Shown here piece after piece: positions 1 to 64,000 of a stretch of DNA of 64,000 bases (position 1 is the first letter of the stretch; each line of letters begins with the position of its first letter). Location of the stretch: contig JBFXDA010000022.1 of the NCBI GenBank assembly GCA_050181585.1, forward strand, positions 3,844-67,843, written 5' to 3'. A model generated the notes under the pieces. That model was given only the letters and a program-made list of their open reading frames with translations, did not search any database and had not been told where the DNA came from. The position numbers and the translations under genes were made by a program. Source of the stretch: Reyranellaceae bacterium (GTDB taxonomy: Bacteria > Pseudomonadota > Alphaproteobacteria > Reyranellales > JAQSWP01).

Positions 1-1
1 C

Positions 2-502
2 ACCGCCTCGGTGGTGCTGCCCTACCGGCTGCACTATCCCGGCGCCCCCGGCCTGCTGGTGCAGGAGCTGCCCGAGCAGGGGCTGCTGAAGGACATCAAG
101 GCGCTGGCCACCGCCATCCTCGACGATCCGCCCGACGCGGCCAGCTTCATCGCCCATGTCTGGCTGAGCGGCGCCCTGCCGGCGCGCGATGCGCCGCCGG
201 TGACCGACAGCCCGGTGGTGCGGATGAATCCGCTGGTGCAGCCGCTGCGCACGGTGAACGGCAATCTGGCGCTGCCCAACGGCGTCAGCGCGGCGGAATT
301 CGAAAAGCTGCGCGAGCTGGAGATGGATGCCGTCGAGCAGGATCAGGTGCTGCTGATCCAGCGCTTCGGCCGGCGCTGGCTGGCCGACGACGTGACCAAC
401 CAGGCGATCCGCGCCAACTCCGTGACGCTGGAGCCGCAGATCGGCTTCAACCGCTACAGCGACGCCAAGGCCGCCTGGCTGGCGCGCGCGCCGTTCCGCT
501 GA
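2..502 (+). CDS. C-terminal part of a protein that begins before the window; possibly patatin-like phospholipase family
   Basis: Frame is open from the window edge (TASVVLPYRL...) to TGA at 500-502 with high-GC codon bias. Family guess rests only on weak recollection of patatin C-termini. Confidence 0.5.
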   Translation, partial: TASVVLPYRLHYPGAPGLLVQELPEQGLLKDIKALATAILDDPPDAASFIAHVWLSGALPARDAPPVTDSPVVRMNPLVQPLRTVNGNLALPNGVSAAEFEKLRELEMDAVEQDQVLLIQRFGRRWLADDVTNQAIRANSVTLEPQIGFNRYSDAKAAWLARAPFR

Positions 503-503
503 A

Positions 504-642
504 CTGGAGCGGATCACGATCGGACGGAAGCGCAGACGCTTCCGTCCGATCGTGTGAATCCGCTCCATCTATTAGTGATCAGAGCAAATTTACATGTTTT
601 AGCGGAATCGCTAGCGATTCCGTCAAAACATGATTTGCTCTA
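504..642. repeat. Bipartite palindromic intergenic repeat (TAGAGC...GCTCTA type, CIR/Bru-RS/RIME-like), full copy 1
   Basis: Two long hairpins (505-567 and about 581-642) with an AT-rich linker and GANTC sites; near-identical to 57396-57533. Confidence 0.9.
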
Positions 643-1509
643 TCCGAGCTTTTCCAGCCACAGGCTGGCGTCGATGGCGGCGGCATGGCGCGGCAGGCGC
701 GCCACGATGCTGCTGTCCAGCGCCTGCGGCGCGCGGGTGCGCAGGTAGTGGCTGGCGAATATCGGCCGCCAGCCATGAGCCAATAGCGGCGCCACGCCCT
801 GCTGTTCGTTGTAGTTGCGCCAGGCCCAGGCGCGCGGATAGTCGTCGGGCAGGAAGATGTCGTGGATATGCACCAGCACGCCGGCCGGCAGCGCGGGCAG
901 CACGCGGTTGAACAGGAAGTCGCAATCGCTGCCCGGCATCAGGATGTGGCTGGAATCGATGAACAGGACGTCGCCGGCCTGCAATTGGGCGAACAGCGCG
1001 GGATCGACCTGCTGCACCGGCCGCCGCACGAAGCGCACCCGCGGCGCCAGGTTCTCGATCGCCGCGCGCGGCGCGGGATCGATCGACAGGATGGTCGCCG
1101 GGTTGTCCGAATCGTGCAGCGCGCGCGCCAGGAAGCGGGTCGAGTGGCCGGAGCCGACCTCGACCAGGCGCGCCGGCCGGCGGGCATGGACCACCGCATA
1201 GGCCGCCGCCGCGTCGAGCGGCGCGAACCAGCCCTGGTCGAAGCGCGGATCGGGGATGGCGCCTGCGGGATGGCCGTTCTCGCCGGCGATGCGCTGCAGG
1301 GCCGGCGCCAGAGTTTCGATCAGGTCGAGAACGGAGAGGATGTCGGCGTTGCCGGCGTCGAGGCGGCGCGCCAGCGGCGCATAGGCCGGATTGTCGCCGG
1401 GCGGCGCCAGGGCCTGGGCGTAGCGGTGCGGAATGAACCAGCCGCGCCGCTTCAGCCCGGTGGCCGTCGCCAGCGCCATGCCCAGCAGCCGCAGCCGCTT
1501 CACGAGCAT
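640..1509 (-). CDS. Class I SAM-dependent methyltransferase (Methyltransf_24-like)
   Basis: LVEVGSGHST SAM-binding motif; LFIDSSH and VHIHDIFLP motifs. Confidence 0.8.
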   Translation of the reverse strand: MLVKRLRLLGMALATATGLKRRGWFIPHRYAQALAPPGDNPAYAPLARRLDAGNADILSVLDLIETLAPALQRIAGENGHPAGAIPDPRFDQGWFAPLDAAAAYAVVHARRPARLVEVGSGHSTRFLARALHDSDNPATILSIDPAPRAAIENLAPRVRFVRRPVQQVDPALFAQLQAGDVLFIDSSHILMPGSDCDFLFNRVLPALPAGVLVHIHDIFLPDDYPRAWAWRNYNEQQGVAPLLAHGWRPIFASHYLRTRAPQALDSSIVARLPRHAAAIDASLWLEKLG

Positions 1510-1513
1510 CGCT

Positions 1514-2353
1514 TCATGGTCGCAGCACCATGCCCTCGCGCGCCACGACGCTGCCGGGCCGGGCCTGTTCGATGTCGCGGGCGATGCCGTCCATGAACGC
1601 GTCCGGATGGCCGGGGTCGTGATGGAACACCACGAACTGCTTCACCCCGGCGGCCTTGGCCAGCTTCATCCCTTCCTGCCAGGTGGAATGGCCCCAGCCG
1701 CGATAGGTCGGATATTCCGCATCGGTGTAGGTGGCGTCGTAGATCATGATGTCGGCGCCGCGCACCAGTTCGGCGATGGTCTCGTCGATGTGGTCGGCGT
1801 AGTGCTCGGTGTCGGTGATGTAGCAGATCGACTTGCCGGCGAACTCGACGCGATAGCCGGTGGCGCCGTTGGGATGGTTGAGCAGCGCGGTGCGCAAGGT
1901 CACGCCCGGATGCGGCGTCAGCACCTGGCCGGCGCGGAAATCGTGGAAGCTGACCTTGGCCTGGAAAATCTCCAGCGACACCGGATAGAGCGGCGCCATC
2001 ATCAGGTTGGTCAGCACGCCGCGCAGCGTCATCTCGTCCTCGAGATGGCCGGCCCATAGCCGCACCGTGCTGTCGGGGCAGAACAGGGAGGAGAAGAAGG
2101 TCAGCCCGCAGACATGGTCGAAATGCGTGTGGGTGAAGAAGATGTCGAGATCGTTGGGCCGGCACTGCGCCAGCTCCAGGCCCAGCGGGCGGATGCCGGT
2201 GCCGGCGTCGAACACCAGCCGCTTCTCGCCGCACCGGATTTCCAGACACGAGGTATTGCCGCCATAGCGCACATAGTCCGGGCCAGGGCAGGCGATGGAA
2301 CCGCGCACGCCCCAGAAGCGGACCGAAAAATCGGTATTGCCGCTGGTAACCAA
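1514..2353 (-). CDS. Metallo-beta-lactamase-fold hydrolase
   Basis: FWGVRGSI...YGGNTSC, THTHFDH (HxHxDH), GWGHST and FHHDP motifs. Confidence 0.85.
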   Translation of the reverse strand: MVTSGNTDFSVRFWGVRGSIACPGPDYVRYGGNTSCLEIRCGEKRLVFDAGTGIRPLGLELAQCRPNDLDIFFTHTHFDHVCGLTFFSSLFCPDSTVRLWAGHLEDEMTLRGVLTNLMMAPLYPVSLEIFQAKVSFHDFRAGQVLTPHPGVTLRTALLNHPNGATGYRVEFAGKSICYITDTEHYADHIDETIAELVRGADIMIYDATYTDAEYPTYRGWGHSTWQEGMKLAKAAGVKQFVVFHHDPGHPDAFMDGIARDIEQARPGSVVAREGMVLRP

Positions 2354-2531
2354 CTTCTGCTCCCGCGCTGCGGACCGCCATCCGTGGGCCTCCGTCCGTA
2401 GCGCATTGCTCCCCCGATATAGATTCAGCCGACCTATCTAACGGGTCAATATATCGAGTGGATATAGCGGTGGCATGTCTTTGCCACGATTTCAGGCATA
2501 TAGTCAGGCAAGCAAAAAATAAATATGCGGC

Positions 2532-3485
2532 ATGACCGCATCGGGAGAGCGAATGCGGGCTGTGGCGATCGCCAATCCGGCGGCGCGCAAGGGCCGATGC
2601 GGGCGCAACTGGCCGCAGATCGAGGCGCGGCTGCGCCGCCATCTGCCGGTCTTCGAGACCCGGCTGACGGCGCGGCCGGGCCATGCCACGGCGCTGGCGC
2701 GGCAGGCGGTGCAGGACGGTTTCGACACCTTCATCGCCATCGGCGGCGACGGCACCGTCAACGAGGTCGTCAACGGCCTGGTCGAGAACGGCGCCCTGGC
2801 GCGACCCGGCCTGGCGCTGTGTCCCGTTCCCGCCGGCACCGCCAACGAGCTGTGCCTGGCGCTGGGCCTGCTGGCCGACGCGGACGCGCCCTATCGCACT
2901 ATCGTCGCCGGCCGGACGCGGCGCATCGACCTGATCGAAACGCGCTGCGCGGGCCTCGCCGGCGGCGAGGCGCTGCGCTACGGCTACGCCATCGCCTGTT
3001 TCGGTGCGGCGGCGGAAATCTCCCATCGCACCTCGGCCTCGCGCTTGCTGAAGAGGCTGGGCGGGCGCTTCTCCTACTATTATCAGACGCTGCTGGTGAC
3101 GCTGACCTATCCCTACTGGCAGGCCAGCCTGCGCGTCGACGACCAGCCGGTACGCAGCCTCCGGCTCTATACCGGCCTGGCCTGCAACACGCGCAACGGC
3201 GGCGGCGGCATGATGCTGGCGCCCGGCGCCTCGTTCGACGACGGCGTGCTCGACCTGGTGCTGTTCGGCGAGATCGCCCGCCGCGACATCCTGCTGCAGA
3301 AGCCGAGCTGGCTCTACCAGGGCCGCCATGTCGAGCACCCGCGGGTCGAGGTCGTGCGCGGCCGGCGCTTCCAGATCGAGGGCCCGGCCATGGCGCTGGT
3401 CGATCTTGACGGCGAGACCATCGGCCGCCTGCCGATGACCGCCAGGGTGATCCCCGGCGCGCTGGCGGTGAAGGCGCCGATCTGA
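2532..3485 (+). CDS. Diacylglycerol kinase family lipid kinase (YegS/DgkB-like)
   Basis: ANPAA, IGGDGTVNEVVNG, PAGTAN and DGE motifs. Confidence 0.85.
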   Translation: MTASGERMRAVAIANPAARKGRCGRNWPQIEARLRRHLPVFETRLTARPGHATALARQAVQDGFDTFIAIGGDGTVNEVVNGLVENGALARPGLALCPVPAGTANELCLALGLLADADAPYRTIVAGRTRRIDLIETRCAGLAGGEALRYGYAIACFGAAAEISHRTSASRLLKRLGGRFSYYYQTLLVTLTYPYWQASLRVDDQPVRSLRLYTGLACNTRNGGGGMMLAPGASFDDGVLDLVLFGEIARRDILLQKPSWLYQGRHVEHPRVEVVRGRRFQIEGPAMALVDLDGETIGRLPMTARVIPGALAVKAPI

Positions 3486-3490
3486 TTTTT

Positions 3491-3603
3491 CCGTCATCGC
3501 CCGGCTCGACCGGGCGACCCATGTCGATGGCGACGCTGCTTCCCGTTCTGAGGAACCGCAGCGATGGCACGATGGGTCGCCCGGTCAAGCCGGGCGATGA
3601 CGG
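3491..3603. repeat. CGTC-tagged REP doublet (REPIN-like), copy A
   Basis: CCGTCATCGCCCGGCTCGACCGGGCGACCCAT ... ATGGGTCGCCCGGTCAAGCCGGGCGATGACGG inverted pair between convergent genes. Confidence 0.85.
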
Positions 3604-3667
3604 GTATTTTAGATCGGCTGCTGGGGGACTGCGGGATCGGCCGTGGAAGCCGCTTGCCGCAAAATAT

Positions 3668-3778
3668 CGTCATGCCCCGGCTTGACCGGGGCACCCATGG
3701 CGGTGGCGACGTCGATTCCCGTTCTGAAGAAGCGGAGCGGGAGCGCCATGGGTCGCCCGGTCGAGCCGGGCGATGACG
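3668..3778. repeat. CGTC-tagged REP doublet, copy B
   Basis: Same inverted pair as copy A, with a homologous internal spacer (GGCGACG...TTCCCGTTCTGA). Confidence 0.85.
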
Positions 3779-3795
3779 GAAGAAGGGACCGGCGG

Positions 3796-4002
3796 CTATT
3801 TCAAGCGGATGGCTGCATCGCGCACCAGCGCGTGCAGCGCCGGCTCGCCGGCCGCCAGCAGCGCCTTCAGTTCCGTCCGCAGTCGCGGGTCCCAGAACTT
3901 GCCGATATGGTCGGCGATGCCGGCCAGCGCCTCCTCGCGCGGATAGGCGGCGAAATACTTGGCGATCTCGTTGGCGTCGTGGATCAGCCGGGCGCGGTTC
4001 AT
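3796..4002 (-). CDS. fdsD: Formate dehydrogenase delta subunit
   Basis: 68 aa MNRARLIHDANEIAKYF...IADHIGKFWDPRLR; ATG overlaps the fdsC stop (ATGA). Confidence 0.85.
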   Translation of the reverse strand: MNRARLIHDANEIAKYFAAYPREEALAGIADHIGKFWDPRLRTELKALLAAGEPALHALVRDAAIRLK

Positions 4003-4844
4003 GGCGCGGCCTCCAGCCGCTCGCCGCCGGCGAAGACCAGCATCGAATCCGCCCGCGCCAGCCCGACCAGGGTCAGGCCGCTCTGCCGCGCCAGGCGCAC
4101 CGCGCGCGCGGTCGGGGCGGAGACCGCGACGACCAGCGGCATGCCGACCGTGGCCGCCTTCATCACCAGCTCGACGCTGCAGCGGCTGGTCAGCAGCAGC
4201 GCGCCCTGGGCGAAGTCGGCGCCGGCCTGGGCCAGCGCGCCGATCAGCTTGTCCAGCGCGTTGTGGCGGCCGACATCCTCGCGCAGCGCCACCAGCGAAC
4301 CCTCGCTGTCGATCCAGCCCGCCGCATGCACCGCGCCGGTCTGCCGGTTCAACTCCTGCCGCAGCGGCAGGGCGGCCAGTCCGCGCCGCAGCGCCGCCTC
4401 GGCGAAGCGGCGCCCGCCCGCGACGCGCGGCACGGCGCGGTTGGCCTGCGCCAGGCTGTCGACGCCGCACAGGCCGCAGCCGGTGGGGCCGGCCAGGAAG
4501 CGGCGGCGCTCGGCCAGGGCGGCGGCGCGGCGCGCGGTCAGGGTCATGGCCACTTCCAGCCCGTCGGGATGGGCGAACGCCTGCAGGTCGAGAATCTCGG
4601 CCGGCGTCTGCACGATGGCTTCGCCCAGCGCGAAGCCGCGGCCGAAATCCTCCAGGTCGGCCGGCGTCGCCAGCATCACGGCATGGGTGACGCCGTTGAA
4701 GGAGAGGGCGACCGGCGTTTCCTCGGGCAGGGCGCGGGCGATGTCGCGCCCGCCCTGGCCGCCGGCGGGAACCAGGCGCGCCGGTGCCTCGCTGGCCGGC
4801 GGCGGTCCACCCGGCTGACTGCTCGGCGGACTACTCGGCGGCAT
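3999..4844 (-). CDS. fdhD: Formate dehydrogenase accessory sulfurtransferase FdhD/FdsC
   Basis: PEETPVAL, CGLCG, TGAVHAA, EDVGRHNALDKLIG, VSAPT motifs; ATG at 4844 overlaps the end of fdsA. Confidence 0.9.
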   Translation of the reverse strand: MPPSSPPSSQPGGPPPASEAPARLVPAGGQGGRDIARALPEETPVALSFNGVTHAVMLATPADLEDFGRGFALGEAIVQTPAEILDLQAFAHPDGLEVAMTLTARRAAALAERRRFLAGPTGCGLCGVDSLAQANRAVPRVAGGRRFAEAALRRGLAALPLRQELNRQTGAVHAAGWIDSEGSLVALREDVGRHNALDKLIGALAQAGADFAQGALLLTSRCSVELVMKAATVGMPLVVAVSAPTARAVRLARQSGLTLVGLARADSMLVFAGGERLEAAP

Positions 4845-7671
4845 CGACGCGGCCGCCGCCGAACTCGCGCAATTCGCGCTCGCGGCGCAACTGCCACTCG
4901 GCCCGCGCATTGGCCAGCCGCACCTCCACCGCCGTCACCTTGTATTCGGGGCAGTTGGTGGCCCAGTCGGAGAACTCGGTGGTGACGACATTGGCGCCGG
5001 TCTCGGGGTGGTGGAAGGTGGTGTAGACCACGCCCGGCTGCACCCGCTCGGTGACGGCGGCGCGCAAGGTGGTGGCGCCGACGCGGCTGGCCAGCGACAC
5101 CAGATCGCCGTCGCGGATGGCGCGCTGCTCGGCGTCGTGCGGGTGGATCTCCAGCACGTCCTCGCCGTGCCAGGCGACATTGGCGGTGCGCCGCGTCTGC
5201 TGGCCGACATTGTACTGGCTCAGGATGCGGCCGGTGGTCAGCAGCAAGGGGAAGCGCGGGCCGGCGCGCTCCTGCGTCGGCACGAACTCGGTCAGGGCGA
5301 AATAGCCCTGGCCGCGCACGAAGCGGTCGACGTGCATGACCGGCGTGCCGGCCGGCGCTTCTTCCGTGCAGGGCCATTGCAGGCTGCCCAGCCGTTCGAG
5401 CTTGTCGTAGCTGACGCCGGCGAAAGTGGGGGTGACGCGCGCGATCTCGTCCATGATTTCGGACGGATGCGCGTAATCCATGGCGTAGCCCAGCGCCCGG
5501 GCCAGGCGGATGGTGACCTGCCATTCCGCCAGCCCGGCCAAGGGCTCGATCGCCTTGCGCACCCGGCCGATGCGGCGCTCGGCGTTGGTGAAGGTGCCGT
5601 CCTTCTCCAGGAACGAGGCGCCGGGCAGGAAGACATGGGCGTAGCGCGCCGTCTCGGTCAAGAACAGATCGTTCACCACCAGGCATTCCATCGCCTGCAG
5701 CCCGGCCGCGACGTGCTGGGTGTTGGGATCGGATTGCGCCAGATCCTCGCCCTGGCAGAACAGGCCCTTGAAGCTGCCGTCGATGGCGGCGTCCAGCATG
5801 TTGGGAATGCGCAGGCCCGGCTCGGCTTCGATCTCGCGGCCCCATTCGCGCGCCAGCAGGGCGCGCACGCCGTCGTCGGAGACGTGGCGATAGCCCGACA
5901 CCTCGTGCGGGAAGGAGCCCATGTCGCAGGAGCCCTGCACGTTGTTCTGGCCGCGCAGCGGGTTCACGCCGACGCCGCGGCGGCCCAGATTGCCGGTGGC
6001 CATGGCGAGATTGGCCATGCCCATGACCATGGTCGAGCCCTGGCTGTGCTCGGTCACGCCCAGCCCGTAATAGATGGCGGCGTTCTTCGCACCGCCATAG
6101 AGGCGGGCGGCGGCGCGCAGTTCGCTGGCCGGCACGCCGCAGATCGCCTCGACCGCTTCCGGGGCGTTCTCGGGGCGCAGGATGAAGTCGCGCCAGCGCG
6201 CGAAGCTGGCGTCATCGCAGCGCTCGGCGATGAAGGCCTGGTCGGCCAGGCCCTCGTCCATCGCCACATGCGCCAGGGCGTTGATGACGGCGACGTTGGT
6301 ACCGGGGCGCAGTTGCAGGTGGTGCGCGGCCTTCACATGTGGGCTCTCGACCAGGTCGATGCGGCGGGGATCGATCACGATCAGCCCGGCGCCGGCGCGC
6401 AGGCGGCGCTTCATCTGCGAGGCGAAGACCGGGTGCGCCTCGGTGACGTTGGCGCCGATCACCACGACGACGTCGGCCTCCTGCACCGAGTCGAAATCCT
6501 GGGTGCCGGCCGAGGTGCCGAAGGCGGTCTTCAGCCCGTAGCCAGTGGGCGAATGGCAGACGCGGGCGCAGGTATCGACGTTGTTGTTGCCGAAGGCGGT
6601 GCGCACCAGCTTCTGCAGCAGGTAGGTCTCCTCGTTGGTGCAGCGCGAGGAGGTGATGGCGCCGACCGCATCGCGCCCGTGCTTGGCCTGGATCTCCTTG
6701 AAGCGGGCGGCGACATAAGCGATGGCCTCGTCCCAGGTGGCTTCGCGCCAGGGATCGGTGATGCGCTCGCGGATCAGCGGCGTGGTGATGCGGTCGGCAT
6801 GGGTGGCGTAGCCCCAGGCGAAGCGGCCCTTCACGCAGGAATGGCCGTGATTGGCCTTGCCGTCCTTGTAGGGCGTCATGCGCACCACGCGATCGCCCTG
6901 CAATTCGGCCTTGAACGAGCAGCCGACGCCGCAATAGGCGCAGGTGGTCAGCACGGTGCGCTCGGGCAGGCCCTGGGCGATGACGCTCTTCTCGTTCAGC
7001 GTCGCGGTCGGGCAGGCCTCGACGCAGGCGCCGCAGGAGACGCATTCGGAAGCCAGGAACTCCTGGTCCTGGCTGGCCGCGATCAGCGAGCCCAGCCCGC
7101 GCCCGTCCACCGTCAGCGCGAAAGTGCCCTGCACTTCGGCGCAGGCCCGCACGCAACGCGAGCAGACGATGCACTTGTCCGGTTCGAAGGCGAAATAGGG
7201 GTTGGAGACGTCGGTCTCGTGCGTGCGGTGGCGCGCGCCGTCGAAGCCGTAGCGCACCTCGCGCAGGCCTACCGCCGCCGCCATGTCCTGCAACTCGCAA
7301 TCGCCGTTGGCCGAGCAGGTCAGGCAGTCCAGCGGATGGTCGGAGATGTAGAGTTCCATCACGTTGCGCCGCAGCCGGCGCAGGCGATCGGTCTGGGTGC
7401 GCACCACCATGCCGCTCTCGGCCGGCGTGGTGCAGGAGGCGGGCGTGCCCTTGCGGCCCTCGATCTCGACCAGGCACAGGCGGCAGGAGCCGAACGCCTC
7501 CAGCGTGTCGGTGGCGCACAGCTTGGGCACGTCGATGCCGGCCAAGCGGGCGGCGTGCATCACCGAGCTGCCTTGCGGCACGGCGATCTCCTGGCCGTCG
7601 ACCCGCAGGCGCACCTGGCCGGCTCCCGTGCCGGCCGGCGTGCCCAGATCGCGTTCCTTCAGGATGGTCAT
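4831..7671 (-). CDS. fdsA: NAD-dependent formate dehydrogenase alpha subunit (Mo-bisPGD)
   Basis: N-terminal Fe-S motifs (CRLCLVE, HPLDCLTC, CIVCSRCVRAC, CAYCGVGC); active site CARVCH; LRGQNNVQG. Confidence 0.95.
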   Translation of the reverse strand: MTILKERDLGTPAGTGAGQVRLRVDGQEIAVPQGSSVMHAARLAGIDVPKLCATDTLEAFGSCRLCLVEIEGRKGTPASCTTPAESGMVVRTQTDRLRRLRRNVMELYISDHPLDCLTCSANGDCELQDMAAAVGLREVRYGFDGARHRTHETDVSNPYFAFEPDKCIVCSRCVRACAEVQGTFALTVDGRGLGSLIAASQDQEFLASECVSCGACVEACPTATLNEKSVIAQGLPERTVLTTCAYCGVGCSFKAELQGDRVVRMTPYKDGKANHGHSCVKGRFAWGYATHADRITTPLIRERITDPWREATWDEAIAYVAARFKEIQAKHGRDAVGAITSSRCTNEETYLLQKLVRTAFGNNNVDTCARVCHSPTGYGLKTAFGTSAGTQDFDSVQEADVVVVIGANVTEAHPVFASQMKRRLRAGAGLIVIDPRRIDLVESPHVKAAHHLQLRPGTNVAVINALAHVAMDEGLADQAFIAERCDDASFARWRDFILRPENAPEAVEAICGVPASELRAAARLYGGAKNAAIYYGLGVTEHSQGSTMVMGMANLAMATGNLGRRGVGVNPLRGQNNVQGSCDMGSFPHEVSGYRHVSDDGVRALLAREWGREIEAEPGLRIPNMLDAAIDGSFKGLFCQGEDLAQSDPNTQHVAAGLQAMECLVVNDLFLTETARYAHVFLPGASFLEKDGTFTNAERRIGRVRKAIEPLAGLAEWQVTIRLARALGYAMDYAHPSEIMDEIARVTPTFAGVSYDKLERLGSLQWPCTEEAPAGTPVMHVDRFVRGQGYFALTEFVPTQERAGPRFPLLLTTGRILSQYNVGQQTRRTANVAWHGEDVLEIHPHDAEQRAIRDGDLVSLASRVGATTLRAAVTERVQPGVVYTTFHHPETGANVVTTEFSDWATNCPEYKVTAVEVRLANARAEWQLRRERELREFGGGRVDAAE

Positions 7672-7678
7672 GGCCGCC

Positions 7679-9748
7679 TCACGATGCCAGCCTTGCCGGG
7701 CGGGCGAAATCCTGCGGGAAATGGCGCAGCGCGCTCAGCACCGGCAAGGGCGTCAGCCCGCCCAGCGCGCAGAGCGAGCCGTCGGTCATGGTCTCGCATA
7801 GTTCCTCGATCAGCGCCCGCGTCTGCGCCGGCTGCACGCCGGCCAGCAGCCGGTCGACCATCTCCGCCCCGCGCGCCGAGCCGATGCGGCAGGGCGTGCA
7901 CTTGCCGCAGCTCTCGACGGCGCAGAATTCGAAGGCGAAGCGCGCCTGTTCGGCCATGTCGACGCCGTCGTCGAACACCACGATGCCGCCATGGCCCAGC
8001 AGGCCCTGGGCCGCCGCCAGCGCCTCGTAATCGAGCGGCAGGTCGAGCAGCGAAGCCGGCAGATAGGCGCCCAGCGGCCCGCCGACCTGCACCGCGCGCA
8101 CCGGGCGGCCGGTTTCGGTGCCGCCGCCGATCTCCTCGATCACCCGCCGCAGGGAGAGGCCGAACGGCACCTCGACCAGCCCGCCGCGCACCACGTTGCC
8201 GCCGAGCTGCACCGCCAGCGTGCCGCGCGAGCGGCCGGTGCCAAGTGCTGCATAGGCGGCGCCGCCCTCGGCCAGGATATCGGGCGCGGCGGCCAGGGTG
8301 AGCACGTTGTTGATCAGGGTCGGCCGGCCGAACAGGCCGGAAACGGCGGGCAGCGGCGGCTTGAAGCGCACCTGGCCGCGTCTGCCTTCCAGGCTTTCCA
8401 GCAGCGAGGTTTCCTCGCCGCAAATATAGGCGCCCGCCCCCACGCGCAATTCGATGTCGAAGCGCCGGCCCGATCCCAGGATGTCGTCGCCGACGATCCG
8501 GCCGTCGCGCGCCACTTCCAGGGCGGCGGCGAAGAGGGCGGCGGCGTTGGGATATTCCGAGCGCAGATAGACGAAGCCCTTCTGCGCGCCCACCGCCAGG
8601 CCGGCGATCGCCATGCCCTCGATCAGCAGCAGCGGGTCGCCTTCCAGCAGCAGCCGGTCGGCGAAGGTGCCGGAATCGCCCTCGTCGGCGTTGCAGACGA
8701 CGTATTTCCCGTCCGCCGCCGTTTCCATCACCGTGCGCCATTTGCGCCCGGCCGGGAAACCCGCGCCGCCGCGGCCGCGCAGGCCGGAGGTTTCGATCTC
8801 GGCCACGATCTGTTCGCCGCCCAGCGCCAGCGCCCGGCGCAGGCCGCGCAAGCCGCCGGTGGCGACGTAGTCGGACAGCGACAGCGGATCGATCTCGCCG
8901 CAGCGGGCGAAGGTCAGCCGCTGCTGGGCGGCGAAGAAGGGATGCAAGGCGGGATCGTCGATGCACTTGGCATGGGGGCCGCCGGAGAGAAATCCGGCAT
9001 CGAACAGCGAAGCCACGTCTTCTTCGCTGATCCCGGCATAGGCCACGCGCCCGCCGGGCAGATCGAGTTCGACCAGCGGTTCGAGGAAGAAGGCGCCGCG
9101 CGAGCCGGTGCGCTTGACGACGACGTCGAGGCCGCGCCGCTGCGCCTCGCGCGCGATCGCCGCCGCCACCAGGTCGGCGCCGAAGGAGCGGGCGGTTGCC
9201 TCGCGCGGCACGCACACCGTCACGCCGCGCGCTGGCGCCGTGACCGGGGGCGGCGGCACGACCGGCGCGGCGAGATCGCCCAGCAGCGCATCGAAATGCC
9301 CGGCATCGACCAGAGAATGCAGCTCGCCATCGGCCAGCAGCGAGGGGCCGGTGGCGCAATTTCCCAGGCAGTAGACGGGTTCGAGCGTGAAGGCGCCGTC
9401 CCGCGTCGTCTGCCCCATCTCGACGCCGAGCTTGCGGCAGGCATGCGCCTCCAGTTCGCGCCCGCCGCGCGCCTGGCAGGCCTCGGCGCGGCAGAGCTTG
9501 ATGACGCTGCGGCCGGCGGGGGCGCGGCGGAAATCGTGATAGAAGGTCAGCACGCCATGCACGTCGGCGCGGCTGAGGTTGAGCGCGGCGGCGATCAGGG
9601 GCACGGCGGCGTCGGGCACGTGGCCGAACGTATCGTTGATAGCGTGCAGGATCGGCAGCAGCGCGCCGTCAAGGCCCGCCCGGGCCCCGATCAGCTGGCG
9701 CGCGCGCGCCTCGTTCCACGGCTCAAAGCTTGCGGCCGGCAGAGCCAC
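7679..9748 (-). CDS. fdsB: Fused formate dehydrogenase gamma (NuoE-like) and beta (NuoF-like) subunits
   Basis: GTG at 9748 after RBS AGGAGGAG. N-terminal CRAEACQ / VYCLGNC 2Fe-2S domain runs in frame through a Pro-rich linker into GLRGRGGAGFP, NADEGDSG, GAGAYICGEET, ESCGKCTPCR. Confidence 0.9.
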   Translation of the reverse strand: MALPAASFEPWNEARARQLIGARAGLDGALLPILHAINDTFGHVPDAAVPLIAAALNLSRADVHGVLTFYHDFRRAPAGRSVIKLCRAEACQARGGRELEAHACRKLGVEMGQTTRDGAFTLEPVYCLGNCATGPSLLADGELHSLVDAGHFDALLGDLAAPVVPPPPVTAPARGVTVCVPREATARSFGADLVAAAIAREAQRRGLDVVVKRTGSRGAFFLEPLVELDLPGGRVAYAGISEEDVASLFDAGFLSGGPHAKCIDDPALHPFFAAQQRLTFARCGEIDPLSLSDYVATGGLRGLRRALALGGEQIVAEIETSGLRGRGGAGFPAGRKWRTVMETAADGKYVVCNADEGDSGTFADRLLLEGDPLLLIEGMAIAGLAVGAQKGFVYLRSEYPNAAALFAAALEVARDGRIVGDDILGSGRRFDIELRVGAGAYICGEETSLLESLEGRRGQVRFKPPLPAVSGLFGRPTLINNVLTLAAAPDILAEGGAAYAALGTGRSRGTLAVQLGGNVVRGGLVEVPFGLSLRRVIEEIGGGTETGRPVRAVQVGGPLGAYLPASLLDLPLDYEALAAAQGLLGHGGIVVFDDGVDMAEQARFAFEFCAVESCGKCTPCRIGSARGAEMVDRLLAGVQPAQTRALIEELCETMTDGSLCALGGLTPLPVLSALRHFPQDFARPARLAS

Positions 9749-9848
9749 AGCGCCTCCTCCTGGTGCGGCGTCGATCCGCCGCTGATCGGCATTATAGAGC
9801 GCGACCGTGCGGGCTGGCGACTGCCGGCGATCGGCGCCGGCGCGGCAC

Positions 9849-10895
9849 CTATTTGCCGCGTTTCTCGCGCCAGATATCGAGTTTTTCCTGGATCGGCCGG
9901 TCGGAGAAGGAGAACAGCACCGCATCGCTCGCCGCCTCGTGCACGATCTCCTGCCAGCTCGGAACCACGAAGATGTCGCGCTTGCCCCAGGAGAACTCGC
10001 GGCCGCCGATGGTCGAGCGGCCTTCGCCCTCGACCACCGAGAACACCGTGCCGTCGGTGCTGCGATAGGATTCGCTGCGGAAGCCCTTGGGCAGGAGCTG
10101 CATATAGGTGCCGATGGTCGGCATGGCCGATTCGCCGGTGGCCGGGTTGACGTAGCGCAGCTTCAGCCCGTGGCAAGGGTCCCAGTCCTGCCCGTGGCGC
10201 ATGGTCTCCAGCGCCTCGCGCGTGCGGGCATAGGGGTAGTTGAAGACCGGGGAGGTGCGACTTTTCGGCTGCCAGTCGACCGGGAGAAGCCCTGTGCCAT
10301 AGCGCGCCAGCGCGTCGCCCTCCGGCCGGGTCAGTTTCTGTTCGTCCGCCGCGCCGTTCTCGGCGAAGCCGGCGTTGAACATGGCGATCAGCGGGATGTC
10401 GAGCCCGTCCAGCCACACCATCGGCTCGGCGCTGTCGTTGCCGTGGTCGTGCCAGGTCCAGCTCGGGGTGATGACGAAATCGCCCTCGCGCATGGTGGTG
10501 CGCTCGCCGTCGACGGCGGTATAGGCGCCGTTGCCCTCGACGATGAAGCGCAGCGCCGATTGCGTGTGGCGATGGCTGGGCGCGATCTCGCCCGGCAGGA
10601 TGAGCTGCAGCCCGGCATAGAGCGAGGAGGTGATCGCAGCCTTCCCCGGCATGGCGGGATTCTCCAGGATCAGCACGCGGCGCACCGCCTCCTTGGCGGT
10701 GATCAGCGAGCCGGATTCCATCAGGTAGGGCCGCACGTCGTCGTAGCGCCACAGCGCCGCCTGGTACGGCGCGTTGGGCTGCGGCGGCACGAGCTGGTGC
10801 AGGCTCTCCCACAGCGGCGCCAGGCTGAGCGGCCCCAGCCGGGCGTAGAAATCCTTGCGCCGGTTGTCGCCGGTCTTTTGCGCTGCGGTTTGCAC
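9849..10895 (-). CDS. gtdA: Gentisate 1,2-dioxygenase
   Basis: LAPLWE, AVRRVLILENP, APSHRHTQSALRF, WTWHDHGN, WLDGLDIPL motifs; GTG start after GGAGG. Confidence 0.88.
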   Translation of the reverse strand: MQTAAQKTGDNRRKDFYARLGPLSLAPLWESLHQLVPPQPNAPYQAALWRYDDVRPYLMESGSLITAKEAVRRVLILENPAMPGKAAITSSLYAGLQLILPGEIAPSHRHTQSALRFIVEGNGAYTAVDGERTTMREGDFVITPSWTWHDHGNDSAEPMVWLDGLDIPLIAMFNAGFAENGAADEQKLTRPEGDALARYGTGLLPVDWQPKSRTSPVFNYPYARTREALETMRHGQDWDPCHGLKLRYVNPATGESAMPTIGTYMQLLPKGFRSESYRSTDGTVFSVVEGEGRSTIGGREFSWGKRDIFVVPSWQEIVHEAASDAVLFSFSDRPIQEKLDIWREKRGK

Positions 10896-10960
10896 GGCGT
10901 TCCTCCGCTTCAGGGAGCGGGATTGTTTGAGGGACAAACTATACGCCCTGGCTTTCTCTG

Positions 10961-10979
10961 CGTCATCGCCCGGCTCGAC
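10961..10979. repeat. Truncated CGTC REP remnant
   Basis: CGTCATCGCCCGGCTCGAC is identical to the start of the repeat at 3492. Confidence 0.6.
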
Positions 10980-11000
10980 GAATGGAATCGGTAAAATTTT

Positions 11001-11081
11001 CCTCATCCTGAGCCCGTCGAAGGATGAGGGGACCGCACCATCGCCTGTGCAACTCGTCCTTCGACGGGGCTCAGGACGAGG
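11001..11081. repeat. CCTC-ended palindromic doublet (CCTGAGCnnGTCGAAGG family)
   Basis: CCTCATCCTGAGCCCGTCGAAGGATGAG ... CTCGTCCTTCGACGGGGCTCAGGACGAGG; related copies at 25479, 54970 and 55288. Confidence 0.85.
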
Positions 11082-11103
11082 AGATCGAGTGTGATCGGCC
11101 GAT

Positions 11104-11931
11104 CTAAGCCGCCGCGTTCAGCCGGCGGCGGGCGGCGTGTTCGCGGGCGGCGTCGCCGAAGGCCTGGAACAGGGAGAGCGATACCGGGTTGTCGGTGGCG
11201 CCGTATTCGGGATGCCATTGCAGGCCCAGCACGAAACCGGACGCCGACGGCAGGCGTATGGCTTCGACGGTGCCGTCATCGGCGGTGGCCTCGATCGCCA
11301 TGCCCGGCGCCAGCCGGTCGATGCCCTGGCCGTGCAGGGAATTGACCATGATCTGCGTGCAGCCCAGGCGCTGGGCCAGCCAGCCCTCCTTGGCCAGCGC
11401 CACCGGATGGGCCAGCGCATAGCGCTCGTCCAGCGGCCGGTCGCGGGCGGCGCGCGAGCGGTGGTCGAAGCGGCCCGGCACCTCGTGCACGCGCTGGTGC
11501 AGGGTGCCGCCCATGGCCACGTTCAGTTCCTGGATGCCGCGGCAGATCGCCAGCAGCGGAATGCCGCGCTCGATGGCGCGGCGGATCAGCGGCAGGGTGG
11601 TGGCGTCGCGCTGCGGATCGTGCTCGGTGCCCGGGGCGCTGGGCTGGCCCTGGTAGTGATGCGGCTCGACATTGGACGGGCTGCCGGTCAGCAGCACCCC
11701 GTCCAGCATGTCGAGCAGCGGATCGAGGGCCAGCCCCAGCCCGAGCCCCGGTCCCGTGTCGCCGTCGCGCTGCCAGCCGAAGGCGGGCAGGATCAGCGGC
11801 GCGCAGCCGGCGGCCTGGCGCACGGCCGTCAGGTACTTCTCCTGCACCGTGTGGAAGGGGGAATTGTTGAGCTGCTTGACGCAGGCCGGCAGGCCGACCA
11901 GCGGCAGGGATGTGGCTTTGGCGGTGCTCAT
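11104..11931 (-). CDS. Gamma-glutamyl-GABA hydrolase family (peptidase C26, PuuD-like)
   Basis: LLTGSPSNVEP, LAICRGIQELNV (catalytic Cys), VNSLHGQ, QWHPE motifs. Confidence 0.85.
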   Translation of the reverse strand: MSTAKATSLPLVGLPACVKQLNNSPFHTVQEKYLTAVRQAAGCAPLILPAFGWQRDGDTGPGLGLGLALDPLLDMLDGVLLTGSPSNVEPHHYQGQPSAPGTEHDPQRDATTLPLIRRAIERGIPLLAICRGIQELNVAMGGTLHQRVHEVPGRFDHRSRAARDRPLDERYALAHPVALAKEGWLAQRLGCTQIMVNSLHGQGIDRLAPGMAIEATADDGTVEAIRLPSASGFVLGLQWHPEYGATDNPVSLSLFQAFGDAAREHAARRRLNAAA

Positions 11932-12009
11932 GGCGCGCTATCCGTCACGCGGGATTGGCCATCCATGATGCGCCCGGCCGGGGCCGCCGGCAATATCGGC
12001 CGGTCCCGG

Positions 12010-12657
12010 TCAGTAGGTCTGGCGCTGCTGGATGTGCGGGTTGGAATAGACGAAGGTCTTGGGGTCGATCGCCACCCCGGTCTCGACGTCGAACAGGCCG
12101 ACGGCGACGGTGCGGCCGCTCTTGTAGGTGATGGCCCAGCGCTTGAGCTGCAGCGGCTTGTCGGAGAACACGATCTGCAGCTTCTCGCCGTCCGGGTTCT
12201 TGCGCTGCACCAGGTTGACGGCGATGAAGCCGGGCTCGCGCTCGATGCCGGTGATCTGCAGCCGGTCGTCGAAGCGGATGTTCTCCGCCACCAGCACCGA
12301 CAGCGGCGTGGCGTCCAGCGACACCTGGGTCAGCGCGCCGCCGCCGATATAGTTGAGCTGCGTGCCGTCGGCGATGATCTCGTACGGTCCCTTGGGCACG
12401 AACTGGAAGCGCAGCTTGCCCGGCCGCTGCAGGTGCAGCACGCCTTCGAGCTGGCGGCCGTCCTCCTCGGTCTGCACGAACTTGGCGCGCAGCGTGGTGA
12501 TGGCGTTCATGTACTTCTCGATGCGCGCGATGTCGGCGCGGTCGCGCTCGTTGAGCGGCTGCGCCTGCGCCGGCAAAGGCAGCGCCAGGGTCAGCGCCAA
12601 GGCCAACAGCACGCCCAGCAGCGATCGGCGCGAGAGCGATGTCATGGTCCTGCTCAC
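12010..12657 (-). CDS. lolA: Outer-membrane lipoprotein carrier LolA, paralog 2
   Basis: Signal peptide; ITTLRAKFVQ, LQRPGKLRFQF, IIADG, TPLSVL motifs. Confidence 0.8.
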   Translation of the reverse strand: MSRTMTSLSRRSLLGVLLALALTLALPLPAQAQPLNERDRADIARIEKYMNAITTLRAKFVQTEEDGRQLEGVLHLQRPGKLRFQFVPKGPYEIIADGTQLNYIGGGALTQVSLDATPLSVLVAENIRFDDRLQITGIEREPGFIAVNLVQRKNPDGEKLQIVFSDKPLQLKRWAITYKSGRTVAVGLFDVETGVAIDPKTFVYSNPHIQQRQTY

Positions 12658-12664
12658 CGGAAGC

Positions 12665-13354
12665 CTAGGGCCGGAACCGGCCGGCGCGGTTGGGGTCGGG
12701 ATCGACGAAGACGAAGAGATCGTCCTTCAGCGCGCCGCCGGTCTTCAGGTTGGTCAGGGTGACGCTGATCGCCCGGTTGCGGCCGTCGACCACGGTCCAG
12801 CGCCGCAACTGCAGCGGCTTGTCGCCGAAAGTCAGCATCACATGGCCCTCGGTCGGCGCGCGCGCCTGCTGGGCGGTGATCTGCAGCAGGGCGGCGTCGC
12901 GCTCGACCTTGGTGACGATCAGGTCGCCCGCCAGGCTGATGCGGGGCGCCACCAGGAACTTGGCCACGGTCAGGCCGGTGGGGAGCTGGCTGATCTGGTC
13001 GGTGTCGGCGTCGTAATAGGTGACCTGGCTGCCGTCGGCCACGATCTGGATGCGGGCCGGCGGGTCGTACTGGAAGCGCAGCTTGCCCGGACGCTTGATG
13101 TAGAACGCGCCCGACAGCGGCGCGCCGCGATCGGCCACCTGCAGGAAGCGGGCTTCCAGCGTGGTGATGGAATTGAGGTACTGCTCCACGCGCGCCACGT
13201 CCTCGCGGTCCTGCGGCGACAGCGGCCGGGAAGCCGGCGCCGGGGCGGCGCGCTTGGTCTGCGCCTGGGCGGCGACGGGCACGCCGCTGGCGGCAAGGGC
13301 CAGCAGGGCGGCGCCTTGGGCCAGGATTTGGCGGCGGGGGAGGGAAAGCGGCAT
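12665..13354 (-). CDS. lolA: Outer-membrane lipoprotein carrier LolA, paralog 1
   Basis: ITTLEARFLQ, YIKRPGKLRFQYDPP, IVADG, LQLRRWTVVD; conserved position downstream of ftsK. Confidence 0.85.
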   Translation of the reverse strand: MPLSLPRRQILAQGAALLALAASGVPVAAQAQTKRAAPAPASRPLSPQDREDVARVEQYLNSITTLEARFLQVADRGAPLSGAFYIKRPGKLRFQYDPPARIQIVADGSQVTYYDADTDQISQLPTGLTVAKFLVAPRISLAGDLIVTKVERDAALLQITAQQARAPTEGHVMLTFGDKPLQLRRWTVVDGRNRAISVTLTNLKTGGALKDDLFVFVDPDPNRAGRFRP

Positions 13355-13433
13355 TGCGGTTCCTTAAACGCACGAAACGCGAAAGAGTGCTATCGCTGAC
13401 CGGCCAATAGGTCAAATTTGTGTCCACAAGAAC

Positions 13434-13531
13434 CGTCATCCCGGCCCAGCCCCGCAGGGGCGCAGAGCCGGGACCTATGATGACCGTCGCCATGGGTCCC
13501 GGGTCTGCGCTGCGCTACGCCCGGGATGACG
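13434..13531. repeat. CGTC-tagged REP doublet, different subfamily
   Basis: CGTCATCCCGG...CCGGGACCTATG / CATGGGTCCCGG...CCGGGATGACG inverted arrangement. Confidence 0.75.
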
Positions 13532-13593
13532 AGAGAAGAAGGAGCCTTGGCCATGCCTCGTCTTACGAAGGCACGGGCCGGCGCCATCCCCGC

Positions 13594-13655
13594 CTAGAGC
13601 GGATCACGATTGGACGGAAGCGCAGACGCTTCCGTCAAAACATGATTTGCTCTAG
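13594..13655. repeat. Internally deleted copy of the TAGAGC bipartite repeat
   Basis: CTAGAGCGGATCACGATTGGACGGAAGCGCAGACGCTTCCGTC joined directly to AAAACATGATTTGCTCTAG; CTAG at both ends. Confidence 0.85.
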
Positions 13656-16291
13656 TTGACGCGCTCGTCGTCGTCGATGTCGCGGGCCAGCACCTCGCGC
13701 TTGCCGACATGGTTGGCCGGCGACACCACGCCCTCGGCCTCCATGCGCTCGATGATGCGGGCGGCCCGGTTGTAGCCGATCTGCAGGTGGCGCTGGATGA
13801 AGCTGGTCGAGGCCTTGCGCTCGCGGGTGATGATGGCGACCGCCTGGTCGTAGAGATCGTCGGATTCGCCGCCGCCCTCGCCCGCCAGGCCGCCGCCCAT
13901 GCCGCCGCCACCGCCTTCCGTCTCCTCGGTGATCGAGTTGAGATAGGCGGGCTCGCCCTGGCTGCGCAGGAACTTCACCACCTTCTCGACCTCGGTGTCG
14001 GAGACGAAGGGGCCGTGCACGCGGGAGATGCGCCCGCCGCCGGCCATGTAGAGCATGTCGCCCTGGCCCAGTAGCTGCTCGCCGCCCTGCTCGCCCAGGA
14101 TGGTGCGGCTGTCGATCTTGGAGGTGACCTGGAAGGAGATGCGGGTGGGGAAATTGGCCTTGATGGTGCCGGTGATGACGTCGACCGAGGGCCGCTGCGT
14201 CGCCATGATGACGTGGATGCCGGCGGCGCGCGCCATCTGCGCCAGGCGCTGGATGGCGCCCTCGATGTCCTTGCCCGCCACCAGCATCAGATCGGCCATC
14301 TCGTCGATGATGACGACGATGAAGGGCAGCGATTCCAGGTCCAGCGGCTGCTCCTCGAAGGTGGCGCGCATGGTGTCGGGATCGACGCCGGTCTGCACCG
14401 TGCGGGTGATGACCTCGCCCTTGCGGCGGGCTTCGGCGACGCGCTCGTTGTAGCCGGCGATGTTGCGCACGCCGAGCTGGCTCATCAGCCGGTAGCGGTT
14501 CTCCATCTCGCGCACCACCCACTTCAGGGCCACGATGGCCTTGCGCGGCTCGGTGACGACCGGCGTCAGCAGATGCGGGATGTCGGCATAGACCGACAGT
14601 TCCAGCATCTTGGGGTCGATCATGATGAAGCGGCAGCGTTCGGGCGTCAGCCGATAGAGCAGCGACAGGATCATGGTGTTGATCGCCACCGACTTGCCCG
14701 AGCCGGTGGTGCCGCCGATCAGCAGATGCGGCATGCGGGCCAGGTCGGCGATGACCGGCGAGCCGCCGATATCCTTGCCCAGGATCAGCGGCAGGTTGTG
14801 GCGCTCGTCCTCGTAATCCTTGGTCGACAGCAGCTCGCGCAAGTACACCGTCTCGCGCCGCTGGTTGGGCAGCTCGATGCCGATGACGTTGCGCCCCGGC
14901 ACGGTGGCGACACGCACCGACACCGCGCTCATCGAGCGGGCGATGTCGTCGGCCAGGTTGATGATGCGCGAGGACTTGGTGCCCGGGGCCGGCTCCAGCT
15001 CGTAGAGCGTCACCACCGGGCCGGGCCGCACCTTGACGATCTCGCCCTTGACGCCGAAATCGGACAGCACCGTCTCCAGCAGGCGGGCGTTCTGGGTCAG
15101 CGCCTCCTCGTCGATCTGGATGTTGATGGCGCTGCGGGGGGCGGCGGCCAGGATGTCGATCGGCGGGGTTTCGTATTTGTCGAAGCCCAGCTTGAGCTGC
15201 GCCTGCTTGGTGCCCGGGCGCGGCCGGCGCGGCGGGGCGACGACGCGCGGCTGGATCGCCACGCCCTCGCCGTCGATGGTGGTGACGTCGTCGGCTTCCG
15301 CTTCTTCGACCGCCTCGTCGTCGACGTAATCCTCCTCCGCCTCGGGGACGGCCGGCCGGCGCGCGGCGGCGGTCTGGATTTCGCCGGCGAGCGCGGTGGC
15401 TTCGCGCGCCAGGGTCGGTTCCTGGCGCTGGCCCTGGTGGCGGCCCGGGCGGCGGGCCGGCGCGGCGGCGGCGGAACGGGCGAACAGCCGGTCCAGCCGG
15501 GTGAAGCGGGCCAGCCGGCTCCATAGCGTTTCCGCCACCGGCGGCGCGTCGAGCGCGCCGGCCAGGTCGGGCGGCAGCATCTCGAGCTGCTCGAACACGC
15601 CGGGCCGGGGCTCCCGCCGCGCCACCCGCCACAGGAAGCGCAGCACGGCCAGGGTGCCGGCCACCAGCAGGCCGATGGCCTTGAACAGCAGGCGCACGAT
15701 CAGCGGCCAGTCGTCGCGCTGCATGGCCAGGGTGGGGATCAGGCACAGCATGGCGATGGCGCCGAAGCCCAGCCCCAGCAGGCCGGCCGACAGCCCGTTG
15801 CCGAGCACGAAGGAATAGGAGCGCACCAGGTCGCCCAGCTCGCGGCCGGTGACGCCGCCGGGGCCGGCATGGGTGATCCAGGTCGAGTTGGCGCCGCCCA
15901 TGAAGCTCAGCGCCGTCGCCGCCAGCAGCAGGGTGAGCGGCAGCAGGCTCAGGCGCAGGGCGAAGCGCGGCACCGAATGCCGGCGCATCAGCCGCAGCCC
16001 CCACACCGTGACCACGAAGGCCAGCAGCCAGGCGGCCAGCCCCAGGCTCTGCAGCAGCATGTCGGCGACATAGGCGCCCTGCAGGCCGAAGATGTTCTTC
16101 GGCGCCTGCGGCGTGGCGACGTTGAAGGAGGGATCGCCGCGATCGAACGTGGCCAGGGTCAGGAACAGCGCCAGCCCGCCGCCGAGCAGGACCGCGCCCA
16201 GGATCTCGATCAGGCGCAGGCGCAGGAACGGGCCGGCGCCTTCGGGAAAGAAGCGCCGCTTGCGTTCGGCGGGCAGGTTCATCAACGTCAT
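13652..16291 (-). CDS. ftsK: DNA translocase FtsK
   Basis: N-terminal TM domain, [15 protein letters not shown] Walker [19 protein letters not shown], gamma domain [13 protein letters not shown]. Confidence 0.97.
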
Positions 16292-16325
16292 CGGACCGTT
16301 TCCCCTTTGGCCCTTCGCTCTGGTC

Positions 16326-17522
16326 TCACAGCACTTCGGCCAGGCGCCGCATGGCCTCGCGCGTGGTCTCCGGGTCGTGCACCAGCGCCACGCGGATATA
16401 GCGGCGGCCGGGATTGTTCTCGCCCTCGCCGCGCGCCAGATAGAGGCCGGGCAGCACTTTCACGCCGGCGTCGCGCCACAGCGCGCGCGTGGCGGCCTCG
16501 CCGTCGCCGACGTCCAGCCACAGGAAGAAGCCGCCCTCGGGCCGGTAGAAGCCCAGCCGGTTGTGCAGCGTCTGGGCGGCGATGTCGAAGCAGGCGTTGT
16601 AGCGGGCGCGCACTTCCTCGACATGGGCATCGTCGCGCCACAGCGCGGTCGAGGCGGCCATGATCGGCGCCGGCACCGACGCGCCGCCATAGGAGCGCAG
16701 CCGGCCGACCAGCTCGATCAGCCCGGCATCGCCGGCCACGAAGCCCGAGCGCAGCCCGGGCGCCGAGGAGCGCTTGGACAGCGAGTGGAACACCAGCAAA
16801 TTGGCGAAGACCTCGCCCGGCGCGTTCAGCGCCAGCGCCGCCTGCAGGCCGCCGGCTGGCTTCTTGTCGCGGTAGATTTCCGCATAGCACTCGTCCAGCA
16901 CCAGCACCGCCTCGTGCTGCCGGCACAGCGCCAGCGCGCGCTTCAGATAGTCGAGGCTGGCGACCGAGCCCTGCGGGTTGGCCGGCGAGCAGATATAGAC
17001 CAGCGCGGTGCGCCGCCATGTCGCCGCATCGATGGCGTCGAGGTCGGGTAGGAAGCCGGTTGCCTCGCTGCATTCCAGCAGCACGGTCTCGGCCCCGGCC
17101 ATGACCGAAGCGCCGATATAGACCTGGTAGAAGGGATTGGGCGCCAGCACCACGGGCCGGCCGCCGCCCTTCTCCGGCGGCACCGCGATCAGGGCGGCCT
17201 GGAACAGCGCCTCGCGCGTGCCGGCGACGGGGAAGACGTGGCGGTCGGCATCGACGGCGCCCTGGGGCAGGGCGAAGCGGCGCGTCAGCCAGCCGGCGAT
17301 GGCCTGGCGTAGCTCGGGCGTGCCGGAGGGCGGCGGGTACTTGCCCCAGCCGGCGGCCTCGCGCTGCAGGATTTCCGGCACGAAGCCCGGCGGGCTCATC
17401 TGCGGCTCGCCGATCGACATGACGATCGGCTTGCGGTCGGCCGGCGGCTGCAGCCCGGCGATCAGCCGGGCCAGGCGGGCGAAGGGATAGTCCTGCAGCA
17501 GGTCGAGCTTGGGATTGAGCAT
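16326..17522 (-). CDS. Class I/II PLP aminotransferase (DapC/aat-like)
   Basis: [37 protein letters not shown] (PLP lysine). Confidence 0.88.
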
Positions 17523-17662
17523 GGAGTGCCTCCCGGTTCTTATACTGGAACCGAGAATCTATATCCATCAATAAGTTAGGGTGTCTTATTCGCCCATAAA
17601 TTCAAGAAACTAGCGGCCGGACGACAGCGCATCGTCCGGCGGCTTGTCGGGCGGCTTGGCGG

Positions 17663-18964
17663 TCAGTGAATGACCTCGCCGTGCAGATGCAGGTCGAGGC
17701 CTTCGATTTCGACTTCTTCGCTGACGCGAACGCCCATCGCCAGGTCGATGGCTTTCAGCAGCACGAAGGTCAGGCCGCCGCTCCACGCCAGCACCACCAC
17801 GATGCCGTAGAGCTGGTTCAGGATCTGCTCGGGCTTGCCGTCGACCCAGCCGCCGACCTCGCTGCCGGTGATCAGCGTGGTGGCGAAGATGCCGGTGGCG
17901 ATGGTGCCGATAATGCCGCCGACGCCATGGACGCCGAACACGTCCAGCGAGTCGTCGTATTTCAGCCGCTTCTTCAGCCAGGTCGAGGCCCAGAAACAGA
18001 CCATGCCCGCCACCGCGCCGATGATGAGGCCCGATACCGGCGTGACGAAGCCCGCCGCCGGCGTGATGGTCCCAAGCCCGGCGACGGCGCCGGAGACGAT
18101 GCCCAGCACGCTGGGTTTGCCCATCACCTTCCACTCTGCCAGCATCCAGGTGAGGGCGGCGGCGGAGGCCGCCAGATGCGTGACCAGCATCGCCATGCCG
18201 GCGCGATGGTCGGCCATCAGGGCCGAACCGGCGTTGAAGCCGAACCAGCCGACCCACAAGAGCGACACGCCGATCACCGAGAAGGTGAGGTTGTGCGGCG
18301 CCATGTTGTCGGCTCCATAGCCGCGGCGCGGCCCGAGATAGATGGCGGCCGCCAGGCCGGCGACGCCGGCATTGATGTGGACCACGATGCCGCCGGCGAA
18401 ATCCAGCACGCCGGCTTTTTGCAGGAAGCCGCCGCCCCACACCCAATGCGCCACCGGGCAATAGACCACGACCAGCCACAGCGCCATGAAGATCAGGAAG
18501 GCGGAGAACCTCATGCGGTCGGCCACGGCGCCGGCGATGATCGCCGGGGTGATGATGGCGAAGGTCATCTGGAACATCAGGAAGACCGATTCCGGAATGG
18601 TCGGCGCCGCCTCGTGCGATCCGCCCAGCGTGCCACCCTCGAAGAAGACGCGGCTCAGATCGCCGATGAAGCCGTTGCCGCCGCCGAACACCAGGCTGTA
18701 GCCCACGGCCAGCCACAGCACCGAGACCAGCGCGCAGGTGGCGAGGCTTTGCGCCAGGGTCGCCAGCACGTTCTTCTTGCGCACCATGCCGGCATAGAAC
18801 AGCGCCAGGCCCGGAATGGTCATCAGCAGCACCAGCGCGGTCGCCACCAGCATCCAGGCGGTATCGGCGGCATTGATGTCGTGGTCCTGCGCCAGCGCGG
18901 GCGTTGCGCACAGGGCCGCGATCGCGCCGGCCAGCACCGGCGCGCGCGGGAACTCGCGGATCAT
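17663..18964 (-). CDS. amtB: Ammonium transporter AmtB, second copy
   Basis: ATG at 18964 after AGGGGG; FQMTFAIIT, DFAGGIVVH, DDSLDVFGVHG twin-His motifs. Confidence 0.95.
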   Translation of the reverse strand: MIREFPRAPVLAGAIAALCATPALAQDHDINAADTAWMLVATALVLLMTIPGLALFYAGMVRKKNVLATLAQSLATCALVSVLWLAVGYSLVFGGGNGFIGDLSRVFFEGGTLGGSHEAAPTIPESVFLMFQMTFAIITPAIIAGAVADRMRFSAFLIFMALWLVVVYCPVAHWVWGGGFLQKAGVLDFAGGIVVHINAGVAGLAAAIYLGPRRGYGADNMAPHNLTFSVIGVSLLWVGWFGFNAGSALMADHRAGMAMLVTHLAASAAALTWMLAEWKVMGKPSVLGIVSGAVAGLGTITPAAGFVTPVSGLIIGAVAGMVCFWASTWLKKRLKYDDSLDVFGVHGVGGIIGTIATGIFATTLITGSEVGGWVDGKPEQILNQLYGIVVVLAWSGGLTFVLLKAIDLAMGVRVSEEVEIEGLDLHLHGEVIH

Positions 18965-18975
18965 GGGTGTTCCCC

Positions 18976-19377
<402 letters not shown>

Positions 19378-19418
19378 TCAGGCAGGGCAGGGTGGGCAAA
19401 AACGGGGCGTTTGCCAAT

Positions 19419-19450
19419 AAAAAAGCCCGGCCCCTTGCGGGACCGGGCTT
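19419..19450 (-). terminator. Intrinsic terminator between amtB1 and glnK2
   Basis: Minus strand AAGCCCGGTCCC-GCAA-GGGGCCGGGC followed by TTTTTT. Confidence 0.85.
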
Positions 19451-19504
19451 CGGCCAGATGACCGGGGGCGGTTGCCTGCCCCCGGTCGGAGGGAACTCGT
19501 CCTT

Positions 19505-20809
19505 TTAGTGCACCGTCTCGCCGTGCAGGTTGATGTCGAGGCCTTCGACCTCGACGTCTTCCGGCACGCGCAGGCCGATGATCACGTCGATCACCTTCAG
19601 GATGACGAAGGTGGCGACCGCGCACCACGCGATGGTGGCGACGCAGCCGATGAGCTGGGTCAGAACCTGGCCGGCATTGCCTTCGATCAGGCCCGACTTG
19701 CCTTCGCCGCCGATCGCCTCGACCGCGAACACGCCGGTCAGGATGGCGCCGACGAAACCGCCGATGCCGTGCACGCCGAAGGCGTCCAGCGAGTCGTCGT
19801 AGCCCAGCATCCGCTTGAGGCTGGTGGCGCCCCAGAAGCAGATAACGCCGGCGATGGCGCCCATGATCAGCGCGCCGACCGGATCGACGAAGCCGGCGGC
19901 CGGGGTGATGCACACCAGCCCGGCGACGGCGCCGGAGATGATGCCCAGCACCGTCGGCTTGCCCTGCACCACCCACTCCGCGAACATCCAGGCCAGCGCC
20001 GCCGCGGCGGTGCAGATCTGGGTGACCAGCATGGCCATGGCCGCGGTGCCGTTGGCCGCCGCCGCCGAACCGGCGTTGAAGCCGAACCAGCCCACCCACA
20101 GCAGCGAGGCGCCGATCAGGCTGTAGACCAGGTTGTGGCCGGCCATGTTGTCGGTGCCGTAGCCCTTGCGCTTGCCCAGCACCAGGGCCGCCACCAGGCC
20201 GGCGACGCCGGCATTGATGTGCACCACGGTGCCGCCGGCGAAGTCGAGCACGCCGTCCTCGCCCAGGAAGCCGCCGCCCCACACCCAGTGGGCGATGGGG
20301 GCGTAGACCACGATGATCCACGCCGTCATGAACACCAGCATGGCCGAGAACTTCATGCGCTCGGCGAAGGCGCCGGCGATCAGCGCCGGGGTGATGATGG
20401 CGAAGGTCATCTGGAACACGGCGAACAGCGATTCGGGAATGGTCCCGAACAGCGTGTCGGACGCGATGCCCGACAGGAACAGCTTGGACAGGCCGCCGAC
20501 ATAGGGCGTGCCCTCGGCGAAGGCCAGGCTGTAGCCGATCACCATCCACACGATCGAGCCCAGCGCGCAAACCGCGAAACTCTGCATGACGGTGGACAGC
20601 ACGTTCTTCTTGCGCACCATGCCGCCGTAGAACAGCGCCAGGCCGGGGATGGTCATCATCAGCACCAGGGCGGTGGAGGTGAGCATCCAGGCGGTGTCGC
20701 CGCTGTCGAGCTTGGGTGTGTCCTGCGCCAGCGCGCTGCCGGCGGCGCCCAGCGTTACCAGGGCGGCGGCGAGACCGGCGCCCAGCTTGTGACCGAACTT
20801 ATTCAACAT
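19505..20809 (-). CDS. amtB: Ammonium transporter AmtB, first copy
   Basis: ATG at 20809 after GGAGGGGG; signal peptide; DFAGGTVVH and DDSLDAFGVHG motifs. Confidence 0.95.
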   Translation of the reverse strand: MLNKFGHKLGAGLAAALVTLGAAGSALAQDTPKLDSGDTAWMLTSTALVLMMTIPGLALFYGGMVRKKNVLSTVMQSFAVCALGSIVWMVIGYSLAFAEGTPYVGGLSKLFLSGIASDTLFGTIPESLFAVFQMTFAIITPALIAGAFAERMKFSAMLVFMTAWIIVVYAPIAHWVWGGGFLGEDGVLDFAGGTVVHINAGVAGLVAALVLGKRKGYGTDNMAGHNLVYSLIGASLLWVGWFGFNAGSAAAANGTAAMAMLVTQICTAAAALAWMFAEWVVQGKPTVLGIISGAVAGLVCITPAAGFVDPVGALIMGAIAGVICFWGATSLKRMLGYDDSLDAFGVHGIGGFVGAILTGVFAVEAIGGEGKSGLIEGNAGQVLTQLIGCVATIAWCAVATFVILKVIDVIIGLRVPEDVEVEGLDINLHGETVH

Positions 20810-20819
20810 CGTCCCCCTC

Positions 20820-21245
<426 letters not shown>

Positions 21246-21260
21246 TCAAGAACCGTGCCA
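21246..21260 (-). promoter_or_regulatory. Sigma-54 -24/-12 promoter of glnK-amtB
   Basis: Minus strand TGGCACGGTTCTTGA; matches TGGCAC-N5-TTGC except C to A at -12. Confidence 0.7.
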
Positions 21261-21356
21261 ACGGCCCGGGTTTGTCTGGAAAATCAGACAATTCAGCCGG
21301 TTAGCCTATACTCATGCTGCATTGCGGTCGGTTGGCGAGATCTTCCCCAGCAGCAC

Positions 21357-21391
21357 TGCCTAAAAAATCGGCAAGTGGCCAAAAAGGAGCA
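21357..21391. promoter_or_regulatory. Putative NtrC enhancer sites
   Basis: 17 bp TGCCTAAAAAATCGGCA (21357-21373) plus a weaker adjacent site, about 100 bp upstream of the sigma-54 promoter. Confidence 0.6.
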
Positions 21392-21451
21392 AGAGACGCT
21401 GCGACAGCGTTACGGGTCGACCTGGCGGAGCAGGCAGGGGAAGCTTCAAAA

Positions 21452-22705
21452 ATGGATTCGGTCCAGCAACGCTACGACGTGGTGATCGCCGGGGCCGGCA
21501 TGGTCGGGGCCATGCTGGCGGTGGCGCTGGGCGCGGCCGGGCTGCGGGTGGCGGTGGTCGACCGCATGACGGTCGAGGCCATGGCCGATCCGCGCTTCGA
21601 CGGCCGCACCTCCGCCATCGCCTTCGGCTCGCGCCGCGCCCTGGAGCGGCTGGGCCTGTGGCAAGCGCTTGCCGCCAATGCCTGCCCGATCCGCACCATT
21701 CGCGTGTCGGACGGGCCCTCGCCGCTGTTTCTCGAATTCGATCCGCGCGATCTGCAGCGCGATGCGCGCCAGCCGGCCGAGCCTTTCGGCCATATCGTCG
21801 AGAACCGTTTCCTGCGCCGGGCCATGCATGGGCGCCTGCAGGAACTGCCCAATGTCGTGCGGCTGATGCCCGACTCCATCGTCGAAGCCGCCCGCGAGCC
21901 CGGTGCGGCGACGCTGCGCCTGGAAAGCGGCGCGACGCTGAACGCCGCCGTGCTGGTGGTGGCGGAAGGCCGCCAGTCGGCCCTGCGCGAGAAGCTCGGC
22001 ATCGGCCTGCGCCGCTTCGACTATCGCCAGACGGCGATCGTCTGCACGGTGCGGCACGAACGGCCGCATCACGACGCCGCGCAGGAACGCTTCCTGCCCG
22101 CCGGTCCCTTCGCCATGCTGCCGATGACCGACGACGAGCAGGGGCAGCATCGCTCCTCCATCGTGTGGACCGAGCGGCAGGAATTGGCGCCGCTGATGCT
22201 CAAGCTCGACGCCGAGGCGTTCGGCCTGGAGATCAACCGCCGCTTCGGCGACTATCTCGGCAAGGTGACGCCGGTGGGCGGCCGCTGGTCGTTTCCGCTG
22301 TCGCTGCAGCTTGCCGAGCGCTACACCGCCGAGCGCGCGGTGCTGGTGGGCGACGCCGCGCACGGCATCCATCCCATCGCCGGCCAGGGCCTCAATCTGG
22401 GCCTGCGCGATGCGGCGGCCCTGGCGCAGGTGCTGGTCGATGCGGCGCGCCTGGGCCTCGATATCGGCGCCGCCGACATTCTCTCGTCCTACGCGCGCTG
22501 GCGCCGGTTCGACATCCTCACCCTGGCCGCCGTCACCGACGGGCTGAACCGGCTGTTCGCCACCGACGCGCCGCCGCTGCGGCTGGCGCGCGATCTGGGG
22601 CTGGGCCTGGTCAACCGCGCCACGCCGCTGAAGCGCGTCTTCATGCGCCATGCCATGGGCGCGCTGGGCGACCTGCCGCGGCTGATCCGCGGCGAAGCGT
22701 TGTGA
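21452..22705 (+). CDS. ubiH: Ubiquinone biosynthesis flavin hydroxylase (UbiH/UbiL/Coq6 family)
   Basis: DVVIAGAGMVG FAD motif, DGRTSAI, GDAAHGIHPIAGQGLNLGLRD. Could be the alphaproteobacterial UbiL. Confidence 0.88.
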   Translation: MDSVQQRYDVVIAGAGMVGAMLAVALGAAGLRVAVVDRMTVEAMADPRFDGRTSAIAFGSRRALERLGLWQALAANACPIRTIRVSDGPSPLFLEFDPRDLQRDARQPAEPFGHIVENRFLRRAMHGRLQELPNVVRLMPDSIVEAAREPGAATLRLESGATLNAAVLVVAEGRQSALREKLGIGLRRFDYRQTAIVCTVRHERPHHDAAQERFLPAGPFAMLPMTDDEQGQHRSSIVWTERQELAPLMLKLDAEAFGLEINRRFGDYLGKVTPVGGRWSFPLSLQLAERYTAERAVLVGDAAHGIHPIAGQGLNLGLRDAAALAQVLVDAARLGLDIGAADILSSYARWRRFDILTLAAVTDGLNRLFATDAPPLRLARDLGLGLVNRATPLKRVFMRHAMGALGDLPRLIRGEAL

Positions 22706-22775
22706 GGCGTTGTGGCTTTGCCGCCACGAGGGGCGGCAATCGTCGGGCTGGCGTCGGGCCGGCCGGCATCCGCGA

Positions 22776-22805
22776 TTGACGGCGGGCCCCCGCGTGAGGC
22801 ATTTC
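22776..22805 (+). promoter_or_regulatory. Putative sigma-70 promoter placing +1 at the leader ATG
   Basis: TTGACG at 22776-22781, weak -10 (GCATTT) 17 bp later, ATG at 22812 with no SD sequence. Confidence 0.5.
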
Positions 22806-22811
22806 ACGCGC

Positions 22812-22889
22812 ATGTCTCGGCACCCCACCTTTTGGCACATCGCCACCCACCGCGCGTGGGCCGTTGGCTATGGGCGTGGCTGTGCGTGA
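22812..22889 (+). CDS. Putative attenuator leader peptide MSRHPTFWHIATHRAWAVGYGRGCA
   Basis: 25-codon ORF with 3 His, 2 Trp, Phe and Tyr; ends 18 nt before a terminator and contains a segment complementary to the terminator 5' arm. Confidence 0.55.
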   Translation: MSRHPTFWHIATHRAWAVGYGRGCA

Positions 22890-22907
22890 AGCATAGATAG
22901 CGTTCCC

Positions 22908-22949
22908 AACCAAAGGCCCCGCCGGCAACGGACGGGGCCTTTGGTTTTT
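22908..22949 (+). terminator. Intrinsic terminator / attenuator hairpin
   Basis: AACCAAAGGCCCCGCCG-GCAA-CGGACGGGGCCTTTGG followed by TTTTT. Confidence 0.9.
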
Positions 22950-22990
22950 CGGGCGTTCTCCGTTTGCCGATCGGGCCGGACGGAGATGTC

Positions 22991-23455
22991 ATGCCGGTCC
23001 AATATCTTCTCTGCCGCGCCGCCCTGCCGCTGCGAGCAATGCGGCTGCTGCCCGGGCGCACCCTGTCCTGGCCGTTGCGCGTGCAGGACGACGGCGGCTT
23101 GCGCAGCCGCGGCCTGCGCTTGCGCCTGCATGGCGTGGGCCAGGCGCAGAACGCGCCGCTGCTGGCGGCGCGCCTGGCGCTTCTGCTGGCCGCGGCACCC
23201 TGTCGCTGGCGCATCCTGGCGGTCGACCGCGACGGCACCCTGGCCGTGCTGGTGCGCGTCGGCGGCGGCAACGTCGCCGAGCGGTTGCTGCGCGAGGGGC
23301 TGGTCGACCTGCGCGGCGGCGGCACGCAGCGTCTGCGCGGCGCGCAGGAGCAGGCGCGCCGGGAGCGGCGCGGGCTGTGGCGCTTCGCCGAGGCGCCGGC
23401 GATGCGGGCCGCGCCGTCGCCGGGCGCGCCGCCGTTTCCCTGGTGGCAGGGCTAA
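22991..23455 (+). CDS. Degenerate thermonuclease (SNase)-fold protein
   Basis: GGAG RBS; LRLHGV, DRDGTLAV, NVAERLLREGL and AQEQARRERRGLW resemble SNase motifs, but DGDT, DAPE and YGR catalytic residues are missing. Confidence 0.6.
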   Translation: MPVQYLLCRAALPLRAMRLLPGRTLSWPLRVQDDGGLRSRGLRLRLHGVGQAQNAPLLAARLALLLAAAPCRWRILAVDRDGTLAVLVRVGGGNVAERLLREGLVDLRGGGTQRLRGAQEQARRERRGLWRFAEAPAMRAAPSPGAPPFPWWQG

Positions 23456-23585
23456 AGGGAACGGGAGCCGGCCCGGCCGCGTTCGAATCGGACCGAATTG
23501 CGGCGGGGGCGGTCTTGAACCCGCCCTATTCGCCGCCTAAGTCGCTTGGCCATCAGAAGCGATTTTCCGCCCCGTTGGAGGACCC

Positions 23586-24731
23586 ATGCTCCGCCTGATC
23601 CGCAGCTTTCCGCTCGTCCTCGTGCTGGCCCTGGCCGCGCCGCTCGCCGCGCCTGCCGTGGCCCAGAACCTGGCACAGAACCGCACCCCGGTGCTGGAGG
23701 CGCAGCCGGCGCCGTCGCTGGCGCCGCTGGTCAAGACCGTCACGCCGGCCGTGGTGAACATTTCCGTCGTCTCCACCATGCGGGTCGAGGAGAACCCGCT
23801 CTATCGCGATCCCTTCTTCCGCCGCTTCTTCAACGTGCCCGACCAGCCGCAGGCGCAGCAGCGCCAAGCCGCCGGTTCGGGCGTCATCGTCGATGCCGGG
23901 CGCGGCTACGTCATGACCAACAACCACGTCGTGGCCCGCGCCGACAAGATCGCGGTGACCTTGAAGGACGGGCGCACGCTGAACGCCAAGCTGATCGGCA
24001 CCGATCCCGGCACCGACATCGCCGTGCTGCAGATCCCGGCCGAGAACCTGACGGCGCTGCCGCTGGGCGATTCGGGCCAGCTCGAGGTCGGCGACTACGT
24101 GGTGGCGATCGGCAATCCGTTCGGGCTGGGCCAGACCGTGACCAGCGGCATCGTCTCCGCACTGGGCCGCTCGGGCCTGCGCATCGAGGGCTACGAGGAC
24201 TTCATCCAGACCGACGCCTCGATCAATCCCGGCAATTCGGGCGGCGCGCTGGTCGACCTGCGCGGCCGGCTGGTCGGCATCAACACCGCCATCATCGCGC
24301 CGTCGGGCGGCAATGTCGGCATCGGCTTCGCCGTGCCCATAAACATGGCGCGCGCGGTGTTCGACCAGCTGGTCGAATACGGCAAGGTGCAGCGCGGCCG
24401 CGTCGGCGTGCAGGTGCAGGACGTCACGCCCGAGATCGCCGCCGCCATCGGCATGAAGCAGCCGACCGGCGCGCTGATCGCCCGCGTCGAGCCCAATTCG
24501 CCCGCCGCCAAGGCCGGGCTGAAGCAGGGCGACGTGGTGCTGGAAGTCAACGGCACGACGGTGCGCAACTCGTCCGACCTGCGCAACCGCATCGGCCTGG
24601 TGCGCATCGGCGAGAAGGTCGACGTCACCTATCGCCGCAACGAGGACGAGCGCAGCACCTCGATGCGGGTCGCCGACATGCCGCTGCCGCAGCGCGAGCA
24701 ACCGCAGCGCCAGGGCCTGCAGCAGCGCTGA
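23586..24731 (+). CDS. DegP/DegQ (HtrA) periplasmic serine protease with a single PDZ domain
   Basis: Signal peptide; triad TNNHVV, TDIA, INPGNSGG; C-terminal PDZ (SPAAKAGLKQGDVV). Confidence 0.92.
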   Translation: MLRLIRSFPLVLVLALAAPLAAPAVAQNLAQNRTPVLEAQPAPSLAPLVKTVTPAVVNISVVSTMRVEENPLYRDPFFRRFFNVPDQPQAQQRQAAGSGVIVDAGRGYVMTNNHVVARADKIAVTLKDGRTLNAKLIGTDPGTDIAVLQIPAENLTALPLGDSGQLEVGDYVVAIGNPFGLGQTVTSGIVSALGRSGLRIEGYEDFIQTDASINPGNSGGALVDLRGRLVGINTAIIAPSGGNVGIGFAVPINMARAVFDQLVEYGKVQRGRVGVQVQDVTPEIAAAIGMKQPTGALIARVEPNSPAAKAGLKQGDVVLEVNGTTVRNSSDLRNRIGLVRIGEKVDVTYRRNEDERSTSMRVADMPLPQREQPQRQGLQQR

Positions 24732-24770
24732 TCGTGCGCTTTGGTCGGAGAACGGCCGAGTCGGAGAACG

Positions 24771-24800
24771 GAAGAGCCGCGTCCCGCGCGGCTCTTTTCG
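24771..24800 (+). terminator. Terminator between convergent genes
   Basis: AAGAGCCGCG-TCCCG-CGCGGCTCTT followed by TTCG. Confidence 0.7.
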
Positions 24801-24802
24801 TT

Positions 24803-25189
24803 TCAGGGATCGCGGCTCAGGCCACGCTGCGCCAGCGCCTTGAGATAGTCGCTCCACACCTGGTCCTGACGCTGCCCCAGATCGTGGAGATAGGCCCAGG
24901 AATAGATGCCGGTGTCGTGGCCGTCGTCGAACAGGATGCGGATGGCGTAGTTGCCGACTTCCTCGATGCCGGCGATCTTCACGTAGCGGCGGCCGGCCAC
25001 GATGGTCTTGTGCGCCCCATGGCCCTGCACCTCGGCCGACGGGCTTTCCACGCGCAGCAGCTCGGCCGGATAGACGAACTTGCCGCCATCGGCGAAATCG
25101 ACCTCCAGCCGTCCGGCCGCCTTGAAGACGCGGATTTCCGCCGGCCAGGGCGTGTCGGCGCTGTTGCCCGAACGCGCGTTGCCCGCCAT
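24803..25189 (-). CDS. DUF971 / gamma-butyrobetaine hydroxylase-like N-terminal domain protein
   Basis: AELLRVESPSAEVQGH, VGNYAIRILFDDGHDTGIYSWAYL motifs. Confidence 0.85.
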   Translation of the reverse strand: MAGNARSGNSADTPWPAEIRVFKAAGRLEVDFADGGKFVYPAELLRVESPSAEVQGHGAHKTIVAGRRYVKIAGIEEVGNYAIRILFDDGHDTGIYSWAYLHDLGQRQDQVWSDYLKALAQRGLSRDP

Positions 25190-25196
25190 GGCGTCC

Positions 25197-25418
25197 TCAG
25201 CCCTGATCCAAAGGCCGCGCCTCGTCGGGCAGCATGATGGGAATGCCGTCGCGGATCGGATAGGCGAGCCCGGCGCGCTCGCTGACCAGCTCCAGGCGCT
25301 GGGCGTCGAAGCGCAGCGGCCCCTTGGTCAGCGGACAGACCAGGATCTCCAGCAGCTTCGGGTCCAGCCCGGCCGCTGCGGCGGCATTGCGGTCGTCGGT
25401 GCTCGCGTCTGTGCTCAT
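25197..25418 (-). CDS. Trm112 family protein (YcaR-like)
   Basis: [18 protein letters not shown]...[17 protein letters not shown]. Confidence 0.88.
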
Positions 25419-25478
25419 GGTCGGAATCTTCCAGCTTGCGGCGATGGCGTCAATGTAAGGAAAGACGCCACTCTCCAA

Positions 25479-25560
25479 TCCTCGCCCTGAGCCCGTCGAA
25501 GGGCGGGCTACACAGGCGGCGTCTCCATAACCTCATCCTTCGACGGGCTCAGGATGAGGA
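25479..25560. repeat. CCTC-ended palindromic doublet
   Basis: TCCTCGCCCTGAGCCCGTCGAAGGGCG ... CCTCATCCTTCGACGGGCTCAGGATGAGGA. Confidence 0.85.
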
Positions 25561-25581
25561 CAATTCTACCGCTGCCACCAG

Positions 25582-26271
25582 TCAATGCCGCGGCGCCGGC
25601 GCATCGTCGTCGCGCCGCGCCGGGGCGGCTTCCAGCACGCCGATCAGCACCTTGGCGCGGATGGTGCCGTCGGCGGCTTCCAGCAGCGCCTGTTTGTCGA
25701 GCGGCTCCAGCGGCGCCACCATGCTGATGGTGCCGACCAGGGCCGCGTCGTCGAGCTTGTCCAGCGCCTGCCAGTCGACCGACAGATTGCCGGCGGCGAA
25801 GTAGCGCTTCAGCGCCGCCAGCAGGCGCGGGCGGTCGAGCTCGACCGGCGCGCGCGCCATGTCGGCGCGGAACCGCGCGTAGTCGGCGCGCACGAGGCGA
25901 TAGCCGCCGGCGGCCAGCGGCTCCTCGCCGGCGATGGCGAAGCGGCAGATGCCGAGCAGCGTCAGCAACACGCGCCCGTCGCCGGTCTCGCCGAAGGAGA
26001 CGATGCGGCCCACGCAGCCGATCTTCTGCACCGGCGGCGGACCCTCGCCGCCGGCCAGCCCGTCGCCGGCGAAGCCGCCGGGCACGGTCGGCTGCACCAT
26101 GCCGATCAGGCGCTGGCGGCCCAGCGCGTCGGACACCATCGCCAGATAGCGCGGCTCGAATATGTTGAGCGGCAGCCGGCCGCCGGGCAGCAGTAGCACG
26201 CCGGAGAGCGGAAAGATCGGCAGGGTCGCGGGCAGCGACTCGTAGCTGGTGGAAAAAAGATGCGCCGTCAC
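25582..26271 (-). CDS. LON peptidase substrate-binding domain protein
   Basis: LPIFPLSGVLLLPGGRLPLNIFEPRYLAMV; GTG overlaps the cnoX stop. Confidence 0.85.
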   Translation of the reverse strand: MTAHLFSTSYESLPATLPIFPLSGVLLLPGGRLPLNIFEPRYLAMVSDALGRQRLIGMVQPTVPGGFAGDGLAGGEGPPPVQKIGCVGRIVSFGETGDGRVLLTLLGICRFAIAGEEPLAAGGYRLVRADYARFRADMARAPVELDRPRLLAALKRYFAAGNLSVDWQALDKLDDAALVGTISMVAPLEPLDKQALLEAADGTIRAKVLIGVLEAAPARRDDDAPAPRH

Positions 26272-27194
26272 GAGAACAGGATCGAGGACAGCCGCTTGCG
26301 CGCGTCGACGGTGAGCGGGTCCATCGCGCCCAGCGCCTCGAAGAACTTCACCAACTGCTTGCGCGCCGCCTCGTCGTTCCATTTGCGGTCGCGGCGGACG
26401 ATCTCCAGCAACGCGTCGATCGCCGCTTCGCGCTCGCCGCCGGCATAGAGCGCCATGGCGAGATCGAAGCGCGCCTGGTGGTTCTTGGGATCGGCCTCGA
26501 CCTTGGCCTTCAGCTCGGCCGCCGGCCCGGCCTTCTCGGCCTGCTCGGCCAGTTCGATGGCGGCGCGGGCGGCGGCGATCTCGGCGTGGTTGGCGTGCTC
26601 CTTGGGCGCGGTGGCCAGGGTCGCCTTGGCGCGCGCCACGTCGCCCGCCTTCAGATAGGCGCGCGTCATGCCGCCGATCGCCTCCGCGTTGCCGGGATCG
26701 ATCTGCAGCACCTCGGCGAAGATCTGCGAGGCGGTCATCATGTCGCCCGCGTCCAGCGCCTGCTTGGCCTGGGCCACCGCTTCCGCCAGTTGCGCGGCCT
26801 CGCCGCCCCCGGCGCCGCCGGCGACCTGGATCAGCTTGCCGACGAATTCCTTGAGCTGGCTCTCGGGCAGCGCGCCCATGAAGCCGTCCACCGGCCGGCC
26901 CTGGTAGAAGGCGTAGACGGTGGGGATCGACTGGATGCGCAATTGCTGCGCCAGGGCCTGGTTCTCGTCGATGTTGATCTTGACCAGCTTCACCGCGCCC
27001 TTGGCGGCGGTGACCGTCTTCTCGAGCAGCGGCGTGAGCTGCTTGCACGGCCCGCACCAGGGCGCCCAGAAATCGACGATCACCGGCTTCTCGCGCGAGG
27101 CGTCGAGCACGTCCTTGGCGAAACGGGCCTGGGTGCTGTCGACGATGTCGCCGCCGGCCGGGGCGGTCTGGTTCTGGCCGAGAATCGTTTCCAT
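26268..27194 (-). CDS. cnoX: Thioredoxin-TPR chaperedoxin CnoX/YbbN
   Basis: VDFWAPWCGPCK followed by a TPR region ending ARKRLSSILFS. Confidence 0.9.
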   Translation of the reverse strand: METILGQNQTAPAGGDIVDSTQARFAKDVLDASREKPVIVDFWAPWCGPCKQLTPLLEKTVTAAKGAVKLVKINIDENQALAQQLRIQSIPTVYAFYQGRPVDGFMGALPESQLKEFVGKLIQVAGGAGGGEAAQLAEAVAQAKQALDAGDMMTASQIFAEVLQIDPGNAEAIGGMTRAYLKAGDVARAKATLATAPKEHANHAEIAAARAAIELAEQAEKAGPAAELKAKVEADPKNHQARFDLAMALYAGGEREAAIDALLEIVRRDRKWNDEAARKQLVKFFEALGAMDPLTVDARKRLSSILFS

Positions 27195-27306
27195 TGGGTC
27201 CTCGAAGGGTCCGGGTAAGCGTCGCTTTGCAGGCCAGAACATGGGCTTTCCCGGCCAGCGAGGCAAGCCCGCCCCGGCCGCCGCCGCGGCGACAAATCGG
27301 GGTCTC

Positions 27307-27828
27307 CTATCCGGCCGGCCGCTCGGGAATGTCGATCATGAGCGGCTCGTGCCCGGTGGCGCGCAGGAAGCGCAGCAGATCGTCGGCGGCCAGCGCGGTG
27401 GTCATGGTGTTGACCAGCGGATGGCAGTTGACCGGCCCGCCCGCCAGCAGGGTGCGGTCCAGGCAGACTCTTACCGCGCCGTCCCTGTCGTTGATGGCGG
27501 CCAGCGGCGTGACCGCGCCGGGCAGCACGCCGAGATATTTCATCAGCCGCTCGGCGCTGCCGAAGGAGAGCTTGCCCGCGCCCAGCCGTTCGGCCAGCGC
27601 CTTCAGATCGACCCGCCGGTCCTCCTGCGCCACGACCAGGAACATGGTCTCGCGCCGGTCGCGCACGAACAGGTTCTTGATGTGCAGCCCGGGCAGCTCG
27701 CCGCGCAGCGCCTTGGAGTCCTCGACGGTGAAGAGCGGCGGATGCTCGACCGTGCGGCAGGCGATGCCCAGGGCGGCGATGTGGTCGAAAAGCCGTTGCG
27801 GGCTGGTGGGGAGGGACGCGCTATCCAT
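27307..27828 (-). CDS. Aminoacyl-tRNA editing protein (ProXp-ala / YbaK family)
   Basis: EHPPLFTVE, HIKNLF (conserved Lys), GKLSFGS, PGAVTP, CHPLVNT motifs. Confidence 0.88.
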   Translation of the reverse strand: MDSASLPTSPQRLFDHIAALGIACRTVEHPPLFTVEDSKALRGELPGLHIKNLFVRDRRETMFLVVAQEDRRVDLKALAERLGAGKLSFGSAERLMKYLGVLPGAVTPLAAINDRDGAVRVCLDRTLLAGGPVNCHPLVNTMTTALAADDLLRFLRATGHEPLMIDIPERPAG

Positions 27829-27874
27829 GACGGGCGGCAGACTAATGCCCGCCGCCCGTCGGTTGAAGTGCGAT

Positions 27875-28993
27875 CTAGCGGCCCAGCGCGCGGGCGAAAT
27901 CGAAATGGTAGCCGAGATAGACCCGGATCCAGTCGGTATGCACGCCCTCGATCTTCTCGTGGCGATAGCCGGCGCCCAGCTCGAAGCCGTGGCCGATCTC
28001 GCGGCCGACATTGAAGCCCACCATCCAGTCGGTGACGTCCGGCCCGTCGGCCTTGGCGACGTTGACGTGGCGGCGCGAGCCGGCCAGGCCGATGTTCCAC
28101 TGCTCGAGCGCCAGCGTCAGGCCGGCGGTCAGCAGGCCGGCCGTCTCGGTGCCGCCCTCGAAATTCCCGAAGCGCACGTACTCGACCAGCGGCGTCAGGA
28201 CGGCGCCGTCCGCGAGTTCGATGCGCCAGCCGAGACCGACGGCGTAGGCGGTCTCGTCCTTCAGCTCGGTGCGGCCGCGCGCCAGGTGGCGGACGCCCAG
28301 GTGGTAGAACAGGCCGGGCGCGAAGTCGAAATCGCCGCCGTCCAAGGTGGCGGAGAAATTGTTCAGCTTGCCGGTATTGCCCGGCCCGCCGTCGCGGCGG
28401 CGCAGATGGGAGAGGCGGCTGGCGCGCTCGTCGTCGGCCTTGGGCGAAGAAAACAGCGAGCGGTGCAGGAAGGTGGTGTCGACGAAGAAGGCGGCGGCGT
28501 TGAGCTGGTGCCTTCCGAAGCCGGAAGGCGCGGCGGTGAGGCTGCCGCCCAGCCCGATCATCTCGGTGGTCTCGTATTCCTCGGAGAATTCCTCGATCAG
28601 CAACTCGGGCAGGCGGGCCCAGGCCATGCCGAAGGTCGGATTGAACTTGCCGGCATAGACGCCGACATGCTCGCTCTCGTAGTCGAGATAGAGCTGCTCC
28701 AGGAACAGGCCGGTGCCGCTGACATAGCGGTCGCGGCCGGGGCGCGGATCGCGCACCGATTCCACTTTCAGCGTGCTCTGCAGCGACAGTTCGGGGATGA
28801 AATAGAAGCCGAGATTGGCGTCGCCGTGCAGGTTGACGTCCAGCCGCTCGTTGTCGGCCAGGTCCGATTGCGGAAAGACGTCGAAGCGCAGTTCGAAATG
28901 CCCGTCGGCGACGAACTTGGGATAGTCCTGCGCCATGGCCGCCGTCGCTATACCCAGAATCAGGGCGCAGCTCGCCCCTGCGATTTTCAGCAT
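27875..28993 (-). CDS. Putative outer-membrane beta-barrel (porin-like) protein
   Basis: Signal peptide (AMA-QD), amphipathic beta-strands rich in Gly and aromatics, EQLYL...YAGKFNPTFG, near-terminal LGYHF. Confidence 0.65.
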   Translation of the reverse strand: MLKIAGASCALILGIATAAMAQDYPKFVADGHFELRFDVFPQSDLADNERLDVNLHGDANLGFYFIPELSLQSTLKVESVRDPRPGRDRYVSGTGLFLEQLYLDYESEHVGVYAGKFNPTFGMAWARLPELLIEEFSEEYETTEMIGLGGSLTAAPSGFGRHQLNAAAFFVDTTFLHRSLFSSPKADDERASRLSHLRRRDGGPGNTGKLNNFSATLDGGDFDFAPGLFYHLGVRHLARGRTELKDETAYAVGLGWRIELADGAVLTPLVEYVRFGNFEGGTETAGLLTAGLTLALEQWNIGLAGSRRHVNVAKADGPDVTDWMVGFNVGREIGHGFELGAGYRHEKIEGVHTDWIRVYLGYHFDFARALGR

Positions 28994-29038
28994 CGCCCGT
29001 TTCTCCCCTGTTGTAAGGCGCGTTGCGCCGGCGGATCG

Positions 29039-30013
29039 CTAGTTGCGCGCCATGCCGGCCTGCAGCATTGCCGCGTTGTGCTCGAACATCTTGACGTAGC
29101 TGTCGGCGGGACCGCCCGGCGGCGACAGCGCGTCGGAATAGAGCGTGCCGCCGAGGCTGGCGCCGGCGTCGCGGCCGATCTGCTCGATCAGGCGCGGGCT
29201 GCTCATGTTCTCGACGAACAGCGCCTTGACGTTCTCCTTGCGGATCTGCGCGATCAGGGCGGCGATCTGCCGCGCCGAGGGCTCGGCGTCGCCGGACGAG
29301 GCGATGGCGGGAATGAACTCGACGCCGTAGGCCTTGCCGAAATAGGCGAAGGCGTCGTGCGAGGTGATGACGCGGCGCTTCTCGCGCGCGATGGCGGCGA
29401 AGTCGCGGCGCAGGCGCGCGTCGAGCGCGGCCAGGCGCTGCTGGTAGGCGGCGGCGCGCTGGGCATAGAAGGCGGCGCCGGCCGGATCGGCCTCGGCCAG
29501 GCCGCGGGCGATGTTGTCGACATAGGCGCGGCCATTGGCCAGGTCCTGCCAGGCATGCGGATCGGAGACCGGCGTCGCCGCCTTCGCCTTCTTGCGCGTC
29601 GAGGTCGTACCGCCATGGCTGTGCCCGTGGCTGTGGCCATGCCCGTGATCGTCTTCTTCCATGGTCAGCGGCGCGATGCCGGTGGAGGCGACGACCAGCC
29701 GGCCCTTGAAGCCGGCGGAGCGCTGCAGCCGGTCCAGCCAGCCTTCGAAGCCCAGCCCGTTGACGATCAGCACGGCGGCTTGCGCCACCGCGCGCGCATC
29801 GTTGGGCGAAGGCTGGAAGACATGCGCATCGCCATCCGGCCCGACCAGCGACTGCACCTCGACGCGCTCGCCGCCGATCTCGCGCGCCATGTCGGCCAGG
29901 ATGGAGAAACTCGCCACCACTTTCGGCTTCGGTTGCGCCTGGAGCGCCCCCGGCGTCAGGCCGAAAACCGCGACGGCGACCAGCATTTGCCACAGGGCGA
30001 CGCGACGGGACAT
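29039..30013 (-). CDS. Zinc ABC transporter substrate-binding protein (ZnuA/AztC/TroA cluster)
   Basis: VVASFSILAD, DAHVF, His-rich loop EEDDHGHGHSHGHSHG, DPHAW, TSHDAF, LYSDAL. Confidence 0.9.
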   Translation of the reverse strand: MSRRVALWQMLVAVAVFGLTPGALQAQPKPKVVASFSILADMAREIGGERVEVQSLVGPDGDAHVFQPSPNDARAVAQAAVLIVNGLGFEGWLDRLQRSAGFKGRLVVASTGIAPLTMEEDDHGHGHSHGHSHGGTTSTRKKAKAATPVSDPHAWQDLANGRAYVDNIARGLAEADPAGAAFYAQRAAAYQQRLAALDARLRRDFAAIAREKRRVITSHDAFAYFGKAYGVEFIPAIASSGDAEPSARQIAALIAQIRKENVKALFVENMSSPRLIEQIGRDAGASLGGTLYSDALSPPGGPADSYVKMFEHNAAMLQAGMARN

Positions 30014-30065
30014 GGCAACACCTTGAATCGACTGAATAAAGCGTCAGCCTCACGCTGCCGCAAGC

Positions 30066-30088
30066 AGAACGTTATAATATAACATTCG
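30066..30088. promoter_or_regulatory. Zur box
   Basis: AGAACGTTATAATATAACATTCG versus proteobacterial consensus GAAATGTTATAnTATAACATTTC, about 50 bp upstream of the zinc SBP gene. Confidence 0.85.
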
Positions 30089-30125
30089 CGAGATCAAGCG
30101 GGTCGCGCCGGCGCGGCGACAGTGC

Positions 30126-30153
30126 TTGCATTGGCAATCGTCCTGACTATGAT
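30126..30153 (+). promoter_or_regulatory. Putative tRNA promoter
   Basis: TTGCAT-N16-TATGAT, 12 bp before the tRNA. Confidence 0.55.
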
Positions 30154-30165
30154 GCGCGGGCTTTT

Positions 30166-30240
30166 GCGGGCGTAGCTCAGGGGTAGAGCACAACCTTGCC
30201 AAGGTTGGGGTCGAGGGTTCGAATCCCTTCGCCCGCTCCA
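30166..30240 (+). tRNA. tRNA-Gly (GCC)
   Basis: 75 nt cloverleaf GCGGGCG...CGCCCGC-TCCA, anticodon loop TTGCCAA, T-loop GTTCGAATC. Confidence 0.97.
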
Positions 30241-30479
30241 TTTTTATTATGTAGTTTCAATATGTCAGGTTAGGTGGGTATTGCTTACACGGCAGTTCCC
30301 CCGCGCTGGTGTAAGCACTGTGTAAGCAGCGCATCACGCCAAATTGCCCACCTTCCCCAAAAATGCCACCGCGCACGGGTGCCCTTGACACGGGACACTC
30401 CCAAAAATGCACTTCACTGAAGGCGGTTACGCGCCAAGGCGGCGGACCCTTCCCTCCAGCCCTGCTACGATGACTTGCA

Positions 30480-32063
30480 ATGGGTCGCGAGGGCAGTGAG
30501 GTGCGCAAAGCCGTCACCCGGTACGCGAGAAGCGGGGACACGATGATTGCCTACCAAGTGGTAGGTCACGGCTCGTTTGACCTCGTCCTGGTACCGGGCT
30601 TTCCGTCTAACCTCGAAGTCCTCTGGGAGGAGCCGAGCTACAGCCGTCTCGCGAAGCGGCTGTCGGCCTTTTCCAGGCTGATCCTGTTCGACCCGCGCGG
30701 AGCAGGTCTGAGCGACGGAGTGGATCCTCGCGCGCTCCCGCATCTGCGCACGAGAGTGGACGACATCCGCGCCGTCATGGACAGCGCCGGTTGCGGCCGG
30801 GCGGCGCTGCTCGGCGCGTCGGACGGGGCGGCCCAGGCCATGCTCTTCGCCGCGACATACCCTGCGCGGGTGCGCGCGCTGGTCCTGCACGGCGGCTATG
30901 CGCGCTTCCAGAACACCCGCATGGATGCGAGACGGCTGCGCGCGAACGTCGCGGCATCCGAAACCTCGTGGGGATCCGGAGCCACCCTTGCACGCCTCGC
31001 TCCGGGCCGGGCCGAAGACTCGAGCTTTGCCGACTGGTGGGGACGCCTCGAGCGCCTATCGGCCAGTCCCTCGGCCGCCGTCGCCCAGGCGCGGATGAAC
31101 GCCGCGATCGATGTCAGGGATGCGCTGGCGGCTGTTGCCGCGCCCACGCTTCTGCTGCACCGGACTGAGGACGCGCATGTCGGCGTGCAAAGCAGCCGGC
31201 AACTGGCGAAGACCCTCAGGACGGCGAAGCTGGTGGAACTGCCGGGTCGTGACCATCCGGTCTGGATCGGCGATGTCGACCGTGTTGCGGATATTGTCGA
31301 GGAGTTCCTGACGGGCGAGCGATCGGTGGCGCATGGCGATCGCGTGCTGGCGGTGCTGCTGGTCGCGCGCATCCTCGACATGTCCGGCGCTGTGGCCGCC
31401 GCCGCGATGGGGCGGCATCTTCAGGAGCGCCTGGAGCTCTTCCGCGAAGCCTTGCCCAGAGTCCTGGCGCGGCACGGCGGATACGGCCAATGGTCGGGCT
31501 TCGACCGGATCAACGCCCGCTTCGACGGCGCGGCCCGTGCGGTGACCTGCGCCATCGCCCTGAGGGAGGCGGCAAGCTCGCTGGGTCTCGCGTTGGCCCA
31601 AGGCATCCATGTCGGCGAGATCGACATGACAGCCGAGCCCCAGGCGGGGCACGCGCTGGACGTCGCCGACCGGATTGCGGCCTCGATCCGTTCCCCCGAC
31701 ATCCTGCTGTCGCGGCTGGCGAGCGAGCTGGTGTCGGGATCGGGGCTGCAATTCTCCGATCGCAGAACCCTTGCGGTCGACGGCCTGCGCGAGCCGCTGC
31801 CCATCGTCGGGCTGGCCAGTGAACGCCATCTGGAGCCGTTGAGCCGCACCGGGGTTCGCCCGGCCGATCTTGGCGTGCTGAGCCCGCGGGAGCGTCAGGT
31901 GCTCGAGCTCGTCGCGGATGGCCTCAGCAACCCGCATATCGCGGTGCAGCTCGGCCTCAGCGAGCACACGGTGAAGCGGCATGTCGCCAACATCCTCCTG
32001 AAGCTAGAGATGCCGACGCGGGCGGCGGCCGCCGGACTGATGGCGCGCCGGTCGGTGCTATGA
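30480..32063 (+). CDS. Alpha/beta hydrolase + degenerate class III cyclase-like + LuxR HTH regulator
   Basis: IAYQVVG, FDPRGAGLSD, GASDG nucleophile elbow, GIHVGEI cyclase-like segment, LSPRERQVL...GLSNPHIA...SEHTVKRHV. Start may be GTG 30501. Confidence 0.85.
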   Translation: MGREGSEVRKAVTRYARSGDTMIAYQVVGHGSFDLVLVPGFPSNLEVLWEEPSYSRLAKRLSAFSRLILFDPRGAGLSDGVDPRALPHLRTRVDDIRAVMDSAGCGRAALLGASDGAAQAMLFAATYPARVRALVLHGGYARFQNTRMDARRLRANVAASETSWGSGATLARLAPGRAEDSSFADWWGRLERLSASPSAAVAQARMNAAIDVRDALAAVAAPTLLLHRTEDAHVGVQSSRQLAKTLRTAKLVELPGRDHPVWIGDVDRVADIVEEFLTGERSVAHGDRVLAVLLVARILDMSGAVAAAAMGRHLQERLELFREALPRVLARHGGYGQWSGFDRINARFDGAARAVTCAIALREAASSLGLALAQGIHVGEIDMTAEPQAGHALDVADRIAASIRSPDILLSRLASELVSGSGLQFSDRRTLAVDGLREPLPIVGLASERHLEPLSRTGVRPADLGVLSPRERQVLELVADGLSNPHIAVQLGLSEHTVKRHVANILLKLEMPTRAAAAGLMARRSVL

Positions 32064-32214
32064 GCGCTGGCCCGATCGGGCCATGAGGGGCATGGCGCTT
32101 TCGGCGGAAGCGGCGGCCGGCGCAAAGGGCTAGGTTCGCTCCAGAAATCGGCGCCGCCTCTGCATAGTCCTCGCGACACAGCGGCCGGCGCCACCCCGCA
32201 GACAGGAGGATATC

Positions 32215-32577
32215 ATGCGTGCCAAGGCAAAGCCCGTGACCGGCGCGGCGATCAAGCGGGCCATCGAAGGCCGCGACGGCCGCGCGCTCGCGTCGTTCTA
32301 CGCCGATCATGCGGTGACACGGATCATCGACCGCAACAACCCGCCGAGCAAGCCGAGGGAGATCAAGGGGCGAGGCGCGATCGCGACGTTCTGGGACGAT
32401 ATCTGCAGCCGCACCATGACGCATCGCGTCGACGTCACGCTCAGCGACAAAGAGCAGATGGCCTTCACCCAGGCCTGCACCTATCCGGATGGCGCGAAGG
32501 TCTTCTGCATCGCGCTGCTCAAGCTGGAGGACGGGCTGATCGTCGACCAGACCGTCGTCCAGGCCTGGGACGAGTAG
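32215..32577 (+). CDS. SnoaL/NTF2-like protein
   Basis: 120 aa, AGGAGG RBS; AIEGRD...FYADHA...GRGAIATFW...LEDGLIV pattern. Confidence 0.75.
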   Translation: MRAKAKPVTGAAIKRAIEGRDGRALASFYADHAVTRIIDRNNPPSKPREIKGRGAIATFWDDICSRTMTHRVDVTLSDKEQMAFTQACTYPDGAKVFCIALLKLEDGLIVDQTVVQAWDE

Positions 32578-32706
32578 TTCCCGACACAGCGAGAGTTTTC
32601 CGGCAATCCAGCGGAACGGTCCGGGCGCCACGCGGCCGCCCGGAGACAGAAGCGGCGTGCCGTGCCGGACGGGCGCACGAAAACTCCAACAGGAAAGGAT
32701 CGAGCC

Positions 32707-33093
32707 ATGCTGGTCGAAAACGCGAAGATGGCGGAGCTGAAGAATTTCGGGACGCCCGACGAGGTGCGCGAATTTCCCAAGGGTCGCCTGGAACTGATCA
32801 AGGTCGGCGGGGCCACGATCGGCCGCGGCGTGTTCGAACCCGGCTGGCGCTGGGCGACGTCGGTGCAGCCGCTCGCCAAGACCAGGAGCTGCGAGGCGCC
32901 CCACTTCCAGTACCACGTGGCGGGCGTGCTGCGGGTGCGGATGGACGACGGCTCGGAATTCGACTGCAAGCCGGGCGATATCTCGCTGCTGCCGAGCGGC
33001 CATGACGCCTGGACGGTCGGCGACGAGCCGGCGGTCGTCGTCGATTTCCAGGGCATGATCGATTACGCGACCGCGGGCCATTCGCACGCCTGA
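32707..33093 (+). CDS. Cupin domain protein
   Basis: FEPGWRW, CEAPHFQY, PSGHDAWTVGDEP motifs. Confidence 0.8.
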   Translation: MLVENAKMAELKNFGTPDEVREFPKGRLELIKVGGATIGRGVFEPGWRWATSVQPLAKTRSCEAPHFQYHVAGVLRVRMDDGSEFDCKPGDISLLPSGHDAWTVGDEPAVVVDFQGMIDYATAGHSHA

Positions 33094-33170
33094 ACCCGCC
33101 GAGACGACGGGGCGGCAGCGCGGCCGATGCCGGTGCCGCCCCCAAAAGACCGGAACCACACGGAGCGCGG

Positions 33171-33770
33171 ATGATGGCCACCTTCTATCACGATGGAAAC
33201 CGCCGGCTGCAGGACCAGTTCGACAGTCGCAGGATCGCCGACCGGCTCGCAGGCTTCGCGCGCGCCGAGTTCAGCGCCGACCACAGGGCCTTCATCGAGA
33301 GCCTGCCCTATTTCTTCCTGGCCACCGCCGACGCCCAAGGGCGGCCGGATTGCTCGTTCAAGGGCGGCATGTCCGGGTTCGTGCGCGTCACCGGCGCGGG
33401 CGAGCTGGCTTTCCCGGATTATGACGGCAACGGCATGTTCAAGAGCCTCGGGAACATCCTCGTCAATCCTGGCGTCGGCCTGCTGTTCATCGCCATGCAT
33501 GGCCGGCCGCAGCGCCTGCGCGTCAACGGGTCGGCGAAGGTGAGCCGCGACGACCCGCTTCTGGCCGAGACGGTGGGCGCCCAGCTCATCGTGCGCGTCG
33601 AGGCGCGGGCGATCTTCGCGAACTGTCCGCGCTACGTGCCGTCGATGCAGATGGTCGAGCCGTCAACGTACACGCCCAGACCCGGCCATGAGCCGCCCGA
33701 ACCGGCATGGAAGAGCTTTCCGGAGCTCAGCGATGCGGTGCCGCCGCGCCGGCCGACCTTCAAGGGATGA
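33171..33770 (+). CDS. Pyridoxamine 5'-phosphate oxidase-like FMN-binding protein
   Basis: FFLATAD...DCSFKGG..GFV, FPDYDGNGMFKSLGNI..NP.VGLLFI, NCPRY motifs. Confidence 0.8.
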   Translation: MMATFYHDGNRRLQDQFDSRRIADRLAGFARAEFSADHRAFIESLPYFFLATADAQGRPDCSFKGGMSGFVRVTGAGELAFPDYDGNGMFKSLGNILVNPGVGLLFIAMHGRPQRLRVNGSAKVSRDDPLLAETVGAQLIVRVEARAIFANCPRYVPSMQMVEPSTYTPRPGHEPPEPAWKSFPELSDAVPPRRPTFKG

Positions 33771-33816
33771 CTTGGCCGCTTCGGGGCGATCCGAGCTAAC
33801 GATAAGGGAGGAAGCG

Positions 33817-35466
33817 ATGCCGGTTTTTTCGAAGGAGCGCGCCGACCGCAGACGGTCATTGGCGCTGCGCTTGGCCGCGCTGGCCTGCGCGGTCGCTGGC
33901 GGCCTCGCTTTGCCCGCCGCGTCGCATGCCGAAGCGCCCTATCTCACCCTCGTCGAAAAGGTGCCGCAGAATCCGAAAGATTTCGCGGGACACTGGACGA
34001 TCAGCGACGGGGCTGCGTCGAACGACAACTGGGGCGGCGGCGAGCATGTGACGCGGCACACATGGTCATCGCCGCCGGCGCAGATGGACGCCTCCGGTTT
34101 CACCATCTCCATGCAGGTCGTCGCCGGCGGCAACAGCGAATGTCGGCGCGTGTATTCGGGGACGGGAATGGCCACCAACGCCTTCGAATTCAGCATCGAT
34201 CCGCCAGGTTTCGACGTGACCGCAGAGTCACCCGCCAATTGCGCCGCCAACAAACCGCTGCCGACGGTCAGCAACGGTGGCTCTGTCACCGTCAGGCCGC
34301 GGCGCCACCTCGGCCACGGACAGATCGTCGAACTTAGGCTCAGCGGCTACTACGGGCCCGCGATGGTCTACCGCTACCGGGTTTCGAATGTCCCACCGGA
34401 AACGACAAACCCTCCGGTGGCGGTGAACCCGCCCGCCGGGCATCCGCCGGCCCAGGGTCGGCTTGCCGCGACGCTCGAATGTCCGGGCTCCATCGTCATC
34501 TCGGCGCTGCCCAGCCTCAACTGCCACATCGTCATAACCTCCTGGCGGCGCAACACGGCCGATCCCGTCGAGGTGATCCTGCCCGAAGCGCTCGACTTCC
34601 ACGGCAATCACGCCAACGGCATCCAGCTCCTGCAGGCGGCCGGCGCGCAGGAAGTGTTCAACTGGAGCGCGCCATATCGGTGGGGCATGTTCGTCTTCGC
34701 CTGCCCGTCGCAGAGCGGCACCGGCGCGAACTGTTTCGGTAGCGTGACGACGCCAGGCGCGCAGTCGGTCCGCATCCTCGTCCGTCAGGGCTCGGACGAG
34801 GTGCCGTTGAGGCTGACCATCAACGCGATTCAGCGACCGGGCACCCAGACCCCGGCCATTTGCGGCTTTACGGTTGGGCCGGCCATCTTCGCCAAATGGA
34901 CCCAGACGGGCGGGCAGGGCGGCGTCCTCGGCTGCGCCACCGGCAACGAGCGGGACGCCAGGCGTTCGCCCAGCGGCGCCGACGCACGGTGGGCACCCTT
35001 CCAGGGCGGGCTGATCGTCCTGCATACGAGCGGACGGCGGGCCGGCTCCGCGTTCGAAGGTCATGGATCCATCGCCGCCCGCTACCTCGGCATGGGTGGG
35101 TCGGGCTCATGGCTGGGCCTCCCCGTCAGCGACGAATACGACATGCCGGGCGGACGCCGCAGCGACTTCGAGTACGGATACATCGCCTGGGATCGCCTGA
35201 CCGGCGGCAGCATCGCCATGCGCGACGGCAGCGGGTCGATCAGCTTCGAGCCGGACACCAACCGCGGCGGAAGCGATTTCGCCAGCTTCCCGGCCATCGG
35301 CGACCGCGCCGAAACCTGCCGCGACGCCTGCGCCGCCGAGAGCACCTGTGCGGCATACACCTATGTTCGCCCCGCAGTGAAGGGACCAAGGGCGATGTGC
35401 TGGCTGAAATCGAGCGTCCCTCCGGCCCGGACCGAAGGATGCTGCATCTCCGGCGTCAAACGTTGA
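33817..35466 (+). CDS. Secreted Cys-rich protein with LGFP-like repeats and a C-terminal PAN/apple domain
   Basis: Signal peptide (ASHA-EAP); GGQGGVLGCATGNE and GGSGSWLGLPVSDE repeats; CRDACAAESTCAAYTYVRP...CWLKS...CISGVK. Confidence 0.7.
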   Translation: MPVFSKERADRRRSLALRLAALACAVAGGLALPAASHAEAPYLTLVEKVPQNPKDFAGHWTISDGAASNDNWGGGEHVTRHTWSSPPAQMDASGFTISMQVVAGGNSECRRVYSGTGMATNAFEFSIDPPGFDVTAESPANCAANKPLPTVSNGGSVTVRPRRHLGHGQIVELRLSGYYGPAMVYRYRVSNVPPETTNPPVAVNPPAGHPPAQGRLAATLECPGSIVISALPSLNCHIVITSWRRNTADPVEVILPEALDFHGNHANGIQLLQAAGAQEVFNWSAPYRWGMFVFACPSQSGTGANCFGSVTTPGAQSVRILVRQGSDEVPLRLTINAIQRPGTQTPAICGFTVGPAIFAKWTQTGGQGGVLGCATGNERDARRSPSGADARWAPFQGGLIVLHTSGRRAGSAFEGHGSIAARYLGMGGSGSWLGLPVSDEYDMPGGRRSDFEYGYIAWDRLTGGSIAMRDGSGSISFEPDTNRGGSDFASFPAIGDRAETCRDACAAESTCAAYTYVRPAVKGPRAMCWLKSSVPPARTEGCCISGVKR

Positions 35467-35555
35467 ACCACGCGCCACGATAAGCGGTTCTTCAGCGGTC
35501 AGCCCGGCTCGACAGGGAAGACCGCTGCCATTTCGCCGACGGACGCGACCGCGCA

Positions 35556-35587
35556 GGTCGAGGGTTCGAATCTCTTCGCCCGCTCCA
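35556..35587 (+). repeat. att site: copy of the tRNA-Gly 3' end
   Basis: GGTCGAGGGTTCGAATCTCTTCGCCCGCTCCA; 31 of 32 bases identical to 30209-30240. Confidence 0.9.
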
Positions 35588-35633
35588 ATTCTCCGAAAAT
35601 TCGAAACGGGAGTTGCGAGCGGCATCGCCGCCG

Positions 35634-36299
35634 TCAGCCTTGTCGCTGGCCGCGCCCTGTCGTTCCGATCGCCGCCATCGCGGCCAGCGCCAGCGCCGCC
35701 AGGCTCCAGAATTCCGGCGCGCCCATGGTCCACAGCGTCAGCAATCCGATGGCGCACCACAGCAACGCGAGCGGCAGCAGCATCCAGCGCGCCCCGCCGC
35801 CGATCGCTGCCGCGACGAAGAGCGTGAAGAGGGCGGTGGCGTCGGGCGAGAAACCGACGATCTCCGCTTCCTGCCAGGCGCGGCCGAACGCCAGGGCCTG
35901 CAGCGGATAGAGAACCGCCACCGCGATGGCGAGGGCTTGCGCGACCGGCGAGGGATGGCGCGACGGCATCGGGCCGGCAAACGCGACGAGGACCAGCACC
36001 GCCGCCTGCACGGCAAAGCCGAGAGCGAACCGATCGGCAGCCCAGTTGATGTCGGCGTAGCTGCGGTGATGGAACAGCCAGGCGGAACTGGCCCAGAGCA
36101 GCGCCGACGCCAGCACAGCAGCGCGTCGCAGCCAGATTCTGCGGCTGCCGGCGAGCAGTGCGGCGGCCAGCGCCAGCGCGATCAGCAGCAGCGGCAGCGG
36201 AAATGTCGCTTCGTTGAGCCGCGCGAACTGGCGGAAATAGGTCTGTGGCGAGAACAGCAGGAAATCGGACAGCCCGTAACTGCCCCACTCGCCCATCAC
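35634..36299 (-). CDS. Integral membrane protein (DUF6064-like)
   Basis: EWGSYGLSDFLLFSPQTY N-terminus, several TM helices, PDATALFTL; overlaps the upstream reductase stop. Confidence 0.65.
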   Translation of the reverse strand: MMGEWGSYGLSDFLLFSPQTYFRQFARLNEATFPLPLLLIALALAAALLAGSRRIWLRRAAVLASALLWASSAWLFHHRSYADINWAADRFALGFAVQAAVLVLVAFAGPMPSRHPSPVAQALAIAVAVLYPLQALAFGRAWQEAEIVGFSPDATALFTLFVAAAIGGGARWMLLPLALLWCAIGLLTLWTMGAPEFWSLAALALAAMAAIGTTGRGQRQG

Positions 36300-37234
36300 A
36301 GCGCTGCGACGTAGTCGACCATGCGCCGGCGCAAGGCCGCATCGGGCAGCGGGCCGGCGGCGGCGGCCATGTTCTCGCGCGCGTGATCGACCCGGCTGGT
36401 GGCGGGAATGGCGCAGGTGACGGCCGGGTGCGAGACGATGAACTTCAGCACGAACTGCGCCCAGCTCGCCGCACCGATCTCCGCCGCCCAGGGCGGCAGC
36501 GTCTTGCCTTCAAGCGCGCGCAGCAGCGCGCCCTCGCGGAACGGCCGGTTGGCCAGCACGGCAATGCCGCGCTCCTGCGCCAGCGGCAGGATGCGGCTTT
36601 CGACCTCGCGGTCGAGGATGTTGTAGGTGACCTGCACGAAATCGAGTTTTTGCGAACGCATGACGCGCTCGAACTCCGCATGCCGGCGGCCTTCGGAGGT
36701 GGTGATGCCGACATGGCGCAGCCGGCCCGCGGCCTGCATCGCCTGCAGGCGCGGCAGGTGCTCGTCCCAGGCGAGAAGATTGTGCACCTGCATCAGGTCG
36801 AATTTCGCCACGCCCCATTTGCGGCGCGACTCCTCGATCTGTGCCGCGCCGCGCTCGGCCGACGATATCCATACCTTCTCGGCCGAGAACGCGTCGCTCG
36901 CACGGCCCAGCTTCTGCAGGCCGTAGCCGATCGTGTCCTGCGAGGAGGCGTACATGGGCGAGGAATCGATCAGCCGCCCGCCGCCCTCGAAGAAGGCCTG
37001 CATCACCGCGGCGCAGGCATCGCGCGCCCTGGCATCGCGGCCGACATTGAAGGTGATCCAGGTGCCCAGCCCGACCAGCGGCAGGGACACGCCACTGGAG
37101 GGAATGGCGCGGGTCAGTGGCGCCGGCTGGGCACGGGCCGGCTGGGCACGGGCCGACAGGGCCGATACGGCGGCGAGGCCGGCCGCTCCCTGCAGCAGGC
37201 CGCGCCGCCCGATGGTGGATCCGTCGCCGGACAT
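36296..37234 (-). CDS. Aldo/keto reductase with a twin-arginine signal
   Basis: GRRGLL Tat-like motif; VGLGTW, IDSSPMY, DLMQVHN, AIPATSRVDHARENM motifs. Confidence 0.85.
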   Translation of the reverse strand: MSGDGSTIGRRGLLQGAAGLAAVSALSARAQPARAQPAPLTRAIPSSGVSLPLVGLGTWITFNVGRDARARDACAAVMQAFFEGGGRLIDSSPMYASSQDTIGYGLQKLGRASDAFSAEKVWISSAERGAAQIEESRRKWGVAKFDLMQVHNLLAWDEHLPRLQAMQAAGRLRHVGITTSEGRRHAEFERVMRSQKLDFVQVTYNILDREVESRILPLAQERGIAVLANRPFREGALLRALEGKTLPPWAAEIGAASWAQFVLKFIVSHPAVTCAIPATSRVDHARENMAAAAGPLPDAALRRRMVDYVAAL

Positions 37235-37340
37235 GCAAGCCTCGCTCGATAGCGGCTACCATTATAGGCCATCGGTATGGCGAAGCCGTGGCAGGAAAGC
37301 AGGACCGGGCGGCGGCTGCCGCCCGGTCCGCGCGTATCCG

Positions 37341-37742
37341 TCAGGCTGCGACGGCGCCGCCCCGGCGCAGGCCCCGGCGCAGGCCGATGAATTGCAGTTC
37401 GGCGAAGACCGCCACGACCAGCGCCTGCGCCACGATGGCGACGATGCCCAGCACGTTGGGCGCGATCAGGCCGGTGAACAGGATGGCGAGGGAGGCGGCG
37501 GCCCAGGCGGCATTGCCGAGAACGACCAGCCACACCAGCGCCGGCACCGGATAGCGCCGCAACGCCAGCAGGAAGGCGGCGAAGGCGATCAGGAACAGGC
37601 CGACATAGAGGACGAAGGACGCCGGCAGGTCGAGCAGCCGCGCGACGAAACCCGATGCCGCCGCCATGACGATGCCCATGGCGCCGCTGGCCAGCGCATC
37701 GAGCAGCAGCGCCCGGCGCAGAAGATTGGGGGTGGCGAACAT
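37341..37742 (-). CDS. Hypothetical membrane protein
   Basis: About four TM helices; AGGGAG RBS. Confidence 0.7.
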   Translation of the reverse strand: MFATPNLLRRALLLDALASGAMGIVMAAASGFVARLLDLPASFVLYVGLFLIAFAAFLLALRRYPVPALVWLVVLGNAAWAAASLAILFTGLIAPNVLGIVAIVAQALVVAVFAELQFIGLRRGLRRGGAVAA

Positions 37743-37775
37743 GATTGATGTCTCCCTTGGCTGGAAAATCGAACG

Positions 37776-38141
37776 TCAGTGGGCGGGAACCTGGTCGAGG
37801 AAGCCGGTCACCGCCTGCAGGCGGCCGTCGCCCGCGACCACGGCGAAGTCGGTGCCCTTGACCACCGCCGCCCCGCCTTGCGGCCCCAGCGCCCAGCCGA
37901 AGCGCAGCCGGTCGCCATGCGCGTCGGGCGCGCCCAGCAGGCTGAAGCGGAAATCGGGGAAGCGCTGCTGCACGCCGGCGATCATCGCGTCGAGCCCGTC
38001 ATGCCCGTCGCCCTGCATCAGCGGGTCGACGTAGCTGGCATCCTCCGTCCAGGTGCGCGCGATCAGCGCCCGGCGGCTGGCGGCATCGGTGTCGTTCCAG
38101 ATCGCGATATAGCGGTCGACCAGATCCTTCGCGTCGCTCAT
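37776..38141 (-). CDS. SnoaL/NTF2-like protein
   Basis: MSDAKDLVDRYIAIWNDTD...YVDPLM...GTDFAV...VTGFLD; GGAGAAGGA RBS. Confidence 0.8.
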   Translation of the reverse strand: MSDAKDLVDRYIAIWNDTDAASRRALIARTWTEDASYVDPLMQGDGHDGLDAMIAGVQQRFPDFRFSLLGAPDAHGDRLRFGWALGPQGGAAVVKGTDFAVVAGDGRLQAVTGFLDQVPAH

Positions 38142-38336
38142 CGTCCTTCTCCTTCGGTTCGGGCATCGTGCGATGCCGGCGGTTCGGTCATCGTGCGATG
38201 CCGAGCCGATGCTGGCGCAAGGAACCGCTTGCGGTCGATTACGCGGCAGGTAAGAAATCCGGAAATCTTTTCCCGCTCGTCCGGCAAGCGACGGCTTGCC
38301 GGACGAGCCGGGCGGCGTGTCGGCAGGGGAGTGGTT

Positions 38337-39110
38337 ATGGACGCGGTATTCGCGGTCGATGGCGGCAAGGTGCAAACCAGCCCGTATGCGGCGGGTCCCT
38401 GGAACCTCACCACGCAGCACGGAGCGGCCGCCACGTGCCTGATGCTGCATGCCGCCGAGCGCCTGCCGACCGCCGCTCCCATGCGCGTGGCCCGCATCAC
38501 CGCCGACCTGATGAAGCCGGTGCCGGTGGCGCCGCTGACGGTCGAAGCCCGCATCGTGCGCGAGGGCCGCAAGCTGCAGCTCTGCGCCGTCGAGCTGCTG
38601 GCCGACGGCGCGGCGGTGGCGCGCGGCTCGGTGCTGAAGCTGCGCCGCGCCGATGTCGGCTACGACCCCGACATCGCCCATCCCGGCATCGACCTGCCCA
38701 TGCCGGAAGACGGCCAGCCGCGCGCCGCCCTCGGCAAGGACAATCCCTTCCTGTCCGGCCTCAGCACGCGGGTGGTGAAGGGCAGTTTCGAGACCACCGG
38801 CCCGGCCGCCTGCTGGTTCCGCGCCGATCGGCCGATCGTCGCCGGCCAGCCGGTCTCGCCCGCCATGCGCGCGGTGATCGCCGGCGATTTCTGCAACGGC
38901 ACCTCGACCGTGCTGCCATTCCGGCACTGGACCTTCCTCAATGCCGACCTGACCATCTCGCTGGCGCGCGATCCGGTCGGCGAGTGGATCCTGCTCGACG
39001 CCGAGACCTGGCTGGGGCCGGACGGCGCGGGCATCGCCTTCGCCCGGCTGGGCGACACGCAGGGCTATTTCGGCCGCGCCATCCAGAGCGTGCTGATGCA
39101 GAGGCGCTGA
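38337..39110 (+). CDS. Acyl-CoA thioesterase family (double hot-dog)
   Basis: GPW...QHG, REGRKLQL, GDFCNG, FLNADLTI..R.PVGEWI motifs. Confidence 0.8.
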   Translation: MDAVFAVDGGKVQTSPYAAGPWNLTTQHGAAATCLMLHAAERLPTAAPMRVARITADLMKPVPVAPLTVEARIVREGRKLQLCAVELLADGAAVARGSVLKLRRADVGYDPDIAHPGIDLPMPEDGQPRAALGKDNPFLSGLSTRVVKGSFETTGPAACWFRADRPIVAGQPVSPAMRAVIAGDFCNGTSTVLPFRHWTFLNADLTISLARDPVGEWILLDAETWLGPDGAGIAFARLGDTQGYFGRAIQSVLMQRR

Positions 39111-39219
39111 CGGCCGCCCGTCGCGACGGCCGGCCGCCGGGTCTTGCAAGAGGCCGGTTCCGTGCAACAATCGCCATAGCCGACCGCCGCCGAAAGAAGC
39201 GGGAAACCGGGGAGGACCG

Positions 39220-40539
39220 ATGAGACTGCCGCGCATTACGCTGGCCGGGATCGCCGCGCCGGCCCTGCCCATCGCCGGGCTGGGCCTGCCGATCGTGGTC
39301 TATCTGCCGCCGTTCTTCGCCAACACCGTCGGCATTCCGCTGGCCATGGTCGGCGTCATCTTCATGCTGGGCCGCTTCTGGGACGTGCTGACCGACGTGC
39401 TCTTCGGCGTCGTCGCCGACCGCACCCGTCCGCCTTTGGGCCGGCGCAAGTTCTGGATGCTGCTGTCGGTGCCGGTCCTGATGGTCAGCGTCTGGCTGCT
39501 GTTCAACCCGCCCGAGGGTGCGGGCATCCTCTATCTCTCGCTGTGGCTGGCGGTGATGTATGTCGGCTGGACCATGGCGACCATCTCGGTGATCTCCTGG
39601 AGCGCCGAACTGTCGACCGACTACGACGAGCGCACCCGGGTGCAGGCCTGGTACATGGGCTTCCTGATGATCGGCCTGATCACCGTGCTGATCGTGCCGG
39701 CGGCCATCGAGCAGATCGGCGGCGGCGACAACCGCGCCAAGATGCAGGGCATCGCGCTGTTCATCATCGTCCTGCTGCCGGTCTGCTTCGGCTTCGCGCT
39801 GTGGAAAGTGCCGGAGCCGGCGGTGCGCGAGGACACGTCGGAGGACTGGGTCAAGGTGCTGAAGAGCATGTGGCGGTCCAAGCCGCTGCTGCTGATCCTG
39901 GCCTGCGACCTGGTGATCGGCCTGGCCAGCGGCATCGCCGGCTCGCTCTATCTTTTCGTCGCCGTCGACGCGCTGGGGCTGGGCGCCGGCGCCAGCCTGC
40001 TGCTGCTGTTCTATTTCTTCACCGGCTGCCTGGCCGTGCCGCTATGGGCCTGGGCGGCCAAGCGCATGGAGAAGCATCGCGCGCTGGCCGGCGCCTCGGT
40101 CTATGCCGGGCTGTCCTCGCTGCTGTTTCTCGTCGTGCCGATGGGCGACATGGCGTTCATGCTGGTCGTGACGGTGCTGAACGGCGTCACCTACGCTTCC
40201 GCCCGTTTCCTGCTCAAGGCGATGATGGCCGACGTCACCGATGCCGACCGGATGGAAAGCGGCCGCATGCAGTCGGGCGTGTATTTTTCCCTGCTGACCA
40301 TGACGGAGAAGATCGGCCTGGCGCTGGCGGTGGGCATTCCCTACGCCATTCTGCCGGCCATGGGCTTCCGCGCCGGCGGGCCCAACGCGCCCGAAGCGCT
40401 GAACGGGCTGATCCTGCTCTTCGCCCTGGCGCCGGCGGCGCTGCACCTGTCGGCCGCCGTCGTGCTGTGGCGCTTCCCGCTGGGCCGGCTGCGCCAGCAG
40501 GAGCTGCGCGCCAAGCTGGCCAGCCGCTTCGGCGACTGA
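39220..40539 (+). CDS. MFS transporter (GPH / MFS_2 family)
   Basis: About 12 TM helices; WDVLTD..FG..ADRT...GRRK.W, AELSTDYDERTR, MMADVTD motifs. Confidence 0.88.
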   Translation: MRLPRITLAGIAAPALPIAGLGLPIVVYLPPFFANTVGIPLAMVGVIFMLGRFWDVLTDVLFGVVADRTRPPLGRRKFWMLLSVPVLMVSVWLLFNPPEGAGILYLSLWLAVMYVGWTMATISVISWSAELSTDYDERTRVQAWYMGFLMIGLITVLIVPAAIEQIGGGDNRAKMQGIALFIIVLLPVCFGFALWKVPEPAVREDTSEDWVKVLKSMWRSKPLLLILACDLVIGLASGIAGSLYLFVAVDALGLGAGASLLLLFYFFTGCLAVPLWAWAAKRMEKHRALAGASVYAGLSSLLFLVVPMGDMAFMLVVTVLNGVTYASARFLLKAMMADVTDADRMESGRMQSGVYFSLLTMTEKIGLALAVGIPYAILPAMGFRAGGPNAPEALNGLILLFALAPAALHLSAAVVLWRFPLGRLRQQELRAKLASRFGD

Positions 40540-40549
40540 GCCGCGCCCC

Positions 40550-41476
40550 TTATCGTTCGCCCGGCCGCCGTTTCCAGGGCGGCGCGGGCGTGAACTGCTC
40601 GACCATGAAGTCGATGAAGGCGCGCAGGCGGGGCGGTTCGAAGCGCTGCGGCGGCCAGATCAGGTAGATCGGCACGCTCTCGCGCGGATTGAACGCCTCC
40701 AGCAGCAGCTCGAGCCGGCCCTGGGCGACGTCGTCGGCGACCATGAAATCGGCCAGCCGCATGATGCCGACGCCTTGCAGCGCCATCTGGTAGAGCAGCT
40801 CGCCGTTGTCGGCGACGAAATTGCCGGCGACCGGAAATTCGCGCACCGCCCCCTTCGGCTTCTCGCGCAGCGGCCAGGCGTTGAGCCAGTTCATGTAGTT
40901 GAAGTTCAGGCAGTTGTGGCGCGCCAGCTCCTGCGGCGTGCGCGGCCGGCCGTGGCGGGCGACATAGGCGGGGGCGGCGAAGATCTGGCGCGCGACGTGG
41001 CCGAGCTGGCGCGACTTCATGGCCGAATCCGGCGCGCGGCCGAAGCGGATGCCGATGTCGAACCCTTCCGCCACCAGATCGACGTTGCGGTCCTCCAGGT
41101 TCAGCTCCAGCCGCACCTCGGGATGGCGGCGCAGGAATTCCGGCACCAGCCGGGCGATCTGCGACAGGCCCAGCCCGACCGACGTCGTCACCCGCAGCAA
41201 CCCGCGCGGCACGCTGCCTTCGCGGCCGATGCGGGTCTCCACCTCGCGCAGCTCCTCGACCAGGGCGGCGGCCTGCCGGTAATAGGCCTCGCCCTCGGCG
41301 GTGGGGCGCATCTGGCGGGTCGTGCGCTGCAGCAGGCGCACCCCCAGCCGCTCCTCCAGCCGCGCCATCAGCTTGCTCACCGCCGAGGGCGACCGGCCGA
41401 GCCTGGCCGCCGCGGCGGTGAAGCCGCCGGTCTCGATCACGCAGACGAAGGCGTCGATCTCGTCCAGCCGTGCCAT
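40550..41476 (-). CDS. LysR family regulator (CrgA-like)
   Basis: GGFTAAAARLGRSPSAVSK...LGVRLLQRTTR; DLVAEGFDIGIR. Confidence 0.92.
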   Translation of the reverse strand: MARLDEIDAFVCVIETGGFTAAAARLGRSPSAVSKLMARLEERLGVRLLQRTTRQMRPTAEGEAYYRQAAALVEELREVETRIGREGSVPRGLLRVTTSVGLGLSQIARLVPEFLRRHPEVRLELNLEDRNVDLVAEGFDIGIRFGRAPDSAMKSRQLGHVARQIFAAPAYVARHGRPRTPQELARHNCLNFNYMNWLNAWPLREKPKGAVREFPVAGNFVADNGELLYQMALQGVGIMRLADFMVADDVAQGRLELLLEAFNPRESVPIYLIWPPQRFEPPRLRAFIDFMVEQFTPAPPWKRRPGER

Positions 41477-41572
41477 TTGTGAATTCCATTCATAAATGAT
41501 CGGAAACGATAGCGTATTAATTCCTTTGCGGCCAGGCGCGATAAAGGCGGCGGGAGCGAGAAGGAGATCGTC

Positions 41573-41770
41573 ATGACCCCCGTCAGGCCCCGCATTCCGC
41601 CCGAGTTCTTCGACCGCGCCCGGCGCCTGGCCGCCGAGGAGCGCGCCAAGGCGATGGCCGCGTTCTTCGCCGGGCTGGGCCGCCTGCTGCACCGTCTCGT
41701 CCGCCGCCGGCGCGCGCCGCGCGACGTGCATTTTCGCTTCCACTGCCGCGGCCTGTGGCATGGCGTCTGA
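41573..41770 (+). CDS. Small hypothetical protein (RSP_7527-like)
   Basis: AAGGAG RBS; ARRLAAEERAKAMAAFF amphipathic helix; divergent from the LysR gene. Confidence 0.5.
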   Translation: MTPVRPRIPPEFFDRARRLAAEERAKAMAAFFAGLGRLLHRLVRRRRAPRDVHFRFHCRGLWHGV

Positions 41771-42269
41771 GGCGGCGCTGGCGCATTGGCGGCTGATGGC
41801 GGCCTATAACGGCGCCGCCAACCGCCGCCTCTATGCCGCCTGCGCCCTGCTCGACGACAGGGCGCGCAAGCGCGATCGCGCCGCCGCCTTCGGCTCCATC
41901 CATGGCACGCTGAACCATCTGATGGTCGGCGACCTGATCTGGATGGCGCGGTTGGAGGGCGGCGAGGCGCCCTCGACCGGGCTGGGTGCGGAGCTCTATT
42001 CCCGCTTCGCCGCCCTGGCGCGGGCGCGGCAGGCGCTGGACCGGCGCATCGCGGCGTTCTTCGCCGCGCTCGATGCGGCGGCGCTGGGCCGCGACATCGC
42101 CTATGTCAACAACCAGGGCCGCCGCTTCCGCGATCCGCTGTCGCTGCTGCTGCCGCATTTCTTCAACCACCAGACCCATCATCGCGGCCAGGTCCATGCG
42201 CTGCTGAGCCAGGCCGGCGTCGAGGCGCCGGTGCTCGACCTGCACCGGGTTCTGAAACCCGATCCCTGA
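41760..42269 (+). CDS. DinB family protein
   Basis: AYNGAANRRL, FGSIHGTLNHL, HFFNHQTHHRGQ motifs. Confidence 0.88.
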   Translation: MASEAALAHWRLMAAYNGAANRRLYAACALLDDRARKRDRAAAFGSIHGTLNHLMVGDLIWMARLEGGEAPSTGLGAELYSRFAALARARQALDRRIAAFFAALDAAALGRDIAYVNNQGRRFRDPLSLLLPHFFNHQTHHRGQVHALLSQAGVEAPVLDLHRVLKPDP

Positions 42270-42390
42270 CCCCGATTCCCGAGGGCGGCGTTCCGCGCCG
42301 CACAACGCCCGGCGACGCCCCATTTGCCTTGGCGCGCCACCTGTTCTATCCATGATGAAACAGTTCAAGAACGAGTGCGGGGGCAGCGCC

Positions 42391-43593
42391 GTGAGCGAAC
42401 CGAAAGCTTTTGCCGGCATGCGGGTGGTCGACCTGACGCAGGGGATCGCCGGCCCGCATTGCACCATGCTGCTGGCCCAGCACGGCGCCGACGTGATCAA
42501 GATCGAGCCCATGGAGGGCGACTGGGGCCGCACCCTGGGCGAGCTGCGCGGCGACCATGGCGGGCATTCGGTGGCGTTCAACCGCGGCAAGCGCTCGATC
42601 GCGCTGAACCTGAAGCATCCCGAGGGCATCGCCATCGTGCGCAAGCTGACGGCGCAGGCGCATGTCTTCGGCGAGAGCTTCCGGCCCGGCGTGGTCGGGC
42701 GGCTGGGGTTGGGCTACGAGGCGGTCAAGGCGATGAACGGCAAGATCGTCTATTTCTCCGTCTCGGGCTTCGGGCAGGAAGGGCCGTTCAGCCGGCGGCC
42801 GACGGTCGATGCGCTGATCCAGGCCTTCTCGGGCATGATGGTGATGAACCGCACCGCCGACGGCGTGCCGCACCGCCAGGGCATGATCGCGGTCGACGTG
42901 CTGACCGGACTGTACGGCTTCCAGGCCGTGTCGGCGGCGCTGATGCGGCAGGTCCGCTTCGGCGTCGGAACCTTCATCGACAATTCCATGATGCAGGCGA
43001 CCGCCGCGTTCCAGGGCGCCAAGCTGATGGAGCACGCCATCTCCAACGGCAATCCGCCGCCGCTCTACGTGCCGACCGGCATGTTCCGCACCAGCAACGG
43101 CTATATCGTGGTCTCCTCGATGCGCCAGCATCATTTCAACAAGCTGATGGAACTCGTCGGCCGCCCCGAACTGCTGGACGACCCGCGCCTGCAGACGCAT
43201 GAAACGCGCCTGCGCAGCGCGCCGATCGTCAACAAGGTGCTGGCCGAGGCGTTCCCGGCCAAAACCACCGAGGAGTGGCTGGAGCTGCTGATCGGGGCCG
43301 GCGTCTTCGCCGAGCGGGTCAACAACTACCAGGACTATCTCGACCACCCGCACGTGCAGGCGGTGCGCTCGGTCGACTGGCTGGAGCAGGACGGCGTCGG
43401 CCGGATGCCGATCGCGCGCATCCCCGGCCTGCCGCGCCCGTCCGAGGATCCCGCCGCGCAGCACGCGCCGCATATCGGCGAGCAGGGCCGCGAAATCCTG
43501 GCCGAGATGGGCTACGGCAACGGCGACATCGAGCGGCTGATCGCGGACGGCGCGGTTGGCGCCGGCTCCGGCGCGGCGCAGGCGGCGGAGTAG
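42391..43593 (+). CDS. Family III CoA-transferase (CaiB/BaiF)
   Basis: RVVDLTQGIAGP...GADVIKIEP..GD, FNRGKRSI, SFRPG, APHIGE motifs. Confidence 0.9.
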   Translation: MSEPKAFAGMRVVDLTQGIAGPHCTMLLAQHGADVIKIEPMEGDWGRTLGELRGDHGGHSVAFNRGKRSIALNLKHPEGIAIVRKLTAQAHVFGESFRPGVVGRLGLGYEAVKAMNGKIVYFSVSGFGQEGPFSRRPTVDALIQAFSGMMVMNRTADGVPHRQGMIAVDVLTGLYGFQAVSAALMRQVRFGVGTFIDNSMMQATAAFQGAKLMEHAISNGNPPPLYVPTGMFRTSNGYIVVSSMRQHHFNKLMELVGRPELLDDPRLQTHETRLRSAPIVNKVLAEAFPAKTTEEWLELLIGAGVFAERVNNYQDYLDHPHVQAVRSVDWLEQDGVGRMPIARIPGLPRPSEDPAAQHAPHIGEQGREILAEMGYGNGDIERLIADGAVGAGSGAAQAAE

Positions 43594-43594
43594 T

Positions 43595-44161
43595 TCAGTC
43601 CAGCTCCATGCCGGCTTTCTCCAGCCGCCGTTTCAGCGCCTCGCGATCCTTTTCCAGGAGCGGCAGGATCGCCTGGCGCGCCTGGGCGGTGTCGGCCAGC
43701 AGCGCCTCGGCCGCCGGCCGCGCCTCGCGATCGGCCTGGCGCATGCGCTGCAAATTGGCCGCCGCGTCGCGGTAGTAGCGGCGAATGGCGGTCAGGCTGG
43801 CGGCGGGGACCTGGAAGGTCTCCTTGGAGAAGCGCATGGCCTCCCAGACGAAGGTCTGCAATTCGTAGCGCCCGCCGCGGGCGAAGAAGGTCTGCGCCTG
43901 GCCGCCGGTGAAGGCTTTGCCCCATTGTTCGGCCTGGTCGAGGTTGTCGCGGAATTCCTCGAGCAGCGCCGAGCGCAGATGGTAGCCGTCCTTGTCGCCC
44001 ATCATCCGCTCGAAGCGGACGGCCTGCGCGAAGCCGGTCTGCGCCGCCAGGTAGACGCCCAGCACCGTGGCCAGGACGATCACCGCCTGCGCCACCCAGA
44101 ATTCGACATTGTCCTTCTCGCGCACCCGCAGGAAGCGCGCCCAGCCTGCCACCCCGACCAT
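43595..44161 (-). CDS. Hypothetical single-TM protein
   Basis: One N-terminal TM helix (IVLATVLGVYLAA); typical codon bias. Confidence 0.65.
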   Translation of the reverse strand: MVGVAGWARFLRVREKDNVEFWVAQAVIVLATVLGVYLAAQTGFAQAVRFERMMGDKDGYHLRSALLEEFRDNLDQAEQWGKAFTGGQAQTFFARGGRYELQTFVWEAMRFSKETFQVPAASLTAIRRYYRDAAANLQRMRQADREARPAAEALLADTAQARQAILPLLEKDREALKRRLEKAGMELD

Positions 44162-44205
44162 GTTCCCCCGATTCCCCGCCAGATCCTATGCGTTGCCAAT
44201 CGCAA

Positions 44206-45294
44206 TTATTGTTCGGATTTGGCTTTTCGGGCAATGGCGTCGGTTTGGATGGGCGGCCGGGTCTGGAAGATGCGGCCATCGGCGGAGAGCAGCACCGCCA
44301 CCGGCCGGGTCTGCTCGAAATTGGCCAGCACGATCATGACGATGACCATGATCGGCACGCACAGGAACATGCCGATCACGCCCCAGATCGTGCCCCACAC
44401 CATCAGCGACAGGATGATGACGAAGGGGCTGAGGTTGAGCGAGCGGCCCATGATGGCGGGCTCGATGATGTTGGCGGTGGTGATCTGGGTCACGCCCATG
44501 GTGATGGCGACGATGAAGAAGGGCGTCAGGCTGTCGAACTGCACCAGGGTCAGCAGCATCGGCGAGAGGATGGCCAGCAGCGAGCCGACGGTGGGGATGA
44601 AATAGAAGAAGAAGATCAGCACCGCCCAGAAGCCGGCGAAATCCAGCCCCACCGACCACATGATGACGTAGCCGATCAGCGCCACGATCAGGCCGAGCAG
44701 GATCTTGATGCGCAGATAGACCTGAATGTCCTGCGAGATCTGCGCCAGGATGGTCTTCAGCCGCGCCGAGCGCACCGGGTCGTGGAACAGCAGCTCGATC
44801 TTGCGGTTGGCGTTGATCTGCTCGACGAAGAGAAACCCGACATAGACCACGACGATGCCGATGATGCCGGCCACCGAGGCCGCCGCACCGGCGATGTCGG
44901 ACAGCACCTGGCCCAGGTCGAAGCGGTTGAAGAGCTGCGACAGGGTCGGCGCCTCGTCGAACCCCAGCCGGTCGGCGGCGTGCAGGAACACCCGCTCCAG
45001 CCGCTGCTGGTAGCCGGGGGCGGCGGCGATGACGGCGGTGACGTTGCGGCCGATGATGGTGCCCAGCACCCAGACCAGCGTGCCGAAGCTCAGGATGGCG
45101 GCGGTCAGCGCCACCGAGCGGGGCAGGGCGAAGCTGCCAATCTTCAGCCGCTTGTAGAACTCGGCCAGCGTGTCGATCAGGTACCAGAAGACCACCGCCA
45201 GCACGAGCGGCTGCAACAGGTTGCGGCCGACGATCATCAGATAGCCGGTCAGCGTCAGGATGAAGAGCCAGAGGGCGTAGCGGGCGAGCGTCAT
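44206..45294 (-). CDS. AI-2E family transporter
   Basis: Multi-TM protein; FIPTVGS, NIIEPAIMGRSLNLSP, WG.IWGVIGMFL.VP motifs. Confidence 0.88.
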   Translation of the reverse strand: MTLARYALWLFILTLTGYLMIVGRNLLQPLVLAVVFWYLIDTLAEFYKRLKIGSFALPRSVALTAAILSFGTLVWVLGTIIGRNVTAVIAAAPGYQQRLERVFLHAADRLGFDEAPTLSQLFNRFDLGQVLSDIAGAAASVAGIIGIVVVYVGFLFVEQINANRKIELLFHDPVRSARLKTILAQISQDIQVYLRIKILLGLIVALIGYVIMWSVGLDFAGFWAVLIFFFYFIPTVGSLLAILSPMLLTLVQFDSLTPFFIVAITMGVTQITTANIIEPAIMGRSLNLSPFVIILSLMVWGTIWGVIGMFLCVPIMVIVMIVLANFEQTRPVAVLLSADGRIFQTRPPIQTDAIARKAKSEQ

Positions 45295-45398
45295 GGTGCG
45301 GCCCGCAGTATGCCCGCTTCGGCCGCCGCCGTCTGCCGCCGCCGACCGCCGCCGACCGCCGCCGGCCGGCGCGCCGCCGCGGTTGCGCCGCGGCGGGA

Positions 45399-45465
45399 TT
45401 GACTCCGAGGGTCGCGTCTCGCATCATGAAATCTCATTAAAAACAAATGTTCTTATAAAGAACAT
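45399..45465 (+). promoter_or_regulatory. Promoter with a downstream palindromic operator
   Basis: TTGACT-N17-CATCAT, followed by ATGTTCTT-ATA-AAGAACAT (45447-45465). Confidence 0.6.
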
Positions 45466-45507
45466 ACCGGGAAGCTTCCTCGCATCACTTCTGGAAAGGC
45501 GCCGCCC

Positions 45508-46494
45508 ATGACCCTCACGAGACGCTCGCTGCTTCGCCGTTCCGCCGGCGCCGCCGCCCTTTTCGCCGCACCCTTGGGCGCGCCCTTCGTCGCCCGCGCC
45601 TCGGAGGCGTCGAAAGTGTCGCTGGGCGGCATGTCCAACGGCTGGTCGCTGATGGCGACCACGCTGATGAAGGAGCGCGGCTTCGACCGGAAGCACAAGG
45701 TCGAGGTCGAGACCAAGTTCTATCCGACCCTGTCGATCTACTACGCCGACTACGTCGCCGGCCGCATCGACGTCGCCATGGGCGCCTGGGACTTCTTCGC
45801 CACCCAGTACCTCAAGGGCACGCCGATCAAGCTGCTGGGCGCGGTGTCGACCTATTCCATGGCCGGCTTCCTGGTCGGGCCCAAGGGGCCTCGGACGGTC
45901 GAGGAGCTGAAGGGCAAGTCGGTCGCCGCCCTGCAGGGCGGCGGCCTCTATTCGCTGACCAAGGCGACCTTGAAGAAATTCTCCAACATCGAGCTGGAGA
46001 AGGATTCGCCGGTGCAGAACATCCAGAACATCAATGCCGGCGTCACGCTGGTGGCGGCCGACCGCGCCGACGCGACGCTGGTGTGGGAGCCGGGCCTGGC
46101 CACCGGGCTGCAGAAGATCCAGGGCTCGCGCATCCTGATCACCATCGACGACTACCTGAAGAAGCATGTCGGCCGCGAAGGCCCGTATTTCGCCCTGTCG
46201 CTGCAGCAGGAGACGCTGAAGCGCGATCCCTCGGTGGCGCGCCGGCTGGAGGACGTCTATCACGAGCTGTTCGCCTATGTCGCCAAGCATCCCGACGAGT
46301 TCGCCGAGATGGGCAAGGTGCAGGACCTCGACCCCGCCATCATGCGCGAGGCGCTGAACTCGGGCCGGCTGAAGCTGGCGCTGCGCCCGGCGCGCGAGGA
46401 CAAGCACCGGTCGGACATGCAGTTCTTCGCCGACCTGCTGAGCGAGAGCGGCGGCCTGCCGGGCAAGCTCGACGGCGGCTTCTATATCGCCTGA
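45508..46494 (+). CDS. ABC transporter substrate-binding protein (TauA/NMT1-like), Tat-exported
   Basis: TRRSLL signal; VEELKGKSVA and ADATLVWEP motifs. Confidence 0.82.
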   Translation: MTLTRRSLLRRSAGAAALFAAPLGAPFVARASEASKVSLGGMSNGWSLMATTLMKERGFDRKHKVEVETKFYPTLSIYYADYVAGRIDVAMGAWDFFATQYLKGTPIKLLGAVSTYSMAGFLVGPKGPRTVEELKGKSVAALQGGGLYSLTKATLKKFSNIELEKDSPVQNIQNINAGVTLVAADRADATLVWEPGLATGLQKIQGSRILITIDDYLKKHVGREGPYFALSLQQETLKRDPSVARRLEDVYHELFAYVAKHPDEFAEMGKVQDLDPAIMREALNSGRLKLALRPAREDKHRSDMQFFADLLSESGGLPGKLDGGFYIA

Positions 46495-46503
46495 GGCCGC
46501 ACC

Positions 46504-47319
46504 ATGACCGATGCGGTCCGCCTCGAGGGGCCGGCGGTCGTGCCGCCGGGCACCAGCACCGCGACCCTGATCAAGCGCGATCTGTGGGCCAACGCCGTGG
46601 TCATCCTGCTGCTGGTCGCCGGCATGCAGGTGTGGAGCGGCTTCGTGCCCAACTACATCATGCCCGCGCCGCTGGAGACGGCGGCGGCGGTGGGCAAGGT
46701 GCTGACGCGCGATTTGGGCGACATCGCCATCACCCTGCTGCGGCTGTTCTACGCCGTCGCCTTCGCGCTGGTGGCGGGTTGCCTGATCGGGGCGGCGATG
46801 GCGATGGTCCGTCCGCTGCAGCCCTACCTGAAGTCGATCATCGTGATCAACACCGGCATCCCGGCCCTGTCGTGGATGCTGTTCGCCATCTTCTGGTTCA
46901 AGAACGCCGAGCTGCGCATCTTCTTCATCCTGGCGATGATCCTGATCCCGTTCTACGCGCTCAACATCTACGACGGCATCCGCGCCCTCTCCACCGACCT
47001 GGTCGAGATGGTCGAGACCTTCCGCCCCACGCGCCTGCACGTGCTGCGCTTCCTGATCCTGCCGCACATCGTGCCCTACGTGCTGATGACCACCAAGTCG
47101 ATCATCGGCTACGCCGCGCGCATGACCGCCTTCGCCGAGCTGCTCGGCTCCACCATCGGTATGGGCGCGAAAATGGGGCTGGCGCAGAACAATTTCCACA
47201 TGGACCAGGTCATCGCCTGGACCGTGCTGCTGGTGGTGCTGAACCTGTCGCTGCAGGGGCTGGTGGCGGGGGCCGAGCGACTGCTGCTGCGCTGGCGGCC
47301 CGAGGTGGTGGTGCGATGA
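46504..47319 (+). CDS. ABC transporter permease (TauC/SsuC-like)
   Basis: TM helices; IPALSW, EAA-like loop, AELLGS motifs. Confidence 0.85.
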   Translation: MTDAVRLEGPAVVPPGTSTATLIKRDLWANAVVILLLVAGMQVWSGFVPNYIMPAPLETAAAVGKVLTRDLGDIAITLLRLFYAVAFALVAGCLIGAAMAMVRPLQPYLKSIIVINTGIPALSWMLFAIFWFKNAELRIFFILAMILIPFYALNIYDGIRALSTDLVEMVETFRPTRLHVLRFLILPHIVPYVLMTTKSIIGYAARMTAFAELLGSTIGMGAKMGLAQNNFHMDQVIAWTVLLVVLNLSLQGLVAGAERLLLRWRPEVVVR

Positions 47320-48113
47320 GCGCGCCGGCGACCGACAACCGCGTCATCGCGCTGCAGCGCGCCTCCAAGTTCTTCGCCGGCAAGCCCGCCGTCGAGGAGC
47401 TGAGCTTCGCCGTGACGCGCGGCGAGATCGTGGCCCTGGTCGGCCGCACCGGTGCGGGCAAGAGCACCGCCCTGCACATGATCATGGGCGTGATGCCGCC
47501 CGATGCGGGCAGTGTGGCGGTGGAAGGGCTCGATCCCTACCGCCAGTTCCGCCAGTTGCGCGGCAAGCTCTCGGTCAGTTTCCAGACCGACCGGCTGCTG
47601 CCCTGGCGCAATGCGGTCGAGAATGTCGAGCTCGGCCTGCAGATCGCCGGCATGGGCGCGGAGGAGCGGCGCCAGCGGGCGCTGCAATGGCTGGAGAACG
47701 TCAAGATCTTCGGCCCCGAGAACGCGGCCAAGTATCCGCACCAATTGTCCGGCGGCATGCGCCAGCGCGTCTCGCTGGCCCGCGCCCTGGCGGTCGATCC
47801 CGCCCTGGTGCTGCTGGACGAAAGCTTCAGCCAGCTCGACCACGTCACCTCCGCCGCGCTGCGCGCCGATTTCGCCGCCCTGGTGCGGCGGTTGGGCAAG
47901 ACCTGCGTGCTGATCACGCACCGCATCGACGACGCGCTGGAGATGGCCGACCGCATCCTGGTGCTGGCCGCCCCGGCGCGGCTGATGCTGGAGGTCGCCG
48001 TCACGCCGGCGCTGCGCGCCGAGAAGGCCTGGCGCGAGAAGCAGCACCGCGATATCGCCGCCGCCATGGCCGAGGGCCTGGCCCCGGCCGCCAATGCCGC
48101 CGCGGCGAGCTGA
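47316..48113 (+). CDS. ABC transporter ATP-binding protein (TauB/SsuB-like)
   Basis: GRTGAGKST, YPHQLSGGMRQR, LLDESFSQLD, ITH; ATGA overlap with the permease. Confidence 0.9.
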   Translation: MSAPATDNRVIALQRASKFFAGKPAVEELSFAVTRGEIVALVGRTGAGKSTALHMIMGVMPPDAGSVAVEGLDPYRQFRQLRGKLSVSFQTDRLLPWRNAVENVELGLQIAGMGAEERRQRALQWLENVKIFGPENAAKYPHQLSGGMRQRVSLARALAVDPALVLLDESFSQLDHVTSAALRADFAALVRRLGKTCVLITHRIDDALEMADRILVLAAPARLMLEVAVTPALRAEKAWREKQHRDIAAAMAEGLAPAANAAAAS

Positions 48114-48137
48114 GGATCGATTGTGAGGGAGGGAAGC

Positions 48138-49007
48138 ATGAACTTCGAACTGCTGTCGCCGTCGATCGGGGCGGAGGTGCAGGGGCTGGACCTGTCGCAG
48201 CCGATGGACGAGGCGGCCTTTGCCACGGTGCGCGATGCCTTCCATCGCTACCAGATCCTGCTGTTCCGCGGCCAGACCCTGAGCGAGGACCGGCACATCG
48301 CCTTCTCCCGCCGCTTCGGCGAGCTGGAGATCCATCCCGCCAAGCAGTACCTGCTGCCCGGCCATCCCGAGATCCTGGTGCTGAGCAACGAATTGAAGCC
48401 CGACGGCAGCCGCGTCTCGATCGCCGATGGCGGCGTCGACTGGCACTCCGACCTGTCCTTCGTGCGCGAGCCCAGCCTGGGCTCGCTGCTCTACGCCATC
48501 CGCGTGCCCGACGATCCCGAAATCTACCAGGACACCGAATGGGCCAGCATGTACCACGCCTACGAGACCCTGCCGGAAAGCACGCGCCGGCGGCTGGACG
48601 GCCTGCGCGCCATCCACGTCTTCGACCAGGACCAGAACCCGCGCCTGCCGCCCTCCGACACCCGCTTCCGCGACAAGCACTCGCCCGACCTCAAGGCGCG
48701 CACGCCGCCGGTCACGCATCCGCTGGTGCGCACCCATCCGGTGACGCGGCGCAAGGTGCTCTACGTGTCGATCCGCTTCACCGTCGGCATCGAGAACCTG
48801 CCCCGGGCCGAGGGCGATGCGCTGCTCGACGAGCTGTTCGAGCACCAGGCGCGGCTGGGCGGTTCCTACCGCCATCGCTGGCGCGCCGGCGACCTGATGC
48901 TGTGGGACAATCGCTGCACCAACCACCGCGCCGTCGGTTCGGTGGTGCCGCAGCCGCATGTCAGGCGCATGCAGCGCACCACGGTCAGGGGCGACGCGCC
49001 GTTCTAG
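48138..49007 (+). CDS. TauD/TfdA family Fe(II)/2-oxoglutarate dioxygenase
   Basis: IGAEVQGLDL, WHSD (HxD), HPLVRTHP, WDNRCTNHRA motifs. Confidence 0.92.
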   Translation: MNFELLSPSIGAEVQGLDLSQPMDEAAFATVRDAFHRYQILLFRGQTLSEDRHIAFSRRFGELEIHPAKQYLLPGHPEILVLSNELKPDGSRVSIADGGVDWHSDLSFVREPSLGSLLYAIRVPDDPEIYQDTEWASMYHAYETLPESTRRRLDGLRAIHVFDQDQNPRLPPSDTRFRDKHSPDLKARTPPVTHPLVRTHPVTRRKVLYVSIRFTVGIENLPRAEGDALLDELFEHQARLGGSYRHRWRAGDLMLWDNRCTNHRAVGSVVPQPHVRRMQRTTVRGDAPF

Positions 49008-49627
49008 AATTTGCCCGCGCCGCCCGGCGTCGTGGCGGTGGGAGAGGCGCCGGCGCGCACCTCGACCGGCGTGCGCGCCAGCCGCGCCAGGATGCGCCGC
49101 CGCCGCCGCGCCGGCCACCAGTCGTAGAGCACCGCTTCCAGCGGCCGCCACATGCCCACCCAGCCGACGATCAGCAGGCCTTCCGCCAGCCACTCAACGA
49201 CGCCACTGTCCTGCAGGCTGAGCAGCGCCTGGCGCGCGCCCAGGCACAGGCCCAGGAACACCAGCCCGGCCAGCAGGATCAGCCGCGCCTCGCGCAGCTC
49301 CAGCCGCAGCTCGCGCTGGGCCATGCGCTCGCCGTGGGCGAAGTAGTTCTGCACGATCTGCGGCAGGTTATGCGCGGGCTCGCTGGCGGCTTCGTCGGCC
49401 GGCAGCCAGATCACCAGCTTCAGCGGCGCGTCGCCGGGCAGTTCGCGCACGGCGCCGACGATGAAGGCTTCCGCCTCGGCGTCGAGATCCTTGCTGTGGA
49501 ACGGCGCCGGGTCGAGCGAGTTGAAGAGCTGCCGCACCGAATCGAGCGCGATCTCGATCAGCACGTGGCCGTCCTCCCGGCGATAGGGGAAAACGGTGTC
49601 CGATATCGGTCGGCTGGGCTGCGTCAT
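49004..49627 (-). CDS. Conserved hypothetical membrane protein
   Basis: QLFNSLDPAPF..KDLD and EGLLIVGWVGMWRPLE..LYDW; two TM helices. Confidence 0.7.
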   Translation of the reverse strand: MTQPSRPISDTVFPYRREDGHVLIEIALDSVRQLFNSLDPAPFHSKDLDAEAEAFIVGAVRELPGDAPLKLVIWLPADEAASEPAHNLPQIVQNYFAHGERMAQRELRLELREARLILLAGLVFLGLCLGARQALLSLQDSGVVEWLAEGLLIVGWVGMWRPLEAVLYDWWPARRRRRILARLARTPVEVRAGASPTATTPGGAGKF

Positions 49628-49658
49628 GCGGCCATCCTAGCCGCTGGCCGGGCCCGGT

Positions 49659-50570
49659 CTAGCTCGCCGCCTTGCGCGTGAGGGCGATGCCGGCCAGCAC
49701 CGAGGCGGCGCCGATCCAGCGCGCCAGGGTCATGTGCTCGCCCAGGAACAGCACGGCGATGCCAATGGCGAACAGCGGCACCATGTACATGTAGATCATG
49801 GTGCGGGTGATGCCCAGCCGCACCAGCCCGATGTTCCACAGCGCCAGGGCCAGGGCGGCGCTGAACAGGGCGGTGTAGAGGAATTTCGCCCACACCAGCG
49901 GCGTCACCTGGCCCCACGCCGTGTCGCCGCCCGACCACAGCGCCACCGGCGCCATCATCAGCGACGCCGCGACGATGACCCAGGCGAACATGCGCGTGGC
50001 GCCGAGCTGCGCCACCAGCGGCGGCGACTTGGCCACGAAGAAGGCCCAGAGAAAGGCGATCAGTAGCCACAGCAGGCTGACGGCCAGCGAATCGAAATCG
50101 ACCGTGACGGCGTGCAGCGAGTTGTTGATGACCAGCGCCACGCCGAGGAAGGCCAGCGCGATGCCGAGCCAGCCGAGTGGCTTCAGGCGTTCGCCGCCCA
50201 GCGTCGCCAGCAGCGTGCCCCACAGCGGCGAGGTCGCCATGAAGATGGCGCCCACCGAGGCGTTGGTCCGGCTCAACAGATAGGCCCAGATCAACTGGAA
50301 GAAGGCGAAGACCGCCGCGCACAGCAGCAGCAGCCCGATATCGGCGCCCGCCACCCGCAAACGGCGCTGGCGCAGGCCCATCCAGCCGAACAGCACCAGC
50401 CCGGCCAGGCCGTAGCGGGCGGCGGCGAACAGCGCCGGATCGACGATCGGCAGGATCGACTTGGCGACCGGAAAGGAGGAGCCGAACAGGAAGGCCGTCA
50501 GCAGCATGATCGCATCGCCCGCGCCGACCGGCGCGTTGGGCGGCGATGCCACGTTCAGGTTTTCAGCCAT
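49659..50570 (-). CDS. DMT/EamA family transporter
   Basis: About 10 TM helices in two repeats; VLFLGE motif. Confidence 0.85.
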   Translation of the reverse strand: MAENLNVASPPNAPVGAGDAIMLLTAFLFGSSFPVAKSILPIVDPALFAAARYGLAGLVLFGWMGLRQRRLRVAGADIGLLLLCAAVFAFFQLIWAYLLSRTNASVGAIFMATSPLWGTLLATLGGERLKPLGWLGIALAFLGVALVINNSLHAVTVDFDSLAVSLLWLLIAFLWAFFVAKSPPLVAQLGATRMFAWVIVAASLMMAPVALWSGGDTAWGQVTPLVWAKFLYTALFSAALALALWNIGLVRLGITRTMIYMYMVPLFAIGIAVLFLGEHMTLARWIGAASVLAGIALTRKAAS

Positions 50571-50911
50571 TTCGGATTGTTGATCCGCAGCGCTTCTTCG
50601 AGGGAGCGCAGAATATGGGCGCGCAGCGCGGGATCGTCGAGCGGGACTTCGTCCTTGCTGATGCGCGCCACGAGCATGTCGTTCAGCGCCTCGCGATCGC
50701 CCTCGACGCCCAGCAGCGCCGCCAGCCGCCGCCGTTCGGCCTCGTCCAGTGCGGCGCCCTGCTGCAATCCGCGCTGGACGATGCCCAGCACGTTGATCAG
50801 CACCCGCACCTGGAAGCCGTGATAGCCCGACAGCGTCGGCAGCAATTCGCCGCGCAGATAGGCGATGGCCGCCTGCAGCAGGATGTCGTTCGACGGCGTG
50901 CCGCTGGGCAT
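50555..50911 (-). CDS. DUF6285 / LvaB-like small protein
   Basis: 118 aa; YLRGELLPTL..YHGFQVRVLINVLGIVQR...LRINNPKW; coupled to the phosphotransferase stop. Confidence 0.7.
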   Translation of the reverse strand: MPSGTPSNDILLQAAIAYLRGELLPTLSGYHGFQVRVLINVLGIVQRGLQQGAALDEAERRRLAALLGVEGDREALNDMLVARISKDEVPLDDPALRAHILRSLEEALRINNPKWLKT

Positions 50912-51918
50912 CAGTCGCGTCCTTCGATCAGGTTCAGGAAATCGTAGAGCGGCTCCTCGATCCGCCGGCCGATGGCGCATTGCTCCAGGCTGATGCCCTG
51001 GCCGGGCTCGGCGTAGAGCATGCCCTTGCGCAGGCACATCACCGCCCATTTGATCGAGCCGAACGCCTCCCAGAAGCGCACCGCCGCGACGTCGACGCTG
51101 CGGCCGGCTTCGCGCTCGTAGGCGGCGAACAGCGCCTCGCGGCTGCCGAAGCCGCCGGCCGGCTGCGCGCCGCCGAAGCGCCAGGTCTTGACGCAGAACC
51201 AGCCCAGGTCCTGCATCGGATCGCCGCGCTGGCCGATCTCCCAGTCGAGCACGGCGCGGATGCCGTGCTCGGGCGTGGCGATGAGATTGCCGTTGCGGAA
51301 ATCGCCGTGGATCACCCGCGTCTCCTGGCGCTCAGGCACGTTCCGCTCCGCCCAGCGCAGGCCGAACGCCAGGGCGGGCAGGCGCAGCGGGTAGTGCTCC
51401 ACCAGCCGGCGGTAGACGCGCACCTGGTCGGCCGCGTCCTGGCGCGCCAGGAACGGCACGGCGGCCGGATCGATGGCATGGATGCGGGCCAGCATGATGC
51501 CGGCCTGCTCGGTCATCTTCCCGTGCGCGGGAATGAACGCGGGATCGCGCGAAATCTTGGCGCCCAGCGTCTGGCCTTCGACGAATTCGGTGACGTAGCC
51601 GCTGCCCAGCCCGTCCTGCGGTTCCAGGATGCACACGACCTTGGGCACCTGCACGCCGTTGGCGGCGGCGGCCAGCATCAGCCTGGCGTCCGACGCGCCA
51701 TCCAGCCGTGGCGTGGCATCGACCTGCGGATCGGTGTGCTCGCTCACGCTGGTGAGCTGCATGATCAGGCGCTGCTGCCGGCCGCCCGCTTCCGCGGTGA
51801 AGGCATAGGTCGATTTGGTCGCGCCGCCGGTCAGCCGCGCCAGATCGCTCACCGCGACCGCGCGGCCCAGATGGCGCGTCAGCGCCGCCTGGAGCTTTTC
51901 GGACAGCGCCTGGTCCAT
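50911..51918 (-). CDS. APH-family phosphotransferase (LvaA / ACAD10-11 kinase-like)
   Basis: LTGGA, IHGDFRNGN, VLDWE, GDPMQDLGW...WRFG motifs. Confidence 0.85.
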   Translation of the reverse strand: MDQALSEKLQAALTRHLGRAVAVSDLARLTGGATKSTYAFTAEAGGRQQRLIMQLTSVSEHTDPQVDATPRLDGASDARLMLAAAANGVQVPKVVCILEPQDGLGSGYVTEFVEGQTLGAKISRDPAFIPAHGKMTEQAGIMLARIHAIDPAAVPFLARQDAADQVRVYRRLVEHYPLRLPALAFGLRWAERNVPERQETRVIHGDFRNGNLIATPEHGIRAVLDWEIGQRGDPMQDLGWFCVKTWRFGGAQPAGGFGSREALFAAYEREAGRSVDVAAVRFWEAFGSIKWAVMCLRKGMLYAEPGQGISLEQCAIGRRIEEPLYDFLNLIEGRD

Positions 51919-53192
51919 CAGCCGACCGAATTGCGCTTGGGCTTGCCGATGGCGCCGAACAGGTGGCCCGCCACCTTGCGGATCTGGATCTCCTCCGAGC
52001 CCTCGGTGATGCGATAGCGGCGGTGGTGGCGGTAGATGTGCTCGAACGGCTTGTGGCGCGAATAGCCGATGCCGCCATGCACCTGGATGGCGCGGTCGGC
52101 GGCGTCGCACACCAACCGGTTCGCCCGGTAATTGCACATGGAGACCTTGTCGGAGAGATGGATCGCCACCTCCGGCTTGCTCATCTGGTCCATCTCCCAC
52201 GCCGTCTGGCGGATCAGGGCGCGCAGCATGGCCGCCTCGGTGTGCAACTCGGCCAGCGGGAACTGGATCGCCTGGTTGGCCGACAGCGGCTTGCCGAACG
52301 GCTTGCGCTCCTTGGCGTATTTCACGCTCTCCAGAATGCAGAACTGCGCCGCGCCCAGCGACGAGGCGGCCTGGCGGATGCGGTTCTCGTGCACGAAATG
52401 CTGCGCCAGCGCCAGCCCGTCCTCGGGGTCGCCGAGAATGGCCTCGTCCGGCACCCAGACATTGGTCAATGAAATGCGCGGATGATCCGTGGGCATGTTG
52501 AAGGTCCACAGATATTCCTCGACCTTGAAGCCCTCGGCATTGGTCGGCACGATGAAGCAGGTGATGCCCCGGGCGTCGCCGTCCTTGCCCGAGGTGCGGG
52601 CGAAGACGAAATCGTGCGTCGCCTCGTGCAGGCCGGTGTTCCACATCTTCTCGCCGGTGATGCGCCAGCCCTTGCCGTCCTTGACGCCGCGCGTCTCCAT
52701 CCAGGTGGCGTCGGAGCCGTGATTGGGCTCGGTCAGGCCGAAGGAGATGCGCAGCCGGCCTTCCAGGATGCCGGGGATCAGCTTCTTTTGCTCCGGCGTG
52801 CCGAAATCGCGCAGCATCAGCGCCGTCGGCAGGTTGCCGACGATGGAGCTCTCGTTCTGCAGGTCGTTGTGCAGCCCCAGGCCCTTGGCCGCCAGGTGTT
52901 CGCGGATGATGGCCATGGCGAGATTGCTGCCGTCCTTGCCGCCGAATTCCTTGGGCAGGGCGTAGCGGTAATGGCCGGCCTTGTCGGCGCGCCGCTTCAT
53001 CTCGCGCAACAGCTTTTCCCAGTCGTGGCGCGGCAGGCCCTGGTTCTCGAAATCGGTGCGGGCCCATTCGCGGCGATGGTCGAAGAAGCGCTCGTTGTCG
53101 TCCTGCGCCTGTAGCGGCTTGATCTCGCGCTCGATGAACTGGTCGAGCTCGACCAGGTAGGCGGCGATATCGGCCGGTATGCGGAAATCCAT
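51918..53192 (-). CDS. Acyl-CoA dehydrogenase (LvaC-like)
   Basis: FGLTEPNHGSDA, GEKMW, RKPFGKPL, AIQVHGGIG, RITEGSEEI motifs. Confidence 0.92.
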   Translation of the reverse strand: MDFRIPADIAAYLVELDQFIEREIKPLQAQDDNERFFDHRREWARTDFENQGLPRHDWEKLLREMKRRADKAGHYRYALPKEFGGKDGSNLAMAIIREHLAAKGLGLHNDLQNESSIVGNLPTALMLRDFGTPEQKKLIPGILEGRLRISFGLTEPNHGSDATWMETRGVKDGKGWRITGEKMWNTGLHEATHDFVFARTSGKDGDARGITCFIVPTNAEGFKVEEYLWTFNMPTDHPRISLTNVWVPDEAILGDPEDGLALAQHFVHENRIRQAASSLGAAQFCILESVKYAKERKPFGKPLSANQAIQFPLAELHTEAAMLRALIRQTAWEMDQMSKPEVAIHLSDKVSMCNYRANRLVCDAADRAIQVHGGIGYSRHKPFEHIYRHHRRYRITEGSEEIQIRKVAGHLFGAIGKPKRNSVG

Positions 53193-53285
53193 TCTGCGCC
53201 CTCCCGTTATGAACAACCGTTTACCAGAGGCCGGCGAAGGGGGAAAGCGGCGTCGGGTTTGACCGCGCGCGGCGAATGTTCTGCT

Positions 53286-53828
53286 ATGCCGGCCATGGCA
53301 CCGACCCTGCACACCGCGCGCCTCGCTTTGCGCCCCTTCGCGGCGGACGACGCCGACGCCTATGCCGATATCCGCCTGCACGAGAAGGTGGTCGGCTGGC
53401 TGCCGCCGCCGCCCGCCGGCGAGAGCCGGGCGGAGACCGCGGACCGCACCATCAGGCATTTCCAGGATTGCTGGGCACGCCATGGCGTGGGGCCTTGGGC
53501 CGTGTGCGAGCGCGAAAGCGGCCGGCTGGTCGGCCAATGCGGCTTGCGCCATCTCGACGACTTCCAGGGCGTGGAGGTGCTGTGGACCATCGCGCCCGCC
53601 TGCTGGAACCGCGGCTATGCCAGCGAGGCGGCGGCCGAAGCGCTGCGCTTCGGCTTCGAGCAGGTGGGCCTGGCCGAGATTTTCGCCATCACCCTGCCGA
53701 CCAACATCGCCTCGCGCAAGGTGATGGAGAAGATCGGCCTGGGTTACCGCAGGGAAACGGCGTGGAAGGGATTCGACATCGTCTATTACGACATCGACCG
53801 CGCGACATGGCAGAGTAGGCGGCAATGA
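53286..53828 (+). CDS. GNAT N-acetyltransferase (RimJ/RimL-like)
   Basis: LHTARLALRP, WNRGYASEAA, NIASRKVMEKIG; start codon uncertain. Confidence 0.85.
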   Translation: MPAMAPTLHTARLALRPFAADDADAYADIRLHEKVVGWLPPPPAGESRAETADRTIRHFQDCWARHGVGPWAVCERESGRLVGQCGLRHLDDFQGVEVLWTIAPACWNRGYASEAAAEALRFGFEQVGLAEIFAITLPTNIASRKVMEKIGLGYRRETAWKGFDIVYYDIDRATWQSRRQ

Positions 53829-53844
53829 ACCGGGGAGGCGAAGC

Positions 53845-54867
53845 ATGCTGAAGACCACCATCGCGGGCAGCCTGCCCAAGCCGTTCTGGCTGGCGCAGCC
53901 GGAAATGCTGTGGGCGCCCTGGCAGCAGCCGGGCGAGAAACTGGCCGAGGCCAAGCGCGACGCCACGCTGCTGTGGATCAAGGAGCAGGAGATGGCCGGG
54001 CTCGACATCGTTGGCGACGGCGAGCAGTCGCGCCAGCATTTCGTGCACGGCTTCCTGGAGAAGATCGACGGCATCGATTTCCAGAACAAGGTCAAGATGG
54101 GCATCCGCGACAACCGCTACGAGGCGGACGTGCCCACCGTCACCGGCGCGCTCAAGCGCCGGGACAGCGTGCACGGCACGGAAGCCCGCATCCTGCGCGC
54201 CGCCACCGGCTTGCGCACCAAGTTCACCCTGCCCGGGCCGATGACCATCGTCGACACCATCGCCGACCGCCATTACGGCGACCGGGTGAAGATGGCCTTC
54301 GCCTTCGCCGAGCTGCTCAATCAGGAGGCCAGGGAACTGCAGGCGATCGGCATCGACGTGATCCAGTTCGACGAGCCGGCCTTCAACGTCTACATGGACC
54401 AGGTGCGCGAGTGGGGCATCGAGGCGCTGCACAAATGCATCGAGGGGCTGACCTGCACCACCGCGGTCCATATCTGCTACGGCTACGGCATCAAGGCCAA
54501 TCTCGACTGGAAGCAGACCCTGGGCGGCGAGTGGCGCCAGTACCAGGACACGTTCCCGCATCTGGCCAAGAGCCGGCTCGACCAGATCTCGCTGGAATGC
54601 GCCAACTCCAAGGTGCCGATCGACCTGATCGGCCTGCTCAAGGGCAAGGACGTGCTGGTCGGCTGCATCGACGTCGCCTCCGACCAGGTCGAGACCAGGG
54701 AGCAGGTGGCGGCCACCATCCGCAAGGCGATGGAGTTCGTCGCACCGGAGAAGCTCTATCCTTGCACCAATTGCGGCATGGCCCCCATGCGCCGCGACAT
54801 CGCCCGCGCCAAGCTGCACGCGCTGGAGCAGGGCGCGGTGCTGGTGCGCGAGGAGCTGCGGAAGTAG
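53845..54867 (+). CDS. Core (single-barrel) cobalamin-independent methionine synthase, MesD-like
   Basis: AGSLPKP.WLAQP..LW.PW, DGEQSRQHFV, QFDEPAFN, HICYGYGIKAN, PCTNCGM zinc ligands. Confidence 0.85.
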   Translation: MLKTTIAGSLPKPFWLAQPEMLWAPWQQPGEKLAEAKRDATLLWIKEQEMAGLDIVGDGEQSRQHFVHGFLEKIDGIDFQNKVKMGIRDNRYEADVPTVTGALKRRDSVHGTEARILRAATGLRTKFTLPGPMTIVDTIADRHYGDRVKMAFAFAELLNQEARELQAIGIDVIQFDEPAFNVYMDQVREWGIEALHKCIEGLTCTTAVHICYGYGIKANLDWKQTLGGEWRQYQDTFPHLAKSRLDQISLECANSKVPIDLIGLLKGKDVLVGCIDVASDQVETREQVAATIRKAMEFVAPEKLYPCTNCGMAPMRRDIARAKLHALEQGAVLVREELRK

Positions 54868-55443
54868 TGGCTGCTTGTTCCTGTTCCGTCTTGTTCCTAT
54901 GCCGTCTTCTTCCTATTCCGTCTTGGCCCGGCTTGACCGGGCCACCCATGCCGGCTCCAGTTAAAGGCTCCTCGCCCTGAGCTCGTCGAAGGGCGAGGGT
55001 TACGCACATCGCCTGTGACCCTCATGCTTCGACGAGCTCCGCATGAGGTTGGAGAAGCATTGTACCGGTTGAGCCATGGGTCGCCCGGTCGAGCCGGGCG
55101 ATGACGAGTTAGGGGGAGACGGGAGAAGAGCAGGGTGCGGTGCTGGTGCGGGAGGAGCTGCGGAAGCAGTGGCTGCTGCTTCCTGTTCCGTCTTGTTCCT
55201 GTTCCGTCTTCTTCCTATTCCGTCTTCTTCCTATTCCGTCATGGCCCGGCTTGACCGGGCCACCCATGCTGGCTCCAGTTAAAGGCTCCTCGCCCTGAGC
55301 TCGTCGAAGGGCGAGGGTTACGCACATCGCCTGTGAACCTCATGCTTCGCCCGGTTCCGCGTGAGGTTGGAGAAGCATTGCACTGGTCGAGCCATGCGTC
55401 GCCCGGTCGAGCCGGGCGATGACGGGAGTTAGGGGGGACAGGC
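54826..55443. repeat. About 300 bp tandem duplication carrying nested REP elements
   Basis: Units 54826-55127 and 55128-about 55443. Each has the gene 3' end, 16 bp tandem units, and a CGTC doublet (54918-55106; 55236-55425) enclosing a CCTC doublet (54970-55048; 55288-55366). Confidence 0.9.
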
Positions 55444-55444
55444 T

Positions 55445-57331
55445 TTAAACGACCTCATGCCGGATCGAGAAGCCGCCCAGCAAGTCGCCGATCTTCGCTT
55501 TGGCGGCGGCGCGGTCCGCAGCCTTGAGCAGCTTCACCGTCGCCAGCGTGCCGAACTCCTTGTGCGGGCCGACACCGACCTCCGCCTCGATGCCCTCCGC
55601 CCGCAGCGGCTCGAGGATGCGAGCGAAAGTGCGTTGGGCGGCGTCGTGGCGCAGGGTGGGCTTGAAGATCTTGCCGACGCCGGTGGTGGGCATGAGCTCG
55701 AGCAGCACCACCTCGACCGGGGCGGAGGCGCGTTCGGGCACCCGCGTGCGGGCGAATGCCTGCAACTCCTCGCCCGTCACCTTGTGCCCCGGCTTGAGCT
55801 GCACATAGGCCATGGGCAGCTCGCCGGCATGGCGGTCGGGCCGGCCGACGGCGGCGGCCGATTCCACCGCCTCGTGCTGGTGCAGGGTCTCCTCGATCAC
55901 CAGCGGGTCGATGTTGTGGCCGCCGCGGATGATCAGGTCCTTGGCCCGCCCGGTCAGCCAGATGAAGTCGTCGGCGTCGATGCGGCCCAGATCGCCCGAG
56001 TTCAGCCAGCGGCCCTGGTCGGGATCGCCGGCCTCCGCCGCCACCCAGGCGTCGCGGTCATGCGCCGGCGAGACATAGCCCTTGAAGATCTGCGGGCCGC
56101 GCATCAGCACCACGCCCTGTTCGTCGGGGCCGCAGCGGCGCTTGATGCGGTTGCCGTCCAGCTCGGCGACGATCAGTTGCACATAGGGCAGGCGATGGCC
56201 GATCGAGCCGATGCGCGGCTCGCCCAGGCCGGGATTCATCGAGGCGAAACCGTGCGTCTCGGTCATGCCGAAACCCTCGACCACTTTCACGCCCAGCCGC
56301 TTCTGCACCGCCTTGGCCAGCTCGACCGGCATGGGCGAGCCGCCGCAATTGGCCAGCCGGATGGAGGAGATGTCGGCGCCGTCGAACGGCACGTTCATCA
56401 GCGCGCCCCAGACGGTCGGCACCGATCCGACCATGCTGGGCCGGAAGCGCTCGACCAGTTTCCAGAAACCGCCGATTACCAGCGGGTTGCGCATGCCGAG
56501 CGGCGACAGCAGCACGGTGGTGCAGCCATTGGCCATGGGATTGAGCCCGGCGCAGATGGCGCCGCCGACATGGAACAGCGGCAGGCCGTTGAAATAGAGA
56601 TCGTCCGGCCCGGCCAGCAGCCCGTAGCCGTTGGTCAGCGCCCCCATCACCAGCCCGCCCTGGGTGTGCTGCGCCAGCTTGGGCGTGCCGGTGGTGCCGC
56701 CGGTGTGGAACAGGGCGGCCACGTCCTCGAACGCGGTGTGGCGCGGGGCCGGCGGCGCGCTGGCATCGTGCTTGCCGATCTCGTCCTCGTAGCGCAGCGC
56801 GTCCGGGGCCGGCCGGCCGCCGACCACCACGATGTGCCGCAGGGTCGGCACCTTGGCCCGGATGTCGGCCAGCTTGGGCCAGATGTCGGGCACGATGGAA
56901 GGATCGCAGGTGACCAGGATCTTCGCTTTCGCCTCGGCCATGATGCCGACGATCTGGGCTGCTTCCAGGTAGTGGTTGATCGGGTTGGCGATCGCCGCCG
57001 TCTCCGCGCCCCACAGGCAGAAGAAGGTCTCGGGCAGGATCGGCATCACCAGCGAGACGACGTCGTCCGGCCCGGCGCCGAGCGCGCGGAACAGATTGGC
57101 GCTCTGCGTGATGCGCGCGATGAACTGGCGGTAGGTATAGGTGGTGGCGGGATCGTCCGCCGTGCCCTTGGGCAGATAGTGGATGGCGGGCTTGTCCGGG
57201 TGCCGCGCCGCCGTCCGCGTCAGCAGGTCGTAGACGTTGCTGGCGGCGATGCGCTGCCGGTACGGCGTCTTCTCGAATTCCTCGACTTCGGCCAGGCTGG
57301 CGAACGGCATGGGCGCATCCCCGATTTCCAT
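55445..57331 (-). CDS. Acyl-CoA synthetase (AMP-forming)
   Basis: FHTGGTTGTPK, EGFGMTE, SGDLG, GRAKDLIIRGGHNIDP, VGKIFKP; start may be 57310. Confidence 0.9.
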   Translation of the reverse strand: MEIGDAPMPFASLAEVEEFEKTPYRQRIAASNVYDLLTRTAARHPDKPAIHYLPKGTADDPATTYTYRQFIARITQSANLFRALGAGPDDVVSLVMPILPETFFCLWGAETAAIANPINHYLEAAQIVGIMAEAKAKILVTCDPSIVPDIWPKLADIRAKVPTLRHIVVVGGRPAPDALRYEDEIGKHDASAPPAPRHTAFEDVAALFHTGGTTGTPKLAQHTQGGLVMGALTNGYGLLAGPDDLYFNGLPLFHVGGAICAGLNPMANGCTTVLLSPLGMRNPLVIGGFWKLVERFRPSMVGSVPTVWGALMNVPFDGADISSIRLANCGGSPMPVELAKAVQKRLGVKVVEGFGMTETHGFASMNPGLGEPRIGSIGHRLPYVQLIVAELDGNRIKRRCGPDEQGVVLMRGPQIFKGYVSPAHDRDAWVAAEAGDPDQGRWLNSGDLGRIDADDFIWLTGRAKDLIIRGGHNIDPLVIEETLHQHEAVESAAAVGRPDRHAGELPMAYVQLKPGHKVTGEELQAFARTRVPERASAPVEVVLLELMPTTGVGKIFKPTLRHDAAQRTFARILEPLRAEGIEAEVGVGPHKEFGTLATVKLLKAADRAAAKAKIGDLLGGFSIRHEVV

Positions 57332-57395
57332 GAACGGCTGTTCATAGTGATAAGGATGCGGGCGGCTTCGCGCAACCGGCTCTGCCGATCGGCCT

Positions 57396-57533
57396 TAGAG
57401 CGGATCACGATCGGACGGAAGCGCAGACCCTTCCGTCCGATCGTGTGAATCCGCTCTATTCTTTAAAGTTTAGAGCAAATTCACATGTTTTGACGGGATC
57501 GCAAGCGATTCCGTCAAAACATGATTTGCTCTA
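57396..57533. repeat. TAGAGC bipartite palindromic repeat, full copy 2
   Basis: Hairpins 57396-57458 and 57471-57533; homologous to 504-642. Confidence 0.9.
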
Positions 57534-58271
57534 GCGCACGTCGTCGTAGCCGTCGCCGCGGTCGGCGCGGGTCCAGGCGTTGATGGCTTCGACCAGCACC
57601 AGCTCGAGGATGGCGGGATTCTGCGCGTCAGGCTTGAAGCGGATTTCCTCGTAGTCGAAGCCGTTGGCCGCGCCGCGGCCGGCGAAGACGGAGCGGCAGG
57701 AGACGTTGGGCGCCTCCGGCTTCTCCACCTGCACCGACAGGAAGCGGCCCTTCAGCGGCACGCGGCTGGCGAAGCTGGGCGGGTTCTGGCAGCCGCTGAC
57801 CACGATGTAGCTCACCATCGGATCGTAGACCTGCTGCGCCACGTCGATCAGCGTCTGCAACCCCTCGCCCATGGCCAGCACGGAGATGTTGCCCGGCTGC
57901 ACGCCGTTCTCGACCAGCCGCTTGACGCCGGCGGCCATGGTCTTGGCCGTGGCGCGCCGCTCGTGCACGATGCGGAAGCCCTGGCGCTCCAGCGCGGCGT
58001 GGATGCGCTGCGCCTCGCCCGGATCGGGCGCCTTGCTGACGGTGCCGGGCACGGCCAGCAAATAGCGCGCCGCCGGATCGATCAGCACCGGCAGCGGCCG
58101 CTCCGGCGGCGCGCCGGTCACCGCCGCGGCGGGGCTGGCGACGGGCCGGTCCTGGCACAGGGCGGGAACGGCAAGCGCGGCGAGGGCAAGGGCTGTGCCA
58201 GCGACGGCGAGCAGGGAACGAAGCGAAGCGAAAACCATGGCGACCAGCCTTTGTCGAAGACGCGCGGCCAT
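57531..58271 (-). CDS. Hypothetical exported protein (possibly degenerate alpha/beta hydrolase fold)
   Basis: Signal-like N-terminus (likely start ATG 58238); GVKRLVENGVQPGNISVL pattern lacking a GxSxG motif. Confidence 0.55.
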   Translation of the reverse strand: MAARLRQRLVAMVFASLRSLLAVAGTALALAALAVPALCQDRPVASPAAAVTGAPPERPLPVLIDPAARYLLAVPGTVSKAPDPGEAQRIHAALERQGFRIVHERRATAKTMAAGVKRLVENGVQPGNISVLAMGEGLQTLIDVAQQVYDPMVSYIVVSGCQNPPSFASRVPLKGRFLSVQVEKPEAPNVSCRSVFAGRGAANGFDYEEIRFKPDAQNPAILELVLVEAINAWTRADRGDGYDDVR

Positions 58272-58310
58272 CGGCGGCCGGCGGCGGAAAGGGCGCGGAC
58301 CCTAAAGGAA

Positions 58311-59192
58311 CTAACGCAGCGCGTCGAGCCCGATCGTCGCTTGCCGATACGTAAGCGCGCCGGTGGAAAGATCAATGCCCAGCAGGTCCTCGCCGATCAC
58401 TATCGGACCGGCATAGTCGGCGCGCACCTCGGCCAGCAGGGCGGCGCGGTCGAAGCGGGTCGGCACGAAGTGGTTGAGCACCAGGCACTTCGCCCCGGCC
58501 TGCGTCGCCACCTTGCCTACCTCGCCGCTCAGCGTGTGATAGGAGGCCACCGCCTCGGTGCCCTCGCGGGTGCGCACGCCGGGGATGATCGTCATCTCGC
58601 GATGGATGAAGCATTCATGCACCAGCACGTCGGCGCCGCGCGCCGCCTCGATCAGGACCGGGCAGAAGGCGGTGTCGCCGGAGAAAGCCAGTTTCCGTCC
58701 GCCGGCCTCGAACACGAAGCCGAAAGCGTTGCGGATCGGCGCGTGCTCGACGCGCACGGCCCGGACCGCGATGTCGGCGTGGCGGATGATCTCGCCGTCC
58801 TCGATCTCCGTCACCTCGACCTGCAGCGCCAGGGTCGAAGGCCGCTTCTCGTGGGCGATGCGCTGCTCGAATTCCGGCCGCCAGAATTCCAGCAGCCCGT
58901 CGACGAAGCGCCTGGTGCCCTGGGGACCGAAGATGCGCTGCGGCCGGTCGCGGCCCTGGTGCCAGCTCGACATCACGAGCTGCAGCAGATCGACGGTGTG
59001 GTCGGAATGCAGATGGGTCAGCAGCAGCGCTTCGATCGCCTTGCCCGGCGTGCCGGCCTGCACCAGGCGCTGGCTGACGCCCGAGCCGCAATCGACCAGG
59101 AAGGCGTGCTCGCCATGGCGCACCAGGTTGGACGGCCCCAGCCGCTGCGGGTCGCAATTGGGGCAGCCAGTGCCCAGCAGCACGAAATCCAT
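58311..59192 (-). CDS. MBL-fold hydrolase, RNase Z / AtsA-like
   Basis: LLGTGCP, LVDCGSG, THLHSDH, FSGDT, LVHEC, YHT, LNHF motifs. Confidence 0.85.
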   Translation of the reverse strand: MDFVLLGTGCPNCDPQRLGPSNLVRHGEHAFLVDCGSGVSQRLVQAGTPGKAIEALLLTHLHSDHTVDLLQLVMSSWHQGRDRPQRIFGPQGTRRFVDGLLEFWRPEFEQRIAHEKRPSTLALQVEVTEIEDGEIIRHADIAVRAVRVEHAPIRNAFGFVFEAGGRKLAFSGDTAFCPVLIEAARGADVLVHECFIHREMTIIPGVRTREGTEAVASYHTLSGEVGKVATQAGAKCLVLNHFVPTRFDRAALLAEVRADYAGPIVIGEDLLGIDLSTGALTYRQATIGLDALR

Positions 59193-59468
59193 CGCCGTTT
59201 CCTCACGCCCGTTCCTTGCGCCGGATCATAGCGGCCAACGCGGCCGCTCCCAGCCTGATCGGTCCGGTTTCGGACCATACGAGAAATGAATATCCGTTTC
59301 ATTTCAGGATGATAGATAAGCCATTCGATTTGTTTATCAATTGACAATCATTCGGCAAATGTTCTCGCACTATGATTGCAAATAAATACCCTCTGGAACG
59401 TTAAGAGAACGGCAGAACGGCGGGCAGAACCGCGGGCGGACCGCCGCAAAAGAAGGGCAGAGAAGGGC

Positions 59469-59566
59469 AGAAACGAAGCGCCCCGCGATGAGCGCGGGGC
59501 GTCGAGGTGGGGAAGAAGCTGAGCAGGCCGGCAGGGAGGGAAGCAGACCTGCGGCAGGGACTGGTA
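59469..59566 (-). ncRNA. Candidate 3'-UTR sRNA with a C/U-rich loop plus the nrdAB terminator
   Basis: Stem GCAGGTCTGC/GCCGGCCTGC with loop TTCCCTCCCT, single-stranded CTTCTTCCCC, then hairpin CGCCCCGCG-CTCAT-CGCGGGGCG and CTTCGTTTCT. Confidence 0.45.
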
Positions 59567-60526
59567 CTACTCGAAGGCTTCTTCCCAGGTGCCGCGGGTG
59601 GCGGCTTTTGAGTATTCGGTGGCGCGGTTCTCGAAGAAGTTGGTGTGCTCGACGGCGTTGAGCATGGTGTCGAGCCAGGGCAGCGGGTTCTTCTCGATGC
59701 GGTAGATCGCCTGCAGGCCGAGCTGGCCCAGGCGGCGGTCGGCGATGTAGCGGATGTAGCGCTTCACGTCGTCGGAGTTCATGCCCTCGATGCCGCCCAA
59801 CTCGAAAGCCAGGTCGATGAAGGCGTCCTCGTGATCGACGATGGTCGAGCAGGCGATGTACAGCTCGCGCTGCAGGCCGTCGGTCCAGATCTCCGGGTTC
59901 TCGGCGATGAAGGTGCGGAACAGGCGGATGATGGAGTTGGTGTGCAGCGTCTCGTCGCGCACCGACCACGACACGATCTGGCCCATCCCCTTCATCTTGT
60001 TGAAGCGCGGGAAGTTCAGCAGCATGGCGAAGGAGGCGAAGAGCTGCAGGCCCTCGGTGAAGGCGCCGAACACGGCCAGGGTCTTGGCGATGTCGTGCTT
60101 GGAGTCGACGTTGAAGCCCTGCATGTAGTCGTACTTGTCCTTCATCTCCTTGTAGCGGAGGAAGGCGGAGTACTCGTCCTCGGGAATGCCCAGCGTGTCG
60201 AGCAGATGCGAGTAGGCGGCGATGTGCACCGTCTCCATGGCGGAGAAGGCCGACAGCATCATCTGCACTTCGGTCGGCTTGAACACCCGCGAATAATGCT
60301 TCATGTAGCAGTTGTTCACTTCCACGTCCGACTGGGTGAAGAAGCGGAAGATGTGCATCAAGAGATGCCGCTCCGAATCCGTCAGCTTGTTGCGCCAGTC
60401 CTTGAGGTCGTCGGCCAGCGGCACTTCCTCCGGCAGCCAGTGGATGCGCTGCTGCATCAGCCAGGCGTCGTAGGCCCAGGGATAGTTGAACGGCTTGTAG
60501 ATCGGTTTGGCGTCGAGCAACGACAT
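59567..60526 (-). CDS. nrdB: Class Ia ribonucleotide reductase beta subunit
   Basis: HWLPEEV, FFTQSD, METVHIAAYS (radical Tyr), FTEG, RDETLH, NFFENR.TEY motifs. Confidence 0.95.
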   Translation of the reverse strand: MSLLDAKPIYKPFNYPWAYDAWLMQQRIHWLPEEVPLADDLKDWRNKLTDSERHLLMHIFRFFTQSDVEVNNCYMKHYSRVFKPTEVQMMLSAFSAMETVHIAAYSHLLDTLGIPEDEYSAFLRYKEMKDKYDYMQGFNVDSKHDIAKTLAVFGAFTEGLQLFASFAMLLNFPRFNKMKGMGQIVSWSVRDETLHTNSIIRLFRTFIAENPEIWTDGLQRELYIACSTIVDHEDAFIDLAFELGGIEGMNSDDVKRYIRYIADRRLGQLGLQAIYRIEKNPLPWLDTMLNAVEHTNFFENRATEYSKAATRGTWEEAFE

Positions 60527-60559
60527 GGCGTGACTTCCTGAACGAGGTTGATGCCGGCC

Positions 60560-62422
60560 TTACTGGCAGGCCAGGCACTCTTCGTACTTGTTGGCTTCCT
60601 GCTCGCGGTCGGCGTTGAGCGCGCGCATGGCGGCCAGCGGCAGCTCGATCGGCGTGCCGCCGGCCGGCTGGGCGTTGGCGCCCAGCTCCGACACCACCTC
60701 GGCGCGCTGGATCGACATCGAGCGCAGGTAGTAGAGGCTCTTCACGCCACGCTTCCAGGCCATCAGGTGGATCTGGTGCAGGTCGCGCTTGTGCACGTCG
60801 GCCGGCAGGAAGATGTTCAGCGACTGCGCCTGGCAGATGAAGGGCGCGCGGTCGGCGGCGTGCTCGATCAGCCAGCGCTGGTCGATCTCGAAGGCGGTCT
60901 TGAAGGTGGCCTTCTCCTGCTCGTCGAGGAAATCCAGGTGCTGCACCGAGCCGTTGTTGACGGTGACCGAGCTCCACGTGTCCTCGTCGTTGCGGCCCTT
61001 CTCCTCCAGCACCCGGGCGAGATAGGGGTTGCGCACGTTGAACGAGCCCGACAGCGTCTTGTGGGTGAAGGAATTGGCCGCCACCGGCTCGATGCCGGGC
61101 GAGGCGCCGCCGGCGATGATCGAGATCGAGGCGGTGGGCGCGATCGCCAGCTTGTTGGAGAAGCGCTCCATGATGCCGAAATCGGCCGCGTCGGGGCAGG
61201 GGCCGCGCTCCTGCGCCAGCTTGCGCGAGGCCAGGTCGGCGTGCTCGCGGATGTGCTTGAACATCTTCTTGTTCCACACCTTGGCCATCACCGATTCCAG
61301 CGGGATGTTGTTGGCCTGCAGGAAGGAGTGGAAGCCCATGACGCCCAGCCCGACCGAGCGCTCGCGCATGGCCGAATAGGTGGCGCGGGCGAATTCGGTC
61401 GGAGCGCTCTCGATGAAGCCCTGCAGCACGTTGTCGAGGAAGCGCAGCACGTCCTCGACGAACAGCGGATGGTCGTGCCACTGGAAATAGGTCTCCAGGT
61501 TCAGCGACGACAGGCAGCACACCGCGGTGCGCTGCTGGCCGTGGCGATCGACGCCGGTCGGCAGGGTGATCTCGCTGCACAGGTTCGAGGTCTTGACCGT
61601 CAGGCCGGCCAGCTTCTGGTGCTCCGGCAGGGCGCGGTTCACGTGGTCGATATAGACGATATAGGGTTCGCCGGTCTCGACCCGGGCGGTCAGGATGCGG
61701 ATCCACAATTCGCGGGCGGAGACCTTGCGCAGCACCGCGCCGTCCTTGGGGCTGGTTAGGCCCCATTCCTCGTCGTTCTCCACCGCGCGCATGAAGGCGT
61801 CGGGGATGAGGACGCCGTGATGCAGGTTCAGCGCCTTGCGGTTGGGATCGCCGCCCGAGGCGCGGCGCATCTCGATGAACTCCTCGATCTCCGGATGGCT
61901 GACCGGCAAATAGCAGGCGGCCGAGCCGCGCCGCAGCGAGCCCTGCGAGATGGCAAGGGTCAGCGAGTCCATGACGCGGATGAACGGCACCACGCCCGAG
62001 GTCTTGCCATTCATGCCGACCTTCTCGCCGATCGAGCGCAGATTGCCCCAGTAGGAGCCGATGCCGCCGCCGCGGGCGGCCAGCCACACGTTCTCGTTCC
62101 ACAGGCCGACGATGCCTTCCAGCGAGTCGGTGGCCTCGTTCAGGAAGCAGGAGATCGGCAGGCCGCGCTCGGTGCCGCCATTGGACAGCACCGGGGTCGC
62201 CGGCATGAACCAGAGATTGGAAATGTAGTCGTAGAGCCTTTGGGCATGGGCGTCGTCGTCGGCGTAGTAGCTGGCGACGCGGGCGAACATCTGCTGGATC
62301 GATTCGCCAGGCAGCAGATAGCGGTCTTCCAGCGTCGCCTTGCCGAAGTTGGTGAGTTTGGCGTCGCGGCTGGGATCGATAACAACCCGGCCGCCGCTTT
62401 GGACTTGAATGACGTCAAACAC
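60560..62422 (-). CDS. nrdA: Class Ia ribonucleotide reductase alpha subunit, no ATP-cone
   Basis: GTG at 62422 after AAGGGGG; PATPVLSN, PISCFL, SNLCSEI, APTAS, KSLYY, C-terminal CLACQ. Confidence 0.95.
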   Translation of the reverse strand: MFDVIQVQSGGRVVIDPSRDAKLTNFGKATLEDRYLLPGESIQQMFARVASYYADDDAHAQRLYDYISNLWFMPATPVLSNGGTERGLPISCFLNEATDSLEGIVGLWNENVWLAARGGGIGSYWGNLRSIGEKVGMNGKTSGVVPFIRVMDSLTLAISQGSLRRGSAACYLPVSHPEIEEFIEMRRASGGDPNRKALNLHHGVLIPDAFMRAVENDEEWGLTSPKDGAVLRKVSARELWIRILTARVETGEPYIVYIDHVNRALPEHQKLAGLTVKTSNLCSEITLPTGVDRHGQQRTAVCCLSSLNLETYFQWHDHPLFVEDVLRFLDNVLQGFIESAPTEFARATYSAMRERSVGLGVMGFHSFLQANNIPLESVMAKVWNKKMFKHIREHADLASRKLAQERGPCPDAADFGIMERFSNKLAIAPTASISIIAGGASPGIEPVAANSFTHKTLSGSFNVRNPYLARVLEEKGRNDEDTWSSVTVNNGSVQHLDFLDEQEKATFKTAFEIDQRWLIEHAADRAPFICQAQSLNIFLPADVHKRDLHQIHLMAWKRGVKSLYYLRSMSIQRAEVVSELGANAQPAGGTPIELPLAAMRALNADREQEANKYEECLACQ

Positions 62423-62478
62423 TTGCGGCCCCCTTAGACTTTCTGTCCACACCTGTGAAAAGGACAGGGTGGGGATTA

Positions 62479-62526
62479 AAGCTAGATGTTGGGTGGTAGC
62501 CCCCAAGGCCCCACCAGATGTCGATG
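62479..62526. promoter_or_regulatory. Tandem NrdR boxes
   Basis: aagCTAGATGTTGggt (62479-62494) and ccaCCAGATGTCGatg (62511-62526), 32 bp apart; match acaCwAtATaTwGtgt. Confidence 0.75.
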
Positions 62527-62989
62527 ATAAGCAGTCAGGTTTTTTCGAGTCACGCGCCTTATTTTTGGGTAATGATGAAAATGAACTTGACAGAATATCT
62601 CATTGAAATTGCTAGAAGAAACTGTGTTACAGGGGGCAGCAAGATAATTGCCATGCCCGCGCGCAAATCACATCCGGATCATGTCTATTACAGAAATGTT
62701 TTATGGTTGAGGCGCTTAGAACGAGTTGCCGGCGCCAATGCCCATGGAATGCGGGTCCGGCCGTTTATCCCCGCTTCTCGCAGTGCAAACCGCAACCGGC
62801 AATTGGGCGTCAATCATTCGGTCATCGAGGACGCGGTAAAGTCGAAGCGGCCGGCGGCTGTCCGCGCGTTGCATCCCCAATAGGGCCGCATTTCGACCGC
62901 AAGCCCTGTGATGCGGATCGCAAGACGCCAGGCCGGCGGACGCTACTATTGCCGTCGCCGGTCCCGGCGCGGGGAATGGGAGGGAAATC

Positions 62990-64000
62990 TTGGATACGCC
63001 AGATCTTGCACGCTCCGGTCCTCTCGCGCCGCGCCCCGCGCACGATGCCATCGTCGCCGTCGCCCATGAGCGGCTGAGCGGGACGCTGGCGGAGGAAGCC
63101 GGCCGCTTCGTGCGCGCCCTCTACGCCAAGGCCGCCGATGCCGATATGGCCGCCGCGCCCGCGGCCGACCGGCTGGGGGCGGCGCTGCAGCTTCTGGCGC
63201 AGGCGCGCGTCCGCCAGCCCGGCCGGCCCGAGATCGTGGCGGTCAATCCCAACGAGGCCGATCACGGCTGGAGTTCGCCGCATTCGGTGCTGCTGATCGT
63301 CAACGACGACATGCCGTTCCTGGTCGATTCGGTGATGGGCGAACTGGTGGCGCGCGAGATCGGCGTGCACCTGCTGGTGCATCCCGTGATCGAGGCGCTG
63401 CGCGACCAGTCCGGCACGCTGCAAGCCTTCGGGTCCGCCGCCGGCGCCGGGGCGCGGCGCGAATCGATGATGCTGATCGAGATCGACCGCCAGCCGCCGG
63501 CGGCACTCGAGGAACTGACCCAGGCGCTGGACGCGGTGCTGCGCGACGTGCGCCTGGCGGTGCAGGACTGGCGCGCCATGCGCGGCGCGGTCGGCTCGGC
63601 GCTGGCCGGGCTGACCGCGCCCGGTCCGCTGGTCGATCCGCAGGAAGCGGCCGAAGCGCGCCAGTTCCTGGAATGGATCGCGGCCGACCACTTCACCTTC
63701 CTGGGCTATCGCCGCTATCGCTTCGCCGATGCCGAGGCGCCGGACGGGGCGGTCTACGAGCTGGTGCCGGGCTCGGCGCTGGGCGTGCTGCACGACGAAT
63801 ACCGGCTGCTGTTCGAATCGGCGTCGCAGGCGGCCGGCCTGCCGGCGGCGATGCGCGCCTTCCTGCACGGGCCGGGCGTGCTGCTGATCGCCAAGGCCGA
63901 CCTGGAGTCCAGGGTCCACCGGCGCACGCCGATGGACGTGCTGATCGTCAAGCATTTCGACGCCGAGGGCCGGCTGGAGGGCGAGCACCGCTTCGCCGGG
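62990..64000 (+). CDS. gdhB: Large NAD-specific glutamate dehydrogenase, 5' part (runs off the window; not in the ORF track)
   Basis: TTG after GGGAGGG; translation includes NPNEADHGWSSPHSVLLIVNDDMPFLVDSV, FLEWIAADHFTFLGYR, SRVHRRTPMD. Confidence 0.9.
   Translation, partial: MDTPDLARSGPLAPRPAHDAIVAVAHERLSGTLAEEAGRFVRALYAKAADADMAAAPAADRLGAALQLLAQARVRQPGRPEIVAVNPNEADHGWSSPHSVLLIVNDDMPFLVDSVMGELVAREIGVHLLVHPVIEALRDQSGTLQAFGSAAGAGARRESMMLIEIDRQPPAALEELTQALDAVLRDVRLAVQDWRAMRGAVGSALAGLTAPGPLVDPQEAAEARQFLEWIAADHFTFLGYRRYRFADAEAPDGAVYELVPGSALGVLHDEYRLLFESASQAAGLPAAMRAFLHGPGVLLIAKADLESRVHRRTPMDVLIVKHFDAEGRLEGEHRFAG

Follow-up and report, generated by a model that had tools for sequence, protein, structure and literature searches.

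A putative leader-peptide attenuator, probably leaderless, upstream of a predicted nuclease-fold gene in a Reyranellaceae bacterium

The DNA between ubiH and a downstream gene, here called X, in a Reyranellaceae bacterium (GCA_050181585.1) probably encodes a ribosome-dependent, or leader-peptide, transcription attenuator that is leaderless and would control X (22991–23455). Coordinates are those of the window, the whole stretch of 64,000 nt that was analysed (contig JBFXDA010000022.1, positions 3,844–67,843, forward strand), and the features described below are on its forward strand. A preliminary description of the locus had recognised in it the layout of the trp and his attenuators, and this is supported by comparative evidence: nine copies of the module, the linkage of the module to X, and canonical relatives with threonine or lysine codons in their leaders.

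The nine modules are found in the window, in G001, G002 and G003, in two copies each in G004 and G006, and at one locus on a metagenome contig, L057 (G000 is the window's own genome, and G001–G007 are related genomes). Seven copies beyond that of the window are thus in five related genomes, a small group of uncultured alphaproteobacteria. The promoter, start, reading frame, predicted masking hairpin, antiterminator and terminator are kept in all nine copies, and in each of them a hairpin that takes in the Shine-Dalgarno site and the start codon of the next gene follows the terminator. Conservation upstream of homologs, proposed earlier as a check, was found throughout: every module directly precedes a homolog of X, one of which is internally deleted. 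In G004 and G006 the module and X have been duplicated as a unit, and the duplicated copies follow other genes, namely a cytochrome b561 gene in G004 and, in G006, the first copy of X. The ubiH loci of G005 and G007 contain neither the module nor X, and all that remains in G007 is the upstream motif and a relic encoding FPWWQG. A metagenome scan for X yielded the single extra locus, and the power to detect covariation therefore stayed low. The G000 genome has 1804 sites with a hairpin followed by TTTT. Apart from one weak spurious match, only this locus passes a combined filter requiring a short ORF, a -35 like that of a promoter, an antiterminator, and a gene 3' of the site. The recurrence of the full arrangement in eight other copies makes its features more than chance.

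The promoter consists of a -35 hexamer, TTGACG (22776–22781), and, 17 nt after it, a -10-like hexamer, GCATTT (22799–22804). All nine modules have TTGAC and GCATnn with a spacer of 16–17 nt. As first described, TTGACG is 36 nt 5' of the ATG at 22812, and no purine-rich Shine-Dalgarno site precedes that ATG. GCATTT is a weak match to the -10 consensus; a simple sigma-70 consensus scan of 22300–23700 called no promoters, and at the locus it reported only an inner part of the hairpin, on the minus strand. The ATG follows the -10-like hexamer by 7 nt in five modules, 8 nt in two and 10 nt in G003. One paralog in G004 (G004b) has a 22-nt leader instead, with AAGGAGG 5 nt before the ATG. From this promoter geometry, +1 is predicted at or adjoining the A of the ATG in seven or eight of the nine modules, and the transcript from 22812 is probably leaderless. 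The five public sequencing runs listed for this stretch are all of DNA. Farther upstream is a motif, TTGTGGCTTTGCCGCCACG followed by GCAATCG (22710–22742), which is a candidate operator. It lies 5' of the -35 in all nine modules, though in degenerate form in the G006 copies, and in the window an insertion of 10–11 nt separates the two. Its composite pattern occurs once in the G000 genome.

The leader frame, 25 codons and a TGA (22812–22889), encodes MSRHPTFWHIATHRAWAVGYGRGCA. Frame lengths across the modules are 24–29 codons, with aligned distances from ATG to stop of 75, 78, 81, 81 and 81 nt. Frame 1 is open in all nine modules, while stops are found in frame 2 in two and in frame 3 in six. 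Between G002 and the first G004 copy (G004a), the codons before segment 1, the first of the pairing segments described below, differ by four synonymous and two non-synonymous changes and one 3-nt indel; between G004a and L057 there are one synonymous and four non-synonymous changes. Over the second, 3' half of the frame the orthologs differ mostly by amino acid replacements. A hydrophobic stretch, F-T-x-I...W, is found again in orthologs. The peptides of the paralogs G004b and G006a have no N-terminal sequence in common with those of the orthologs, but they do have the terminator-pairing stretch of RNA in common with them. The T-ending codons of the leader, noted earlier as unusual, are indeed rare: TCT, TTT, GTT, CGT and TGT each have a relative synonymous codon usage of at most 0.09 in the window's 32 long frames. 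The adaptation index of the leader frame, 0.36, is in the lowest 3% of 452 windows of 25 codons.

The intrinsic terminator (22908–22949) is made up of segment 3 (22908–22924), a loop (22925–22928), segment 4 (22929–22946) and a T tract to 22949. It is the GCAA-loop terminator already reported, a hairpin of 17 pairs at 22908–22946 with one bulged A. The minimum free energy (MFE) of 22812–22955 is -70.1 kcal/mol (z -2.9), and none of 200 shuffles folds as well. Across the nine modules 94% of cells in the terminator are paired, and 10 of the 17 pairs are invariant.

Segment 2, the antiterminator strand, is within the frame (22849–22868), with its partner at 22909–22925. The pairing first described, in which GGGCCGTTGG (22858–22867) pairs at 9 of 10 positions with CCAAAGGCCC (22910–22919), is part of a longer complementarity between 22850–22867 and 22910–22925, with 15 pairs and -26.4 kcal/mol. 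The mean of 300 dinucleotide shuffles was -18.3 kcal/mol, and 0.7% of them were equally good. When the frame is paired with the terminator 5' arm, the best duplex of each of the nine modules has between -20.4 and -28.4 kcal/mol, with p ≤ 0.04 in eight (300 dinucleotide shuffles each); that of G006a does not stand out from shuffles (p 0.72). The antiterminator pairing is kept in 88.9% of the 135 cells in the alignment, versus 26–56% when the partner is slid. There are two compensatory pairs, and the covariation score was reached by 5 of 500 shuffles, with 7 of the 15 pairs invariant and the compared sequences close kin. The start of the antiterminator strand would be masked by hairpin 1:2, CCCAC-CGCGC-GTGGG (22846–22860). 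The masking was part of the earlier proposal, and CCCAC (22846–22850) does pair with GTGGG (22856–22860) in the MFE structure. This hairpin has only 5 pairs; 84% of its cells are paired across the nine modules, and one compensatory pair, A-U to G-C, is seen in two sequences. The frame region as a whole folds no better than shuffles (z +1.0 to -1.9).

The terminator (about -33 kcal/mol) far exceeds the antiterminator in stability. When segment 1 is masked, the state with 2:3 forced lies 11.1 kcal/mol above the one with 3:4 forced in the window, the largest difference among the nine modules. The other eight range from -4.8 to +9.3 kcal/mol and the canonical leaders from -5.1 to +15.9 kcal/mol; the energies of the read-through and termination states are comparable between the modules and the canonical leaders. 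A search of 22300–23700 against Rfam (E ≤ 10) returned nine matches, all below threshold; the best of them scored 23.4 bits, where the gathering score is 50. These matches (ohsC, mir-4667, livK, isrJ, suhB/mmgR and others) all rest on the hairpin. The Thr, His, Leu, Trp, Phe and other leader families in Rfam did not reach their gathering thresholds at the locus.

Beyond the terminator are two further segments. Segment 5 (22950–22970), a putative element of the switch, has complementarity to both the loop and the 3' arm of the terminator and includes an anti-Shine-Dalgarno, TCTCC (22957–22961). In the predicted fold, hairpin 5:6 (22952–22995) buries the Shine-Dalgarno GGAG (22982–22985) and the ATG (22991) of X. 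The 4:5 duplex has -24.5 kcal/mol in the window (p 0.057) and -19.5 to -29 kcal/mol in 16 leaders, with p ≤ 0.05 in 11 of these and ≤ 0.083 in 15. In eight of the nine modules the fold of the terminator state has the Shine-Dalgarno bases paired; the sequences of the 5:6 stem vary among modules. The read-through-state fold frees the Shine-Dalgarno in only four of the nine, and the window is not among them. Just 41 nt separate the T tract from the ATG of X, and since hairpin 5:6 fills this gap there is no room in it for a separate promoter of X. A promoter of X within the frame or spacer was also considered and rejected – by eye there is no workably spaced pair of -35 and -10 elements, and a conserved CATAG box is missing in G006b.

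The same layout is found in leaders of canonical type. A model, R1, was built from the nine modules, and it has full-length matches of 34–42 bits. Twelve of these were examined, and with them one more, in L078 (L064–L071 and L074–L078 in all). All 13, in the same genus and in a sister family, are leader-peptide attenuators with the layout of the nine modules. Seven loci have a leader rich in Thr and Lys before asd, and two further leaders are upstream of a second asd. Lys-rich leaders are found before dapA at two loci, and leaders with five Thr codons before an N-truncated thrS at two loci of the genus to which the window belongs (genes were identified from NCBIfam). The part order in these attenuators is that of the window module. 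Their ATG comes a few nt past the -10, hairpin 1:2 is small and occupies the same model position, and the core of the terminator is almost identical, down to the bulged A. Segment 5 is again complementary to segment 4, and the Shine-Dalgarno site again lies within a hairpin. In the window's genus, the thrS leaders have CTTGAC in the -35 region. Antiterminator duplexes in the relatives have -16 to -25 kcal/mol, no better than that of the window. Unlike the window leader, these leaders have runs of Thr and/or Lys codons and cognate genes downstream, and by eye they lack the upstream TGTG...CACG...GCAAT motif that the window module has. The R1 matches to them draw largely on the common terminator, as the hairpin alone scores 20–36 bits; a common descent of the parts upstream of it is conjectural. 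No such attenuators are found upstream of asd or dapA in G000, the short thrS paralog is absent from it, and R1 has only hairpin-type matches elsewhere in that genome.

In the course of events that we infer, from the transcription start through leader translation and the stall site to the signal, transcription would begin at or adjoining the A of the ATG at 22812, and a ribosome would translate the 25-codon frame. When a ribosome goes as far as the stop codon, or when none loads, segment 2 would be covered or held in hairpin 1:2. With segment 2 unavailable, the 17-bp hairpin 3:4 would form, transcription would terminate at the T tract, and an RNA of about 135–140 nt would be released. If instead the ribosome lags at about codons 8–11 (W-H-I-A), hairpin 1:2 would be melted and segment 2 left free. 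It could then pair with the 5' arm of the terminator, and the polymerase would continue into X. A second, translational layer is likely: in read-through RNA with the terminator folded, the Shine-Dalgarno and AUG of X would stay in 5:6, while formation of 2:3 would free segment 4 to pair with segment 5, and the site would open.

The position of the codons fits this geometry. The stop codon is 15–19 nt past the end of the antiterminator duplex in eight of the nine copies. A ribosome at the computed stall site, about codons 9–11 in the window copy, would cover the masking hairpin and leave the antiterminator strand free. Stalling around the Phe, Trp and His codons, as the preliminary description suggested, agrees with this placement, in which W8 is one codon upstream of the computed stall window. 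A Trp codon is inside that stall window in six of the seven orthologs, and in or adjoining it in all seven, accompanied by codons for Phe, His, Ile, Val and Thr. Both paralogs are without a Trp codon in or next to it, and where the ribosome would stall the leader shows no run of codons for any single amino acid. Sensing of cysteine was considered and rejected, as the Cys codons near the C terminus are missing from both G006 copies. Our best guess at the signal, though an unlikely one, is either how much charged tRNA is available (for Trp and for the Phe, His, Ile and Thr codons next to it) or a general slowing of translation.

X encodes a protein of 154 aa (22991–23455) that matched no family in Pfam or NCBIfam. 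An AlphaFold2 model (mean pLDDT 76) has a staphylococcal-nuclease-like fold, and in Foldseek it matched staphylococcal nuclease with an E value of about 3e-6 and a TM score on the target of 0.6–0.7. A database of 5.8 billion sequences contained six proteins homologous to X at E ≤ 0.001, including the window's own, and one of these is named by its source as of the thermonuclease family. The earlier statement that the downstream gene is not one for amino acid biosynthesis is in keeping with this predicted fold and with the absence of a Pfam or NCBIfam family. In G003 the leader is intact (141 bits), but of X there remains only a frame of 62 aa that lacks the nuclease domain, and for that reason the leader may serve something other than X. 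It may act for a protease gene further downstream, or in trans.

An attenuator of X is not the only way to read these features. An unlikely alternative is a stand-alone small gene, in which the transcript of about 135 nt is itself the product (a 25-aa protein, a base-pairing sRNA, or both), the terminator is an ordinary and efficient one, X is expressed by leak-through, and the alternative pairings are remnants of an ancestral attenuator. The promoter, frame and terminator do make a complete unit, with a terminator far more stable than the antiterminator and a peptide whose F-T-x-I...W stretch is seen again in orthologs, and G003 retains the unit with an X lacking the nuclease domain. Attenuator RNAs and peptides of Sinorhizobium meliloti can act in trans (PMC6614838, PMC7298713). 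Against a small gene of this kind, the unit always has a homolog or remnant of X directly 3' of it and was duplicated jointly with X, G005 and G007 are without both, and there is no space for a promoter of X past the terminator. In the paralogs G004b and G006a it is the terminator-pairing RNA that is kept, while the N-terminal part of the peptide is unlike that of the orthologs, and the codon usage of the leader is very poor.

Less probable still is an RNA switch independent of translation, in which a protein, a small RNA, a metabolite or temperature shifts the balance between 1:2 with 3:4 and 2:3, and the frame is incidental. Conservation is highest in the RNA itself: segment 2 and the terminator hardly vary, and the encoded residues do, as such a switch would have it. 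Open frames of 25 codons are common at such G+C, and frame 2 is also open in seven of the nine copies. An incidental frame would not account for the fixed distance from promoter to ATG in eight of the nine copies and the Shine-Dalgarno-led start in the ninth, or for a stop 15–19 nt past segment 2 in eight of nine, where a terminating ribosome would cover segment 2. The relatives with the same layout have unmistakable runs of Thr and Lys codons before cognate genes. No Rfam family matched (best 23 bits versus a gathering score of 50), and the 5' half of the module is without conservation at the RNA level.

The last alternative, that the hairpin does no more than terminate ubiH and that chance alone produced the frame, the hexamers resembling a promoter and the complementarity, is very improbable: similar hairpins do end other genes here and in related genomes (for example by the apparent 3' end of a tRNA gene on contig C13), but this hairpin is 200 nt past the ubiH stop, every part of the module is kept in all nine copies, and the duplicates in G004 and G006 that follow genes other than ubiH already contradict it. 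The hairpin has to end read-through transcripts of ubiH as well, because there is no other terminator between the ubiH stop (22705) and the hairpin.

The leader-peptide attenuator of X favoured here can be set beside the classical ones of enterobacteria: the trp, his, thr, phe, leu and ilv leaders. Like these, the module has a short promoter-proximal frame, predicted overlapping 1:2, 2:3 and 3:4 pairings ending in an intrinsic terminator, and a stop codon placed where a terminating ribosome would cover segment 2. The short 5' ORF, the intrinsic terminator before a gene and the antiterminator that excludes it are all present in the module. Two defining features of classical attenuators are missing from it, since there is no codon run and X has no link to amino acid metabolism. 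Unlike enterobacterial attenuators, it has a nuclease-fold target rather than a biosynthetic one and no run for a single amino acid, it is probably leaderless, its extra segments 5 and 6 would bury the next ribosome-binding site, and it matches no Rfam leader family.

Other leaders – erm, cat, TnaC and SpeFL – sense drugs or metabolites through the nascent chain. They and, reportedly, yxjB of Bacillus subtilis (PMC6851288) have in common with the proposed module a short frame on which a stalled ribosome remodels the downstream RNA, and targets outside amino acid biosynthesis; some join control of transcription and translation, as is proposed here. The module differs from them in the unrelated peptides of its paralogous copies and in a target that is neither a resistance nor a catabolic gene.

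The alphaproteobacterial example is trpL of S. meliloti, with its RNA rnTrpL and peptide peTrpL (PMC6614838, PMC7298713, PMC7968998). The statement in the preliminary description that this leader is leaderless is borne out by PMC6614838, in which trpL codes for a 14-aa peptide, Trp is the sensed residue and trpE(G) follows. What trpL would have in common with the module, as predicted here, is a leaderless transcript, the release of a short peptide-coding RNA, and stem-loops set by a pausing ribosome. The module departs from it in a frame of 25–27 codons with one positioned Trp codon; its target gene is unrelated and its peptide a different one. Within the titles and abstract openings covered by a literature search, with subscription journals outside its scope, there was no account of the module, of alphaproteobacterial Thr/Lys leaders ahead of asd or dapA, or of attenuation upstream of a nuclease-like gene. 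Vitreschak and colleagues reportedly made a comparative study of proteobacterial attenuators.

A broader reading, doubtful as a whole, is that the six segments (1:2, 3:4 and 5:6 exchanging with 2:3 and 4:5) make a reusable cassette, which bacteria of this order have put ahead of asd, dapA and thrS. Within the family to which the window belongs it would have been rewired, with new leader peptides lacking codon runs, to switch on nuclease-fold proteins by a signal other than a single amino acid (which could be translation stress or a ligand of the nascent chain), and the unrelated peptides of the paralogs would each read a different signal. One stall would then both prevent termination and unmask the next ribosome-binding site.

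Attenuation by leader peptides is usually seen as a device of amino acid operons, known by a run of cognate codons, and this locus has neither the run nor an amino acid gene. As canonical relatives are present in sister genomes, the re-use of the switch for a new target is visible. The locus points to a lineage-wide family of leaderless attenuators outside the coverage of Rfam 15, which may couple control of termination with unmasking of the ribosome-binding site. Should the module respond to translation stress or to a ligand of the nascent chain, it would be a compact, portable sensor, and would give a first hint of when the nuclease-like X is needed.

The leader region lies between the stop codon (22705) of a gene for a UbiH-type flavin monooxygenase (PF01494) and the start (22991) of a gene for a protein of 154 aa, here called gene X. 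The elements proposed for it in the preliminary description are present: a -35 hexamer, TTGACG (22776–22781), 36 nt 5' of an ATG at 22812 without a Shine-Dalgarno sequence; a frame of 25 codons (22812–22889); and a terminator hairpin of 17 pairs with a GCAA loop (22908–22946) and, after it, a T tract that runs to 22949. The pairing that had been thought to mask the antiterminator is found as a small hairpin of CCCAC (22846–22850) with GTGGG (22856–22860), and the complementarity of 9 in 10 nucleotides between 22858–22867 and 22910–22919 belongs to a longer antiterminator pairing, 22850–22867 with 22910–22925 (15 pairs, -26.4 kcal/mol). The codons described as unusual are very rare (TCT, TTT, GTT, CGT and TGT, each with an RSCU of at most 0.09), and the adaptation index of the frame is 0.36, a value within the bottom 3% for 452 25-codon windows drawn from 32 long frames within the window. 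The minimum free energy of the 22812–22955 fold is -70.1 kcal/mol (z -2.9). With a simple sigma-70 consensus scan, no promoter was predicted at the leader region, and the terminator hairpin was called in part only, on the opposite strand; no Rfam family matched the region at its threshold. Upstream of ubiH, on the minus strand (19505–21158), are putative frames for an AmtB-like ammonium transporter and a PII protein (GlnB/GlnK-like), identified by eye from translations.

When 41 related genomes were searched at the DNA level, the intergenic region turned up in full in four genomes of the window's genus and in part in a second genus of the family. Together with a locus on one metagenome contig, these loci give nine copies of a single module, the window's own included. 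The module begins with an upstream motif, TGTG-N10-CACG and then GCAAT, followed by a promoter (-35 TTGAC, a spacer of 16–17 nt, and a GCATnn hexamer), a frame of 24–29 codons, a spacer of ca. 20–50 nt, a terminator with a core identical in all nine copies, and a second hairpin, in which the Shine-Dalgarno site of the next gene and often its start codon are buried. The upstream motif is 35–65 nt 5' of the -35 in every module, and may be an operator for some regulator. In the window it reads TTGTGGC..GCCACG, then GCAATCG (22710–22742), has an insertion of 10–11 nt between it and the -35, and as a composite pattern is unique in the window's genome.

The ATG follows the GCATnn hexamer by 7 nt in five copies, 8 nt in two, and 10 nt in one. 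In the ninth, the second module of genome G004, this promoter-adjacent start is swapped for a canonical ribosome-binding site – AAGGAGG, placed 5 nt 5' of the ATG in a leader of 22 nt – and no other single feature would speak as strongly for translation of the frame. All nine copies have frame 1 open, while stops occur in frame 2 in two and in frame 3 in six, and the aligned ATG-to-stop distances (75, 78, 81, 81 and 81 nt) differ by whole codons. In the seven orthologous leaders, the peptides have in common M-(Q/S/L)-(K/R/S), then a His, an F-T-x-I...W stretch, and T-H-R. The two paralogous peptides (MHMLISINPIEKLS... and MNESQSDVNIDSG...) resemble these only where the RNA is also conserved.

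The best duplex between the frame and the 5' arm of the terminator has an energy of -20.4 to -28.4 kcal/mol across the nine copies. In eight it is better than in 300 dinucleotide shuffles (p ≤ 0.04), with its 3' end 15–19 nt before the stop codon; the exception is the first copy of genome G006 (p 0.72). In the antiterminator alignment 88.9% of 135 cells are paired; sliding the partner strand lowers this to 26–56%. Changes on both sides occur at two pairs (in the second G006 copy, TTGG:CCAA becomes TCGG:CCGA), and the covariation score was reached by 5 of 500 column shuffles – modest support, because seven of the 15 pairs are invariant and the sequences are kin. The small hairpin is 84% paired over the nine copies, with one compensatory pair; taken over its full length, the frame region shows no gain in folding stability over shuffles. 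When the 5' strand of the small hairpin (segment 1) was masked as a stand-in for a stalled ribosome, forcing the antiterminator cost +11.1 kcal/mol relative to the terminator state in the window, and +9.3 to -4.8 kcal/mol in the other eight copies.

The footprint of a ribosome extends ca. 15 nt past the first base of its P-site codon. With this shielding assumed, a ribosome would cover the small hairpin and still keep clear of the antiterminator core when its P site is at codons 9–11 (H-I-A) in the window, with W8 just before, or at codons 10–13 in the orthologs, six of the seven having a Trp codon within that stretch. The stall around F-W-H codons guessed from the sequence thus agrees with the computed geometry. 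The leader frame contains no codon run of any kind, and at these positions the residues of the two paralogs are quite different. The signal could be the charging of tRNA-Trp and its neighbours, general translation speed (since rare codons abound in the frame), or an effect of the nascent chain.

Conservation upstream of homologs had been put forward as a check on the leader, and one of the nine modules lies directly 5' of each strong homolog of gene X, all of which are restricted to the window's family. As had been stated, gene X is not an amino acid biosynthesis gene: its protein has no Pfam or NCBIfam family, and a database of 5.8 billion sequences held six proteins at E ≤ 0.001, its own included. 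Its AlphaFold2 model (mean pLDDT 76) matches staphylococcal nuclease and SND1 domains (Foldseek E ca. 3e-6). Module and nuclease-like gene are tandemly duplicated in G004 (L021:2030–4232, with a cytochrome b561 gene, PF01292, between the two copies) and G006 (L022:3040–4180, minus strand), and the leader peptides of the duplicates are unrelated in their first halves. Only 41 nt, filled by the second hairpin, separate the T tract from the ATG of gene X, which must therefore be transcribed through the terminator. Between gene X and a DegP/HtrA-type protease gene (23586–24731), a 9-pair hairpin followed by TTTTCC (23539–23568) may be a weak terminator, so that the protease may or may not be co-transcribed with gene X.

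On balance, these comparisons of sequence favor the module being a leader-peptide transcription attenuator. The main rival, in which the unit is a small gene of its own or a dual-function RNA and its terminator is leaky, seems unlikely, and is kept alive by G003, in which the leader is intact (141 bits) and gene X (L002:1320–1508, minus strand) is reduced to 62 codons, with both ends kept and the nuclease domain gone. At the ubiH locus of G005 (87% complete) there is neither module nor gene X, and cytochrome b561 follows ubiH (L082); in G007 (73% complete), all that is left after the ubiH stop is the upstream motif and a remnant of the protein's C-terminal FPWWQG (L083). Judging from these loci, decay of gene X is under way in some relatives (G003, G007 and G005).

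A covariance model (R1) was built from the nine copies and run over 138 genomes of the order. The eight genome-borne copies scored 87–157 bits and the metagenome copy (L057) 156.8 bits in a locus search, and full-length matches of ca. 30–42 bits were found in a sister family and two genomes of the window's genus. Twelve order-wide matches and one further match in L078 were examined, and all 13 are leader-peptide attenuators with the same layout as the module. They include Thr/Lys-rich leaders (MMRFATKTTTTKTTTF...) before asd at seven loci of the sister family (L065:1501–1680, L066–L068, L070, L071 and L075), other leaders before a second asd (two loci), K-rich leaders before dapA (two loci), and, in G002 and G005 of the window's genus, leaders that carry five Thr codons, ahead of a thrS paralog with a truncated N terminus (L069:1460–1640, minus strand, and L078). 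L064:955–1125, L077:1501–1675, L074 and L076 are also loci of these canonical attenuators. Gene identities are from NCBIfam equivalog models; none of the leaders was matched by Rfam 15.

The canonical leaders are probably leaderless or nearly so – the ATG is a few nt past a good -10, as in CTTGAC-N17-AGATAT-N7-ATG for thrS in the window's genus. In these leaders, too, a small hairpin (ACCACC/GGTGG, CCGCC/GGCGG) occupies the module's model position and a hairpin covers the Shine-Dalgarno site; the antiterminator duplexes are -16 to -25 kcal/mol, and the terminator core is almost that of the module, bulged A included. Their R1 score comes mostly from the common hairpin (20–36 bits alone), so the claim is one of common layout, not proven common descent. 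In the window's own genome neither asd nor dapA is preceded by such a leader, the short thrS is missing, and a scan of 1804 hairpin-plus-TTTT sites yielded no second element of the module's kind. On contig C13 of that genome (ca. 73700–74060; L023:700–1060), a hairpin of attenuator-terminator type follows an AT-rich stretch abutting what, by the look of the sequence (...GGCTCCACCA), we take to be a tRNA 3' end; an integrated element may have its edge here.

Segment 4 (the terminator loop and 3' arm) is complementary to segment 5, the stretch right after the T tract that contains the anti-Shine-Dalgarno sequence, in all 16 leaders tested. The duplex has an energy of -19.5 to -29 kcal/mol, with p ≤ 0.05 in 11 leaders and ≤ 0.083 in 15, and there are matching changes, such as GGTTCGGGG opposite CCCGACC in a thrS leader. 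Formation of the antiterminator would release segment 4 to pair with segment 5 and open the ribosome-binding site, while transcripts leaking past a folded terminator would keep it closed. This relay is graded as plausible only, because constrained folds at least partly freed the site in four of the nine modules, not including the window.

The proposed working is like that of the classical trp, his and thr attenuators and of the leaderless S. meliloti trpL attenuator. The Sinorhizobium precedent invoked in the preliminary description is borne out for the leaderless transcript and the peptide, of 14 aa, by a paper on trpL (PMC6614838). No description of the module was found among titles and abstract openings in the literature. 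A codon run and a cognate target are two defining features of amino-acid attenuators; the module has neither, and is therefore set apart as a variant of them.
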